Shown: in pieces, positions 1 to 64,000 of the stretch | Layout: every line of letters begins with the position of its first letter | How positions within the stretch are numbered: the first letter of the stretch is position 1 | Source of the DNA: Dudresnaya verticillata | Lineage: Eukaryota | Direction: 5' to 3' | NCBI GenBank assembly: GCA_977862235.1 | Contig: OZ374559.1 | Coordinates: forward strand, 2,108,001-2,172,000 | DNA: 64,000 nucleotides | Position numbers and translations under genes: made by a program | The notes under the pieces: generated by a model | Databases searched by the model: none | Told to the model about the DNA's origin: nothing | Seen by the model: only the letters and a program-made list of their open reading frames with translations

Positions 1-99
1 TTGACCTTCCGTGCTTCTTCGAGCGAGTTCTCCTTAATACTACATTACGCACCAGCTCACAGATTAGTTTACCACGACTTTTTCGAAACGAGAGTAGTA

Positions 100-2400
100 T
101 CACTCTGTGACTCCTCAAGAAGCACTGCTACCAAGCAAGCATCCCTTTAATCGCAACATTCAGAGAACCAATGTCGGCTTCTGAGCGCCACTCGTTCAAC
201 TATATTCCAATGACTCCACATTCATTCAGACTCATTCTTTCCTGCGGCGGATGCACAACGACCACACATCTTAGATAGTCTGATCGGTGTTGACAGCAGC
301 TGTCTTACCGCGCCGCTACTTCGCTGCCCTCGTTGCCTTCCCACAACCAACAACGTCTTCCGTCACATGCCTTTCGCAATATGCTCAGCTTACTCACTTA
401 TTGAACAATTGTACAATCCACTGGCGTTGACGCCTCCGAATAGGCAACGTTTCAGTGCGTTTAAAAGTAGTTTGCGTTTAACAACTTGACCCGTTGGGAT
501 GAAGACAACCACTACTGCAGAAGTCGAGAGACCGGGAGCCCCAACAAAACTTTCTACTTCCAACGATGTTTACATGTTGCCGCCTCGCCCCACTTAACAA
601 TGAGATTGAACCTTAACTTTTCCTGCACTGTCTCCCATGCTCACAAGAGTCGCTGCGGAGATGGAATTGTTTTACAATGCCATGGAAGGGTAGTTGCTTC
701 TTTCGGTGTCCAGCTTTGTTGTATTGTCTTCGTATGGTGTCAGCCCTCCTCCTGCTCTTGTGCCACAACAGTTCTTTTGCTGCCACTCATTTGAGTTTGG
801 GTACAAATTTGCGTGGTCGGAATGGCATCTTTCTCAACTCTCAGAAGAGCTCTCTGCCCTATGCTCCGTATTGCGCAGATCGCATCTGCGGCAAAAGGGC
901 GGGTTCAGGAATTACCACACCACCACTCGACTATACGTGGCCGCGTTGCAGAAATCAAGTTCCGCACCATAGGCTCAGGTCCACCGGACAATATGGATGG
1001 TGGTTATGATCATAGCGGTAGGCAGGTGAACGCCAAGCGGTAGAATAATGAGGGGTCCCGTGACCGCCCTTACTTGACCAAATGCAGTCTAAAGCTCAGT
1101 AGTAACCGTCACCCCCCTCTACGCAGCTGAGTATCGGGGAAGCAACCCAGCAGATGCAACTCTTGCGCTGGCTATGACTGGCAGCACGGTTTATTTCAGA
1201 CTTGCCTCGCTATCATTCGTTAGCAATTAATCGTCGTCCAGTTGCAATCTCTGTTGTCCCTCTAGACTCTGGAGCGTCCTAGCGCCGCTATCTCTCTTCT
1301 GAATAATCTTCCCCCTTCTCTCTTTCTCTCAGAACAGTGAACTCGAGATCGTTACAAAACTCGAACAGACTCTGGCAGACTTCGTAGATACGTACCTGCC
1401 GTGTATCTAAAACGTTTGTTTATGCCGCAGCTTCGCTTGCTCCATGCCCACCTCTTAACCTCACATCCGCCATATGCTGCGAAGCAGTAGCAATATAGCC
1501 CCTTCCAGAAGCTATTCTTCATCATATGTCATGGTCTTCCTTTTTATCCCACTTCTTCGTAGGATCCTTCATCCCTTTTCTCTCTGAACACTCTCACCAG
1601 ATATCAAAGCCCGTTACAGCCAAGTTGTACATATTTGAATGTTTTCTTACTATGGTCCTAAGCGGACGAACTGGGCATATCTTCTTCTGCACCCACACTC
1701 CGGTTACAGTTGTCGCAAGTTGTGTAGAAGAGTTTTGAAACCTCTGGGAGCCCTGTCCAGGATACTCGCACAGAGCTGCCCCCGTCACGCATAGTGCAGC
1801 ACAGCCGAAAAAACTTTATCGAACTGTAGCGTGTGGCTGTGAAAGACCCGATGTCCTATTTTGAGACGCGTTTTGCTGCATTCGCGCCCTCTCATGCATT
1901 TCTGTGGCTGTGCAGAAGCGTAGAGCGAGAGAGGAGTAACGCTGGAATAGTCCACACGAGGGAAGTGTAGTGAATACTGCGATCCTTCCTTCGTTTAATC
2001 GCTGAGCGTTGCACCTCAAGACTTTCAAAATGGAACAAAGGCCCGTGGTCTGCACGTGTCAATGGATAGGCTATAGTAGCGTATCCCTCCATATTGGGAT
2101 AGCCGTGGTACTTTATCGCGAGGTATTGGAGCGAGCACGGGTCCGCGTTCAAACGAAGCCTCAATACAAAGACGTTGAATGAAAGTCAAGTCGGGCCCTC
2201 CCATTGCAAAGTGCTTTCCGGGTTCATTCCACAGTTGCAGCTGTGAGACCAACAAATGGCAACGCAAGTAAGCGCGTTGCAATGAGCCACAAGTTGATTG
2301 GGAAGATTGAGACTCCGTGAGATTCTCGAGGTTTTCCATTACGGGATTCACAGCTGTGAGACAGCAGTACATAATACAAACTCCTGTTGTTACATTCTTT
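100..2400 (-). mobile_element. Possible highly decayed LTR-retrotransposon remnants inside the tandem unit
   Basis: Only faint integrase-like fragments on the minus strand near 120-270. No intact motif. Confidence 0.2.
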
Positions 2401-3095
2401 GAGCTAGAATCGTTTCCTATTCCGTGACTCTAGTGCTGCGTGTGATACACTGCAGTATGGTTTCTTAAACAGCGAGTCGCGGCAATGCCCGCGCTCATGA
2501 GTAAACGTTTCTCATGACAATGCTCACGAGTTTTCGCGTTGCCAGACACGAGTCTTGGATGTTTTGCATGCTGCAATGCATGGAGTCCTACACCCTTTGC
2601 ATGTTGCCTCTCGAGGGCATGCGCACACTCTGTGGCCACACTTCTCTCTCATGCTCTCTGTAGATGGTCGAAAATCCCAAACCGCATAAACACGAAACGA
2701 ATCGTCTGGCCACGCGCAATGGTAAGTGGTACATCTTACGGTAAGAAGATGTGATGTGCGGTCGGAAATGGAACGATTTAGGTAGTACCTTGGGATACTT
2801 TCCCCTGCCACCCAGTCGAAGCACTGCCGAAAGGGCAGCTCTGCGCGCAGAGTGTACGGTAGAAGCCAGAGGATATGGATGGCAACCACACAAGAAGCTC
2901 AGAAGGTTGGTTCTGAAGAACCTGTGTAATAATTGATGGTGATGGTGATCCAAGCGTTCAAAAAAGAAACAATGCTCTGGGTTTTGTCATACAAGCTGTT
3001 TGCACGCTTCCAAAATGCTCTATTCTCTTGGTGATACGTTGAAAGTCCCCTGCTGCATCTTCTTGCCTTGTTGAGAACTTTTAGCCAAAGGGTTG

Positions 3096-3107
3096 GTATT
3101 TAAACGC
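3096..3107 (+). promoter_or_regulatory. TATA-like box GTATTTAAACGC (also 8005, 12914)
   Basis: It lies 111 nt upstream of the ATG. The same 12-mer is 115 nt upstream of the 52334 gene on the minus strand. Confidence 0.55.
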
Positions 3108-3206
3108 CGTACTCACAACAGATTTAAGAAACGAAACGATGGCACAATCCAACCCAAGAGCAGACCTGAAACAACGGATCACAACCTCGACCAGCAACAC
3201 TTCATC

Positions 3207-3551
3207 ATGATCGGGAGGGCCATTTCTCTCTTCGTGCTTCTTCTTCTGGTGAACTTCGCTGCCGCCAATATATGCACAGTTTCACGACTTCGTGGACTCT
3301 GCGTCCCAATTGCAACCTGCCGATCGCAAAGACGCGTGCCACGTTTTAGTAGGAGTTGTGCAAGGGGATTGGGATGCTGTATAGGGTATCGTTTGAGAAA
3401 ATGTACGGTGATAGTTCGCCGATCAACAGGCGCAAGGCTTGCAGTAGGTGTTTGCTTACCAAGCTTTGCCTGCAAAAGAGGATTTCAAACTTTACCGACC
3501 AGGAGCTGCGGTGGAAGCAGCCTCATCAAGTGTTGTTTCAATCCTCGCTAG
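3207..3551 (+). CDS. Secreted cationic cysteine-rich peptide with two beta-defensin-like domains (114 aa), copy 1
   Basis: Signal peptide MIGRAISLFVLLLLVNFAAA. Cys patterns are C-x8-C-x5-C-x12-C-x5-CC and C-x16-C-x5-C-x11-C-x7-CC, each with GxC. The mature part has 19 R/K and no D/E. A TATA-like GTATTTAAA lies at 3096. Confidence 0.85.
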   Translation: MIGRAISLFVLLLLVNFAAANICTVSRLRGLCVPIATCRSQRRVPRFSRSCARGLGCCIGYRLRKCTVIVRRSTGARLAVGVCLPSFACKRGFQTLPTRSCGGSSLIKCCFNPR

Positions 3552-3742
3552 TAGAGACCAAGAACATAGTTGCAAAGCCCACAAGGATCAGTTCAGTGTT
3601 TTCGTGAAGAAAGCGCTCGACATTGGTCTGTCATCATGAGCACAAACATACGGCTACAGCAGCAGAAGAATGTATTTTGTTTGCTGCAGTTTAGCAACAG
3701 CCGCTACATTTATGGGAACAAGTGTTGCTGGTCGCTTAGAAC

Positions 3743-3774
3743 TCTTGTTCTTTAATAAAGGTCTCTCTCTCTCT
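3743..3774 (+). mobile_element. 32-nt retroposed 3' tail of a CRE-like element with 8-bp TSD (also 8652-8683, 13561-13592)
   Basis: TCTTGTTCTTTAATAAAGG(TC)n is flanked by CTTAGAAC at 3735-3742 and 3775-3782. It matches the element end at 23138-23167 and is absent from the paralogous flank near 32250. Confidence 0.85.
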
Positions 3775-3821
3775 CTTAGAACGAATGGATTAAATGTGGA
3801 ATTGTCTGTATGTACATCTCG

Positions 3822-4415
3822 CGCCACAATATGTCAGTGTAGTCAGTGCAGCATTTCTCGCCACGATATCCTTCGCAATCAGCTTGTGACCTTTCTCCGC
3901 AGCATTGCTCTCCACCGTGGTATTAGTACTCAGCAGAAGCGCAACTTGTCCTACTTCGAGGAGGCCTTGGATCCCCACATCGTTGCCCACGTAAGATCAC
4001 CTTAAAGAAAAAGTAAACGTTTACCATCACGTCGTGGCCGTTGTCCTTTTGTGGATTCCTCTGCACTCAACGCGTCTGAACGGTGCCGCGATGCCTGTCA
4101 GTTGCAGCATGCTGAAGACCGTACATATTAAAACCACAGTCATGACCGTCCTAGTATAGATCTTTAATTGAATGACCCTGCGGTGACACCATCTCGTAAG
4201 CATTGAAAGTCTCTGTGGTCAGCCCGCACAGTCCTTCTACCATTTCAAGTATGCGCCGCTCTCAACATCACGCTATTCATCACTGCGAGCAATCGAAAAT
4301 CCTCCATTATCGTCGATTGTGTTCAAACAACCGGACCTCCTACCGATGGCGACGTACATTTATGTGCAAGCATCCCTTTATTCTCAAAGTGGAGAGTAAG
4401 CCCCTTAAAGGGAAT
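3822..4415 (+). mobile_element. Degenerate 5'-truncated CRE-like (REL endonuclease) non-LTR fragment (also 8731-9324, 13640-14233)
   Basis: ATIC...SISRHDILRNQL, RNLSYFEE and KVSVVSPH...SQHHAIHHCEQSKILHYRRLCSNN parallel 25070-25510. It ends in an AGCCCCTTAAAGGG hairpin remnant. Confidence 0.8.
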
Positions 4416-7400
4416 TAATATGCACTGTTGCTAACAGTATGCGTGAGGGGTGACGACCGAGACATCAAATGCTTGGAGGGTGGGGGGCGAAGCTACTGTC
4501 ATCTATGAAAATGTCCATAGAAGCTGATCACGGCGAAGCTCAGGTGAGTCGTTGGTGCATTTATGTGAGCCATTAGTTGTGTGAGCCATTGGCTCCAGAA
4601 TCGCTCGTGGCGTTCAGGCTCAGCGGTTCAGCGAGCTCCGATTTTCTTGGAAACTCTAAAGATACTTGGTCGACGACTGAGAAGCTCTCTCGTCTCTCGC
4701 TGAACTCCCACACGTCTGCCGTGCTTCAATTCACCGCAGTGGCTTTTAGTCACCGCAAGTTTGCGGGCAAACCCTCTAACCGTCGCTTCTCATGTTCGAA
4801 AACACGACTCCACACGTATAATTAACACTTTGTGCGTGACAATTGAGTTGCAAAGTTGCTCGACCACGATTACAAACCATTTCGTACTTCTTCCTTTCTT
4901 CCGGCAACGTTGACCTTCCGTGCTTCTTCGAGCGAGTTCTCCTTAATACTACATTACGCACCAGCTCACAGATTAGTTTACCACGACTTTTTCGAAACGA
5001 GAGTAGTATCACTCTGTGACTCCTCAAGAAGCACTGCTACCAAGCAAGCATCCCTTTAATCGCAACATTCAGAGAACCAATGTCGGCTTCTGAGCGCCAC
5101 TCGTTCAACTATATTCCAATGACTCCACATTCATTCAGACTCATTCTTTCCTGCGGCGGATGCACAACGACCACACATCTTAGATAGTCTGATCGGTGTT
5201 GACAGCAGCTGTCTTACCGCGCCGCTACTTCGCTGCCCTCGTTGCCTTCCCACAACCAACAACGTCTTCCGTCACATGCCTTTCGCAATATGCTCAGCTT
5301 ACTCACTTATTGAACAATTGTACAATCCACTGGCGTTGACGCCTCCGAATAGGCAACGTTTCAGTGCGTTTAACAGTAGTTTGCGTTTAACAACTTGACC
5401 CGTTGGGATGAAGACAACCACTACTGCAGAAGTCGAGAGACCGGGAGCCCCAACAAAACTTTCTACTTCCAACGATGTTTACATGTTGCCGCCTCGCCCC
5501 ACTTAACAATGAGATTGAACCTTAACTTTTCCTGCACTGTCTCCCATGCTCACAAGAGTCGCTGCGGAGATGGAATTGTTTTACAATGCCATGGAAGGGT
5601 AGTTGCTTCTTTCGGTGTCCAGCTTTGTTGTATTGTCTTCGTATGGTGTCAGCCCTCCTCCTGCTCTTGTGCCACAACAGTTCTTTTGCTGCCACTCATT
5701 TGAGTTTGGGTACAAATTTGCGTGGTCGGAATGGCATCTTTCTCAACTCTCAGAAGAGCTCTCTGCCCTATGCTCCGTATTGCGCAGATCGCATCTGCGG
5801 CAAAAGGGCGGGTTCAGGAATTACCACACCACCACTCGACTATACGTGGCCGCGTTGCAGAAATCAAGTTCCGCACCATAGGCTCAGGTCCACCGGACAA
5901 TATGGATGGTGGTTATGATCATAGCGGTAGGCAGGTGAACGCCAAGCGGTAGAATAATGAGGGGTCCCGTGACCGCCCTTACTTGACCAAATGCAGTCTA
6001 AAGCTCAGTAGTAACCGTCACCCCCCTCTACGCAGCTGAGTATCGGGGAAGCAACCCAGCAGATGCAACTCTTGCGCTGGCTATGACTGGCAGCACGGTT
6101 TATTTCAGACTTGCCTCGCTATCATTCGTTAGCAATTAATCGTCGTCCAGTTGCAATCTCTGTTGTCCCTCTAGACTCTGGAGCGTCCTAGCGCCGCTAT
6201 CTCTCTTCTGAATAATCTTCCCCCTTCTCTCTTTCTCTCAGAACAGTGAACTCGAGATCGTTACAAAACTCGAACAGACTCTGGCAGACTTCGTAGATAC
6301 GTACCTGCCGTGTATCTAAAACGTTTGTTTATGCCGCAGCTTCGCTTGCTCCATGCCCACCTCTTAACCTCACATCCGCCATATGCTGCGAAGCAGTAGC
6401 AATATAGCCCCTTCCAGAAGCTATTCTTCATCATATGTCATGGTCTTCCTTTTTATCCCACTTCTTCGTAGGATCCTTCATCCCTTTTCTCTCTGAACAC
6501 TCTCACCAGATATCAAAGCCCGTTACAGCCAAGTTGTACATATTTGAATGTTTTCTTACTATGGTCCTAAGCGGACGAACTGGGCATATCTTCTTCTGCA
6601 CCCACACTCCGGTTACAGTTGTCGCAAGTTGTGTAGAAGAGTTTTGAAACCTCTGGGAGCCCTGTCCAGGATACTCGCACAGAGCTGCCCCCGTCACGCA
6701 TAGTGCAGCACAGCCGAAAAAACTTTATCGAACTGTAGCGTGTGGCTGTGAAAGACCCGATGTCCTATTTTGAGACGCGTTTTGCTGCATTCGCGCCCTC
6801 TCATGCATTTCTGTGGCTGTGCAGAAGCGTAGAGCGAGAGAGGAGTAACGCTGGAATAGTCCACACGAGGGAAGTGTAGTGAATACTGCGATCCTTCCTT
6901 CGTTTAATCGCTGAGCGTTGCACCTCAAGACTTTCAAAATGGAACAAAGGCCCGTGGTCTGCACGTGTCAATGGATAGGCTATAGTAGCGTATCCCTCCA
7001 TATTGGGATAGCCGTGGTACTTTATCGCGAGGTATTGGAGCGAGCACGGGTCCGCGTTCAAACGAAGCCTCAATACAAAGACGTTGAATGAAAGTCAAGT
7101 CGGGCCCTCCCATTGCAAAGTGCTTTCCGGGTTCATTCCACAGTTGCAGCTGTGAGACCAACAAATGGCAACGCAAGTAAGCGCGTTGCAATGAGCCACA
7201 AGTTGATTGGGAAGATTGAGACTCCGTGAGATTCTCGAGGTTTTCCATTACGGGATTCACAGCTGTGAGACAGCAGTACATAATACAAACTCCTGTTGTT
7301 ACATTCTTTGAGCTAGAATCGTTTCCTATTCCGTGACTCTAGTGCTGCGTGTGATACACTGCAGTATGGTTTCTTAAACAGCGAGTCGCGGCAATGCCCG

Positions 7401-8115
7401 CGCTCATGAGTAAACGTTTCTCATGACAATGCTCACGAGTTTTCGCGTTGCCAGACACGAGTCTTGGATGTTTTGCATGCTGCAATGCATGGAGTCCTAC
7501 ACCCTTTGCATGTTGCCTCTCGAGGGCATGCGCACACTCTGTGGCCACACTTCTCTCTCATGCTCTCTGTAGATGGTCGAAAATCCCAAACCGCATAAAC
7601 ACGAAACGAATCGTCTGGCCACGCGCAATGGTAAGTGGTACATCTTACGGTAAGAAGATGTGATGTGCGGTCGGAAATGGAACGATTTAGGTAGTACCTT
7701 GGGATACTTTCCCCTGCCACCCAGTCGAAGCACTGCCGAAAGGGCAGCTCTGCGCGCAGAGTGTACGGTAGAAGCCAGAGGATATGGATGGCAACCACAC
7801 AAGAAGCTCAGAAGGTTGGTTCTGAAGAACCTGTGTAATAATTGATGGTGATGGTGATCCAAGCGTTCAAAAAAGAAACAATGCTCTGGGTTTTGTCATA
7901 CAAGCTGTTTGCACGCTTCCAAAATGCTCTATTCTCTTGGTGATACGTTGAAAGTCCCCTGCTGCATCTTCTTGCCTTGTTGAGAACTTTTAGCCAAAGG
8001 GTTGGTATTTAAACGCCGTACTCACAACAGATTTAAGAAACGAAACGATGGCACAATCCAACCCAAGAGCAGACCTGAAACAACGGATCACAACCTCGAC
8101 CAGCAACACTTCATC

Positions 8116-8460
8116 ATGATCGGGAGGGCCATTTCTCTCTTCGTGCTTCTTCTTCTGGTGAACTTCGCTGCCGCCAATATATGCACAGTTTCACGACTTC
8201 GTGGACTCTGCGTCCCAATTGCAACCTGCCGATCGCAAAGACGCGTGCCACGTTTTAGTAGGAGTTGTGCAAGGGGATTGGGATGCTGTATAGGGTATCG
8301 TTTGAGAAAATGTACGGTGATAGTTCGCCGATCAACAGGCGCAAGGCTTGCAGTAGGTGTTTGCTTACCAAGCTTTGCCTGCAAAAGAGGATTTCAAACT
8401 TTACCGACCAGGAGCTGCGGTGGAAGCAGCCTCATCAAGTGTTGTTTCAATCCTCGCTAG
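8116..8460 (+). CDS. Double beta-defensin-like secreted peptide, copy 2
   Basis: Translation identical to 3207-3551. Confidence 0.85.
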   Translation: MIGRAISLFVLLLLVNFAAANICTVSRLRGLCVPIATCRSQRRVPRFSRSCARGLGCCIGYRLRKCTVIVRRSTGARLAVGVCLPSFACKRGFQTLPTRSCGGSSLIKCCFNPR

Positions 8461-11400
8461 TAGAGACCAAGAACATAGTTGCAAAGCCCACAAGGATCAG
8501 TTCAGTGTTTTCGTGAAGAAAGCGCTCGACATTGGTCTGTCATCATGAGCACAAACATACGGCTACAGCAGCAGAAGAATGTATTTTGTTTGCTGCAGTT
8601 TAGCAACAGCCGCTACATTTATGGGAACAAGTGTTGCTGGTCGCTTAGAACTCTTGTTCTTTAATAAAGGTCTCTCTCTCTCTCTTAGAACGAATGGATT
8701 AAATGTGGAATTGTCTGTATGTACATCTCGCGCCACAATATGTCAGTGTAGTCAGTGCAGCATTTCTCGCCACGATATCCTTCGCAATCAGCTTGTGACC
8801 TTTCTCCGCAGCATTGCTCTCCACCGTGGTATTAGTACTCAGCAGAAGCGCAACTTGTCCTACTTCGAGGAGGCCTTGGATCCCCACATCGTTGCCCACG
8901 TAAGATCACCTTAAAGAAAAAGTAAACGTTTACCATCACGTCGTGGCCGTTGTCCTTTTGTGGATTCCTCTGCACTCAACGCGTCTGAACGGTGCCGCGA
9001 TGCCTGTCAGTTGCAGCATGCTGAAGACCGTACATATTAAAACCACAGTCATGACCGTCCTAGTATAGATCTTTAATTGAATGACCCTGCGGTGACACCA
9101 TCTCGTAAGCATTGAAAGTCTCTGTGGTCAGCCCGCACAGTCCTTCTACCATTTCAAGTATGCGCCGCTCTCAACATCACGCTATTCATCACTGCGAGCA
9201 ATCGAAAATCCTCCATTATCGTCGATTGTGTTCAAACAACCGGACCTCCTACCGATGGCGACGTACATTTATGTGCAAGCATCCCTTTATTCTCAAAGTG
9301 GAGAGTAAGCCCCTTAAAGGGAATTAATATGCACTGTTGCTAACAGTATGCGTGAGGGGTGACGACCGAGACATCAAATGCTTGGAGGGTGGGGGGCGAA
9401 GCTACTGTCATCTATGAAAATGTCCATAGAAGCTGATCACGGCGAAGCTCAGGTGAGTCGTTGGTGCATTTATGTGAGCCATTAGTTGTGTGAGCCATTG
9501 GCTCCAGAATCGCTCGTGGCGTTCAGGCTCAGCGGTTCAGCGAGCTCCGATTTTCTTGGAAACTCTAAAGATACTTGGTCGACGACTGAGAAGCTCTCTC
9601 GTCTCTCGCTGAACTCCCACACGTCTGCCGTGCTTCAATTCACCGCAGTGGCTTTTAGTCACCGCAAGTTTGCGGGCAAACCCTCTAACCGTCGCTTCTC
9701 ATGTTCGAAAACACGACTCCACACGTATAATTAACACTTTGTGCGTGACAATTGAGTTGCAAAGTTGCTCGACCACGATTACAAACCATTTCGTACTTCT
9801 TCCTTTCTTCCGGCAACGTTGACCTTCCGTGCTTCTTCGAGCGAGTTCTCCTTAATACTACATTACGCACCAGCTCACAGATTAGTTTACCACGACTTTT
9901 TCGAAACGAGAGTAGTATCACTCTGTGACTCCTCAAGAAGCACTGCTACCAAGCAAGCATCCCTTTAATCGCAACATTCAGAGAACCAATGTCGGCTTCT
10001 GAGCGCCACTCGTTCAACTATATTCCAATGACTCCACATTCATTCAGACTCATTCTTTCCTGCGGCGGATGCACAACGACCACACATCTTAGATAGTCTG
10101 ATCGGTGTTGACAGCAGCTGTCTTACCGCGCCGCTACTTCGCTGCCCTCGTTGCCTTCCCACAACCAACAACGTCTTCCGTCACATGCCTTTCGCAATAT
10201 GCTCAGCTTACTCACTTATTGAACAATTGTACAATCCACTGGCGTTGACGCCTCCGAATAGGCAACGTTTCAGTGCGTTTAACAGTAGTTTGCGTTTAAC
10301 AACTTGACCCGTTGGGATGAAGACAACCACTACTGCAGAAGTCGAGAGACCGGGAGCCCCAACAAAACTTTCTACTTCCAACGATGTTTACATGTTGCCG
10401 CCTCGCCCCACTTAACAATGAGATTGAACCTTAACTTTTCCTGCACTGTCTCCCATGCTCACAAGAGTCGCTGCGGAGATGGAATTGTTTTACAATGCCA
10501 TGGAAGGGTAGTTGCTTCTTTCGGTGTCCAGCTTTGTTGTATTGTCTTCGTATGGTGTCAGCCCTCCTCCTGCTCTTGTGCCACAACAGTTCTTTTGCTG
10601 CCACTCATTTGAGTTTGGGTACAAATTTGCGTGGTCGGAATGGCATCTTTCTCAACTCTCAGAAGAGCTCTCTGCCCTATGCTCCGTATTGCGCAGATCG
10701 CATCTGCGGCAAAAGGGCGGGTTCAGGAATTACCACACCACCACTCGACTATACGTGGCCGCGTTGCAGAAATCAAGTTCCGCACCATAGGCTCAGGTCC
10801 ACCGGACAATATGGATGGTGGTTATGATCATAGCGGTAGGCAGGTGAACGCCAAGCGGTAGAATAATGAGGGGTCCCGTGACCGCCCTTACTTGACCAAA
10901 TGCAGTCTAAAGCTCAGTAGTAACCGTCACCCCCCTCTACGCAGCTGAGTATCGGGGAAGCAACCCAGCAGATGCAACTCTTGCGCTGGCTATGACTGGC
11001 AGCACGGTTTATTTCAGACTTGCCTCGCTATCATTCGTTAGCAATTAATCGTCGTCCAGTTGCAATCTCTGTTGTCCCTCTAGACTCTGGAGCGTCCTAG
11101 CGCCGCTATCTCTCTTCTGAATAATCTTCCCCCTTCTCTCTTTCTCTCAGAACAGTGAACTCGAGATCGTTACAAAACTCGAACAGACTCTGGCAGACTT
11201 CGTAGATACGTACCTGCCGTGTATCTAAAACGTTTGTTTATGCCGCAGCTTCGCTTGCTCCATGCCCACCTCTTAACCTCACATCCGCCATATGCTGCGA
11301 AGCAGTAGCAATATAGCCCCTTCCAGAAGCTATTCTTCATCATATGTCATGGTCTTCCTTTTTATCCCACTTCTTCGTAGGATCCTTCATCCCTTTTCTC

Positions 11401-13024
11401 TCTGAACACTCTCACCAGATATCAAAGCCCGTTACAGCCAAGTTGTACATATTTGAATGTTTTCTTACTATGGTCCTAAGCGGACGAACTGGGCATATCT
11501 TCTTCTGCACCCACACTCCGGTTACAGTTGTCGCAAGTTGTGTAGAAGAGTTTTGAAACCTCTGGGAGCCCTGTCCAGGATACTCGCACAGAGCTGCCCC
11601 CGTCACGCATAGTGCAGCACAGCCGAAAAAACTTTATCGAACTGTAGCGTGTGGCTGTGAAAGACCCGATGTCCTATTTTGAGACGCGTTTTGCTGCATT
11701 CGCGCCCTCTCATGCATTTCTGTGGCTGTGCAGAAGCGTAGAGCGAGAGAGGAGTAACGCTGGAATAGTCCACACGAGGGAAGTGTAGTGAATACTGCGA
11801 TCCTTCCTTCGTTTAATCGCTGAGCGTTGCACCTCAAGACTTTCAAAATGGAACAAAGGCCCGTGGTCTGCACGTGTCAATGGATAGGCTATAGTAGCGT
11901 ATCCCTCCATATTGGGATAGCCGTGGTACTTTATCGCGAGGTATTGGAGCGAGCACGGGTCCGCGTTCAAACGAAGCCTCAATACAAAGACGTTGAATGA
12001 AAGTCAAGTCGGGCCCTCCCATTGCAAAGTGCTTTCCGGGTTCATTCCACAGTTGCAGCTGTGAGACCAACAAATGGCAACGCAAGTAAGCGCGTTGCAA
12101 TGAGCCACAAGTTGATTGGGAAGATTGAGACTCCGTGAGATTCTCGAGGTTTTCCATTACGGGATTCACAGCTGTGAGACAGCAGTACATAATACAAACT
12201 CCTGTTGTTACATTCTTTGAGCTAGAATCGTTTCCTATTCCGTGACTCTAGTGCTGCGTGTGATACACTGCAGTATGGTTTCTTAAACAGCGAGTCGCGG
12301 CAATGCCCGCGCTCATGAGTAAACGTTTCTCATGACAATGCTCACGAGTTTTCGCGTTGCCAGACACGAGTCTTGGATGTTTTGCATGCTGCAATGCATG
12401 GAGTCCTACACCCTTTGCATGTTGCCTCTCGAGGGCATGCGCACACTCTGTGGCCACACTTCTCTCTCATGCTCTCTGTAGATGGTCGAAAATCCCAAAC
12501 CGCATAAACACGAAACGAATCGTCTGGCCACGCGCAATGGTAAGTGGTACATCTTACGGTAAGAAGATGTGATGTGCGGTCGGAAATGGAACGATTTAGG
12601 TAGTACCTTGGGATACTTTCCCCTGCCACCCAGTCGAAGCACTGCCGAAAGGGCAGCTCTGCGCGCAGAGTGTACGGTAGAAGCCAGAGGATATGGATGG
12701 CAACCACACAAGAAGCTCAGAAGGTTGGTTCTGAAGAACCTGTGTAATAATTGATGGTGATGGTGATCCAAGCGTTCAAAAAAGAAACAATGCTCTGGGT
12801 TTTGTCATACAAGCTGTTTGCACGCTTCCAAAATGCTCTATTCTCTTGGTGATACGTTGAAAGTCCCCTGCTGCATCTTCTTGCCTTGTTGAGAACTTTT
12901 AGCCAAAGGGTTGGTATTTAAACGCCGTACTCACAACAGATTTAAGAAACGAAACGATGGCACAATCCAACCCAAGAGCAGACCTGAAACAACGGATCAC
13001 AACCTCGACCAGCAACACTTCATC

Positions 13025-13369
13025 ATGATCGGGAGGGCCATTTCTCTCTTCGTGCTTCTTCTTCTGGTGAACTTCGCTGCCGCCAATATATGCACAGTTT
13101 CACGACTTCGTGGACTCTGCGTCCCAATTGCAACCTGCCGATCGCAAAGACGCGTGCCACGTTTTAGTAGGAGTTGTGCAAGGGGATTGGGATGCTGTAT
13201 AGGGTATCGTTTGAGAAAATGTACGGTGATAGTTCGCCGATCAACAGGCGCAAGGCTTGCAGTAGGTGTTTGCTTACCAAGCTTTGCCTGCAAAAGAGGA
13301 TTTCAAACTTTACCGACCAGGAGCTGCGGTGGAAGCAGCCTCATCAAGTGTTGTTTCAATCCTCGCTAG
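13025..13369 (+). CDS. Double beta-defensin-like secreted peptide, copy 3
   Basis: Translation identical to 3207-3551. Confidence 0.85.
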   Translation: MIGRAISLFVLLLLVNFAAANICTVSRLRGLCVPIATCRSQRRVPRFSRSCARGLGCCIGYRLRKCTVIVRRSTGARLAVGVCLPSFACKRGFQTLPTRSCGGSSLIKCCFNPR

Positions 13370-14323
13370 TAGAGACCAAGAACATAGTTGCAAAGCCCAC
13401 AAGGATCAGTTCAGTGTTTTCGTGAAGAAAGCGCTCGACATTGGTCTGTCATCATGAGCACAAACATACGGCTACAGCAGCAGAAGAATGTATTTTGTTT
13501 GCTGCAGTTTAGCAACAGCCGCTACATTTATGGGAACAAGTGTTGCTGGTCGCTTAGAACTCTTGTTCTTTAATAAAGGTCTCTCTCTCTCTCTTAGAAC
13601 GAATGGATTAAATGTGGAATTGTCTGTATGTACATCTCGCGCCACAATATGTCAGTGTAGTCAGTGCAGCATTTCTCGCCACGATATCCTTCGCAATCAG
13701 CTTGTGACCTTTCTCCGCAGCATTGCTCTCCACCGTGGTATTAGTACTCAGCAGAAGCGCAACTTGTCCTACTTCGAGGAGGCCTTGGATCCCCACATCG
13801 TTGCCCACGTAAGATCACCTTAAAGAAAAAGTAAACGTTTACCATCACGTCGTGGCCGTTGTCCTTTTGTGGATTCCTCTGCACTCAACGCGTCTGAACG
13901 GTGCCGCGATGCCTGTCAGTTGCAGCATGCTGAAGACCGTACATATTAAAACCACAGTCATGACCGTCCTAGTATAGATCTTTAATTGAATGACCCTGCG
14001 GTGACACCATCTCGTAAGCATTGAAAGTCTCTGTGGTCAGCCCGCACAGTCCTTCTACCATTTCAAGTATGCGCCGCTCTCAACATCACGCTATTCATCA
14101 CTGCGAGCAATCGAAAATCCTCCATTATCGTCGATTGTGTTCAAACAACCGGACCTCCTACCGATGGCGACGTACATTTATGTGCAAGCATCCCTTTATT
14201 CTCAAAGTGGAGAGTAAGCCCCTTAAAGGGAATTAATATGCACTGTTGCTAACAGTATGCGTGAGGGGTGACGACCGAGACATCAAATGCTTGGAGGGTG
14301 GGGGGCGAAGCTACTGTCATCTA

Positions 14324-14750
14324 TGAAAAGGAAATGTTGCCTTTATTGTAAAGACGCACTTCTTTCAGAGATGAGTAATGCTAGGAAAGTGCCGTATGGG
14401 CAAAGTGTGCAAAGGTCTACATGACCAGAAAGGACGGTAACTTGAATGGTGAAAGCCAGAAGAAGAATGAAATGGGTGTAGGTGGGCGGGAGAAAGGACG
14501 GAACTTGTCTGATTTTGGCAGGGGCTGATACTCGAGGCGTCTATATATACGCTTAGAATACTACTATAGTGTTGACGTAGAGCACTGCCAGGGTTGAGCT
14601 AGTTCAATCGATCCGATAGGCTTATCGGATGCTATCCTCCGATGTGTAACAAAGTACAATCTGAATATCGTCGATATTTGCACAGGTGGATCCTTTGTAG
14701 GACGCTCGGTAGGACTCTCTATTCCCCAGAGTACCTTTTCATTCCGATAC
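14324..14750 (-). mobile_element. Isolated B+A terminus of the YR retrotransposon family at 26086-30559
   Basis: Near-identical to 26085-26511. It is inserted at TGAAAA of the tandem unit and fused to LINE sequence at 14750. Confidence 0.92.
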
Positions 14751-15460
14751 GTTGGCGCAGGGACGGAGTGGAGAAGCGTGGTCGGAGGGTGTCGACGATG
14801 GGTGCGTGGTCACTGGCCCCGTCCCAGGTACCTTCGGCGACGTGGGGTTGTGCAAGGGGATCGCAGTTGGCGACGCACAAGTCGATGGTGCTTGAACCAC
14901 CGCTGCCATTGCCACTGTGGAAGGTTGGTACAGGGGGGGCGGAGGTTGTGAACGGGTTCCGAGAGCACCATGACGCAAGGGTTTGGCCGCGGGGGTTGCA
15001 TGCTGAGCACCAAGACGGATGTCGTGCGTTGAAGTCCCCCATCAGAAGCGTGGGGCATGAAGACCGAGACTTGATTTGCTCAAGTACGTTGGTAAGAGTG
15101 GGTTTATCAGCGCGGGGGCTGATGTAAACCCCGACGATATCTCCATAGGCCGGAAGATGGATACACAGCAACTGGTATAGCGTTGGGTGGAGCGGTGGCT
15201 GTGGCGTGAGGGTGTATCGGAGCGAAGCGTGCAGCTCCGGGCGAGTGATCATTGCTATGCCCACAAGCCATGGGCCGCGGGCAGTAGCCCTTATCGCCGG
15301 TAGCTCAAACGTGGGGTGAGGGAGGGAGGGGGTGCAAAGGGGAGGAACATGCGTTTCGGTGGGGATCAGCACGCCGAGGTTTAAAGTCGTTAATAGATCC
15401 ATGATCCGGCAAGGTAGATGCGAACCCTGCAACATTCCATGTTCCAGAGATCATTCAAGG
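14751..15460 (-). pseudogene. LINE ORF2 apurinic/apyrimidinic-like endonuclease (APE) domain, frameshifted and truncated
   Basis: TWNVAG (about 15445, alternate frame), TETH, GVYISP, LMGDFNARHPSW, TIDL and SDHAPI motifs. Confidence 0.9.
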
Positions 15461-15879
15461 TTAGGGGCGTTTGGGGGTCCCGATGTGTCCGGGAGTACTG
15501 TTTGGGGAGGAGGGTGGGTTAGGTGCGATCGGTACTTCCGTGGGCCGCGGGAAGGGGCCGCTGTTCTTCCATCGTATCCGGGCTCCGCGGCGGAGGGGGA
15601 GCGGTTGCATCCACAAGCTTGGGCACTGTCGTGCCATCCAGGGACGGGTCGGGAACATTTCCGCGCTCCCAGTGGAAGGCGTTACGATACGGGGTCGGTT
15701 GCCACGCTGGAGAAGTCCAAGGGCCTGATCCATTCCATCCTTGTCTACGCGCGCTTGAAGGGGGTGGCGAACGGAGGGGTGGACGAACACAAGTGTACGA
15801 AGGCGTTCTTGGTACCACATGGCTGTGGGGAGATTCGGGTTGAGTTTTCCATTACGCTACCAACGGGTCGCAACATTAA

Positions 15880-17211
15880 GAAGGTGATGTTCCGGAGCCA
15901 GGGCGGGCGGGCTGTCTGCGGGGGTGGAGGGGATCAAAACCGTCCGGGACAGGGCGCATGAATCGATGTAGCTTCTCCGCGAGCAGAGTGTGAGCGGAAT
16001 CTTCGTAGACAACTTCCACGATATAGGGAGATGTCGTGCTGTGGTAGCAAATGTTTCGGAGGGCACGACGCTTGCCGTGTAGGACATCATTTAGAATGCA
16101 GCGTTACAAGTCGCTACGACGAACCCATTTCTCGTAATAGAAGTACGACACTGTGAGCGGGCTTCGCAATTCCCACAAGTCCCCACTCGGGCCGCGGTCG
16201 GTAGCGTACATGGTGTGAAGGTCAGCCATGGTCGTGGGAAGCGGTCGGGTTTGCGCAGGGGCACGTGCTGAATCGAGATATGGGGTATGGCCATGTGGGT
16301 TGGCTGGGAGTGGTACTGATGGGGGCGTCGTGCCCTCCAGGCCAGCGCGGTTAGCTGAGGCCGACGGATGCGGTTTAGAGACCGGCCGGCGAGTGTGAAC
16401 AGAGGGAACATGAGCACTACTGTCCTGGTGGGGCGCAGCGGGTCCGGGTTTAGGCCTTCCCGCTTCGCGGCTGGCGGCGGTGGGTTCGGGAGTGTTCCAG
16501 CGGCATGCGATGAGCGACGCCAGGTGCTCTGTCTGTTTCTTGGCCAGCTCAGCTGCTTCATCACGCGCTTCTCGTGTCGAAGAATGCATTTGATCTGCGA
16601 GGCCGACCGAGACAGTTTCCATCTTGGCATGGAAGGTAGACGCAGTTTCGTCTATTCGGGAAGACAGAGACCTGCGCGTGTCGTCCAGATTCCGCTCGAT
16701 CACGCTCATGCAATCCCTCTGCGTGGAGAGCTCTGCTCTCGTCTCAAGCAGAATGGTTTCCTGGCGCTGAATGGATGCCTCAAGGCTTGCGATGGCAGTG
16801 TCGGTTGCTCTGGCCCTCAGGTCAGTTCGCGAGGTTGAACGGGGCTTCTCCAGCAGCTTCGCCATTTTGATCGAGGCGTGCCGTAGGGCATGGCCAAGTT
16901 GCAGGACGCGGAGTAGTGCGGCTTCTTCGAAAGGGGACTGGCAGGTGCGGCAGCGGAGTGCCGGAGATTGGAGAGGGACCGGTGTCAGGGAGGATGGGTG
17001 CGGGTTGGGGCAGACAGGGCAAACGCAAAAGGCGAGGGTTTCTGGGTCGAAGAGGACACGGTCGATCTGCGCTGCGATGTCGACAAGTCGAGCGTGCGTG
17101 TTCTGAGGGGTGACAGAAAAACACACGGTGCATCGGTTGCGCCAGGGCGGCGCGTAGGGTGGGGGGCTTGTGGAGGAACGGGTGGATTGCCATCGGCGGT
17201 GTGGAGAGCAT
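15880..17211 (-). pseudogene. LINE ORF1 with Cys-rich zinc-binding N-terminus and coiled coil
   Basis: CVCPVC...RCRTC is followed by a heptad-rich segment. The frame reads through the stop at 16104 (RCILNDVLHGKRRALRNICY...IVEVVYE...GFDP). It lies directly upstream of the APE domain. Confidence 0.65.
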
Positions 17212-18046
17212 GGGCGGCTTGGTCAGTTCTAAATTTCTTGGGTTGGTTTCTGACGCTTACCGACGTGTATCTCGCGTCAGGTCGCTTGGTTGTTGGGAGA
17301 TTTCTTTTGCGATCTGGGGGTTTCGACGTTACATCATAGTGGGGTGATCTCGGGCCCGGCGAGCCCGGCGACGCGGAGCACATGACGCGGGGTGGCTTGA
17401 CCGTTTGTTGGGGATGATTTGTCCGTTGTGGGAATGGTAGCCAATGGGCTCGAGGTGTGACGTCAGGGCTCGTGGAAGCTTCGGGTGGCGGGGGTGGAAC
17501 GGATGGAATTAGTGTGCACTTGTGTTGGTGCGCCTACTAATGGGCCCGTGCCGCCCGCGTGCAGGTAGTAGTAGAGATCGATTACAGGTAATCGTAAAGA
17601 GTTGGGGATGTTTGTCAGAGTACGAATATAGGTATCACAAATACCATCCAGAGGAGGACAAGCACCCACAGTGGGAAAGGTCATTGGTGGCTGGAACGAA
17701 CGGGTTCAGGTGCTGTGTCCATGGGGTGTCTCCAGGACAGTCATTGGAGGGCGAAGGGGGCGAGATTGCAGGACGGCGAGGAACCAAGGCAGGGGCATCT
17801 ACAGCATCACGATTCGAGCGACGAACCAGCTGGAACCCATCCGAATCGAGGACAGGATCTCCAGAAGGACGAGATCGGGGTAACTCGTACCGACGTCGCT
17901 TGGCGGCGAGTGGAATCTCGCAAAGCGGGAACGCATGACCCTGTTGCGCCCGACCAGCCGTGACTAGCTTAGCAAAGAGAGAGCTTTCGACATGGCACAG
18001 TGCTTCGGAGAAGAAGGGAGCAGAACGCCAAGAACAATCAGGGGCT

Positions 18047-18996
18047 TCAATGCGGGTTATTTAGGTGCGGAGAGAGGTAGTAATGGCTTGCGATATCGTC
18101 TAAATCAGTCACGGAGGTAGCCAAATCGAGCTCGATTGGTCCTAGGACCGGCGACACCGAAATGGTCGGGACAACAACAGCATCAGCATCCTTCACGTAG
18201 TACAGAAATGCATTGTACGCGGGAGCAACATGAGGAAGGTCTGCGGCCCCCGCACAAACATAGAAATGTCGTGCACTATCCGTGGTGCTGATTGAACAAG
18301 GTCCTGGAAAGCCCCCGACTTTCATGGCAGAGCAGAAGTGGGCGGGGGAGTCGAAAGGACTAGCGTTGGCGGCAGTGGAAACCTTAACAAAGCGCCTACC
18401 CTGTGAGCCGACGGGGGTGCGGTGAATGCGGCGGACATCACTCTCCAGGCGACGAGAGATAGGCTGTTGAGACGGATGTGTGGGAGCTTTATTTCCATGA
18501 CGTCCAAGAATAGGAAGCTGGCCGACAGGACGTTTGGGCAGGTGAGTGGAAAGGGCGGCGAGATAGGGTCGAGGAGAATCTGGGGAAGAGGCGGCGGGAG
18601 CAGCGGCGGGAGAGATGACATGGGCGGAAGGGTCGGAGATAATCGATAAGAGGCAAATAACAGCGCCGAACTGGGTTCCCCGGCGAAACAGCGGAAGTAA
18701 ACCTTCAAGTGCGTCAGGCTAGCAGCGAACTGGGATATCGCGGTGTCGTTAGCGATATCGACGGTCGCCAACAAGCGGGCATTTAAGCTGAGGAAATCAA
18801 TGGCTGCATGTGTGAGTGCGGTGAATGTAGCAGACTTAGAGTTCCGATGCGTAGATGTGGAGGGGCACGAGGATTTCTGGCGGAATCGGGCATGTCGGAA
18901 ACAGATACGCCCGAGAACGTCGGACAAAGAGGACAAGAAAGCGCCAAGAGCGAAGCGAAAGAGAACCAACAGAGAGAGAGAGAGAGAGAAGGTCAC
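18047..18996 (-). other. Uncharacterised disrupted ORF(s), probably TE-derived, starting at a (TC)n tract
   Basis: Adjacent 224-aa and 92-aa ORFs. (AG)n at about 18971-18989. No motif recognised. Confidence 0.25.
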
Positions 18997-19014
18997 CGGC
19001 GTCTGTTATGCACT

Positions 19015-19390
19015 CAGCAGCAGGAGACCCGCGCCAGGCTACCCATCCCACCGCTTCCCACCAGCACTACTCCTTTGGGACCACCAAGAGCGGAAACTGG
19101 CAGATCGGTGGCACCTCGGCAGGTTCAAGATGCCCTCCAAATGCTCATCCAAGCGCACTGCCCTCCGCCAACCCGCTGCCACTCTACAAAAGCTCGCACT
19201 ACGCGACCCCACCCCTCAAGATCTCCAAGAAATAACGGAAGCCATCCACCTGATCCGAGGGCCTGCCAAGAAGAATTCCCTCTCCTCCTCCCGCAGGAGC
19301 ACTCCACATCGCCTGAATAGACCACAGCCCGAAAGTGTGCCCGCAAATGGGCCATAGCCGCCCGCGCAGGAGCACTCTAAACAAAATACC
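19015..19390 (+). mobile_element. 5'-truncated LINE 3' end
   Basis: RRPAPGYPSHRFPPAL...HQERKLADRWHLGRF matches the C-terminus of the RT ORFs at 23361, 55835 and 59511. The 3' stem-loop is at 19335-19382. Confidence 0.85.
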
Positions 19391-20539
19391 AACTTATGTC
19401 CCCCCGCGTTCATCAAAAATAGGTCAGCAGGCGCACGCATGTGAGTTGGCAGGACGCTTGGAGAATGTAGGGCGACACGAGCGACTTATGCGAACCAAAA
19501 GTCAGGTGTCTGGCTTGGTGATGGTTCAGGTCTGGCCTGGAGGGAAGGGAGCAGACCCGCGGATTATTCCCGCATTTGTGTGGCCACTGTTTGTATTCTC
19601 GACGATCGCCGCGCCGCCCCGAAACGTTTTGGAACCGGTGTCGAAAAGTTTTCAAACTTTCGTGTTCGTCGCTCGCTGTCTCCAATCCGGATTAGCGCCT
19701 TGATCCACTTCCAGCCGCCTGTCGTTCAGCTCATCCCGCTATCGACATAAAACCATTTCCACGTGCCTCGAAACACACAAATCAAACTTCACTGATCTCA
19801 CGATCTTCGCGAGTTGTCTCACCGAAGGAAAGAGGAGACCTTTATTACAGAACAACCGAAGGAAAGCCTCACGCAACTCCGAGGCTTCGGTGCCCCCCGA
19901 CTCGCGGCTCCTTCGTGCCGAGCTCTGCATCCTTCTTCGTTTACGCTCTTTCCGTCAGGTGCCTTAGCTGCCGCCAAAGCCCCAACATGAGCGCGAGTTG
20001 GGATCCCACTCGTACGCAGCGATCCAGACTAGGCGCTAGGCGCCGTTTCCCACCCGCAGGTCCGGCATCCACCCGATCCATTCGTCCAAATGAATGAACA
20101 GCACTGCGCTGTCCGCCAGACTGCGCCGATATGAGCAAGCTGTCTGTTCCCCGTGTCATCGAGTGTGCAGAGGATCTATCCTACCAACACGTTCTGCATG
20201 TCGTAGCCCTTGGATACCAGGGCCATACCAAGTGCGGTGGACTGTGGAAGGGCTTGAGTCGGCTCGCACTACGCCGTGGCCGACAGCAGGCCACGGCTGG
20301 AACCATGCTTCTCAGCACGTTCGCATGATCTTCCAGGGCTATCTCAACCGCATAGCCCGTGACGAGCACTGGGGAACTGACCGCGTCGGCGGCGCCACCT
20401 TATCGTACGTCGCTTCTTGGGCCCCTCGCAATTTGTATCCAGGTGCGGCTTATTTCCGAGTCAGCGTGAGGTTGCTGGCTACCGAATGCCAGATTCCTTA
20501 CCTAGAAGCACCGGCGCGGTCATTCAAGGAAAGGAAGAA

Positions 20540-23167
20540 ATGACAGACCTTGAGCCATCTGGGATACCCTGCGGATAAGGATTCTTCTTGTCCTGCAGAA
20601 CTTTGTCCTCGAGCAGGCTTTCTCGTGGGATAACGATTTTTTTTGGCGTAACGATCACGTTAATGGACATCAGTGTTGTCCGGATCCGAGACCTGCAAGC
20701 AACCCCGAACGATGTAAACAAGGCCGCTGCCATCCAGGAGAAGAATTCTCGCCCAGAAGTAGCAGGCTCGCCCAGCTGTGGCCAAGTTGCTTGCGCCGCG
20801 GCTGTGTCGTGTCGGCCCCTGCCTGGTGCCCCGTACTAGATGGCGGCGAGGCCGCTCTGGCCCGGTCCCAAGGCCTGAAGCGATAATCAATGACGCATAC
20901 CATCCTCGAGAGCCATGGAGCGGCTCGAGCACTTTACAGTATGTCCAGCCCCGTAACATACCTTGACCAAGGGTTACGGCTCCGTTTCCGGTCGTGCTCT
21001 TCCAACTGCGCCATCTATCCTGTACAGGCCACTTCGAGACATCGTACTGTTCAACCCCACAACAGGAGCGAGCCCTCAAAGCACTTGCTTCAACAGACCC
21101 TCTTCGTGCGACTGCACAAAAGCTCGCGCACGTGCATACCGCTCTTCGCGTTCCACACCGCCACGGTCTTGTACTGAAGCGGACAGGATCTCCTGCCAGT
21201 CCGAAGTTACCCCTACGCACCGCATCCAATTCGTGCGATCACGCAACTTCTCACCCACAGCATTACTATTGCCCAAGTCTCACACCCGCACTGTCTCGTC
21301 CACTGAGCGAAACACGCTGCGCCACCCGTCTGGAGTCCTCGCCACCCACAACGGTCATTCCGTGAACAGTGCAGCGTCTTCCCCGCAGGCTTATCGTTCC
21401 CCACCATAGCACTCACGCCGTTTTGTCTGGGCTCAACACGATGTGACGCCTGTCTAGGGTCGCTCTGACGCAAGACTCGACCTCTCGAGTACCCGTGCGA
21501 GGGCTTGGTCACGGGCTTGCCGCTTCTCACCAGCCAGACCCGAACCGCCATGTCGTACGAGTCGGACCCAATATGGCTCTAATCAATACCGAAATGCTGC
21601 CATTGAGGTTCTAGGTTTCCCTATTGGGGCTGACAATGCCTGTGGCTATCTTGACGAAGAAACTACAGTCCGTGGCTCTACTCTGGGATCGATTACTTTC
21701 TCTCGGTGACCCTCAACTTGTGTTTCACCTTCTACGCTTCTGTGCTGGTGTATCAAAACTATCCTACGTGCTTCGAACTACCCCTCCGCACTTAACCTCT
21801 TCCATTGCCGTGTCCCACGACCTTGGAATGCGACGGGTATTTGAAGAAACTCTTAACCGATTCGATTTGGAAGCTCAGTTCTCTACCGCTGCGATCTGGT
21901 GGCCTAGGACTGACTAGAGCTTCTGCTGTGGTGGATCTCAGCTATCTAGCGTCTCTCGGTTCAAGCATGTCTACCATCCGGACAGTTCTTGGTCCTTTTC
22001 CCTTCCCTGCTGAAAACACCCTTGGGCCTTCCCTAGGCCGTCTACGCTCTTCTGTTGGCAAAAATTGTCAAGCCCGACTTAATGGTGTAACCACGTTCTT
22101 GAATTCTTTCCATGCTACTCCTCATGACTCAAGGTCTCCCGGATCTGTTCATCATGAGCTTTTTTTCTTCTATTAATGCCGTGGTTTTGGCCTCTGTGAC
22201 TCCGTCATCCAACTGTAGTGATGATCTTCGCTGTCGTCTTCGTCTGCAATCTACCTGCACGGCCAGTTCTGCGCGCGCATTTGCAGCTGTACCTTCCTCC
22301 TTCCACGGTACTCCGGTCGAACCTGAAGTTTGGATATCGATGATCCAGCTACGACTTGGACTTCCCATCTTCAGTGGAGATGACCCATGCCCCCGTTGTG
22401 TTGATGGTACCGCTTCTGTTCCCCCTCTTCTTGATGTTTATGGGCATCATGCTACAATATGCTCTTCTCGTGAAGGCACGATTCGCCGTCATGATCATCT
22501 TCGGGATCGCTTAAGCGTCTTATTTTAGACTATCGCCCACCCCCATGGCGTGCGCGTTGAAGCTGAACATCGTTTCACTTATTCGGATGAGCATGGGGCC
22601 CGTAGCTCTGTCCCCAACGCTGCCCGAACACGTGCTGAACGCATACGTGACGAGCGTCATGCTGCTTCTGGTGGTCCCCCACAGCCTGTTGATCCACGTG
22701 ACCAACTGCGTATGGATATTTTCGTTGATGATCGTGGCTTTGCCCCTCACCCCCATGGATTTGATGTCTCGGTCGTCAGCCCCCATTCTATTCATGGTTC
22801 CACTGGTCGCGTTTCTGACCAAGCCATTGCAGCTCGCGAACGTGTCAAACGCTCTCATTACCGCCGCGTATGCGCTAGTTTGGATATGGTTCTCCATCCT
22901 ATGGTTGTAGATGTCTATGGCCGTGTTGGATCTGGCTTTGAAGTTGGCGCCCAACGTATTGCCAATTTCATTGCCAGCAAGCGCGGGACCTCTCCGTCTA
23001 CGGAGAAACTTCGCCTCACTACTTGTTTTACTCTCTTTAGTTCTCCAATGCATCGCGGTGAGTGTCAACCGCCGCAAGCTTGCTCCTCCGCCTCTTTATG
23101 GAAGCTCTGAATCCTAAGCCCCCTTAAGGGGCTTCTATCTTGTTCTTTAATAAAGGTCTCCTCTCTC
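20540..23167 (+). mobile_element. Decayed CRE-like non-LTR retrotransposon (C2H2 finger, RT C-terminus, CCHC knuckle, REL endonuclease); RT core deleted; 5' boundary uncertain, possibly back to about 19400
   Basis: CPAELC...DHVNGH (about 20590-20670), IEVLGFPIG, LLRFCAGVSKLSYVLRTTPP, LPLRSGGLGL, LRLG...CPRC...HATIC...IRRHD, MDIFVDD...FDVSVV...KRSHYRRVC. It has a 3' hairpin at 23116-23134, AATAAA and a TC tail. Confidence 0.85.
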
Positions 23168-23179
23168 ATTAGTACAGCG

Positions 23180-24870
23180 CTTGTGCCAATCTGGAATGTG
23201 ATGTTTGATTTTAATGGTTGTTTAGGGTGGTCTTGTGCGGGTGACGATGGCCCATGGGCAAGCACACCGGCAAGCTACAGTTGCTAAGGTTATTCTTGAT
23301 GAAATCCATTAAAAGTATCCTATCACCGGTAAAGGGGTGGAGCTATCCTTCGGAAAGGGATCAGTTACGTGGGGACCGACTGAGTTGTGGGTGGGAAGTA
23401 GACAGGGGAAACGCGTGGCTGCAGGCGTTCCGGATAGATGAGATTGTGTCGGAGATGGCGTAGAGATCAGCGGCGAGTGGTTCTGGGAGCGACAGGGCTT
23501 GGAGAGATTGGGCGAGGGGTCGAACTTCCTCGCGGGCAATTGGGCAGGGCAGCGGAATAGGGAACGTCCCCAGGTGCCAACGGATTGCTAGTTTCTTGTC
23601 TCTGTGGTCTGGTAGCTCCGGGGCTGGTGGTAATCGATGCGAGCTGTACACCGGGGCAGGACGTCGACCAGATACCGCCGCACGCCATTCCTGTAGCAGC
23701 AAGTCGCGGAGTTCTCGCCGCGTTCGGGATTGTTGGGATGTGTAGCCACAGCATGCATCCCAGAAAGCAATACGCGGTGTGGCCTGGAGAGCAGAAAGCG
23801 TTCTTTGGGCGTGCCAGGAGGCAGGAAGCGCTGCTAAGCCGGTGAGACGTTGTAGCGCAGCGCAGAAGCTCCGTTGCACGATCTTCTGGCGAAGGAGAGG
23901 AGGTTCGAGGCGGAAGATGGCTCTGAGCTTCCGCAAGCGTTGGACAGACATTGTAGACGACCTCTGGGAGATTAGAAGGCGGAAGAAAGTTGTGTCCAAG
24001 CTGTCAATCTCGCGGCATACGGCTGGGGTGTATCGGGTAATGGCACAGCCGTGTTCGTAGACGGGGCGAACAAATATATGGTAGATATAACGAGCAGCGT
24101 GTGCGGGCATCTTGGAGGAGATGTGGCCTAATGAGACAAGTGTTCCAAGTTGGCGCTTCGCAGCAGCTATGCGTTGTAGGGTCGCTGAGTCCAAAGCCCC
24201 CTCCGGCGAGATCTGGATGCCAAGATAGCGCGCGTCGCATGTGACGTCGATTGGTTGGCCATCAATGAGGAATGTGGTTGAGCTAGGGCGTGTGCGATGT
24301 CGTTTCGGGAGGAGGATGGCACACTTGGGGGCAGACCATTGCATTCCATTCTGTTCGGCCCATGCTTGGCATACGTTAAGCGCAGCGCGCAGCTTTGCCG
24401 GGTTGCCAACATGGAGAATACAGTCATCGGCAAATAGGCGGCGCGGCGGGTTGTCGTCGGGGGACCCGAGTGCACTGCAGAGGTCGTAGGCCAGGGAATC
24501 GATGAAGAGGTTGAAGAGGATTGGACTTAGTGGGGATGCCTGTATCACGCCGCGTCGTACTTCTGCACTCTCGTTACTTGCATCACCTGCCGGGCGGATT
24601 TGTATTGCCACGAGGGTGTTGGCGATCATGGCAGTCAAATGCGGTGGCAGCCGCTCTTCACAGCATGCGAGTAGCTTATGTCTGTCTACTCGGGCATATG
24701 CGCTCTTCAGGTCCAGTGCACCAATGTAATCATCTCCAGCAGCGCTTGCTGCAAGCGTGAGTACAGCAGCCGTATCTGACCGCAGAAGGGGTTGGAACCC
24801 AAGCTGCATCCGGTGCGGGGCGAAAACTGCTTCCGCCTCGTACGCAATAGCTCGCTCAATGACTTTCCGA
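23180..24870 (-). mobile_element. 5'-truncated LINE with reverse transcriptase domain
   Basis: QLGFQP, LDLKSAYARV, GVIQASPLSPILFNLFID, LFADD, RYLGI and RWHLGTFPIP. The 3' stem-loop is at 23220-23267. Confidence 0.93.
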
Positions 24871-24879
24871 ATGTGCAGA

Positions 24880-25784
24880 AATTGCTTTCGGCTCTTTCGT
24901 TTTTTGGCATATGCATCTTCTTCTACCCGCGTGCAACCCGACATATGGCTCACCATGCTCAAACTTAGACTGGGTGTGGTGATCTTCCGTGGTGATCGCC
25001 CTTGTCCTGCTTGTCTCCATGGCACATCCGCTGAAGTTCCACTCCTTGATATCTTTGGACACCATGCCACAATCTGTCGATCGGGAACTGGCAGCATTCG
25101 CCGCCATGATACCCTCCGAAATCAACTTGGGGCTTTCTTTCGTAATACTGCTCGGAACCATGGCGTTACTGTTCAGCTTGAACGCAACTTTTCCTACCTA
25201 GAGGAGACTGGGGATTCCCGAGTTGTGGCGTCTTCTGCACGCACTGCTTCAGAAAGGCGTCGCGATGCCCGTCAATTACAACGTACTGAAGACCGTTTCG
25301 AAGAAGACCGACGTGTCCATCTTCGTATGGATCTCTATGTTGATGACCCTGCGTTTGCTCCCCTCCCGCAAGCATTTGACGTCTCCGTGGTGACACCACA
25401 CCATCCAACTACACTGTCCAAAACGCCTCGCTCTCAACATCAAGCTATTCACCGCCGCGAGCAAGCTAAAGCCCGTCATTATCGTCGCTTATGTTCTACC
25501 AACCGGATAGAACTCCATCCTATGGTGATGGACATCTATGGTGCCATTGGTTCTGGGTTCGATCGAGGCGCTCAGGGCGTGGCGAATTTCCTAGCTGCTA
25601 TGAAGGGCACTTCGCCGATCTCTGAGAAAATATCTCTTCTCACCCACCTCACCTCTCTTGTACTTCAATCTGTCGCGGTGGCTGTTAACCGCCGTTTACT
25701 CTTCGACCGTCGCCTTTCAGATGAGTTTTAGATAAGCCCCCTTACGGGGCTGTAGTCTTTCCTATGCATAAAGGTCTCCATCTC
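24880..25784 (+). mobile_element. CRE-like non-LTR 3' portion (CCHC + REL endonuclease)
   Basis: LKLRLG...CPAC...FGHHATIC...IRRHD, MDLYVDD...FDVSVV, KARHYRRLC and PMVMDIYG. Stop at 25731, hairpin at 25735-25751, then an ATAAAGGTCTC tail. Confidence 0.9.
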
Positions 25785-25809
25785 GTTTTTTGGAAACCAG
25801 ATCCAACCA

Positions 25810-26088
25810 ACAGCCTTTTCTGATTCATGCATTGGTTATGACCTTACTATTATGACTCCCTCTACTGCTCGTGCTGTATCCAAGGCATCTGAAATTCCTG
25901 CAGGGGCCGCCCAAGTCGCTGAACGGGACAAGCATCGCAAGTATCGCACTGCTTGTGCAGCACATTGTATTACGTTTCAGCCGCTGGGATTCGACATTCA
26001 CGGAGGCATTGGCCCCGAATGCCGTAGCGCACTTCAAAAGCTCGCTTCTTTCCTGGCCACGCGCCGGGGAACAAATCTTACTACTGAA
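25810..26088 (+). mobile_element. REL endonuclease fragment interrupted by the YR element; resumes at about 30560-30715
   Basis: DLTIMTP...AERDKHRKYRTAC...FQPLGFDIHG...TTEK. After 30560 it continues LVSRILQLTALAVYRQR, homologous to LTSLVLQSVAVAVNRR. Confidence 0.75.
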
Positions 26089-26253
26089 AAGGAAATGTTG
26101 CCTTTATTGTAAAGACGCACTTCTTTCAGAGATGAGTAATGCTAGGAAAGTGCCGTATGGGCAAAGTGTGCAAAGGTCTGCATGACCAGAAAGGATGGTA
26201 ACTTGAATGGTGAAAGCCAGAAGAAGAATGAAATGGGCGTAGGTGGGCGGGAG

Positions 26254-26528
26254 AAAGGACGGAACTTGTCTGATTTTGGCAGGGGCTGATACTCGAAGCG
26301 TCCATATATACGCTTAGAATACTACTATAGTGTTGACGTAGAGCACTGCCAGGGTTGAGCTAGTTCAATCGATCCGATAGGCTTATCGGATGCTATCCTC
26401 CGATGTGTAACAAAGCACAATCTGAATATCGTCCATATTTGCACAGGTGGATCCTTTGTAGGACGCTCGGTAGGACTCTCTATTCCTCAGAGTACCTTTT
26501 CATTCCGATACAAGTCTGTACATGACAC
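26254..26528. repeat. Direct repeat A2 (275 bp) of the YR element
   Basis: Matches 30285-30559 with about 5 substitutions. Confidence 0.95.
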
Positions 26529-26571
26529 GAAAACCCATCACGGAGATATGTCGGTGCGGACTAATTGAAGA

Positions 26572-27867
26572 TCATTGCGGGGGAAGAGCGGGTACCGGAG
26601 GTATGAGGCTCTGGAAACAACTGCTCATTTCGCGGGTGAACCTTATTCTTCCATCGAAGTACACATTAATGACCATTCTTTCGGTTGTCCAGAGGCCTCG
26701 CTAGACTATTACCGGAATAGGGACCCCTGCAAGAATCTGGCTAGACACTGATCCACTTCTGAGACTATGAGATGAGTAAAAACAATGCGGAGGTGGTAGG
26801 ACTTGTAGGTGACGTAGAATCCGTCTCAACATTTCGGTGATCGCCTGAGCGGACGGTTGGACACCATTGTAAGACCAGTATGGGGATATCGCTGCAGCCT
26901 GGAGGCGGATGTTGTAGTAACGGAGCTGTAACGACAGCTGTCGCGGACAACCCTCTAGAGGGTTGTCCGCCACTGCCCCGAAGCACGTAAGAATGTTTGC
27001 CGGTGTGCTGCGGACCGGTCTGCCCTTCAGCTTCCTTGGCCGGGCAGCCATTGTAATGGCGTTGGTATCAGACTCATCAGAAGGTGATCCAATGTATATC
27101 TCTACATCTTCCCGGAGAGTTGTGCGGGCCGAGCTCTCCCGCCAAGAAGTCAAGAATTGAAATTCAATAAGCGCAGCGTCACGTTGTGACTGGGAGCCAT
27201 CTTCTTGCTCTAACCCATAACACCTGATATTATGTACCACAGATGCCGGGAGGGCTGCTCTAGTGTCTTGGTGCTGCCCGCGGGCATCATCTGCCCTATT
27301 GAATACACGGCAGAGGTCGGAAAGCATTGTTCCGGTGTATGGATCTCCGAAGCCGTGCCTCTCGTGTGCTGTACGCACAGCGGAAACATAATGCGGGAGA
27401 GATTTCGAATGCACGCGGTCTTCTCCAAATAGGTACCCAATATAAGCTAGCACAGTACCAAGCGTGGCGGGTAGCGGTGCATGGCCTTCCAAGAGACAGA
27501 AGCGCTCAAATTTCGACCACTGTGAGGACTTGGTGGCGTCTGTGCTAGTGGCAAGAATCTGAAGGGAGAGGTCTAGTGTGGCCCTTCCTGCCCGTGTGTT
27601 AGGCAGTTGGCGTCTGAGAGCTTCCATGATAGTCCCGGAGGCCGTGCGCCTACCTCTGCTAGAACTAGCGACCATGAGGGATTGGCGTGCGGACTGCTGA
27701 ACAAACACCCCTGTGATGGTTTCAGTTTGCGCATTGAGAGAGTGATGCGCAGCAAGAGCTGCCACCAATTCGTCCCGGGCCAGTACGGAGCGACCAAGAT
27801 ACCATGAGCCTTCTCGTTCGCTATTTTCGTTATGGTCGCCGAAAACCACTGTGGAGGAGGATTCCAC
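26572..27867 (-). pseudogene. Tyrosine recombinase
   Basis: SAM-like N-terminus (WSKFERFC...YVSAVRTAH), SWRESS, KLK and YSSHSLRSG. A premature TAG at 26701-26703 precedes in-frame RGLWTTERMVINVY, which holds the probable catalytic Tyr. The natural stop is at 26572. Confidence 0.9.
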
Positions 27868-29603
27868 AGCCTACTCCGCCCGTCGCCCCAATGCTGCCGG
27901 AGTTGAGAGTGTATCACTTTCGAGCGCGCTGCTGGAGCGTCTCCTAGGGGCCAGTATCGACGGACTTGCTGCAATTGGAGTGATTCCGCGAGCGATCGCA
28001 ATATGGAAGGGGTCGCGCCGAGGTCCCGAGGGTTCCACGTACGACTGAGGCGGTCGGCCCATTTGTTCATCGCTGACGGCAGCCACTCTGCTCGAATCTG
28101 AACTTTCATCCCGTCTAGCAAGTGGTGTAGCTTGCGGAGCTCGTCCATAAGAAGTGGGCTGGTTGACACCATATTGGAAATGACTCGGAGGACAACTTGG
28201 TTGTCGACGTGTAGGATGATCCTCCTGTTGCAGCCGGTCAATATTGCGGATACTAGGTCGTTCTATAGTGCCTTGCGAACCGCTACTAGCTCGCGCATAT
28301 TGATCGATTGAAGTCTCCGGAATGGTGACCATGTTCCTTGTACCTCTACGTCGCCCTGTGACCCAGGATTGAGATCGCGGCCCAATGTAGCTCCGTATCC
28401 GATATCTGCAGCGTCCGTGTGCAGATTCCAGGAGTCCTGGCCGCTATATAGTAGCCGAACGTCCCCCTGGAGCATGAACTTCCAGGACCGAAGGTCCTGA
28501 AGGGACTGATTGACCAAAGATACTCGGCGCCCTTTTCCCTTTCCTCGGCGAGGGCGGTATCTTAAATCGCTGTACAGCGACCGCGTGAAGAAACGGGCTA
28601 GTGGTACCGGGAGGAGCTGTGATACAGCTCGGCTCGTGAATGAGGTTACAAGGGACTCGGATACATACCGGCGCCCGGTAGCACTCTGCCGCAGAAGGAG
28701 CGTAGCCATACTGTGTAGCTTTTCTAACTTTGAGGGGGAAATGAAGAATCTGAACCTTACTGTGTCGATTACGACTCCGAGGTGCTCCAAGCGCGTTGCA
28801 CCTTCCCCCCAGACCCCTTTGTCCGGGTGACGCAGCATACCGAGCTTTCCAAAGAGCTCCTCTAGTACCTGACAGGTTTTGAGGCTATCCGCCGGCGTAC
28901 TGGGTTCTGCTCCAGTTCCTGGGGCCATAAGGTAATCGTCCAGCCACACCAATATGCGCATACCTATCTGTTCTCTCATATACCTTGTCAGGGGGCTTAA
29001 GATATGACAAAACCAGAACGGAATGCGCGTCCACCCAAAAGGTAAGGCTATACAGCGATAGAATTGTCCATTGTATCTGAAAATGAACCAGTCCCACATA
29101 CGTGGGTGCAATCGGAAGTGACGATAACCGGACTTCCAGTAGAATGACAGGAGGTAGTCGCGGCGTACCAAACAGCCAGCGAAGGAACTCAGAGATTCCA
29201 TTTGAACAGAGCCTTTCTTCCAATGCTGACTTTGACGTTTTAGATTTATCACGAGCCGCGGTTTGCTGTTCTGCCACTCCACGAAGGCGGAAGAAACTAG
29301 CTTCCCTTGTCTTACACAGCGTCTCGCATATTTTCCAGACACCTGCTGGTAGTATCGGAGCTTGCACCCCTCGACTAGATCTTCCATTGCGAATCGGATC
29401 TCTTCTTTGTTCTGTGGCAGCTGTGGAAGGATTGGTCCTTCCGTAAAAGGCGTGTCCGGCGGGTCCCAGATCCCATATTGTAGGATACGTATTATGTACG
29501 CCGTCGCGCCGATAAGCTGCCAAGAAGAGGCTTGTTTTTGTGTGTGGAACCACCTGCCCTGGGACCAGGACGGTTTCCACTGGGAGGGCTCGTCGATGGT
29601 CAT
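27573..29603 (-). pseudogene. YR retrotransposon pol: RT, RNase H and degenerate adenine-methyltransferase-like domain
   Basis: KPRLVINL, ALPFGW, VWLDD, HLGV, TDAA, INMRELVAV, HVDNQV, NKWADRLSR and WNPPP...LVAPYWP. In-frame TAG at 28263-28265. The first catalytic Asp position reads Y (SFYWKSGY). Confidence 0.9.
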
Positions 29604-29620
29604 CGCGAGCTAGAGTGTTG

Positions 29621-30220
29621 TTACGACTCTCTTGATTTCTCAGACGTCCCCTTGCCGTCTGCGTTAGCAACCTCCTGTTTTGCCAATGCCTTGGCTGTCT
29701 CGATGGTGTATTTGGCGGTAAGCTCCTTGTAGACCGACGCATACACCTCCGATGGGACTTGTTCCCTTTGAGCGGTGACCTTGGACTCAACCAAGTCAGC
29801 AAGTTGTCGCGCCACTGCCGGACCCTTCTCCACAACTGTTGCGAAATGCGCAGTTCGCATCGCCAATACCTCCTTAGCACCTTCGAGGGATATGTGTACG
29901 AGCTTGAACAGTCTCCCCTGTTTTTTTGCGTCAGACTCCACTTCAGCAAGGGAGAAGGCCTCAAGAGCCTTTTCGACCCACGTACCAGCTGAGTGGATAT
30001 ACTCCAGCTCTTTTCCGTTGCGCCGGTCCTTTCGGTAGGTTTCCCTGTGTAGCACAGTGTCGGGTTTAAAGTAACCAGTCTGGTTGGGCTGAACAAAATC
30101 TGCTCGTGGCCACAATGGAGCCTTTCCAGCAAGCTTGAGAGCGCTAAGGCGATTGGGAACGTCAGTGTAATCTGACGGTTGCGGGTCGGTGAAATGATCC
30201 GAGGGAATAGCATTACTCAT
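29621..30220 (-). CDS. YR retrotransposon ORF1 (gag-like, 199 aa)
   Basis: Intact ATG ORF immediately upstream of RT, in the usual DIRS ORF1 position. Confidence 0.7.
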   Translation of the reverse strand: MSNAIPSDHFTDPQPSDYTDVPNRLSALKLAGKAPLWPRADFVQPNQTGYFKPDTVLHRETYRKDRRNGKELEYIHSAGTWVEKALEAFSLAEVESDAKKQGRLFKLVHISLEGAKEVLAMRTAHFATVVEKGPAVARQLADLVESKVTAQREQVPSEVYASVYKELTAKYTIETAKALAKQEVANADGKGTSEKSRES

Positions 30221-30284
30221 GACTTAATGTTCACACCGCGTATTTAGCAGCGTCTCCTTTCGCTTCAGAGGCCAGCTCTGAAAT

Positions 30285-30559
30285 AAAGGACGGAACTTGT
30301 CTGATTTTGGCAGGGGCTGATACTCGAAGCGTCCATATATACGCTTAGAATACTACTATAGTGTTGACGTAGAGCACTGCCAGAGTTAAGCTAATTCAAT
30401 CGATCCGATAGGCTTATCGGATGCTATCTTCCGATGTGTAACAAAGCACAATCTGAATATCGTCCATATTTGCACAGGTGGATCCTTTGTAGGACGCTCG
30501 GTAGGACTCTCTATTCCTCAGAGTACCTTTTCATTCCGATACAAGGCTGTACATGACAC
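30285..30559. repeat. Direct repeat A1 (275 bp) of the YR element; contains a TATATA candidate promoter upstream of ORF1
   Basis: Matches 26254-26528. Confidence 0.95.
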
Positions 30560-30850
30560 AAATACCATTCGTCAGTTTCACCACTGGTTTCCCGCATTCT
30601 CCAGCTCACCGCCCTCGCCGTGTATCGTCAACGTCCCGTTAGTCCAGGCCTTCCAGAAGTTATCAGCGGCTATGTCATTAGGGTTTGTGCTGTTCGTCTT
30701 GCTTCAATAAAGTTGTGATGATGATGACCAACAGATCGTAAAGAGGGTGCATACGGTCGGAAAAGTTCGGTACAAAGTCCTAAAAGAATGTAACAAGGCC
30801 AATGAAACTAACAGCTCTGTTAAGTTTTCTGGGGGACGGAGGTTTCGAAT

Positions 30851-31850
30851 TTACTTAACATGAGTTTGAGATAACAATAGACCCTCAGGCGTCACTTCAT
30901 GACCCAGAAGCTCAACGCGTCGCTTTCCAAACGTGCATATGGATAGTCGGAGCCTCATTCTAGCATCTTTCATTCGCTGTAAAACTTTATCCAACTCCAC
31001 GACATGCGATACAGCATCTTCGGTACCCACACTTCCGTCGCCCGTGAATGTCCAGACACTGCGACCTTCGAACTCTCCAAGCACATAGTTAACTATGCGT
31101 TGGAAAACAGCAGGGCTGTTCTTAAGGCCTTGGGGAAGCGGGTTGTACCAAAAAAGGCCAAGAACTGTTCGAATGGCTGTGTAGAAATATAAGAATGGGT
31201 ATGATAACAATTTGACAGTGGTAGCGGTAGCAGTTAACAGTATCTTGTAGATCAAAGTTTAGTAGAACAGTTGAACGAATTGTATCTTGGTAGCATTGTG
31301 TGTTCTTTCATAGATCTATGCTGCCGACAATTGCTTAGATAGAAAAGCGCCATAGACAGAACATGCAGTACTAGCGAAAGTGAGGTATCTTTCTAGACCA
31401 ATTACTAGTACAGGTGTATCGGTATTGCACCTGATATCATGTAGTGCGTCTGGGGATCTGTATCCTTAGTGACAAACGTATCAAAGTATATCGACATATC
31501 GTGTACAATGAGTATGTGCATCTCGCATGTTACATAGTAGATACGTGAGGACTTGCCCAGCCCGACCTGGAAGTAGCCATCTTTCAGGTCAAAGGTCGAA
31601 AATACCTTCTTTGAAGAAAGCCAGTCAATAGTTTCCTTCACACCCTCCATGGGGTAACAGTCGGTAACTGTCATTGAGTTCAATTTGCGGAAGTCGGTGG
31701 TACAGCGAAGCGACCCATCTTTCTTGCGAACAAAAACGTTCGCAGCAGCCCAAGGTGACTCTGCCTTCTCCAGGATGCCTTTTGATTCCAGCTGCCTTAC
31801 CATGTCGCGTTCGGCTTCTTGTTCCTTAGGGGGATCTTCTTCGTATTGGA
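30851..31850 (-). pseudogene. Ty3/gypsy reverse transcriptase remnant split by an insertion
   Basis: SPWAAANVFVRKKDGSLRCTTDFRKLN and FSTFDLKDGYFQV, then after the insert TAIRTVLGLFWY..PQGLKNSPAVFQR and ELLGH. Confidence 0.9.
31186..31536. mobile_element. About 350-bp non-coding insertion (solo-LTR-like or non-autonomous element) with putative 5-bp TSD GTAGA
   Basis: GTAGA at 31181-31185 and 31537-31541. Removing the insert restores KSSRIYTAIRT. A diverged homologue lies at about 34746-35090. Confidence 0.65.
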
Positions 31851-31924
31851 ACGGCAGCAGGAACAGCACCATCCTTGAGCAAAATGCGGTGCTTGTAACG
31901 TTCTATTTTTCCAACGCCCTTGAA

Positions 31925-32065
31925 GATGTCTCGGTGGTATTTGGCGGAAAGTTGAAAGTAGGCCGTTGCCTACCAAGCTTTTCCTGCAGAAAAGGATTTC
32001 AAACTTTACCGATTAGGAACTGCGGCGGAAACAGCCTCATCAAGTGTTGTTTCAATCCTTGCTAG
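31925..32065 (+). pseudogene. Diverged, 5'-disrupted paralogue of the double-defensin gene
   Basis: VGRCLPSFSCRKGFQTLPIRNCGGNSLIKCCFNPC*. The 3' flank is homologous to 3552-3820 out to about 32298. Confidence 0.88.
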
Positions 32066-33560
32066 TGGAGACCAAGAACATAGTTGCAAGGCCCACAAGC
32101 ATCAGTTTAGTGTTTTCGTGAAGAAAGCATTCGATATTGGTCTGTCATTCCATGAGCACAAACATAGGGCTACCGCAGCGGAAAATGTATTTTGTTTGCA
32201 GCAGTATAGCAGCAGCTGTTACATTTATGGGAAGAAGTTCTGCTGGTTGCTTAGAACGAATGGATTAAATGAGGAATTGTCTGTATGTACATGTCGCGAT
32301 TGCAAAATGCGAATAGGTTATTGTGCGTTCACTGCTCAATGTTTGCAACGCCGTCAACAACAAACAAAAACTAATGACATGTTTTGGACAGCGGCACGCT
32401 TGGGTCGGTTCTCGCAATTGGGTTGCTTCATAGGCTGCTTTTCCTACGCCAATTGTTTTGCGAAGACTTTGACGAAGATGAAACAAGGCATAAGGTCGGC
32501 GGTGAAGATTGCATGGCGATCTGTAATAGTTTCTTTTTGGAAGATTGGTCTGCGAACCTTTTGGAGATAGAACAGGAGATTCATTCCTGCGTTCGACTCT
32601 ATATGCACACTGAATCTGATTGCAAGAGAACTTTCCAAAGAGAGGACATTATTGTCAGGGAATGTAGGCACAATGAAGAGCAGCACTCGATTATCCTAAT
32701 ATATGGAGGATCGGCTAATACCAATCTCTCGTTCGCTGGCGATCGACGTTCCACTTCGCGTGGTGCTGGTGTTCCACAGCTGCTACTGTACGTTAATGTG
32801 AGGAATCGTAGTAGTCGGCACAGTCCGATCGTTGCGTGGCTGCACTGGCCACCTCGTTGGTCAAAGCATTGTGTTAGAGGCCAGGGCAATGGTGGACAGT
32901 TAGTGGGAGCCGCCTGCCGGCAGACTGGATAGGGTGCTATCTTGATGGTGGTGGATGTCGCCTGTCAAGAAATACTAGTGTGGACATGTCAATTCTCGTG
33001 TGTCAGTGCAAGTGTAGAGGAGGAGAGTAATCACTTCTCCTTTGTCAGTGTAATTGTGGGCATGGAGAGTATTCTGTCGTGTTTTAGTTTGTGCTCTATA
33101 GACAGTACGGTTGTGCAAAAGAATACAAATAGAGGGAAAAGGTGCAACAGAAGTAAAGAGGTATCCGTGCTTTGAGAAGGAACCGGGTCCGCGCGTGTCT
33201 ACCGCGAGAAATCAACTAAAGAGACCAGAGCTCTTTACCGGTACGTAACAGTTGCAAACCGTGAGAGCGGAAAACACAACATTAAAATCCCCTCTCTGTA
33301 TACATACAAGGCTGCATTTCATCCTATGGTAATGAGCATATGAGCATATATGACCGAACAACACAAACGACGTGTTTACAAACAAGATATTTGATAAGCC
33401 AGATCAAGACGATATCAACACCATCGCTGTCACGGTGCAGCAAACACCAAACCGTGGCTGGTCACCAGTGCGCCACCCTTCGAGGCTCCCGATACTATCC
33501 TCCTCCTTGAAGAGGCTTCCAGCAGGCGCTCGTATTGCAGTTACACATGAATTTTCGTAA

Positions 33561-33994
33561 TGAAAAGGAAATGTAGCCTTTATTAATAAAGACCAACTTC
33601 ATTCAGAATGAGTAATGCAAAGGAAGTCAATTATAGCACTGTTTTGCTAGGTCTGCATGACCAGAATGGACGGTAACTTGTGAACTTAAAGCCTGTGTGA
33701 AAAGGAGCGGGTGGGTGGGTGAAAGGACGGAACTTGCCACTGTAGATTGGTGGCTCTAGGACTGCTAGTGTCCTTATATTGAGGCCTTGAATATTCTTTG
33801 TTAGTTCTGTTCTCGTTAACTTGAGCGCATTGATCCCGATGGCGTATCGGAATTGCTCACACGATATATATTACAGAATACCGAACAAATTTTTCGCTGA
33901 TAGCTTCCGATCGATAAACCGTAGAACGACCGGCACTGCTCCCTATTCTTAGTAGTACCTTTTCATTTCCGTACAGGCTTTACAGCACACGAAA
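33561..33994 (-). mobile_element. Solo B+A terminus of a diverged YR-retrotransposon subfamily
   Basis: Shares TGAAAAGGAAATG, GCCTTTATT, ATGAGTAATGC, GGTCTGCATGACCAGAA, GAAAGGACGGAACTTG and GTACCTTTTCATT in the same order as 26085-26532. Confidence 0.85.
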
Positions 33995-34745
33995 GTGCTG
34001 AGTTTCCTACACATTCCGAAAGCGTCAGTCACCTCTTGCCAGCAAAAATTGCCATGCTTTCTAAGGTTGCGATGAGTTCTGAGAATTTTATACGCTCGCA
34101 TTCAAATCCATTCGAATGCAAGGGACACGGTGTGTGGCTTGCGGTGCCGCGTGTGCATGAATAGCAGGATTAGCCCAATCCATTGTGTGTTTGAGAAGTT
34201 CGGTCGGTGCTTGGTACTAATGTTTGGTGCTATAAAAAGCCTCCTACGAAAGGCTTGCAACGTAAAGTATTCTTTCTTTCTGGTCTGTACAAGCGTAAGG
34301 ATCAAACTCGACTTGTGGCAACATCGTGCGGGTGCCGCCAGTTTGAAAACGCGGGAGGTGCACTGCCGCTCGGTGCGGCATGGGCGAGTTACACTACAGC
34401 AGTTATACAGTATCTTGAGCTGCATTTGTGGTCGACAGGCACTGGTGTTATATTCGGGTTGGTTCTCACGTAAAGGAGCAGACTGCGGGGGCGGCAGGTG
34501 ATTCCGCACCTGCCGCCACGGCCCTGTTTCAGAAAATGCAATTGGACGGTCGCAGTGAAATGCCGCGGAAGATACTCTTCAAATCGATTCTGCAGCGAGA
34601 GAAACGCTTCTGAGAGGAGTGCTTCGTACGCCTTCAGATGCTGTAGAGGCGGCACCATGCCGCGGGAGCGCGGTACCATGCCGCCTCACTGGCGGAATGG
34701 CGCTTCTATGATATTTGCTGCTACTACATTCAGCAAGGCACTGTC

Positions 34746-35090
34746 AATATAAGATATGCTATGGTAGCAATATAGCAGTGGTAGCGGTAACAGTGAAAAA
34801 CATATTGTAGAACAAAGTTGAGTATAACAGGTAAACAAGTTATATCTAGGTAGAGCAGAGCCAAGTCTATATAACTATCGTAGCAGTAAAGAAGGCATTC
34901 TTTTTTGCGACTTGGTATCGGTGCTATCTGTGAGCTGTCCTTGTCCTTGTCAGAGGTAGAATTCAACATGGTTGTGCTGTTCAGAAGCAACCATAACGTA
35001 TATATATGTGTATGCATAACTTGCAAAACCGTATACAGGTATCGACATCATACAAATACAACCATACAACTGTAGTGTGCATCATGCAGC
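34746..35090. mobile_element. Diverged copy of the 31186-31536 element
   Basis: Shared AATATAAGA, CAGTGGTAGCGGTA, TTGTAGA.CAAAGTT, TATCGGT, TATCGACAT and TGTGCATC blocks. Confidence 0.6.
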
Positions 35091-35099
35091 CGTACTGAA

Positions 35100-36000
35100 A
35101 CCTCTGGTTCTTGAGCTGTCGGATCCTGGTGACGCGGTTGAAGGATTCGGATCAGGCTCGATAGTGGCATGGTCGCTTCCCTCAATCCCCTTCCGGAGCT
35201 TGCCGTCTGGTCCGGGTGCGCTGTCTTTCTACAGACAGTAAGCAGAATACAACACTTGGATAAGCGGTTGGCGGATGCGTTCCCTACTGTGTGTAACAGA
35301 CTGTACGCATATGCGTATGGTCACTCCGCATACGACAGGCAATAGTCGAATAGCGCGAAACGGTACAGCATTACGGAGCACAGTCAGTCCATCGGTGGTG
35401 TAATGGCGGCGCATTCGGATGAAGGTAATGGTGTCGGATACCGTTTTCCATTCCTTCACCAAACAGCATGCCAAACTTCGCTCGCTCTAGTCGTCCAAAA
35501 CTATAATCGCGGCAGGGCTCCAAAAGATATATTCAGTCAATGGCAGCTTCAAGGTCTTGTAGATGAAGGCAACACCGCGAGCGATCTGGAATGGGCGTAT
35601 GAGTCCAGTTTCTTTGACATTTTTCGTGCAGCGGCGGGCAGGTGGACGTGCAGGTCGTCAAGGGATTAGCATAAATATGTTGTGGCTTATAACACGCGAT
35701 GTGATCTCGATCTTCCAATTGGCTGATTCGTTACTGCTCGCTATCTAAAGCCATTGCTTGTTGGCAGCATGCCTCAGCCGACTTTCTTCTTTGTGTTCAA
35801 ATGTCATTGATTGGGGAACATCGCCAAACCGGGCATCTTACGACTGTACCTCTCGATGGAACCGGGGTTCAATCCACGAGAGTGCCTCCTCTTCCATATG
35901 TTTGCAGTCGGGTTCAACACCTGCTCTCTTCGCCACATAATCTGTTTCTTATGAGTCAGCAGCGACGAGAAACTGTATGAAGTGAGCTGTAAGGTGTCGA
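35100..36000 (-). mobile_element. Decayed LTR-retrotransposon integrase-like remnant
   Basis: KCQRN (zinc-finger-like) and HYTTDGLT (cf. YHPQTDGLTER) fragments, with many stops. Confidence 0.4.
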
Positions 36001-37016
36001 GCAATGCTTTGTGGCCACAATTCCTACGAGCATCCTTTTCTTTTCCTTCTCCCTAATAGGCTTCTACCACAGACCCATCTCTTGTTCTTTGTTCTTTCAT
36101 AGTTTTTGCAGCAGCAATCCAAAATATCTTCCGGTATATTGTAAATGGCCATTGTTTCCACCCAACATCGAACAATATGAGACAACCTTCTTTTCAAAAC
36201 ATATCTGATGTGAAACTACAACACATTCACAATAAACAGTTTCTGCAAGTTTTAAAAGCACAACTGCCGTATTCGTGTCCAACAAACGTTGAATATTTGC
36301 CCCGGCAGATATTCGGCATCCGCCCAACGGCCTCCGTCAGATGTATCGGGGGCTAGTCTGAGTAAAGGTCCTTCTCTCAGATATTTGCATCCTACTCTAT
36401 TTGGAGGATAGGGATGAATTCGAGATTCCAGAATTACCACTGTACTACTCCAACACATGCTCATTTTCTCTACCACTCGTTTCGGCTTGCCTTCCCACTT
36501 TGGATGCAAAGGGCTCCCAACCTGCTGCTCTGAGTGCATATACGTGTCGCATACAGTTATATTCACAATAGCTTTGACAACTCGATCCGCCTTATTGCTT
36601 GAGATATTTTGGCAAATCAATCCGCCTCCTTATTCATTTACGCATCGAGTAGATAGGGACCTGAAAATCACTGTATGATAGTATTCCATCTGTACAAGGA
36701 TGAAGTTCAGTTTGGTCACCTTTTCATTTAGCTTTCGCAACATCGAGAAGCTTTGTCAGCCGATTTTTTGCTCTCATTGTCCGATAGTTCGTTGCTTCAA
36801 TGGAAGATACTTCAATCTGATTCGTAACAACCTCATTAAGTTCTCTTATTGGAAAACGTACATCTGCATAACTCTAGCGGGCCTTGTGTACTGCTTTAAA
36901 AGCATATCGGTTCTCCACGCTGTCAACTCTCCACTCTAACCCCTCCCGCAAACTTTTCGCTGCAATTCAACCGCTCAACTAACAGCACACAAGAAAGGAA
37001 CCAAAAACTCTCCACC

Positions 37017-38026
37017 ATGCACGTATTGACACGCCCCCTTGTACTATCTGGCCTGCTTCTCATTTGTGCGGTCATGTGCGCACATGGCGGAAGTGTCTGC
37101 ACTGGCACTCAAGGGGGTTCAGACTACATGTGCGTCGACTGGTCCTTCGGCTCAGAGCTGATGTCACTAGCGCAGTACACGTACAAGCAACATTCTGGAG
37201 ATGACGTCTTCTTCGGTGTCGGCTCTTACGGGGCGCAATGGAACTACAACATCGGAAAATGTTACAAGTTCTACCTCAGCCCTGCGACGAAGCCAATTAT
37301 TGCTCAGGTGACAAACTACGGTGCCGACATTAACCAAAACCAGTTTGACATGGTATGGAACGCCTCATGATCAACAAAGAAATCTCGTTATACAAGAGGT
37401 ATTCCCCCACAGCACATACAGAAATACTGACTCCGTTTTCCTCGTTATTGACAATTGTCCTAATTCGTATATACAAGCAAATGGGTGGCGGCGGCTTTGG
37501 TGTCTGGAATGCATGTGCAGGGCCTACGGATAAGACTGCTAGCAATTCTCATCCGTGCAACACCAACCATCTTCTTAATACTCCGGTCTGGCCGCAGTTC
37601 AACAGTGCCAAATCGCAGTGGGGTAATCGGTGTGGTGGGCAGATTTGGCGATCTGGATGTGCATGGCTTCCAAAATGGCCCGCAGGACTTTCCTATACTC
37701 CAAAACCTTCAGGAAGCTCCTCAAATGAGCCTGATCTTGTGCAGCTTTGTCAGCGCTCATACGATTGGGGGGCTCGAATTCAGAATGGGAACAAGCAGAT
37801 CACCCATGGGCAACGCGTACCTTGCCCAACACCGTTGATCGAGATCACCAATTTGAAGCGCTGGGATGATCATCATGGTGGTAGTATGTCTTCTGGGTAT
37901 CTCACCAGTACAATGGATTGTTGCGCACCAGCTTCTGCATACCCCAGCGCTACAAACGGAAACAATTTGATTCCCGGGAAAAACAAGATTACCCCATGCA
38001 AGAGAGATGGATACACTCGGGTCTAG
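37017..38026 (+). CDS. Secreted GH45-family endoglucanase-like protein, apparently circularly permuted; join(37017..37352,37478..38026), 294 aa
   Basis: Signal peptide, then YMC, GKCYKF, IIAQVTNYGADINQNQFDM|QMGGGGFG, WGNRCGG, RVPCP..LIEITNLKRWDD and C-terminal TSTMDCCAP. A 125-nt GTATGG...AAG intron restores the frame and the motif. Confidence 0.88.
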
Positions 38027-39170
38027 TTGTGTTCAGTTCAGGCCACTTTATGGGCTCGAATAGTCTTGTTGGACGCCGCATTTTGAAAAGAATTTGCTCG
38101 TCTCTAGGCATTGCTTGGATGATAGGATGAACTATGTGAACTTGAAGGTTTTGTTTTGAGAGTTTCGGCTTGTATTTCTTCCGGATGGGAAATGCCTTTG
38201 TTTACCCAAGAATGCTCCACGGCGTTCTTTCAGAGTATATTCTTGGAAGCGATATTTCAGCTTCCTGTGTTTGACACTAATGGCAACATGTTCAGGAATA
38301 AAGAATGTTTTGTGACTATGGTGGGCTTCCCCGTCGTTGCAGTACATATCTCCGACAAAAGTCTGGAAACTTTCGAGCATCGAGTTCAATCTCTGGGCCA
38401 CGACATTCATCTGCATGCATTACCTTTCGAGCATTTTTTATTCTCTCGACGTGGCTTTGCAGGCAACTGCATTGCTAATTCCAACGGGAATGCACACCTA
38501 GAATAAATAACCCATACTTTCCTATTGGCGACTATTGCAAGGAACCGGATTGTCTGTGCCTCGTAATCCCTCTTGTGGGTTCTGCCTGGGGTCTAAACAC
38601 TAAAGAATTTCTCTATGACATACAGCGCAAAAGACACAGCAAAAGAGCGCCCCCTATCGCCAACTTGTTGTCTACTTCAAGGCCGCGAGACATTCTGACG
38701 AAGCAGCGTGGAGGGGCAATGCACTCCGTTCATTTGTTTGTTGGGGAGAAGCGCCAATTGGCCCCTTGCCGCTGTACGTTTTGAAAATGTTAAAAATCAC
38801 AGTTTGGGACTAGTCGTGAATCACCGGACACCAACTCGTCTGATAACACACCGACCTACTCGTGAAGCTATGGCAAGGTGGCAAACCCCGTTTGGTGGCA
38901 TTTGTATCGCGAAGGAGAAGTAGAGCTGGCTTCTAAGGTTAGCGCGTTGTGCAGTGCTTTTTCCCAACAATGCAAAGCGTGCCAGTCAGATTCGTCGTCA
39001 AGATCCCATCGTGTCCCGACCTGTCTGACCTGAAACATGCCAAACCCTTCTATATGTGGGTTAGTGGGAAGCGGTGATATGTCCCTCTATCTGCTTTCAA
39101 AGACCTCCTTCATCTCCTTCAAAATCATCCATGTACTAGGTAGAACTGTGATGATTCGCAACCAAGAACA

Positions 39171-40793
39171 ATGAAGTCGAGCAATTCGAGTAAGTTTCCC
39201 CATCCGCTCCACTCCGTTCTGCTCTTCTTCCTCTTCGCCTACCTAGTACGGGTCTTCTGCACGCTCTCTACCTACGGGATGGAATCCACAACAGCAGTTC
39301 TAAATGAGCTCTCGGCCCGCCCAGCAAAGTTGCATCCGGCACGCGATCTGCATTCATCGGGTCCATTGCGCACCCCAGCACCGCTCTCCCGTCTGCTTCC
39401 ATTAAGGCGCCCCTCAACGCCACGTCCACCTCGGGATTGGAAGCGTCCACACGTGCTTGCAGCTCATGTGACGTTGCACGCGAATTCCTCTCGTACGCTA
39501 ACGCTCTTCACCGCAGGGATCCTACTCAACTACCTCGAGCGAACGTTCCGAGCTGTTGGGTGCTTAGTCGGGACACGCACCTACCCAGCAGTCTTCGCCT
39601 TCCACGAGAAGGTTGTATGCAATCTGCCTCCGGATGTCGCTCATTTGCCGGGCGAACGCGTCTCCGTCGTGGTCGCACTGGACGAACGCCTACAGGTCGC
39701 CATGTCGAGACCGCAGAAAATCCATGGCTACATTTTCGAGATACGCGACGGGGATGTGTTTGCCATTACCAAGGAAGTTCAGATTGCTAACAGCGTGGAG
39801 CAGATAGCGTGGAGCAACGGATCTTCGCTAGTAGCGGGGATTAGCTCTGATATTTCTTGGGGTGAGAATCTGGTAGACGAGGAGCCACAGAATGGTACTC
39901 TGAGGTATGAGCTATGTATGGTAACTGTGATGAAGCAATACCCACATCTACTACCAGAGTGGATTGCATACTACCGGAGAATGGGTGTGGATCGTTTCTA
40001 CATCTACGACAATGATGCTGTCCATGACCTGACGAGATACCAAAGCCCATTTGTCGAGGTGGTGTACTGGCCACATGCGAGGTCGCAGACGCAGGCATTC
40101 ACGCACTTTTTAGTGGCCGGTGCATCACGCTGCAAGTATGTGGGGTTTTTCGATGCCGATGAGTTCGTACATATTGGGAACGCAGAGCCGTACGCTATGA
40201 AGAGATATCTTCTACTACGTGCGTTGCAGGGTTTCAACCAGATCACATTTTTATTCTTGACGATGCATAACAATGGATACATCCGTACACCTAAGGGGAG
40301 TCTACCAGAGCTGTATACGAAACGGAAGAAAGAGGAGAAGAGGGACATTGGAAAATCTGTAGTGGATCTAGACGCGGGGTGGGATTACCAGACCATCCAT
40401 ACGACGGTTGGCGGCAAGAATCGAAACTACTACAACGGGACGACAGAGTTAGATCCAAAAGAGATCAACAGTAACGCCATGCTAGTCCATTTCACGGAAC
40501 GTAGCTGGGAGGAGTATGTGGCGAAGCAGCAGGTGGGTGGGGCATCTGTACTGACCAAACAGCCTGCAAGCGACAATCTTGAGATGAACAAGCCGAAGGA
40601 TTGGTACATGAAGACGCCTACCGTCGAGTGGCTGACATTCCGGGACTATTGGAGAAAGATCATGAAGCAAAAGGATGTTGGAGGGTCCGTTCTAACTTGG
40701 AAGACCGAACATGGATTGACTTGCAGCCACATGTTCTGCTCTTTCTGCAGAAGCCCCAAGTGGTTTGGAGTCGCGAGTTGTTACGAAGTATAG
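39171..40793 (+). CDS. Glycosyltransferase family 92 (DUF23)-like type II membrane protein, 540 aa
   Basis: N-terminal TM anchor and Pro-rich stem, ELCMVTVMK...LPEWIAYYRRMGVDRFYIYDN, DxD motif FFDADEF, GKSVV and LVHF..RSWEEY. Confidence 0.88.
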   Translation: MKSSNSSKFPHPLHSVLLFFLFAYLVRVFCTLSTYGMESTTAVLNELSARPAKLHPARDLHSSGPLRTPAPLSRLLPLRRPSTPRPPRDWKRPHVLAAHVTLHANSSRTLTLFTAGILLNYLERTFRAVGCLVGTRTYPAVFAFHEKVVCNLPPDVAHLPGERVSVVVALDERLQVAMSRPQKIHGYIFEIRDGDVFAITKEVQIANSVEQIAWSNGSSLVAGISSDISWGENLVDEEPQNGTLRYELCMVTVMKQYPHLLPEWIAYYRRMGVDRFYIYDNDAVHDLTRYQSPFVEVVYWPHARSQTQAFTHFLVAGASRCKYVGFFDADEFVHIGNAEPYAMKRYLLLRALQGFNQITFLFLTMHNNGYIRTPKGSLPELYTKRKKEEKRDIGKSVVDLDAGWDYQTIHTTVGGKNRNYYNGTTELDPKEINSNAMLVHFTERSWEEYVAKQQVGGASVLTKQPASDNLEMNKPKDWYMKTPTVEWLTFRDYWRKIMKQKDVGGSVLTWKTEHGLTCSHMFCSFCRSPKWFGVASCYEV

Positions 40794-42937
40794 CCTGAAA
40801 AACTCAGCGCGGATAGTGCGGGTATTATGTTATAGGTATCCCTCTGTTCGTTTAGTGTTCCACCCTTCTCCTTGGTAGACTGTGAAACTTGTATATATTG
40901 TACTGTGTAAAGTAGGACAATAGCACAAAAGCCGACTTGTGTCCTCCTGCAGAGCAATTTACTATCCTAAGAATGAATGAAGAAGCTTGGTCAGATCCTG
41001 AGGTGATACTAGCAAGATGGCTGGGGTAGTGTGTAAGTTGCCTAGGGTTAGACTTCTCAATGTTGCATTGTACTAGACAGTATTCTATTTTGCTGTTTTC
41101 ACCAATTCTTGATTTGACAGGCTGACGATCAACTTTACTTTCTACCTGACGCAATCCATGCTGTGAGCACATGTTAAGGTCCTAAGATAGCTGTGCAGAA
41201 TTATTTATGGGAAACGATAAAGATCCGCCTCTCTGACTTAAATTATCATAACTATTTAACACGGATCAATTGCCATAACAATCGTCATCTCGTGATTGCA
41301 TACTCGCTGCTAGAAAATTTAATTCATGGAACACTCATTCTGAAGCGTTAGGGTCGCATTTCTGTGTCCGACGTGTACTCATGTTGATACCGATGCTTCC
41401 GTAATTTCCTGAAGAGCATCATCTCTTCTGTCGGAAACTATTCGGTGCTTTGATGCATATACAAACAATGCTGCTCTGTCTCGCACGAAAACATGTTCCT
41501 TGCTTTAAGAATTGTTGTGCTCGAAGAACTACACGTCATTCACCGGTTGGCATTCTATCTGTGATATCCCCGATGAAATACACGCAATGTGTCCAGAAAG
41601 AAACGGCCTTTCACATTCTGATTCCCTAAGCATCACCCCTGAGCACATGCCGCGGTCATCCGGTCTCCAGATACATAATTTTGTGCTAGAAGGGCCTCGA
41701 GCTTGTCCCAGGTTCAAATGTTTGATAATGAATGCAAAACTGGTTCTCCGCACAGGTACTTGGCTAGTGTGGGGATCTTTTTTAGAATTTTCTGGGGCTC
41801 TAGTTGAACCTGCTCCTGATACTATTTATTGTTCCCGTCACCTGGTCCGATAAAAGTCCCTTAAGACTATTCCCTGGAGCGCTTTACTTTATGTTGGAAT
41901 ATAGGCGCGCCGTGTTTGCAAGCTATTTTAAGATTTCCCGCCGACATGGATTAGGGCAGAATAGACCTGCACTGAGCAGGTACAAGCTGCACACTTAATC
42001 GCTGATCGCAGCCCGCATTGTTGTATGTAAGTCCAGGAAAAGAGCAAGAGAAAGAGCTATTATTAAAACACTTTGACAGAACTACGTGTATTCTCTGGGT
42101 GCATGTTTCGCGAGCAATACGAATTTTCAAGATAGGCAGTGGCATTGGACGGAAAACACATCTCCTAACCACTTCCGAATAAAACATGTTCTCAAATACA
42201 AAGAAAAAAGCTTGTTACAACAGCACAGGTACTAGAAGTATTTTGCTCTAGTTTGAAGGAGGTATTGGGGATCCGCCTACAAACTACGCATCAGGAATGC
42301 AAACAATTCAAAATCGAATGCTCATCTGACGTTAGCATACAACTTCTAAATATTCTTTCTTGGCAGATAGAAGAAGAGCAATTGACTCCTCCTGCTGTGA
42401 ACCGTTGACCCTAATTCTTTAAAAATGAGGAGCCGAAAATAGCAATACTAATTGTTCCCTTGTAGAAACGTATCTCAGCAAGCTTCAGTTCCATGATCCC
42501 GAAAAGCTTTTCACACCGTCCTTGAGGTAGGTGGACCTTCTCCAAAAAAAGAACATACCAATAGATAAACGAATTTGAAGTTTCATTTCCGGCCGAACAG
42601 ACTCGTCTGCTCACAAGAGGAATTGGAGGCAATGGAATCGCGCAGGAGGAGTATATACTGAGGGGATTGTGTGACGGACGTTTTCGCATTCTCGACGTTT
42701 TGGTGGGACTATGAAATTTCGTTTCATGCTCCAGCTGCATGCTTCAAATTAGAGTGCAATACTTCCAAAGCAGAAGTGTGTCTCTCGGTCCAAACTTTGG
42801 GAAGGCTTTTCTTCCATGCACTTATAAATATGGTACATGAAAATCCCTGCCACGACATGGAGCGGCCCCAAAGCAAGACCAAACCTGACACAGAAAAAGG
42901 AGAGCAGCATACAAACTGCCAAACGTAACCATCTGCA

Positions 42938-43207
42938 ATGGCCGTTCGTTTGTTCGCAGCCTTCGTCCTTGCAGTTTTCTTCAGTTGCGTTCTCGCAGCT
43001 ACTGTACCGGAAACCTACTCTGCCAATCGGGGTCAGAACGCCGCACCAGCTGCAGCAATGGAACAAGCCAAGGCATATTTCACTTCAACGATTCATCTGC
43101 TGCCGCTCAGTAAGACGGTAGGGTCCGCCGAGGGTCCACAGGGAGCTCGGTCCAAGCACTATCGCTTGCATCCGCGAGTTGCGATTCCGAGCTCGGACCC
43201 CTGCTAA
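42938..43207 (+). CDS. Small secreted prepropeptide (89 aa), paralogue 1
   Basis: Signal peptide, TATAAATA at about 42823, and colinear homology with 46466-46723. Confidence 0.8.
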   Translation: MAVRLFAAFVLAVFFSCVLAATVPETYSANRGQNAAPAAAMEQAKAYFTSTIHLLPLSKTVGSAEGPQGARSKHYRLHPRVAIPSSDPC

Positions 43208-46200
43208 AGAAGAAACGTCATTGAACTGAAATGATGATCTACACTGATACACTGATGTAGGAATAAGGGGCATTTCTGTTCCTGAAACGTGGTAGGACTT
43301 TGAGAAGTCTAGCTCTGTAGAGAAGTAGTACTCCATCTTTGAGAGAAATCATTAGATTTGTTAATAGTTTCGTGAGATAGTCTTAGACAATAATGGTATA
43401 TGGTTAGTGCGGTTAATCCTTTGTCATGAGTAAGGGTTCTACCCTTCTGTTGACGGAGGTCAGGATTGGACCCGGGTTGATTCTGTTCTAAAATTCCATT
43501 GACCTAGTGCCAATACAACGCAGTAAACAGACGCATGTGAAACATTTATGACTTGTGTTGTTGGGTATTAAACATCACTGCCTATCCTTTTCAAACGCAG
43601 TTCGGCATCCAGCCCTTTCGTCACCCCGCAGCATAGCTAAACAATGGAAGGCTAATCTCTTCACTGCTGCGAGTCCGTATCCTTGATGATGTTTTTGTAA
43701 CGAAAGGAAGAACGACAAAAGCCGTTCATTCTCAATAAAGGCCTTGCAACTATCTTTCACTTTCAAAATAAAGAGTTCTGCAGATCCGATTGTAGATGGA
43801 ATCATGATGCTCCAATATGTTTTTGGACAAAACTGGGTAGCTCCAAACATTGAACTCGAGATTGCATCTGAAACGAACCGATTCACAGAGGCAAATTTCT
43901 CCTCGGTGATACCGTATCACATCCTCATCATCATCACAACCGTATCACTGGTACGCCAAAGCATATGCAATCGAAGCAATCAAAACCGGCAATATTCGTC
44001 AACTTGTGGTTTTGGGCATTACGTATGTTTTTCGAGCCGCTTAGCAGTAGCCTTGCGAGTGTGGGGGTCCCGCTCCAGTCCCCGGACAGAGCTTGCAGAA
44101 GCATTCGTGGTGGAGGAAAACTGCGCTTGGGATAGACGAACGAGAAGCTACGTGTGCTGCAGGCGCATACTCGTGAGAAGGAAATACACAGCAAGCTGTT
44201 GTAGATTTTTGGCTCGATTTCGAGCGATCATTGCTCCATCACAGGCAAATGACGAGCCACAATGAACGCAGAATGGGTGCACGAATACAAAAAACAACAA
44301 GAAAATAAATCTGAACCATCACAATGAACCGCCACCATGTCATCCTCGACACATAATAATAATGACCGTAGATGTAATTATTCACCATGCTGCGTGGACA
44401 GCTTGACATTGGCAAGCTTGTGATTTCATGATGCGCGAGTATGGTCTTCGGTGTGGGATGCTCGAGTCTAGATGGAAATCAGCCGCTATCGTGTTGGGAT
44501 ACTCGTAGACAATGTTCGTACAGGTAACCTTGTAGATGGCCCTCAATATACATCCATACAGTTGCCCTGAATCGTGTTCAGGGGGCTCGGAACTCACCAG
44601 AGTATATTTTTGTAAATCGCTCCATTTTAAATCCTAACGTGATGCTTGCTACTGTTAGCATTCTTGGTCTTGAGCATTTCTTTTAACCACGGTGGGCATT
44701 CGTAGCAAGTTTTTCCCTCGGACACAAAACAATCCTCCTATATTTAAATCATCGCAGTAGTAAGCCTAGTGCAGAGATACAACTATCGTTCACATTCCAA
44801 CATTCTGACATGCAAACGATTCCTTGCAATTGGCCCTGTTGTTGAGAGCACTACTTTAAGAAGCTCGAACAATAAACCGATGCGTGGACAATTTATGGCC
44901 TCGCCATAAATGCGTATATTTCTTCTACGCATTGCTCTGATTTATTTACTACCGCTACTTTGAGTGCCTCGTAAGCGCCTTTTTTGTACCATTTCTTTCC
45001 TGTTGTGCACACATTGTAGGCAACTCGGTCGGTGCCTTCCTGTTCTTTTCCTGCAGAGCTTTTTATTAAGCATTGAAACTATGACATGACGCGCACATGC
45101 CCATCTTTATCGAAAAGTATCCCGGAGGGGGCTTTGGGATTGTTTTCCAATACCGAGCACTACACATGACACGCGTAGGTTCCATGGTGCGAAATCATGT
45201 CTGTTTGGAATAGTCTCAACAAAGACCGCTTGGCTACGTTTCCAGATTTTTCATTGGATAGTTGTCCCGATAGCCATAAGGCACCCGTGCACAAACCTTT
45301 CCTTCCCAGTTCAATCGCTGAGAGACTCAGTTACGCATTTACTTTTACATTCATGCTTTGCGGGCTCAAACGTTGCGGATAACTACAACCACACACCGAC
45401 TGAAGTCCCGAAAGGCCTGTGGCCTTTGCATGCAAGTTCTATACGGCGAACACTATTCATTGGAGTGAAATAACGAACCTTGAGAATGCCTCAGAAAAGG
45501 TGCTTTTCAGGCAAACTAGGATGAGGAATGTGCCCGAATACTGTCAGAGCAAAAGTTTCTACTTCGCCACATGATCGTTCTAATAAATAGTTCCTCTATA
45601 TTTTTCCAACACTATTGATTTCGAAGCGAATGTATTGCGCAACGGGTCGAAAGATCGACAATTGACCTTGAGAGCGGGCCAGAACGAGAATTGCAGCTAT
45701 TCTTTCCAACGTGGGTGGGACGTGTTCCGAGAAGTGCGACAGCGCGATAATGCTTAGGGGGATAAAGGAATGCCTGCGGCAGGTTCCATGTATCTGAGTC
45801 GGCTTTATCGGGTTCCATGCGAAAGACAACATATGCAAAGGCATGGGTTGCAGCTTCGCTAAAATATTCAAGTATCCCATACTCGGTCGAAACAATCCCC
45901 TGTTCGGGCAGCTAGTAATCCATCTGGAATTTCAGCTCCAATGCGGAGTCAAGTCCTAGTGCTTGCGGCTCTGGTAAGTTTCGACGTATAACGCCCGCAA
46001 AGCACCATCAAGAAATCGAGCAAACGTAATCCTATCTGTAGCTGGATGCGGCCATTCTTTTAAGCATGTTATTACGTCTTTCTTAAAGCCATCATTGTCT
46101 ACAAGCTTTTCTACCAAGGCAGTCGACTTGCAGATAGACGTTTTTTTACCTTGAGTGCTCTAAGTCCTCCTGACTGAAAGATATCGACAGCGAAGAAAGT

Positions 46201-46465
46201 TTTTAAACATTTTGTTGTTCTGCCGCTGAAGCAATCAAACACCGTCCCCGTTACGGCTATCATTGACATCTCCAGAAGGCATAATCTTCCGAATATACAG
46301 CTGTGAATGCCAGCTGTGTCAAGACGTCTGCTTGCGAAACTCCTATAAATACGGTTGCTACCTCGTCAATCAGGAGCTCATTCCTCACGATCACAGCACA
46401 AACTTCTCCGTCAAGCAAGAGAAAAGAAAGGAAACCTTCAACTCAACGCGCTTCCAATCCTCAAA

Positions 46466-46723
46466 ATGGCCGTTCGATTCGTTATGGTTGCACTCCTCGC
46501 TTTGTTCTTTGCCGCCGGTTATTCTGCATCTATCCCCGCTAGATACACGGCCAACGCCCTTGATTCCAAGGCTGCTCCTGCTGATGCGAAGGAAAAGGCT
46601 GACGAGTACTTCTCTTCCACGATTCGTCAAATCGAGCTTGAGAAGAAGGAGGCGAGGACTTCTAAGGGTGGTAAGGCCAAACCAAACCGCTTATACCCGC
46701 GAGTTGCCTACCCGAGTTGTTAA
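46466..46723 (+). CDS. Small secreted prepropeptide (85 aa), paralogue 2
   Basis: Signal peptide MAVRFVMVALLALFFAAGYSA, TATAAATA at about 46344, and C-terminus RLYPRVAYPSC. Confidence 0.82.
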   Translation: MAVRFVMVALLALFFAAGYSASIPARYTANALDSKAAPADAKEKADEYFSSTIRQIELEKKEARTSKGGKAKPNRLYPRVAYPSC

Positions 46724-47854
46724 GGACTGAAATACCTCGCAACTACTCTTAAAGGGCCAACAAGAAGAGCGGGTCTCTAGTCTCAGGGAACACACAAAAG
46801 AGAGTACACTGGGTCGGGAACGAAAACATTTTGTTCAGAAGAAGAAAAACATTGACGTCATCGTACCCTTAAAGTAGAGATAGACATCAGACAAGATAGC
46901 CATCTGGTACCGTCCATCAGGGGAATTAGAGCAACAACCTGATGCGCTTTGTTTAGTATAGTAAACATGACATAGTAAAACTTTCGAGTTGTGATCGATT
47001 TTTTTCACCGGGGCGAGGCAGAGGGGTGCTTGTCCTTGTAGCCAGCCATATGTAGAATCAGTCCTACCCACATGCTAGTCTCCCCGTTCGTTACTGAACT
47101 ATTGTCTCAGAACAAAAAAACAGCTACTTTTCCGGTACTGGAAAAACAGAAGGAGGGGTAAGTGATTGTAACTCGCACTGCAAGAAGAAAAAGGAAAATA
47201 CCTGATCGCCGATTCGGACAAAGTATCGTTGTCCTAGGGAGACCCATTCAGGAACTAAGTTGTTCAGAATATGCCACGCAGATAACAATTGGGCCCAATT
47301 GATGCATGCTTACTGTCTGAAGTGGCCTTTCGGTTACTTTTTGGGCAAAGAGCCCCCCTCTACGGCGTTACGTTCGCTATCCAATTTCGAGACTTTATGA
47401 CTGGTGAGAACTCGGTCTAATGGGGATTTCACCGCCGGGCTCATCAACTACCGACGGTAGTCAACACTGTTTGCGTTCTCCTGCTGTTGCCAATACCCTG
47501 AAGTAGCACATGGGACACATCGAAAAGTTTCGAAGAGCGGAGCTGCCTCTGCAGCTCCGGTCCGGGTTAAAACAGCCTCCGTAAATGGACACCATTTTCC
47601 TTTTAGGAGCAATTTGAACCCTGGAACTGGGCAGTAATTTTTCCATTACCTACGCCCACAAAGGCGCGACCAAATATCTTCTAGAATGGTGCGGCGTATC
47701 AAGCGGTGGGAAGGACCTCAAAGTACATGTTCAGATGCTTTCACCCTTTCCACCTCGGAACAAGCGCCCCACACCACTGATACACACGACTGTGCCCAAA
47801 CCCACTATAAAACTTCCCCTACTCCCAGATTAAGTCGAAGTGATGGTAAACATT

Positions 47855-48310
47855 TACTAATTGTTTAGGGTGGTCCCGCACGGGCAACCAAGACCCATTA
47901 TCAGGCGCACCAGCACAAAGTGCCAGAGAAGCAAAGAGTTACACGCAAGGAAGGGGGCTAATAGGCGGTGGGGAAGCGGTAGGGGTGGTCACGAGGAGGG
48001 TGGTGGGGCCGGGAACTCTGCAGCACATATATGCCTGAAGGTCGCGATGGTTCTGGACACGGATTGGAGATCAGCTGCGCTAGGGTGGAGTGACGATAGT
48101 GTGCGAAGGGTTTGGATGTGGGTACGCAGTAAGCTGCGTTTGGTAGGACACGAGCGGGGGATGGGGAACGTGCAAAGGTGCCAACGGATGGCCAGAGGCC
48201 GGTCGCGGTGATCTGGAAGCATGAGGGCCGGCACAAACGGGGACGGGGAAGCGGCAGCAGGGCGACTCCCTTGTACAGCTTCCTGCCATTCCAACGAGCA
48301 TTGGGCATTG
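47855..48310 (-). mobile_element. 5'-truncated LINE 3' end
   Basis: EWQEAVQGSRPAA...LPDHRDRPLAIRWHLCTFPIP. The stem-loop is at 47863-47910. Confidence 0.85.
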
Positions 48311-49539
48311 CGAAGTGCCCCTACAAGTTGTACCAGAGCTGTCGGAAAATTAATTGCAATAGCAATATATTGCAATACACAATAGCAATAGCACATTGAG
48401 TTGCTCAATGCAAATTGCAATCCAATGGGTATTGTACAGTTGTGAATAACAGTAATATGCAATTTCTAATTGTAGAAATTGCATTCTTGTTGCAGTGACA
48501 TTGTATATTACAATACCTGCTGGGATGAGTAGCAATATTGGAAGACCTATTGTTAAATGCAGTATACGATAGGCATAAGTGCGGTCTTGCGGGGGGGCAT
48601 CTGTAGTGTTGGATCCCGAGAATACAGCGTTTTATAGCCCCATGCTCTGCATTGCATCTTACCAAATCAGTTCTTGAAGCTATTATATTCCTCATTATGT
48701 CTCTCCGCTCTCTCCTAGGAGGCCGGAACAGGTCACATATGCACTAACGTATTTAAACCGAACTCGTCATAAGCGAAGGTTTGGCAAGTAGCCAGCCTCG
48801 TTCAGAGGACGGGACGGTCCGCATGTACCATAGAGATGCACACACACAACCACCGCTCCTTTTGAGCCGATTCCCAACCACTGGAAAAGGTGACTACCGT
48901 AGATAAAGAAATAAATCGCGTAATACGATTCTAAAGAACATTGGAGAAATGTAGAGACAACGCACTGTTCTCACAAGGGCGGGAGGGCGGTAAAAAAATC
49001 GTCGAGAAGCCTAGCGATGGGTACAGGGGACCATGCGTTTTTCGGAAGGCGTTCTGCGAAAGGAAGCTTGTGTTTTCGAGGATGAGGCATTTATGCTCGT
49101 CATTGGATTGTCGAAAAGTTGGACTGTACCGCACAAAGGCGGTAGTATGCAAACGAGGGCGCTCTGGTCTTGAAGGTTTCGTCCCAACGAAGCGGGCCAG
49201 ATCATTTTAAGAGGGCGGGGTGCAGAGCCGTTTCGCGACGAGAATTTGGACGTCAGAAAAACCACCGTTCTGTAGACTACTATCCAGCTTGGCACGAGCA
49301 CTCACCCGCTGGACTCGATCCCATGACCTCCATGACAGACCAAGCAAAAAGAAGCCACTAAGCTATTACCGCTTCACTGTGGCTTTGCTTGGTGCAGTTC
49401 TTTGATGTTCCCTACTTAGGATCCTACCTTCAGTAAGTATCTACATTACCTTCTGACAGCTCTTCAGACCTACTGGCCTCGCTTATCAACTTGAGGCCCC
49501 TTTCCTTCTCCCCGGCACCCAAAGTCGCCCCGCCGGCAT

Positions 49540-50000
49540 TCTTATGCATCCCTCCGCTGCTGATTCCACATCCTCTCCCTCAAATCGTCCCACAGCTCTA
49601 GACATTACCGTTCACAGCACTTTTAGCATTTCTGTTACCCGTAAGGCCGCCAAGGTTGCTGCCGGTGCAGTTGAAGAAACGCATGCTGACAAACTGCGCA
49701 CGTTTGTCCGCACAGTTCGCGCCGCCTTCAACCTTCCGAGCCGGTCTGAGTTTCCCGAGCTCAGTTGAGATTTTCTTCCTCCGGCGTTTGATACCATTGG
49801 CGCACCCAGTATTGCTGCTCAATCTTTTATCCATTGCATTGCCCAACGCATCGCCTGTCGCTGGTCCACCACGCCCGATCTCATGAAAGCTCGTCTCTCC
49901 CAATTTCTTAGCTACGCTATTTGGTCTCGTACTGCGCAGGTAATAGCGTCCCGTATGCAGACCTGTACCCTTAGCCCTCCACTTTCCAGCGCGAGCTGAA
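49540..50000 (+). mobile_element. REL-endonuclease fragment of another non-LTR family
   Basis: PTALDITV...E..HADK...FLPPAFDTIGA pattern. Confidence 0.55.
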
Positions 50001-51975
50001 TTTCATAGTGCACGGTGTTGCATCGGTACCCCATTTTACTTGAAAATGGATGCATCACATTACCTTCTTTTTCTCTCTCCCTTGCCGCTCAGGGATAGAA
50101 GTAGGTAATGGACAAGGCAAGTTGCCCCTCCTTGCAACGCTTCGCGCATCTCTGGCGCTTCTCTCCGTGGACTCCGTTCGTGCCTCGCATTTACTCCAGC
50201 TTCAGCAAGAATATACAAAATGCGGACCAAACAGTCCATGCCGGGCGGGCCACAAAAAATGATCTGCAGCCAGCAGATCTATTTAGAGGTGTATACGCTG
50301 TCAACGCTGTCGTTGTTGTCCGTGCTGTTGTACGTGGGATACTCGGGGTCTGAAAAAGCCTAAAACCTAAATGTCTAATAAAGATTGCCCATACAAGTAA
50401 GTGTATACACTGTACACTTGTGTACACGTGGAAAACCTCACTTTGACAACACTTTTAGGTCTCTGCTGAAGCTAGAGAACACTTGTCAGTAGTTCACACG
50501 TTCCTGCTATTGAGTAAGTCATGGTGGCCAACCAATGATTATTGAGTCCTCGTTGTCGTCTAGTTGCCGATAGTTATCATCTCTCTACAGATCACGACCA
50601 GTGGTAATAGAATATCTGTTTGTTGCTACATGCTCCGTGTACGTAAATTACGTGCACCTGCAATTGATTTGTAGAAGGAATAATGCTTGCAGTGAACTGC
50701 GCTGCATTGAAGAAGTAAATCACGCTTTGGGTTCCCGGAACCGCCACCCCATTTAAACGTAACTACGCGCTTGCTGCGGCGCAGCTCCATCCGACGCATT
50801 GGATCCTGTCGTAAAGTAGCTGAAAATAGGTTTGTTGCTTATTCATTTTGCTGCAACGGTCGATCGCGATGCTTCTTACAGCAAAATAGGCCTTTTTACC
50901 ACTACTGACCTTGTGCGGTGCTTTTTTGAAGGACCACGGAACGATTCTTGATATGCTGTGGATACCGGAAATAACAGAGAGGTCTGAAAGAGTTAGAACA
51001 AATCCCGTTCGAGTCAATCTCTTGATAGTTGCAACAGAGACGGCGAAAGTTGAAGTTCGACCCCACGCGCAGCTGGCAAACATGGTGTTGGAAACCCTTC
51101 GCGGCACGAATAAAAACAAACTATATCAAGTTGTTCTGCATAAACTATACAATTCCCCATAAACGTCTCCATTCTCTATTCTATGAGCTCTCTATTACGC
51201 GACTGGTTAAAGTGAAGAGGCAATTTCATGATAATCCTTCTGATGTGAGTATTTGCAGGTCAAAAGGGCTAAAGAGTGTGATGGACAGAAGCAATGGTCC
51301 GAAGGCCGACTAGAAAATGAACTGTTTTCGTAAGAAGAAACGGGACCTACGGAAACTAGTTGCGCAGGCAAATGAAGCTATGGTCTCGATAATATTTGAC
51401 ATGTCGAAAAGAACTGAATGTACAGTCCTTCCCGAGCGATGAGTGTAACCAATTCTACAAAAACAGCTTCAGTAACACTGTAGAAATTTGAAATCAACTT
51501 TTTGGGTGAAACATCACTTTAACCAAGGCGTAAAGGGGGTCCCGTAAGGGGATGGGAGTACAAGGAAGGATTGGGGGCGCTGATAAGAAGCTGACGGTTC
51601 ACAGTAAGCCGTAAATATTGAAACACAAACGAAACTAGACGAGTGAGAAGGGAATTCTTCTCGACAAGCGGATTCGAGCCTTTCTTGTCTGCGAAAAAGT
51701 TTGCAAGTGTTTGCAGTCCAGAATAAAAGCTGATTCCAACTCGACCTTAGATATCCATTACTAGCGGATGAAGGGTGATTCCATGAACACGACAAAGATC
51801 ACAATAGATACTTGTTGGACGATGCATGAGAATGTTTCAAAGCAAACGTTTAAAGTCTCAATCGCTCTACCAGTTGAAATGACTAACTAAATGCAAAGAG
51901 TAATCCTACAGTACAGTGGCGTACTGATTAATGAAATGAACGCGGATGAGACAAGATCGAAGTCTTAAGATCATA

Positions 51976-52334
51976 CTAATGACAATCATTATTGTGGTGC
52001 TGGCAGAAACTAGAGCTCTGGTACCAAGGAAGGCAACAGATCGGATAGCATGACTGGGCCAGAGTACCAATGCCTGCAAGGCGAACGTGAATAGTACAAG
52101 ACATTTCAGAAGGTCAGCAACGGGGAGAGGCACGTTACGATCGTTCTCTAGGTCTTTCTGATGTTTCTTCTGCGCTAACTTACATGGATTATAATCGCCA
52201 AACAGGTCAACAAGGGTCCAATCTTGCCTCACGATAGTGTTTCCGTTGCCAAGCTTGCGGTGCTTCTCCACAATGGCAGCGGAAGAGTGACCACAGAAGA
52301 TGATAGAGAAGGCGATGAAAATGATGAACTTCAT
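51976..52334 (-). CDS. Spliced secreted 6-Cys peptide; complement(join(51976..52073,52139..52334)), 97 aa
   Basis: Signal peptide MKFIIFIAFSIIFCGHSSA and pro-segment ending TIVRQ. A 65-nt intron GTAACG...GCTGAC...TTGCAG gives exon 2 = IGTLAQSCYPICCLPWYQSSSFCQHHNNDCH*. TATA-like box at 52438-52449. Confidence 0.78.
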
Positions 52335-55300
52335 GGTTGTTCTTGAGTACAAACGAAATGACTTGGAAGAAAAGTCTCTCGATGTTGGTTGATTTTGGTG
52401 TGAGGATAGGTTTCGAACAATAACAGGCAGTCGGAAAGCGTTTAAATACTGCCCGACCGGATGGAAATCGCTTTTCATTCTACATAGTCGGAAACTATGA
52501 ATCCATCAGCAAAAGAAGCCCAAATGCATCATAGGACTCGAAACTAGAACTGAAGAATTCCTTCGGAATGCATCACTGAATGCACGGAAATCAGTGTCAT
52601 GAAATGGGAGGGGGCCGCAAGTCACCTTGTAGAAGTCCCTTCCTTGAGCTACGAATGAAACTTACTGAAAGGGCAAGCATGTCGTCTCTCTTCCATGACA
52701 AAAGAAAGTGATACAGGTAGCAACGGAGCAATTTCGAAGTAGATTTGATACGAATAGATTAGGGCAAGAAAGTATTCTAGGCGTTTGAATGTTGTTGCAC
52801 GTATAGCGAAAGCCTGTTTTTGATGAAGAAGTTGGTAAGAAATTCTTTTACGTCCAAAGTAAAAGCATGTATGTAAAAGAAGGCTTTCCTATTTATCACC
52901 TTGTACCTATGGTTACACGTTCTTGTTGCAAGCTTTCTCCTACGGTGAGGAAGCCTTGCGATAGAGAACTATTGCGCAAGGATGGATGAAAATTATACTA
53001 TCGACCCCGCACATTTTGCCGAACAGCTTGTGTTCGATGTAATAACATCTGTTTCCGCCTCCGTCAGCAGATGCTTGGACAATCCAGACGAGGAGAAAAC
53101 TGCAACTGACTTACTTTTACAGAAAGCAATCCTGCAAGACGAGGATAGGATCTGTCTCGTAGGGAAAGGTGGAAAACGTGTTATCATCAGAGGTTGTTGT
53201 GAGAGTGTATCCGAACAAAATACAAAGTGCGATGGAGCCACAATACCTATTCGCGGGGCTAGGCATCGATGCTGGTCGACAGGTAAAGAAAACTGGAAAG
53301 CTGGATGAGAGAGTTTCACTAAGGCCTTGAAATCGACATGTCGTCGATGAAATGGAGGACCTGTATGTATCGATAATGGGACTGCATGTAAATATCATTG
53401 GGACACGTTTAGACCTCGATCAGCCTCTCATATCTGCAGTCGACCTACAGGCAGTGCATTCGATCTATGCGCTAGGAGGTTAACAACAAGTCTTCTCACG
53501 ATACATGGCCATTACAACGGGAAGAAGATTTCAGATATCGGTCACCGAGACTGTTGCCCGTCTGCAATCCGCCGTCTTATTTACGCATATTCCACTGCCA
53601 AAGCCCAGAGGTGCATGATACATTCTCAAACCCCACACTCTACTTACATGCCGATGTCAAGCTTCTATGACACCCAACGGGACAGCAAGTCAACATCGGA
53701 TCAGTCGTATTGGGTGTGGATTGGGGTTACAATATTCATTGTTACACCGTTGCATGAGCAATTGCGTGGGAAATGGCGATACTTCTTCTCGATCTTTCGA
53801 ATTTGCCCTTATGGGGTTTCAGTTTGACATTGTGATAAAGTTTCGCGCCGCCATCATCTTCTTGTACATTATGGTGTTGATGCCAGTGTAGCAACATTGT
53901 GGTCTGTACAGTAGCAGTTGCGAATTGCAGTGTTTTCTTATCTGATTGATGATCGTTGCTCCAGCTGTGCCCTTGTGCATTGATCCAAATGCCATGCGGT
54001 TTTGCTGAGGAAGCGACCCTACTGGGATTCCAGGAAACCCATTACGTTAGCCATGCGGAAGATTGATCGCAACAAAAGGTTATGAGTTGCTGTTGATTCC
54101 CCGAGTGCTTCGTGAAGCCCCCTGGCATTGTCTACTACGAAACATTCCACTTCTCTCTTGTACAACCCATGTTGAGGCTGCTGGCGTACCCAATCCCAAC
54201 TCCCACCTCCCTCGCACCCTTAAGGCAAACAATTAAACGAATCTGTGGCAATGGACTCCAACGCACTATGTCCTCCGACACCCCCCAAACAGATCGTTAG
54301 GTCTAGTTCTAGATACGTAGTGTGTTTTCCAATAGTCCGTTGACGCCGAGGCGGCAAGTGCACTCTAAATTGTGTTCAGTATAATTTATCATCACTTCTC
54401 TCTTGTCGGCAGACAAAGCTGAGCTGCTGCTATTCTCATAGAATTTTCTCCGGCTGTATATGTTTATTCGCATTTGCACGCATGTCAAAAACGCCACCAA
54501 GGAACTATGTGGTGGAGCACTCCTTTTCTCACGATAACGATTTCATACGTTTTATCCTCTATAATTTAAAGTGCGTATGCTTAAGCTTAAGCCTCGTGAA
54601 CATAAGGGGAGAGAATACATATGGCATTCAATGGGTGCTTGCGTAGTCGGCTCTAGTGTTACTTCGGCCTATTGGTTGGGGTGTAGTGTCGGCCATGATA
54701 GGTGCTGATGTGGTGAACGGCAGTAATCCAGTGTCCTTGATACTGTCGCTAATCTCTTGCACATGATTCGTCATGATCGTATCTCACCGGAGGAGTTGCA
54801 GTCGAATGGGGATGCGGCATCTCTCACGGCCGAAACCGCTGCAGGGAGGTATTGGAAAGGTGCCAGTCTCTCACGGCAGTGCTCCCTGCAACATCTTCAC
54901 GACTGCAGCAAGCAAGGCAAGATAGCAGCGCTTGTTCGATCATCGACCTCCTCTTTCCTCTGTCGCGGTTTTCCTCTGTCGCGGAGCGTTTTGGCGGGGT
55001 GGGGCACGCTCCCGCTCCAAGATTGCCAAGCTTGGAGCGTGCCCCCAGCTGCACAACACTCCTCAATCTTCCCTAAGTTCTCATTGGGTGCTCCACTCGA
55101 GAGGCATATTCCTCAGCAAACACCCCCCACCGCATTTTCGGCCACTTTTGGGTCTCGCAACCGCAGCTGCGCGCAGCTCGAAACGCCTCCACACCTCCCC
55201 CGCCCCGCCCTGGCACCGGTAAACTCCTCTCGCTGCTTCCGATCATCTCCCCCGCGACACAATGTTTCGCACCCCACGCAAAAATGAACATTCAATCCTC

Positions 55301-55680
55301 CGCCTGTGACAGCAGCCGCCGCCGCCGAGGTTTCAGGACGGAAGGATGTCGGCGGCTTCTCGGTAGGAATAGGTTAGAAAGTAGGACGAATCGTGAATTG
55401 ATGTTGGCTAAGCTACACAGCTATGGACGTTGGACAAGGCAATCGAGCTGGAAATGAATTGACTCATGACATGGCGGAAGACAGATGACGAATAGGACGC
55501 TTTACCGCCGAGTTAGCATTTACTAGTTGCAATTAGAGGGACCGTTGCATTTGAAAACAACGACGTAGATTGCAAGAGCCCCAGCGGGTTGAGACCATAA
55601 ATAGAGCGGAAGTTGGGTGCTCTACTAAAATAAAGCATATGTACCGAAGAATGAACAGGGCCGCGAGCCAACTCGCGAGA

Positions 55681-57340
55681 AGAAGTGATGTTGTTCTTTA
55701 ATTGTGGTTTATAGTGGTCCTACGCGGGCAGCTTAGGCCCATGTGCAGGCGCACTTGAGGGTCCGCAAAAAAAGGGGGCTCGTGGACTTATGTATGTATG
55801 TCTTGTTGCGTGCTATGGGACTATGGGCTATCTTTCACGAGGGCACATTATGGCGGTGGGGGACGGGGGGTGGATGATCTTGTGCGCATAGTCGGCGGAT
55901 TTTGTCAATGGCGGTGGAGATAGCGGTAAGGTCTGAGGGGCTGTTAGCGGGGTGTGACAATTTTTGAAGGACTGCGGCTTGTTCACGAAGTTCTGAACGT
56001 GTGACTGCGCAAGAGGGTGGAATTGGGAAGGTGCCAAGATGCCACCGAACCGCAAGCTTACGGTCGCGGTGGTTAGAAAGCCTGAGCGCGGGGGGTAGGG
56101 ACGATGTGTTTTGGACCGGCGCAGACCGCCGGCCTGCGACGGCCGACTTCCATGCGGCAAGGATCCGCGCCTGGATGACAGGATGTGGCGTGGGTGTTAG
56201 GGTTTGTTCCATCTCCGGAAGACTCCGTAAGGCACGCATAGTTTCCTTGGCATGCCACGCTGATGGAAGATGGCTTCTGGAGAGTTTGGAGAGTGCAGTG
56301 ATCCACTTGGTTTGTATTGCTGCTTGTCTGAGCAACGGGGGAGGGAATCTGAATAATGGTCGGAGTCTGGCGATTCTCCGCGTTGACAGTCGGGACGACT
56401 GCTGCGCAATACAGATGCGGACGAATTGGGAGTCTAGTTGATCGATTGAACTGAGGATCGGAGGGTCGAAAGGTACGAGGGCAATACAGTGCTCATAGAC
56501 TGGGCGGACAAAGGAGTTGTACACGAATTGGGCTGCATGGGCGGGCATGGATGATGACAGGGATCCAGTGTGCACCAGTGACGTTACCATAGCTCGCGCT
56601 GCAGTTAGCCTTTGCAGGGTTATTTTGTTTCCCACTCCGGTTGCTGAGATGTCAACGCCGAGGTACCGCGTTGATTGTTGATGCGGTATCTGTATCTTAT
56701 CAATGTGGAACAAGGATGTCATCGCCCTTCCCCTGTGTCGTGTGGGTAGTATGATCGAGCATTTGGGCACCGACCACTGCATTCCGAATGAATTGGCCCA
56801 TTCATCACACACAGCAAGGGCAAGTCGGGGCTCAGTTGGGGATGACACATGCAGGAGACAGTCATCCGCGAAGAGGCGGCCCGGCAGGTTTGCATCCGAT
56901 CTGTTGAGTTGGGTGCAGAATCTGTACGCGAGGACGTCTATGAAGAGGTTGAACAGTATTGGGCTTAAGGGTGAGCCCTGTACCACGCCCGTACGGATCT
57001 CGATGTAGGTACCAGTAGCGTCCCCGACCGTTCTTATACGTAACGGTCCGAGCAGCGTGGTGATCATCGCAATTAGATGGGGGTAGCCGATCCGCGCAAA
57101 GATTCAGGAGCTTCGTCCTATCGACCCGGTCATAGGCGCTTTTGAGGTCTAAGACTGCTGTGTAGTCGTCTCCCGAGCGTTGGGCCGCTATTGCCATTGC
57201 CACTGCCATTTCCGTCCGGTTGTTTGGCGAAGTTCCTGCTGCCCTTATTCGTCGATAAGCTCTTGCCCTTCGGCGGCGTAATGGGTCCAAATTTGGGGGG
57301 CAGTGTGGCTTGTTAGTTCTGGCTGAGTGGGAGGGCAGCA
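55681..57340 (-). mobile_element. 5'-truncated LINE RT (frameshifted)
   Basis: VLDLKSAYDRVDR, GVVQGSPLSPILFNLFID, LFADD, RYLGV and RWHLGTFPIP. The stem-loop is at 55707-55754. Confidence 0.93.
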
Positions 57341-58199
57341 TCTTCTAGGGCTTTTGTAGAAGCTTTGGGAGCTCATCCATGATTTTCTTGGCCTCATGGT
57401 GATTGTTGGCATTTCTAAGTCTCCGAATGTATGTCGGTAGTGTATTTTCGTAGGCATGTCGCACTATGTTATGGTATCGGGGGTTAGTAAGGAACGGTTT
57501 TGTGATTCTGCAGCTTCGTTTCTCGGGGAAATGATCGAGCTGCAATTCACAGCACGAGGTGGGCTGTGGTTGGCGCTGCGGAAGTTTTATCAGGACCGGA
57601 GCGTAATCACTAGCCCCTTCCCATTCTCCTGCTGCAACAAACGGGTAGAGGGGTCCCGAGGCATTGTACAGGCAGATATCAATGGTAACACAGATTTCCG
57701 GGTTTTCAGAATCTGTGTCGCGAATCAGTCTGAAAAAATGTTAATGGAATGAAGATTTCTATATCGCGTTGGACTGGGAAGAGGGAGCTGAGAAGAATGG
57801 TGGAATCGGTTTTGGGATAGCATGCACGGTTGCGGAGTTGCAGCATACCGCAAATACGGGTAAATGTCCCCGAAACTTTCGTGAAAGTTTCGAAACTTTC
57901 GGAATTTCTGGATTAAAATTTAGCCAGAAATTGCACTGCCGCCTGCTGCCCTCCCGGGCGCGCCTGGCAGCGCACTGACGCTCGTGCTTCAGCACGATTG
58001 GCCCCGCCCGCCGCATCCCCGGCCCGCCGTGAGCTGCGACCAAGGGCGCAGTGTCGCCCCGCACGACTGGTACTGCTTGGCCGCCAGGGTAAATCTGGGG
58101 TAACCCAGTCGTGCGCGGTGCTCACGCACTCACGTGCTGGTACCAGTACCACCCCTTCCCATGCCCATCATTCCACTCCAAGGTCCACTGCGGCGCGCT

Positions 58200-60195
58200 C
58201 CTCGCACAGCACCTCCTCCCCGCATGCCCTATCAAATTTCACCTGCGCCTGAAGCTCACCACGTTCACGGATCACATCCGTAATACCACTGTAACACCTA
58301 GCACCCCCTCCCCACAGCCGTTCGCTGTGCCACCCACTTTCAAGCACAGCCTTTTCAAGGCTATTAACGACGCAAAACCTGGAAAACCTGTTGGCGTGGA
58401 CAACGTACGCGTGGAAATGCTGAAGCTGACGCCTAAGCTGGCGGCCGCGCTCCTCACGGACGTTTGGCGACTTTGCGGCATGTACAGTATCCTTCCTGCC
58501 GAATGGCGAAATGGATTGCTCATTCCCCTTTACAAGCGCGGCCCCGAAACGAGCCCGCAAGCTACCGCCCTATCTGCCTTTTATCGCATCTCCGGAAGCT
58601 CATTGAGCGTGCAATTGCCATTATGATAGGGAAGCACTTCACGTCTCATCCCATGCAGCTTGGCTTCCAGGCTGGGCTCGGTACCGATATGGCTCTGGTA
58701 CATGCGCAAGATTCTATACAGAACAACGACGATTACATCGCTGTTCTTGACCTTAATAGCGCGTACGACGGAGTGGATCGTAATAAGCTGTTAACCCTCT
58801 GCCATGCACTGCTACCAACAGCCATCGCTGCGATGATTAGCTGTACACTCGGCCCATTGCAAGTTTCAACGGCCAGCGACGCGACAAGACATACCGCTAT
58901 GGTCCGCAATGGCGTCATACAGGGCTCCGCGCTCAGTTGCGAGCTGTTCAACTTGTATATCGATCCACTCGCAGTGGCAATTTGTCATGAACTCCGACGC
59001 GGCCCGCAGAAGCTACCGGGAAGGCTTCTGGCCGACGATTGCCTCCTCCATGTGGACTCAGTCGCCTCCCTTCGCGCCGCGCTACGCGTCTGCGGTAATT
59101 GGGCCAGCGATAACAACATGGTCTGGTACTCCACGAAGTGCTTCATTCTTCTACCGACTCGCCATGGCCGCCGCCCTACGTCTGCAAGACTGCAGCGTAA
59201 TGGAGAGGATTTAATTGTAACGGATTCCGCGACCTACCTTGGAGCTGAAATCACGACCACGGGAATTGGCTCCGCCTCGACTGTCGCTCGTACCCGGAAG
59301 ACAAAGAGGCTTCTGGGCAACCTCAAGCGTCTCCGCCACGTATCCTCTTCGATGCCAGTAGCCGCCTCCAGGTCGATGTTTCGCTTGTTCTTGCGACCCG
59401 TCTACGAGTATGCCCTCGCCGTCTCTCCACTCGACGCCCTCGCCCTACAACACATCGGGGACGCTGAATCTTGCTAACTCCGCACTGCCATAGGGCAACG
59501 GTCCTAGTCCATGCCGCGTCGTCGTTTATCGAAGCTGCGTGCCCTGTTCAGCATCATCCACCCCGCCGACAGACGGTCCGATCTACAGAGAATGTTGGTA
59601 CTGCGCCTACGCCGGCTCTCATCTTCCCGCTCCCCTAAGCTCTCCTGGGCTGCCCGCACGACCCTAGATGCCCTCTCGCGCTCGCCTGACCACCCGCTTC
59701 GTAGCGCCGTTGCCTGCCCCAAGTCCGCAGCTGCACGGCACGCCCTGCATCTGCTGCGCTGGCGCATTTACCTCGAAGGGCGACGACCTGCTCCTGTTTA
59801 TACGTCTGACCGCCTTGCTCCCACTCTGGAACTACCTGTGTCCGCTCACCGCCATCTCGCAGTCCGCTGGCATCTGGGTACATTCCCGATCCCACCCCCC
59901 GATCCTGCTCTCGCCGCACGCGTCCGAATCGCTTCCACAACACTGGCACTTCTGGGCCAGCCTGCCCCCACCTCGGCCACGCGACGTGACGTCTCCCAGA
60001 GCATTCAAGACATTCGCCGCCGTTGGCTTTCAACGCAGTCAGCCTCCCGACTCCGCCCCTTCAACCCAATAGCACGCATTGAAGATATACAGTCGTTGTT
60101 CCTCCTTCCCATGCGATAGTGTGCGGTCTCATAGGCCTTTTGTTGCCGATGCCGGTGCACTCAAAACCGTCCTATGAAGTTTAATATCACATCCT
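58200..60195 (+). mobile_element. LINE RT pseudogene with 3' end
   Basis: KPVGVDNV..EMLK, IPLYKRG, SYRPICLL, QLGFQ, LDLNSAYD, GVIQGSALS, LLADD, TYLG and RWHLGTFPIP. The stem-loop is at 60119-60167. Confidence 0.93.
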
Positions 60196-60380
60196 CCTCC
60201 CAACACGACACCGTCTACGTCCGTCTTCCTCGCGGTTCCGTATTGCTGTAACATAGCCATTTTCCAGCCTCCCGCTTGCCAAGCGGGAAGTGCGTTCATA
60301 AAAGAGTTCATCAGCCTCAGTAAATTTACTCAACCCCTTTTTCTACTCTATCTATTCATTGCTATCACTTGACATTCTCA

Positions 60381-60758
60381 CTACACTATTAACTCCTCTT
60401 CATCTTCGCTTCTTAAGGGGTTCGTACAGCTCCAAAGCTCCGCGCATACCGAGCGCACAGCTCTGGCGACAGCCGTCCTAACCGCCGTCGCTTCCCGCCT
60501 CAAGTGGCTGTAGCAGTGCATGAGGAATTTGAATTCCTCCATGCACTCGCGAGCCTCCCTTAAACAGTCCATCACGATGTCGCGCTGGGCGCGCACATCG
60601 ATGCGAAGTAGTACCACTTGTTCGTATGCTTGTCGGATTGCGTTGCGGGTCATGGTAGGTGTTGGCTGTGCAGGGGGATGCAGGTCGACTTCCATCTTTA
60701 ATTCTGTAGACTGTGGACTGTCGCAGACAAAGCCGGTCACCTGGTGGAGTTGGAACAA
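60381..60758 (-). CDS. Hypothetical helical protein
   Basis: ORF with protein-like amphipathic composition and an acidic tail. No family recognised. Confidence 0.3.
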   Translation of the reverse strand: MFQLHQVTGFVCDSPQSTELKMEVDLHPPAQPTPTMTRNAIRQAYEQVVLLRIDVRAQRDIVMDCLREARECMEEFKFLMHCYSHLRREATAVRTAVARAVRSVCAELWSCTNPLRSEDEEELIV

Positions 60759-61202
60759 GTATCTCAGCAGGGGTTGGGCGCGTCAAGTCAAGAGATAAAT
60801 GTCGACAGTAATGGAAATCCTTTACTACTCATCTACATGGAAAATTCCAAGTCCTGTTATTCGCTGTGACGTTCGCAAAAGGCAATGTGTCATGGCACCA
60901 ATTCCTCGATCTGTGCACCTGGCACCATACGTTGCATTTGTTGGACCTCGTCTTGAAGTATTTTGGAATTCTCGTATGTCACGCGGATGTCGTCATAGTT
61001 TACTTCTGGGGATGAAGGTACCTGTTGCTGGGTAAAAGTTGGACAATGCAGTGCCAGCGGTTTTCTTGCAGCCTTTAATGTATGGGAAGAGGAAAAGAAC
61101 CCCTGAGCTCACAAAGCAAGGAAACGACAGACTATCCAATCGTTACTGCCTTTTTTCATGGTGGTAGTAGTACTACTGCTGCTAATACCTTCACGGAGCG
61201 CC

Positions 61203-61766
61203 TCATTCGTACATTCGAGTCAAATTGTTGACCTGAACTGTGAGATGCCTGACTTGCAGCAACCGCATCTCCCTTGCGGTGTTTTCATTCATCTCTACAT
61301 ATCTGGTCTTGAGTAATAGACGGCAGAACCGGTCCAAATGAAAAACCTCTTCTCCAGCCCCGTGGACTGTCTCAGATATATAAGATTCCAGTAACAGAGA
61401 ATTTTCCCCTGCATAGCTTCCCTCCTTCACCATTCGGACTTTTCGGCGTAGTAGGCGATACAATTCGCTAAGACTCCTTGTCTCGTGCCTATGGTTTCGC
61501 GCTTCAGCGTGCGACAGATTCTGGCAGAAACGTTGAAAAGCTTCACTGTCCCTGCCCTCGACCAGTTCGATGCCTGATTCACTCAAAGCTTCGTGAGCCC
61601 ACTGCCTCGACTTTCGGGCCATCTTCATGGACAAACTCCCGTCAATTGTTTTGAACATGGCATCAAGGCGATCCTCAATTGACTCGTCCTGGCATTTTCC
61701 ATCGAATGGTGCCCCGTCGCGATCCACGCTAACAATAGACATGGTTGGTGAAATGTTTGGTTGCAT
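61203..61766 (-). CDS. Hypothetical protein (about 187 aa from ATG 61766)
   Basis: 3' two-thirds of a 283-codon ORF with charged helical composition. Confidence 0.4.
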   Translation of the reverse strand: MQPNISPTMSIVSVDRDGAPFDGKCQDESIEDRLDAMFKTIDGSLSMKMARKSRQWAHEALSESGIELVEGRDSEAFQRFCQNLSHAEARNHRHETRSLSELYRLLRRKVRMVKEGSYAGENSLLLESYISETVHGAGEEVFHLDRFCRLLLKTRYVEMNENTAREMRLLQVRHLTVQVNNLTRMYE

Positions 61767-62560
61767 AGACGAGGAGCGCTTTGTGCAACATGCAACAGGA
61801 CCCTTGCTGCAGCAGCTATGTTTTATATGACCCGTAAATCTATGTCCACGATTTTTCTGCACAAGAATGTTACCAGGAGCAAACTGACCGCAACAGTTGC
61901 GATGTTGTATTGGCGGGAAGTGCTCTGTGTCTGACACACACGTTATTATAGTGTTACGGATTTTGTTGGATGACGAACACGGGTTAGAAAATGGAATACT
62001 ATGCGCAGTTACGCCACTGTACGGTTTTAACGGAGCGGGGTCTCTTAGGGACAAATAGGGGTCGAGACGCTTGACCGTATTAACGTTATGCCTGTACGGT
62101 TCCTATTGTACACCATGGCCATGGATGGCGCTGAGGCCCTCGCCTCTTATTGTTATAGCAGGGAGTGTCTGCTGAATCATCAGGGGTCGTTCCGGGTTTA
62201 TCTGCACAGCTCAATACCACGCGTAAATTATGATGTCACCTGACTAATGACGTAATATACTAATCAAACTGTTACGAAGACGACGGAAATTGATCCACAA
62301 TACGACGATGCTAGTACAGGAACTGATCCCGTCACCCTTCTGTAATCCGTCAGAGGATCCAGAGACTGTCGTCCGAGTAGTAGACGTACTCGTCCCCATG
62401 ACACAAAATTGTCCTATACTGTTCCGTATGATGAACGCAGTCGTTCTATTACAGGAGCAGTGAAATAATGAATGTGATAGTAGTCACAAATGGTTAGGTT
62501 GTACACTCCCACTATTAGGACACAGGAAATAGAACTTTATCAAACTGTTGGCTAACGCCA

Positions 62561-63103
62561 TCACTCCAATGCTTCTTTCAGATCTTGTAGCCTTTTCTTC
62601 AAGAATGGCACATGAACGCAGCACCCGGTGCTACGTCTAATCAGGTTCGCTAGGCGTCGCGGATTTCCCTCGGACTTATCTCCCTCACCATCCATACATC
62701 CGCAGTGAGGGCCCTTCCATAGGTCCAGCAGAGTCAGCCTTTCTACCCTCCGCCGCTCATGAAATTTCTTTCCTCTGTAATTGAACTTATAGTTTCCGTC
62801 GAAGTACTGCTGAGAGACGGAGAAGTCTGCACTTTCAATTGCGCTGACGCCGTACACCCTTTCATGAAACGCTTTGAAAATAGACGTGTCATAGAGACGT
62901 ATTCCTAGCTCTTCCAACCCGACGATACGCATCTGACGCTGTCTTGCCCGACTGACTATACCCACAAACCTCTCCTCTCCCATACGCTCGACTGCCTCCT
63001 TTAAGCTCTCTCCTCCCGAGTTCTTGAAATCGTGTAGGTTCAGGGTCTCGCCTTGTGAGTTGTCGACTTATTCTCTCCCTCCAGAAGCGTTGTGCGACGA
63101 CAT
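62561..63103 (-). pseudogene. Hypothetical protein with C-terminal CxC...CxH (SWIM-like) motif; internal stop at 63068
   Basis: HCGCM...GCCVH. The frame is continuous across the TAA at 63068-63070. Confidence 0.35.
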
Positions 63104-64000
63104 TTTTAACAGTAGTACTCTACGGAATAGGTGCAACCTCTGGGCATTCGCTAGAATGAGTACGGGTGGCTGTGAAGCGCCTGGTTTCGAGATTCCAGCG
63201 CTCATGATTTGTGCACAAAAGGGTGGAGAGTCCGACTTTAAGGGTGCAGGCATTTCTGCACAAATGTACAGAGAGGCATCAAGATACGCAGTGTCACCAT
63301 AGTCCCCCGAGACAGTTTCGGTTGGTACCGAGTTGGCGCCAACGCGTGGTCTAACCTTGAGTGTGGATAGGAGTTCAATCCAAATTACTATCCCTATACA
63401 ATCGTATGACCTGCGACTCGCAACCATGCGCATGATTTGGTCGTGAATATCTCGCAGCCTGTTTTTCGGGTAGCATAGGACTACTGTACGGACTGCAGCC
63501 CGGATCTCTCTTGTACTGCAGACCCCTCATAGTAGTCACATACTGGTCGGGTTTCGCAGTCCTGAGACTGGAGAGTGTAGTACCGAGACTGTAGCATGTA
63601 TCTGTCCACGATTGGTATGAGCAAAATCCATGCACAAGCGGATGAGGTCAATGACAGCGGCTGGGTCACATGGTTTTTAATTTAATGCACATTCTTTCTC
63701 TCATGCAGTGGGAAGCGTTGTACATGTATGTATTGGGCAAGGGCGGAAAGCTGTGTCCGACAGAGGCAGTAGTCAGAATTCATTGAGATATCCCATCCAG
63801 AACTTCGGCTTACCGGTGCACACGATAGCCTGAGAAATATGCCACCGAAAAAGAAGAAGGGAGTGGCGCTGAGGTCTGTATCCAACACAGGACAGACCTC
63901 AGCAGACGTAAGAGCGCCTGTATCATCTGGGAATGATAGAGTTCTGTTCGGAGATGTCGTTAATGGAGCTACGCACAAGCGAGTCGACCCTCGTTCATGT

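Follow-up and report, generated by a model that had tools for sequence, protein, structure and literature searches.

The well-studied and industrially used cellulases of family GH45 include, in the 64,000-nt stretch of Dudresnaya verticillata DNA analysed here (the window), a two-exon gene that raises the question of whether a member of this family can carry its catalytic segments in rearranged order and still be an enzyme. The original prediction was that of a natural circular permutant, with the canonical N-terminus transferred to the C-terminal end. We conclude that the gene almost certainly does encode a naturally circularly permuted GH45 protein with both catalytic aspartates kept, a conclusion supported by a profile made from the tail only, by the fold of an orthologue with 70% identity, by the co-occurrence of cysteines in tail and core, and by the same order in well over 100 relatives.

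Gene structure and order of the motifs

The gene lies on the + strand, and its exons (37017-37352 and 37478-38026) join to give a 294-aa product, as originally modelled:

37017..37352, + strand: exon 1, 336 nt, residues 1-112; signal-like N-terminus, then canonical GH45 positions ~44-122 including the acid motif
37017..37088, + strand: predicted signal peptide, ~residues 1-24, from hydrophobicity, with a putative cleavage site
37353..37477, + strand: intron, 125 nt, GT-AG, phase 0, GTATGG...CTAAT...AAG
37460, + strand: branch-point-like CTAAT inside intron 37353-37477
37478..38026, + strand: exon 2, 549 nt with TAG stop, residues 113-294

Among the four AGs at 37400-37520, only the acceptor at 37477 keeps the frame, and the annotated Chondrus protein runs unbroken across the exon junction. 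By tblastn, exon 1 is 69% identical to residues 25-125 of the Chondrus orthologue P0001, and exon 2 is 70% identical to its residues 114-295. When 14 fragments of relatives were examined, P0014, P0024 and P0025 (calls on raw contigs) were found to break after QFDM, as the gene at 37017-38026 does, and P0002, P0004, P0007, P0008, P0012 and P0016 to begin just past that break point; P0082 breaks later, so the intron site is common to some relatives and not to all. The predicted 37352/37478 splice is thus placed by homology with relatives. The only hydrophobic stretch is at the N-terminus, where KD11 peaks at 2.84 at residue 9, and it stands directly before Cys28.

An intron-free ORF of 540 aa (39171-40793, +), which starts approximately 1.1 kb past the 3' end of the GH45 gene and has the same orientation, contains a GT92/GT2-like glycosyltransferase domain (PF01697, E 1.5e-12; PF13704, E 1.3e-11). 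Elsewhere the window holds four retroelement ORFs, one endonuclease and three reverse-transcriptase, at 14722-15450 (-), 23364-25121 (-), 55838-57103 (-) and 58437-59474 (+), and it is rich in GC at 14-30 kb and 54-60 kb. Further ORFs on the - strand, at 26.7-30.2 kb, resemble another retroelement by eye and have no Pfam match.

Every motif quoted in the original prediction is at its place in the 294-aa protein: YMC starts at residue 37, QFDMQMGGGG at 109, RVPCP at 225 and LKRWDD at 238, followed by HHGGSMSSG at 244, TSTMDCC at 255 and ITPCKRDG at 283. The acid motif is mid-chain and the base motif falls within the last 43 residues, so that the base lies ~145 residues C-terminal to the acid, whereas in canonical bacterial genes it comes 101-125 residues before it. 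The pattern T...DCC.P arose by chance in 9 of 100,000 shuffles of the protein. The corresponding positions in the window are:

37326..37328, + strand: Asp104, equivalent of the assisting Asp114; D in 72/73 aligned sequences with a residue there
37347..37349, + strand: Asp111 in QFD, equivalent of the catalytic acid Asp121 by alignment to PDB GH45 chains; 73/73
37871..37894, + strand: linker HHGGSMSS, 8 residues, between the DD motif that ends canonical chains and the strand that is N-terminal in them
37895..38023, + strand: relocated canonical N-terminus, residues 252-294 = canonical ~3-39, by tail profile and L086 alignment
37916..37918, + strand: Asp259 in TSTMDCC, equivalent of the catalytic base Asp10 by the tail profile; 81/81 in an alignment of 82 rows, 56 of which were fetched by a pattern containing the base Asp

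The two Pfam matches in swapped order that had been expected were not obtained with the family model itself. PF02015, which has a gathering cut-off of 27 bits, matched exon 1 weakly (14.6 bits, E 0.031, model positions 47-131), and exon 2 alone and the tail alone had no Pfam match; phmmer with exon 2 gave 0 matches in the PDB. Six full-length relatives each had a single PF02015 match starting at model position 45-70, scoring above the cut-off in Chondrus (28.0), P0003 (32), Laminaria (33) and Ascophyllum (30.4), and below it in Gracilariopsis (21.2) and P0010 (24.7). The two-match pattern appeared only with profiles of the family. A profile of 6 sequences aligned C-terminal positions 253-292 weakly to residues 7-54 of solved GH45s, and with the full profile of 82 sequences 9 of 10 PDB GH45 chains were matched twice, in swapped order.

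A profile of the tail only was then made from 46 sequences, the window tail and 45 of the 67 distinct locus tails. At E<=10 it returned 18 PDB sequences, comprising 10 subfamily-A GH45s and 8 antibody chains, and the top 8 matches, and 10 of the top 11, were subfamily-A N-termini at residues 6-21 (TRYWDCCKPS), with E from 0.008 to 0.43. All 10 solved subfamily-A sequences were recovered in this way, with Asp259 aligned to Asp10 of 2ENG/3ENG, the matches being individually weak (17-19 bits, with one antibody chain also at 18). Over its full length the tail also aligns with residues 1-33 of L086, a canonical domain of myxobacterial origin (pairwise E 5e-6), which reads CQKDGMTRV, six residues, and then SVC. 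Since the last residues of the window protein are CKRDGYTRV and the first of its mature part GGSVC, the opening of the chain is pinned to a loop of ~6 residues. The canonical N-terminus is therefore at the C-terminal end, as proposed, and the order of segments stands; the start proposed at the YMC segment does not, because homology to canonical GH45 begins at GSVC28, ~10 residues earlier. In the ESM Atlas, queried without structure search, the top matches were canonical-length fungal GH45 clusters (0.92).

Predicted fold, catalytic residues and substrate

The fold was modelled with AF2 on the Chondrus orthologue P0001 (70% identical to the window protein), using a 26-row alignment. The model had a pLDDT of 80.3 and a pTM of 0.80, with strand 253-259 inside a block of pLDDT 90, five further strands at barrel positions, and residues 18-36 below pLDDT 50. 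All 8 Foldseek matches with E<=0.001 were GH45 subfamily A. In VIA comparisons, residues 28-249 of the model corresponded to 48-210 of 5GLX (Z 11.4, rmsd 3.2, 157 aligned), leaving the first 47 residues of 5GLX unmatched, and the model aligned with 67-231 of 6MVJ at Z 11.0, the next unrelated row having Z 4.0. The model of a permuted domain from Polyangium fumosum (L119; pLDDT 81.7) has its strand at 256-262, and 8/8 of its significant Foldseek matches were likewise GH45-A. When the core (25-246) and tail (249-295) of P0001 were submitted as split chains, complex prediction without an alignment scored 0.02 and gave no answer on docking. Among 194 distinct sequences, in which independent losses are few, the equivalents of tail Cys16 and core Cys86 were both present in 77, both absent in 117 and discordant in 0. 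These two cysteines form a disulfide in the Humicola insolens enzyme.

We infer from the models that the tail strand docks in the double-psi barrel as its first strand. In the proposed mechanism, the canonical first ~40 residues have moved to the C-terminus of a protein that is predicted to be secreted, strand Thr255-Asp259 would dock beside the acid strand, and the six-stranded barrel would likely be rebuilt in this way. According to PMC5829257, Asp121 is the acid and Asp10 the base in GH45, and the two face each other across the groove of HiEGV, 11.3 A apart. Asp111 and Asp259 would act as these do in H. insolens Cel45A, the first protonating the glycosidic oxygen and the second activating water.

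In the 82-row alignment the acid and base aspartates are without exception, as listed above, and Thr6 is kept in 80/81; the one exception at the assisting Asp114 position is a Glu in Chondrus P0001. Tyr8, Asp114 and Ala74 are named as crucial in PMC6509783. At Tyr8-Trp9 the window protein has Thr257-Met258, the replacement of YW by TM that had been read from the sequence, and this change may alter substrate binding. In counts where P and L rows partly overlap, positions 8-9 are YW or FW in 54/54 canonical sequences, and MM (139), MQ (29), TM (9) or other (3) in 180 permuted ones, with Tyr at position 8 in 1 of the 180; the residue before GGG is Pro in 54/54 canonical and Gly or Ala in 179/180 permuted sequences. 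The seaweed clade has in addition Cys for the Tyr of RYGG and an insert of ~20 residues with a second Cys (17 and 17 of 82 rows). The position that we take to be Ala74 appears to be Ser in the window protein.

Invariant catalytic residues across a wide clade, together with the GH6 fusion of one member (L012), argue for an active inverting glucanase, and the changes at Tyr8-Trp9, Pro, Ala74 and RYGG leave room for a shifted substrate. That the window protein is an active hydrolase we regard as quite probable, and that it is a secreted, active glucanase as likely; that cellulose-type beta-1,4-glucan is among its substrates is also favoured, with slightly less assurance. In the seaweed, the secreted copy, which has no CBM, would most likely remodel the host's own wall. 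As the best explanation of the whole, we consider it likely that the gene encodes a permuted, secreted, inverting endo-beta-1,4-glucanase that rebuilds the barrel and works on the alga's own wall glucans.

One alternative accepts the permutation, and holds that the changed -1 subsite serves mainly another wall polymer (glucomannan, mixed-linkage glucan or xylan), or that the protein loosens walls with little hydrolysis. The uniform loss of the YW/FW pair in favour of MM, MQ or TM, and the insert and Tyr to Cys change of the seaweed clade, are in keeping with such a shift, and beetle GH45s have moved to xyloglucan or glucomannan by small active-site changes (PMC6509783). However, the acid, base and assisting Asp are all kept, whereas subfamily C, expansins and loosenins lack the base (PMC10909974), and cellulose as substrate fits both the GH6 fusion and the occurrence of permuted members in those Myxococcota and Fibrobacterota where canonical GH45 is found too. 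We consider this alternative unlikely, and continue to favour a glucanase acting on wall beta-1,4-glucans.

Distribution and origin of the permuted order

Relatives with the same order are present in other red algae, Chondrus (2) and Gracilariopsis chorda, and also in the brown algae Laminaria digitata and Ascophyllum nodosum (2, on a 712-kb contig). Protist records with this order come from Acanthoeca spectabilis, Euglypha rotunda (partial) and Durusdinium trenchii (ending at the base Asp), under transcriptome labels that may include contaminants. Permuted endoglucanases also occur in Legionella longbeachae, L. sainthelensi, L. cincinnatiensis and L. santicrucis (P0071 cluster, L170), and group with the eukaryote-rich branch of the tree; five glucanases are listed for L. 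longbeachae in its genome paper, the main text of which has no 'GH45' (PMC2824747). A metagenome scan, which selected on the tail motif and so could not return canonical forms, gave 79 related loci among 121 pattern matches, with acid and then base in one ORF in 70/79 and the base motif in a shorter ORF in 9/79.

An order-blind DNA scan for the acid motif, covering 19 of the 64 parts of the GTDB genomes, returned at least 137 loci, 56 of them too short to classify. The 81 motif matches comprised 52 canonical, 19 permuted and 10 unclassified ones (some cut off, some chance), so that the permuted order accounts for 19/71 classified bacterial GH45 genes in this sample. Bacterial permuted members are mostly from Myxococcota, and also from Chitinispirillaceae and Fibrobacterota, and of three viral contigs one is permuted (L217, a giant-virus MAG) and two are canonical (L218, L219). 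Strict protein-pattern scans for bacterial and viral members had given 18 and 11 pattern matches, none of them related, blanks that are pattern artefacts, since the looser acid-motif DNA pattern found such members. The window gene is thus one member of a widespread permuted lineage rather than a red-algal oddity, a point that the original prediction missed.

Several members differ in architecture. L012:742-3819 encodes 1025 aa with a membrane-anchor-like N-terminal stretch, a PT-repeat linker, a GH6 domain and a permuted GH45 domain. The linker that joins the old C- and N-termini in L075:936-2222 contains a Cys-rich module, found at the C-terminal end of P0020, P0065 and P0068, and so tolerates a whole domain. 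The permuted GH45 of L009, on a 46-kb contig of 26% GC, adjoins an NAD-dependent DNA ligase, a glycosyltransferase and a sulfotransferase, a gene content that suggests a giant-virus-like contig. Three sequences were called as carrying both orders (P0044, L032 and L037), of which P0044 proved to be a spurious match of a loose pattern.

Trees were built on the core common to both orders, with 62 of 234 cores retained after dereplication (41 permuted, 21 canonical). In the unrooted trees, permuted and canonical rows stood on the two sides of one branch, with support of 99/84 under LG+G4, and of 95/79, just below the star level, under a mixture model with 137 columns. Each of the two trees required one change of order, as did 99% and 94% of their bootstrap trees. 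Within a seaweed clade of red plus brown algae (100/98 and 100/99), the window protein was sister to Chondrus, and monophyly of the red algae was weak (91/65, 82/44). The brown-algal proteins P0005, P0006 and P0015 grouped with red-algal ones with full support, a grouping for which transfer, common descent or contamination would each be a possible cause.

We take the canonical order to have come first, as it is found in every solved subfamily-A chain and as several distant barrel relatives also leave their first residues unaligned to the model. From this order, a short linker would have joined the old ends, and the chain would have been opened in the loop that separates the TRV motif from the SVC motif. 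This probably happened a single time, in an ancestor common to the bacterial, protist and viral members. Being unrooted and containing no fungal or animal canonical GH45, the trees allow one origin and do not show it. Duplication followed by trimming may have been the route, and weak hints of terminal redundancy come from two members with Cys-rich leaders (L057, L009), in which the Pfam match reaches model positions 19-30, and from the many protist tails ending in QCGC, which the profile aligns to canonical QSGC.

Independent origins of the bacterial TTMQDCC type and the eukaryote/Legionella TRMMDC type would fit the large distance between these permuted subgroups on the tree, their greatly differing linker lengths, and the lower branch support and limited canonical sampling just described. 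Nevertheless, the two types have a common break point and a common Met at position 8 or 9, they carry Gly/Ala almost without exception where canonical sequences have Pro, and both trees need only the one change of order. We consider more than one origin improbable, and retain a single permutation as the more probable course. It is speculative, and we would not expect it to hold in full, that the permuted proteins form a fourth GH45 lineage, permuted once, spread among bacteria, giant viruses and several eukaryotic supergroups and equipped with a rebuilt -1 subsite, whose seaweed branch was exchanged between red and brown algae and serves in the remodelling of their walls, with something other than plain cellulose as its substrate.

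The weakest alternative, that the swapped order is an annotation artefact in which an upstream exon supplies DCC or the tail starts a truncated second GH45 domain, could draw on the single stretch seen by Pfam and on a splice placed by homology, but is very unlikely, because the only exons that tblastn with 36 relatives detects in the 64-kb window are these two, a motif search finds no DCC-type motif upstream on its + strand, and one-ORF relatives, including the 70 metagenome loci and 19 intron-free bacterial genes, have the same order and mostly end 8-19 residues past the Cys31 equivalent; the signal-like N-terminus directly before Cys28 also speaks against it, and a barrel without strand 1 would presumably be incomplete.

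Relation to known enzymes

GH45 is described as three subfamilies with one chain order, and the main text of a 2024 GH45 structure paper does not contain 'permut' (PMC10909974). No description of a permuted GH45 was found in the literature searched, including the partial texts of PMC7410926, PMC5829257, PMC6509783, PMC2824747, PMC6260743 and PMC10909974; the Chondrus genome paper, CAZypedia and subscription journals could mention one. The permuted form is a real and probably undescribed variant of GH45. Given its share of the bacterial genes sampled and its presence in seaweeds, protists and a giant virus, the lineage would be a missed branch of the family, of which standard profiles see only a part; such profiles can lead to the false conclusion that there is no catalytic base, and leave Gracilariopsis below the Pfam cut-off. 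It provides a natural test of the role of Tyr8/Trp9 and gives enzyme engineers new termini to work with; in red and brown seaweeds alike it is a candidate for wall remodelling.

The closest characterized enzymes are those of subfamily A, from H. insolens (Cel45A/EGV; 2ENG, 3ENG, 4ENG, 1HD5), T. terrestris (5GLX, 5GLY), M. albomyces (1OA7, 1L8F), N. crassa (6MVI, 6MVJ) and C. antarcticus (5H4U). The window protein resembles them in fold, as judged from the orthologue model, in its acid, base and assisting Asp, and in most core cysteines and motifs, with 21-32% identity in structural alignments. It differs in segment order, in Thr-Met for Tyr8-Trp9 and Gly for the Pro of xPGGG, in having neither Cys16/86 nor Cys87/199 nor a CBM, and in the seaweed-specific insert. 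As the base follows the acid, we file it as a permuted variant beside subfamily A and not as a plain member. Its nearest named relatives, the Chondrus crispus 'putative endoglucanase type K, GH45' proteins (CDF40071.1, CDF35191.1), are 69-70% identical over both exons, have the same order and are sister to it on the tree, a closeness that in itself points to a florideophyte red alga as the likely host; they are known from database annotation only, under names that do not mention permutation. GH45 subfamilies B and C, expansins, loosenins and barwin likewise have a double-psi beta-barrel, and match the model weakly (Z 2.7-4.0). In several of these chains the first 11-22 residues are also unaligned to the model, which fits the canonical order as ancestral, and the base Asp that subfamily C, expansins and loosenins lack is present in the window protein.

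Natural circular permutants are known in other carbohydrate-active families, namely GH70/GH77 relative to GH13, and the permuted GH16 lichenases. For CBM35/CBM6-like modules, circular permutation is indicated by a reference title in PMC7410926. These cases represent the same kind of event, in which the ends are joined and the chain is reopened with the active site kept, on other folds, and the permuted GH45 thus extends a known phenomenon.
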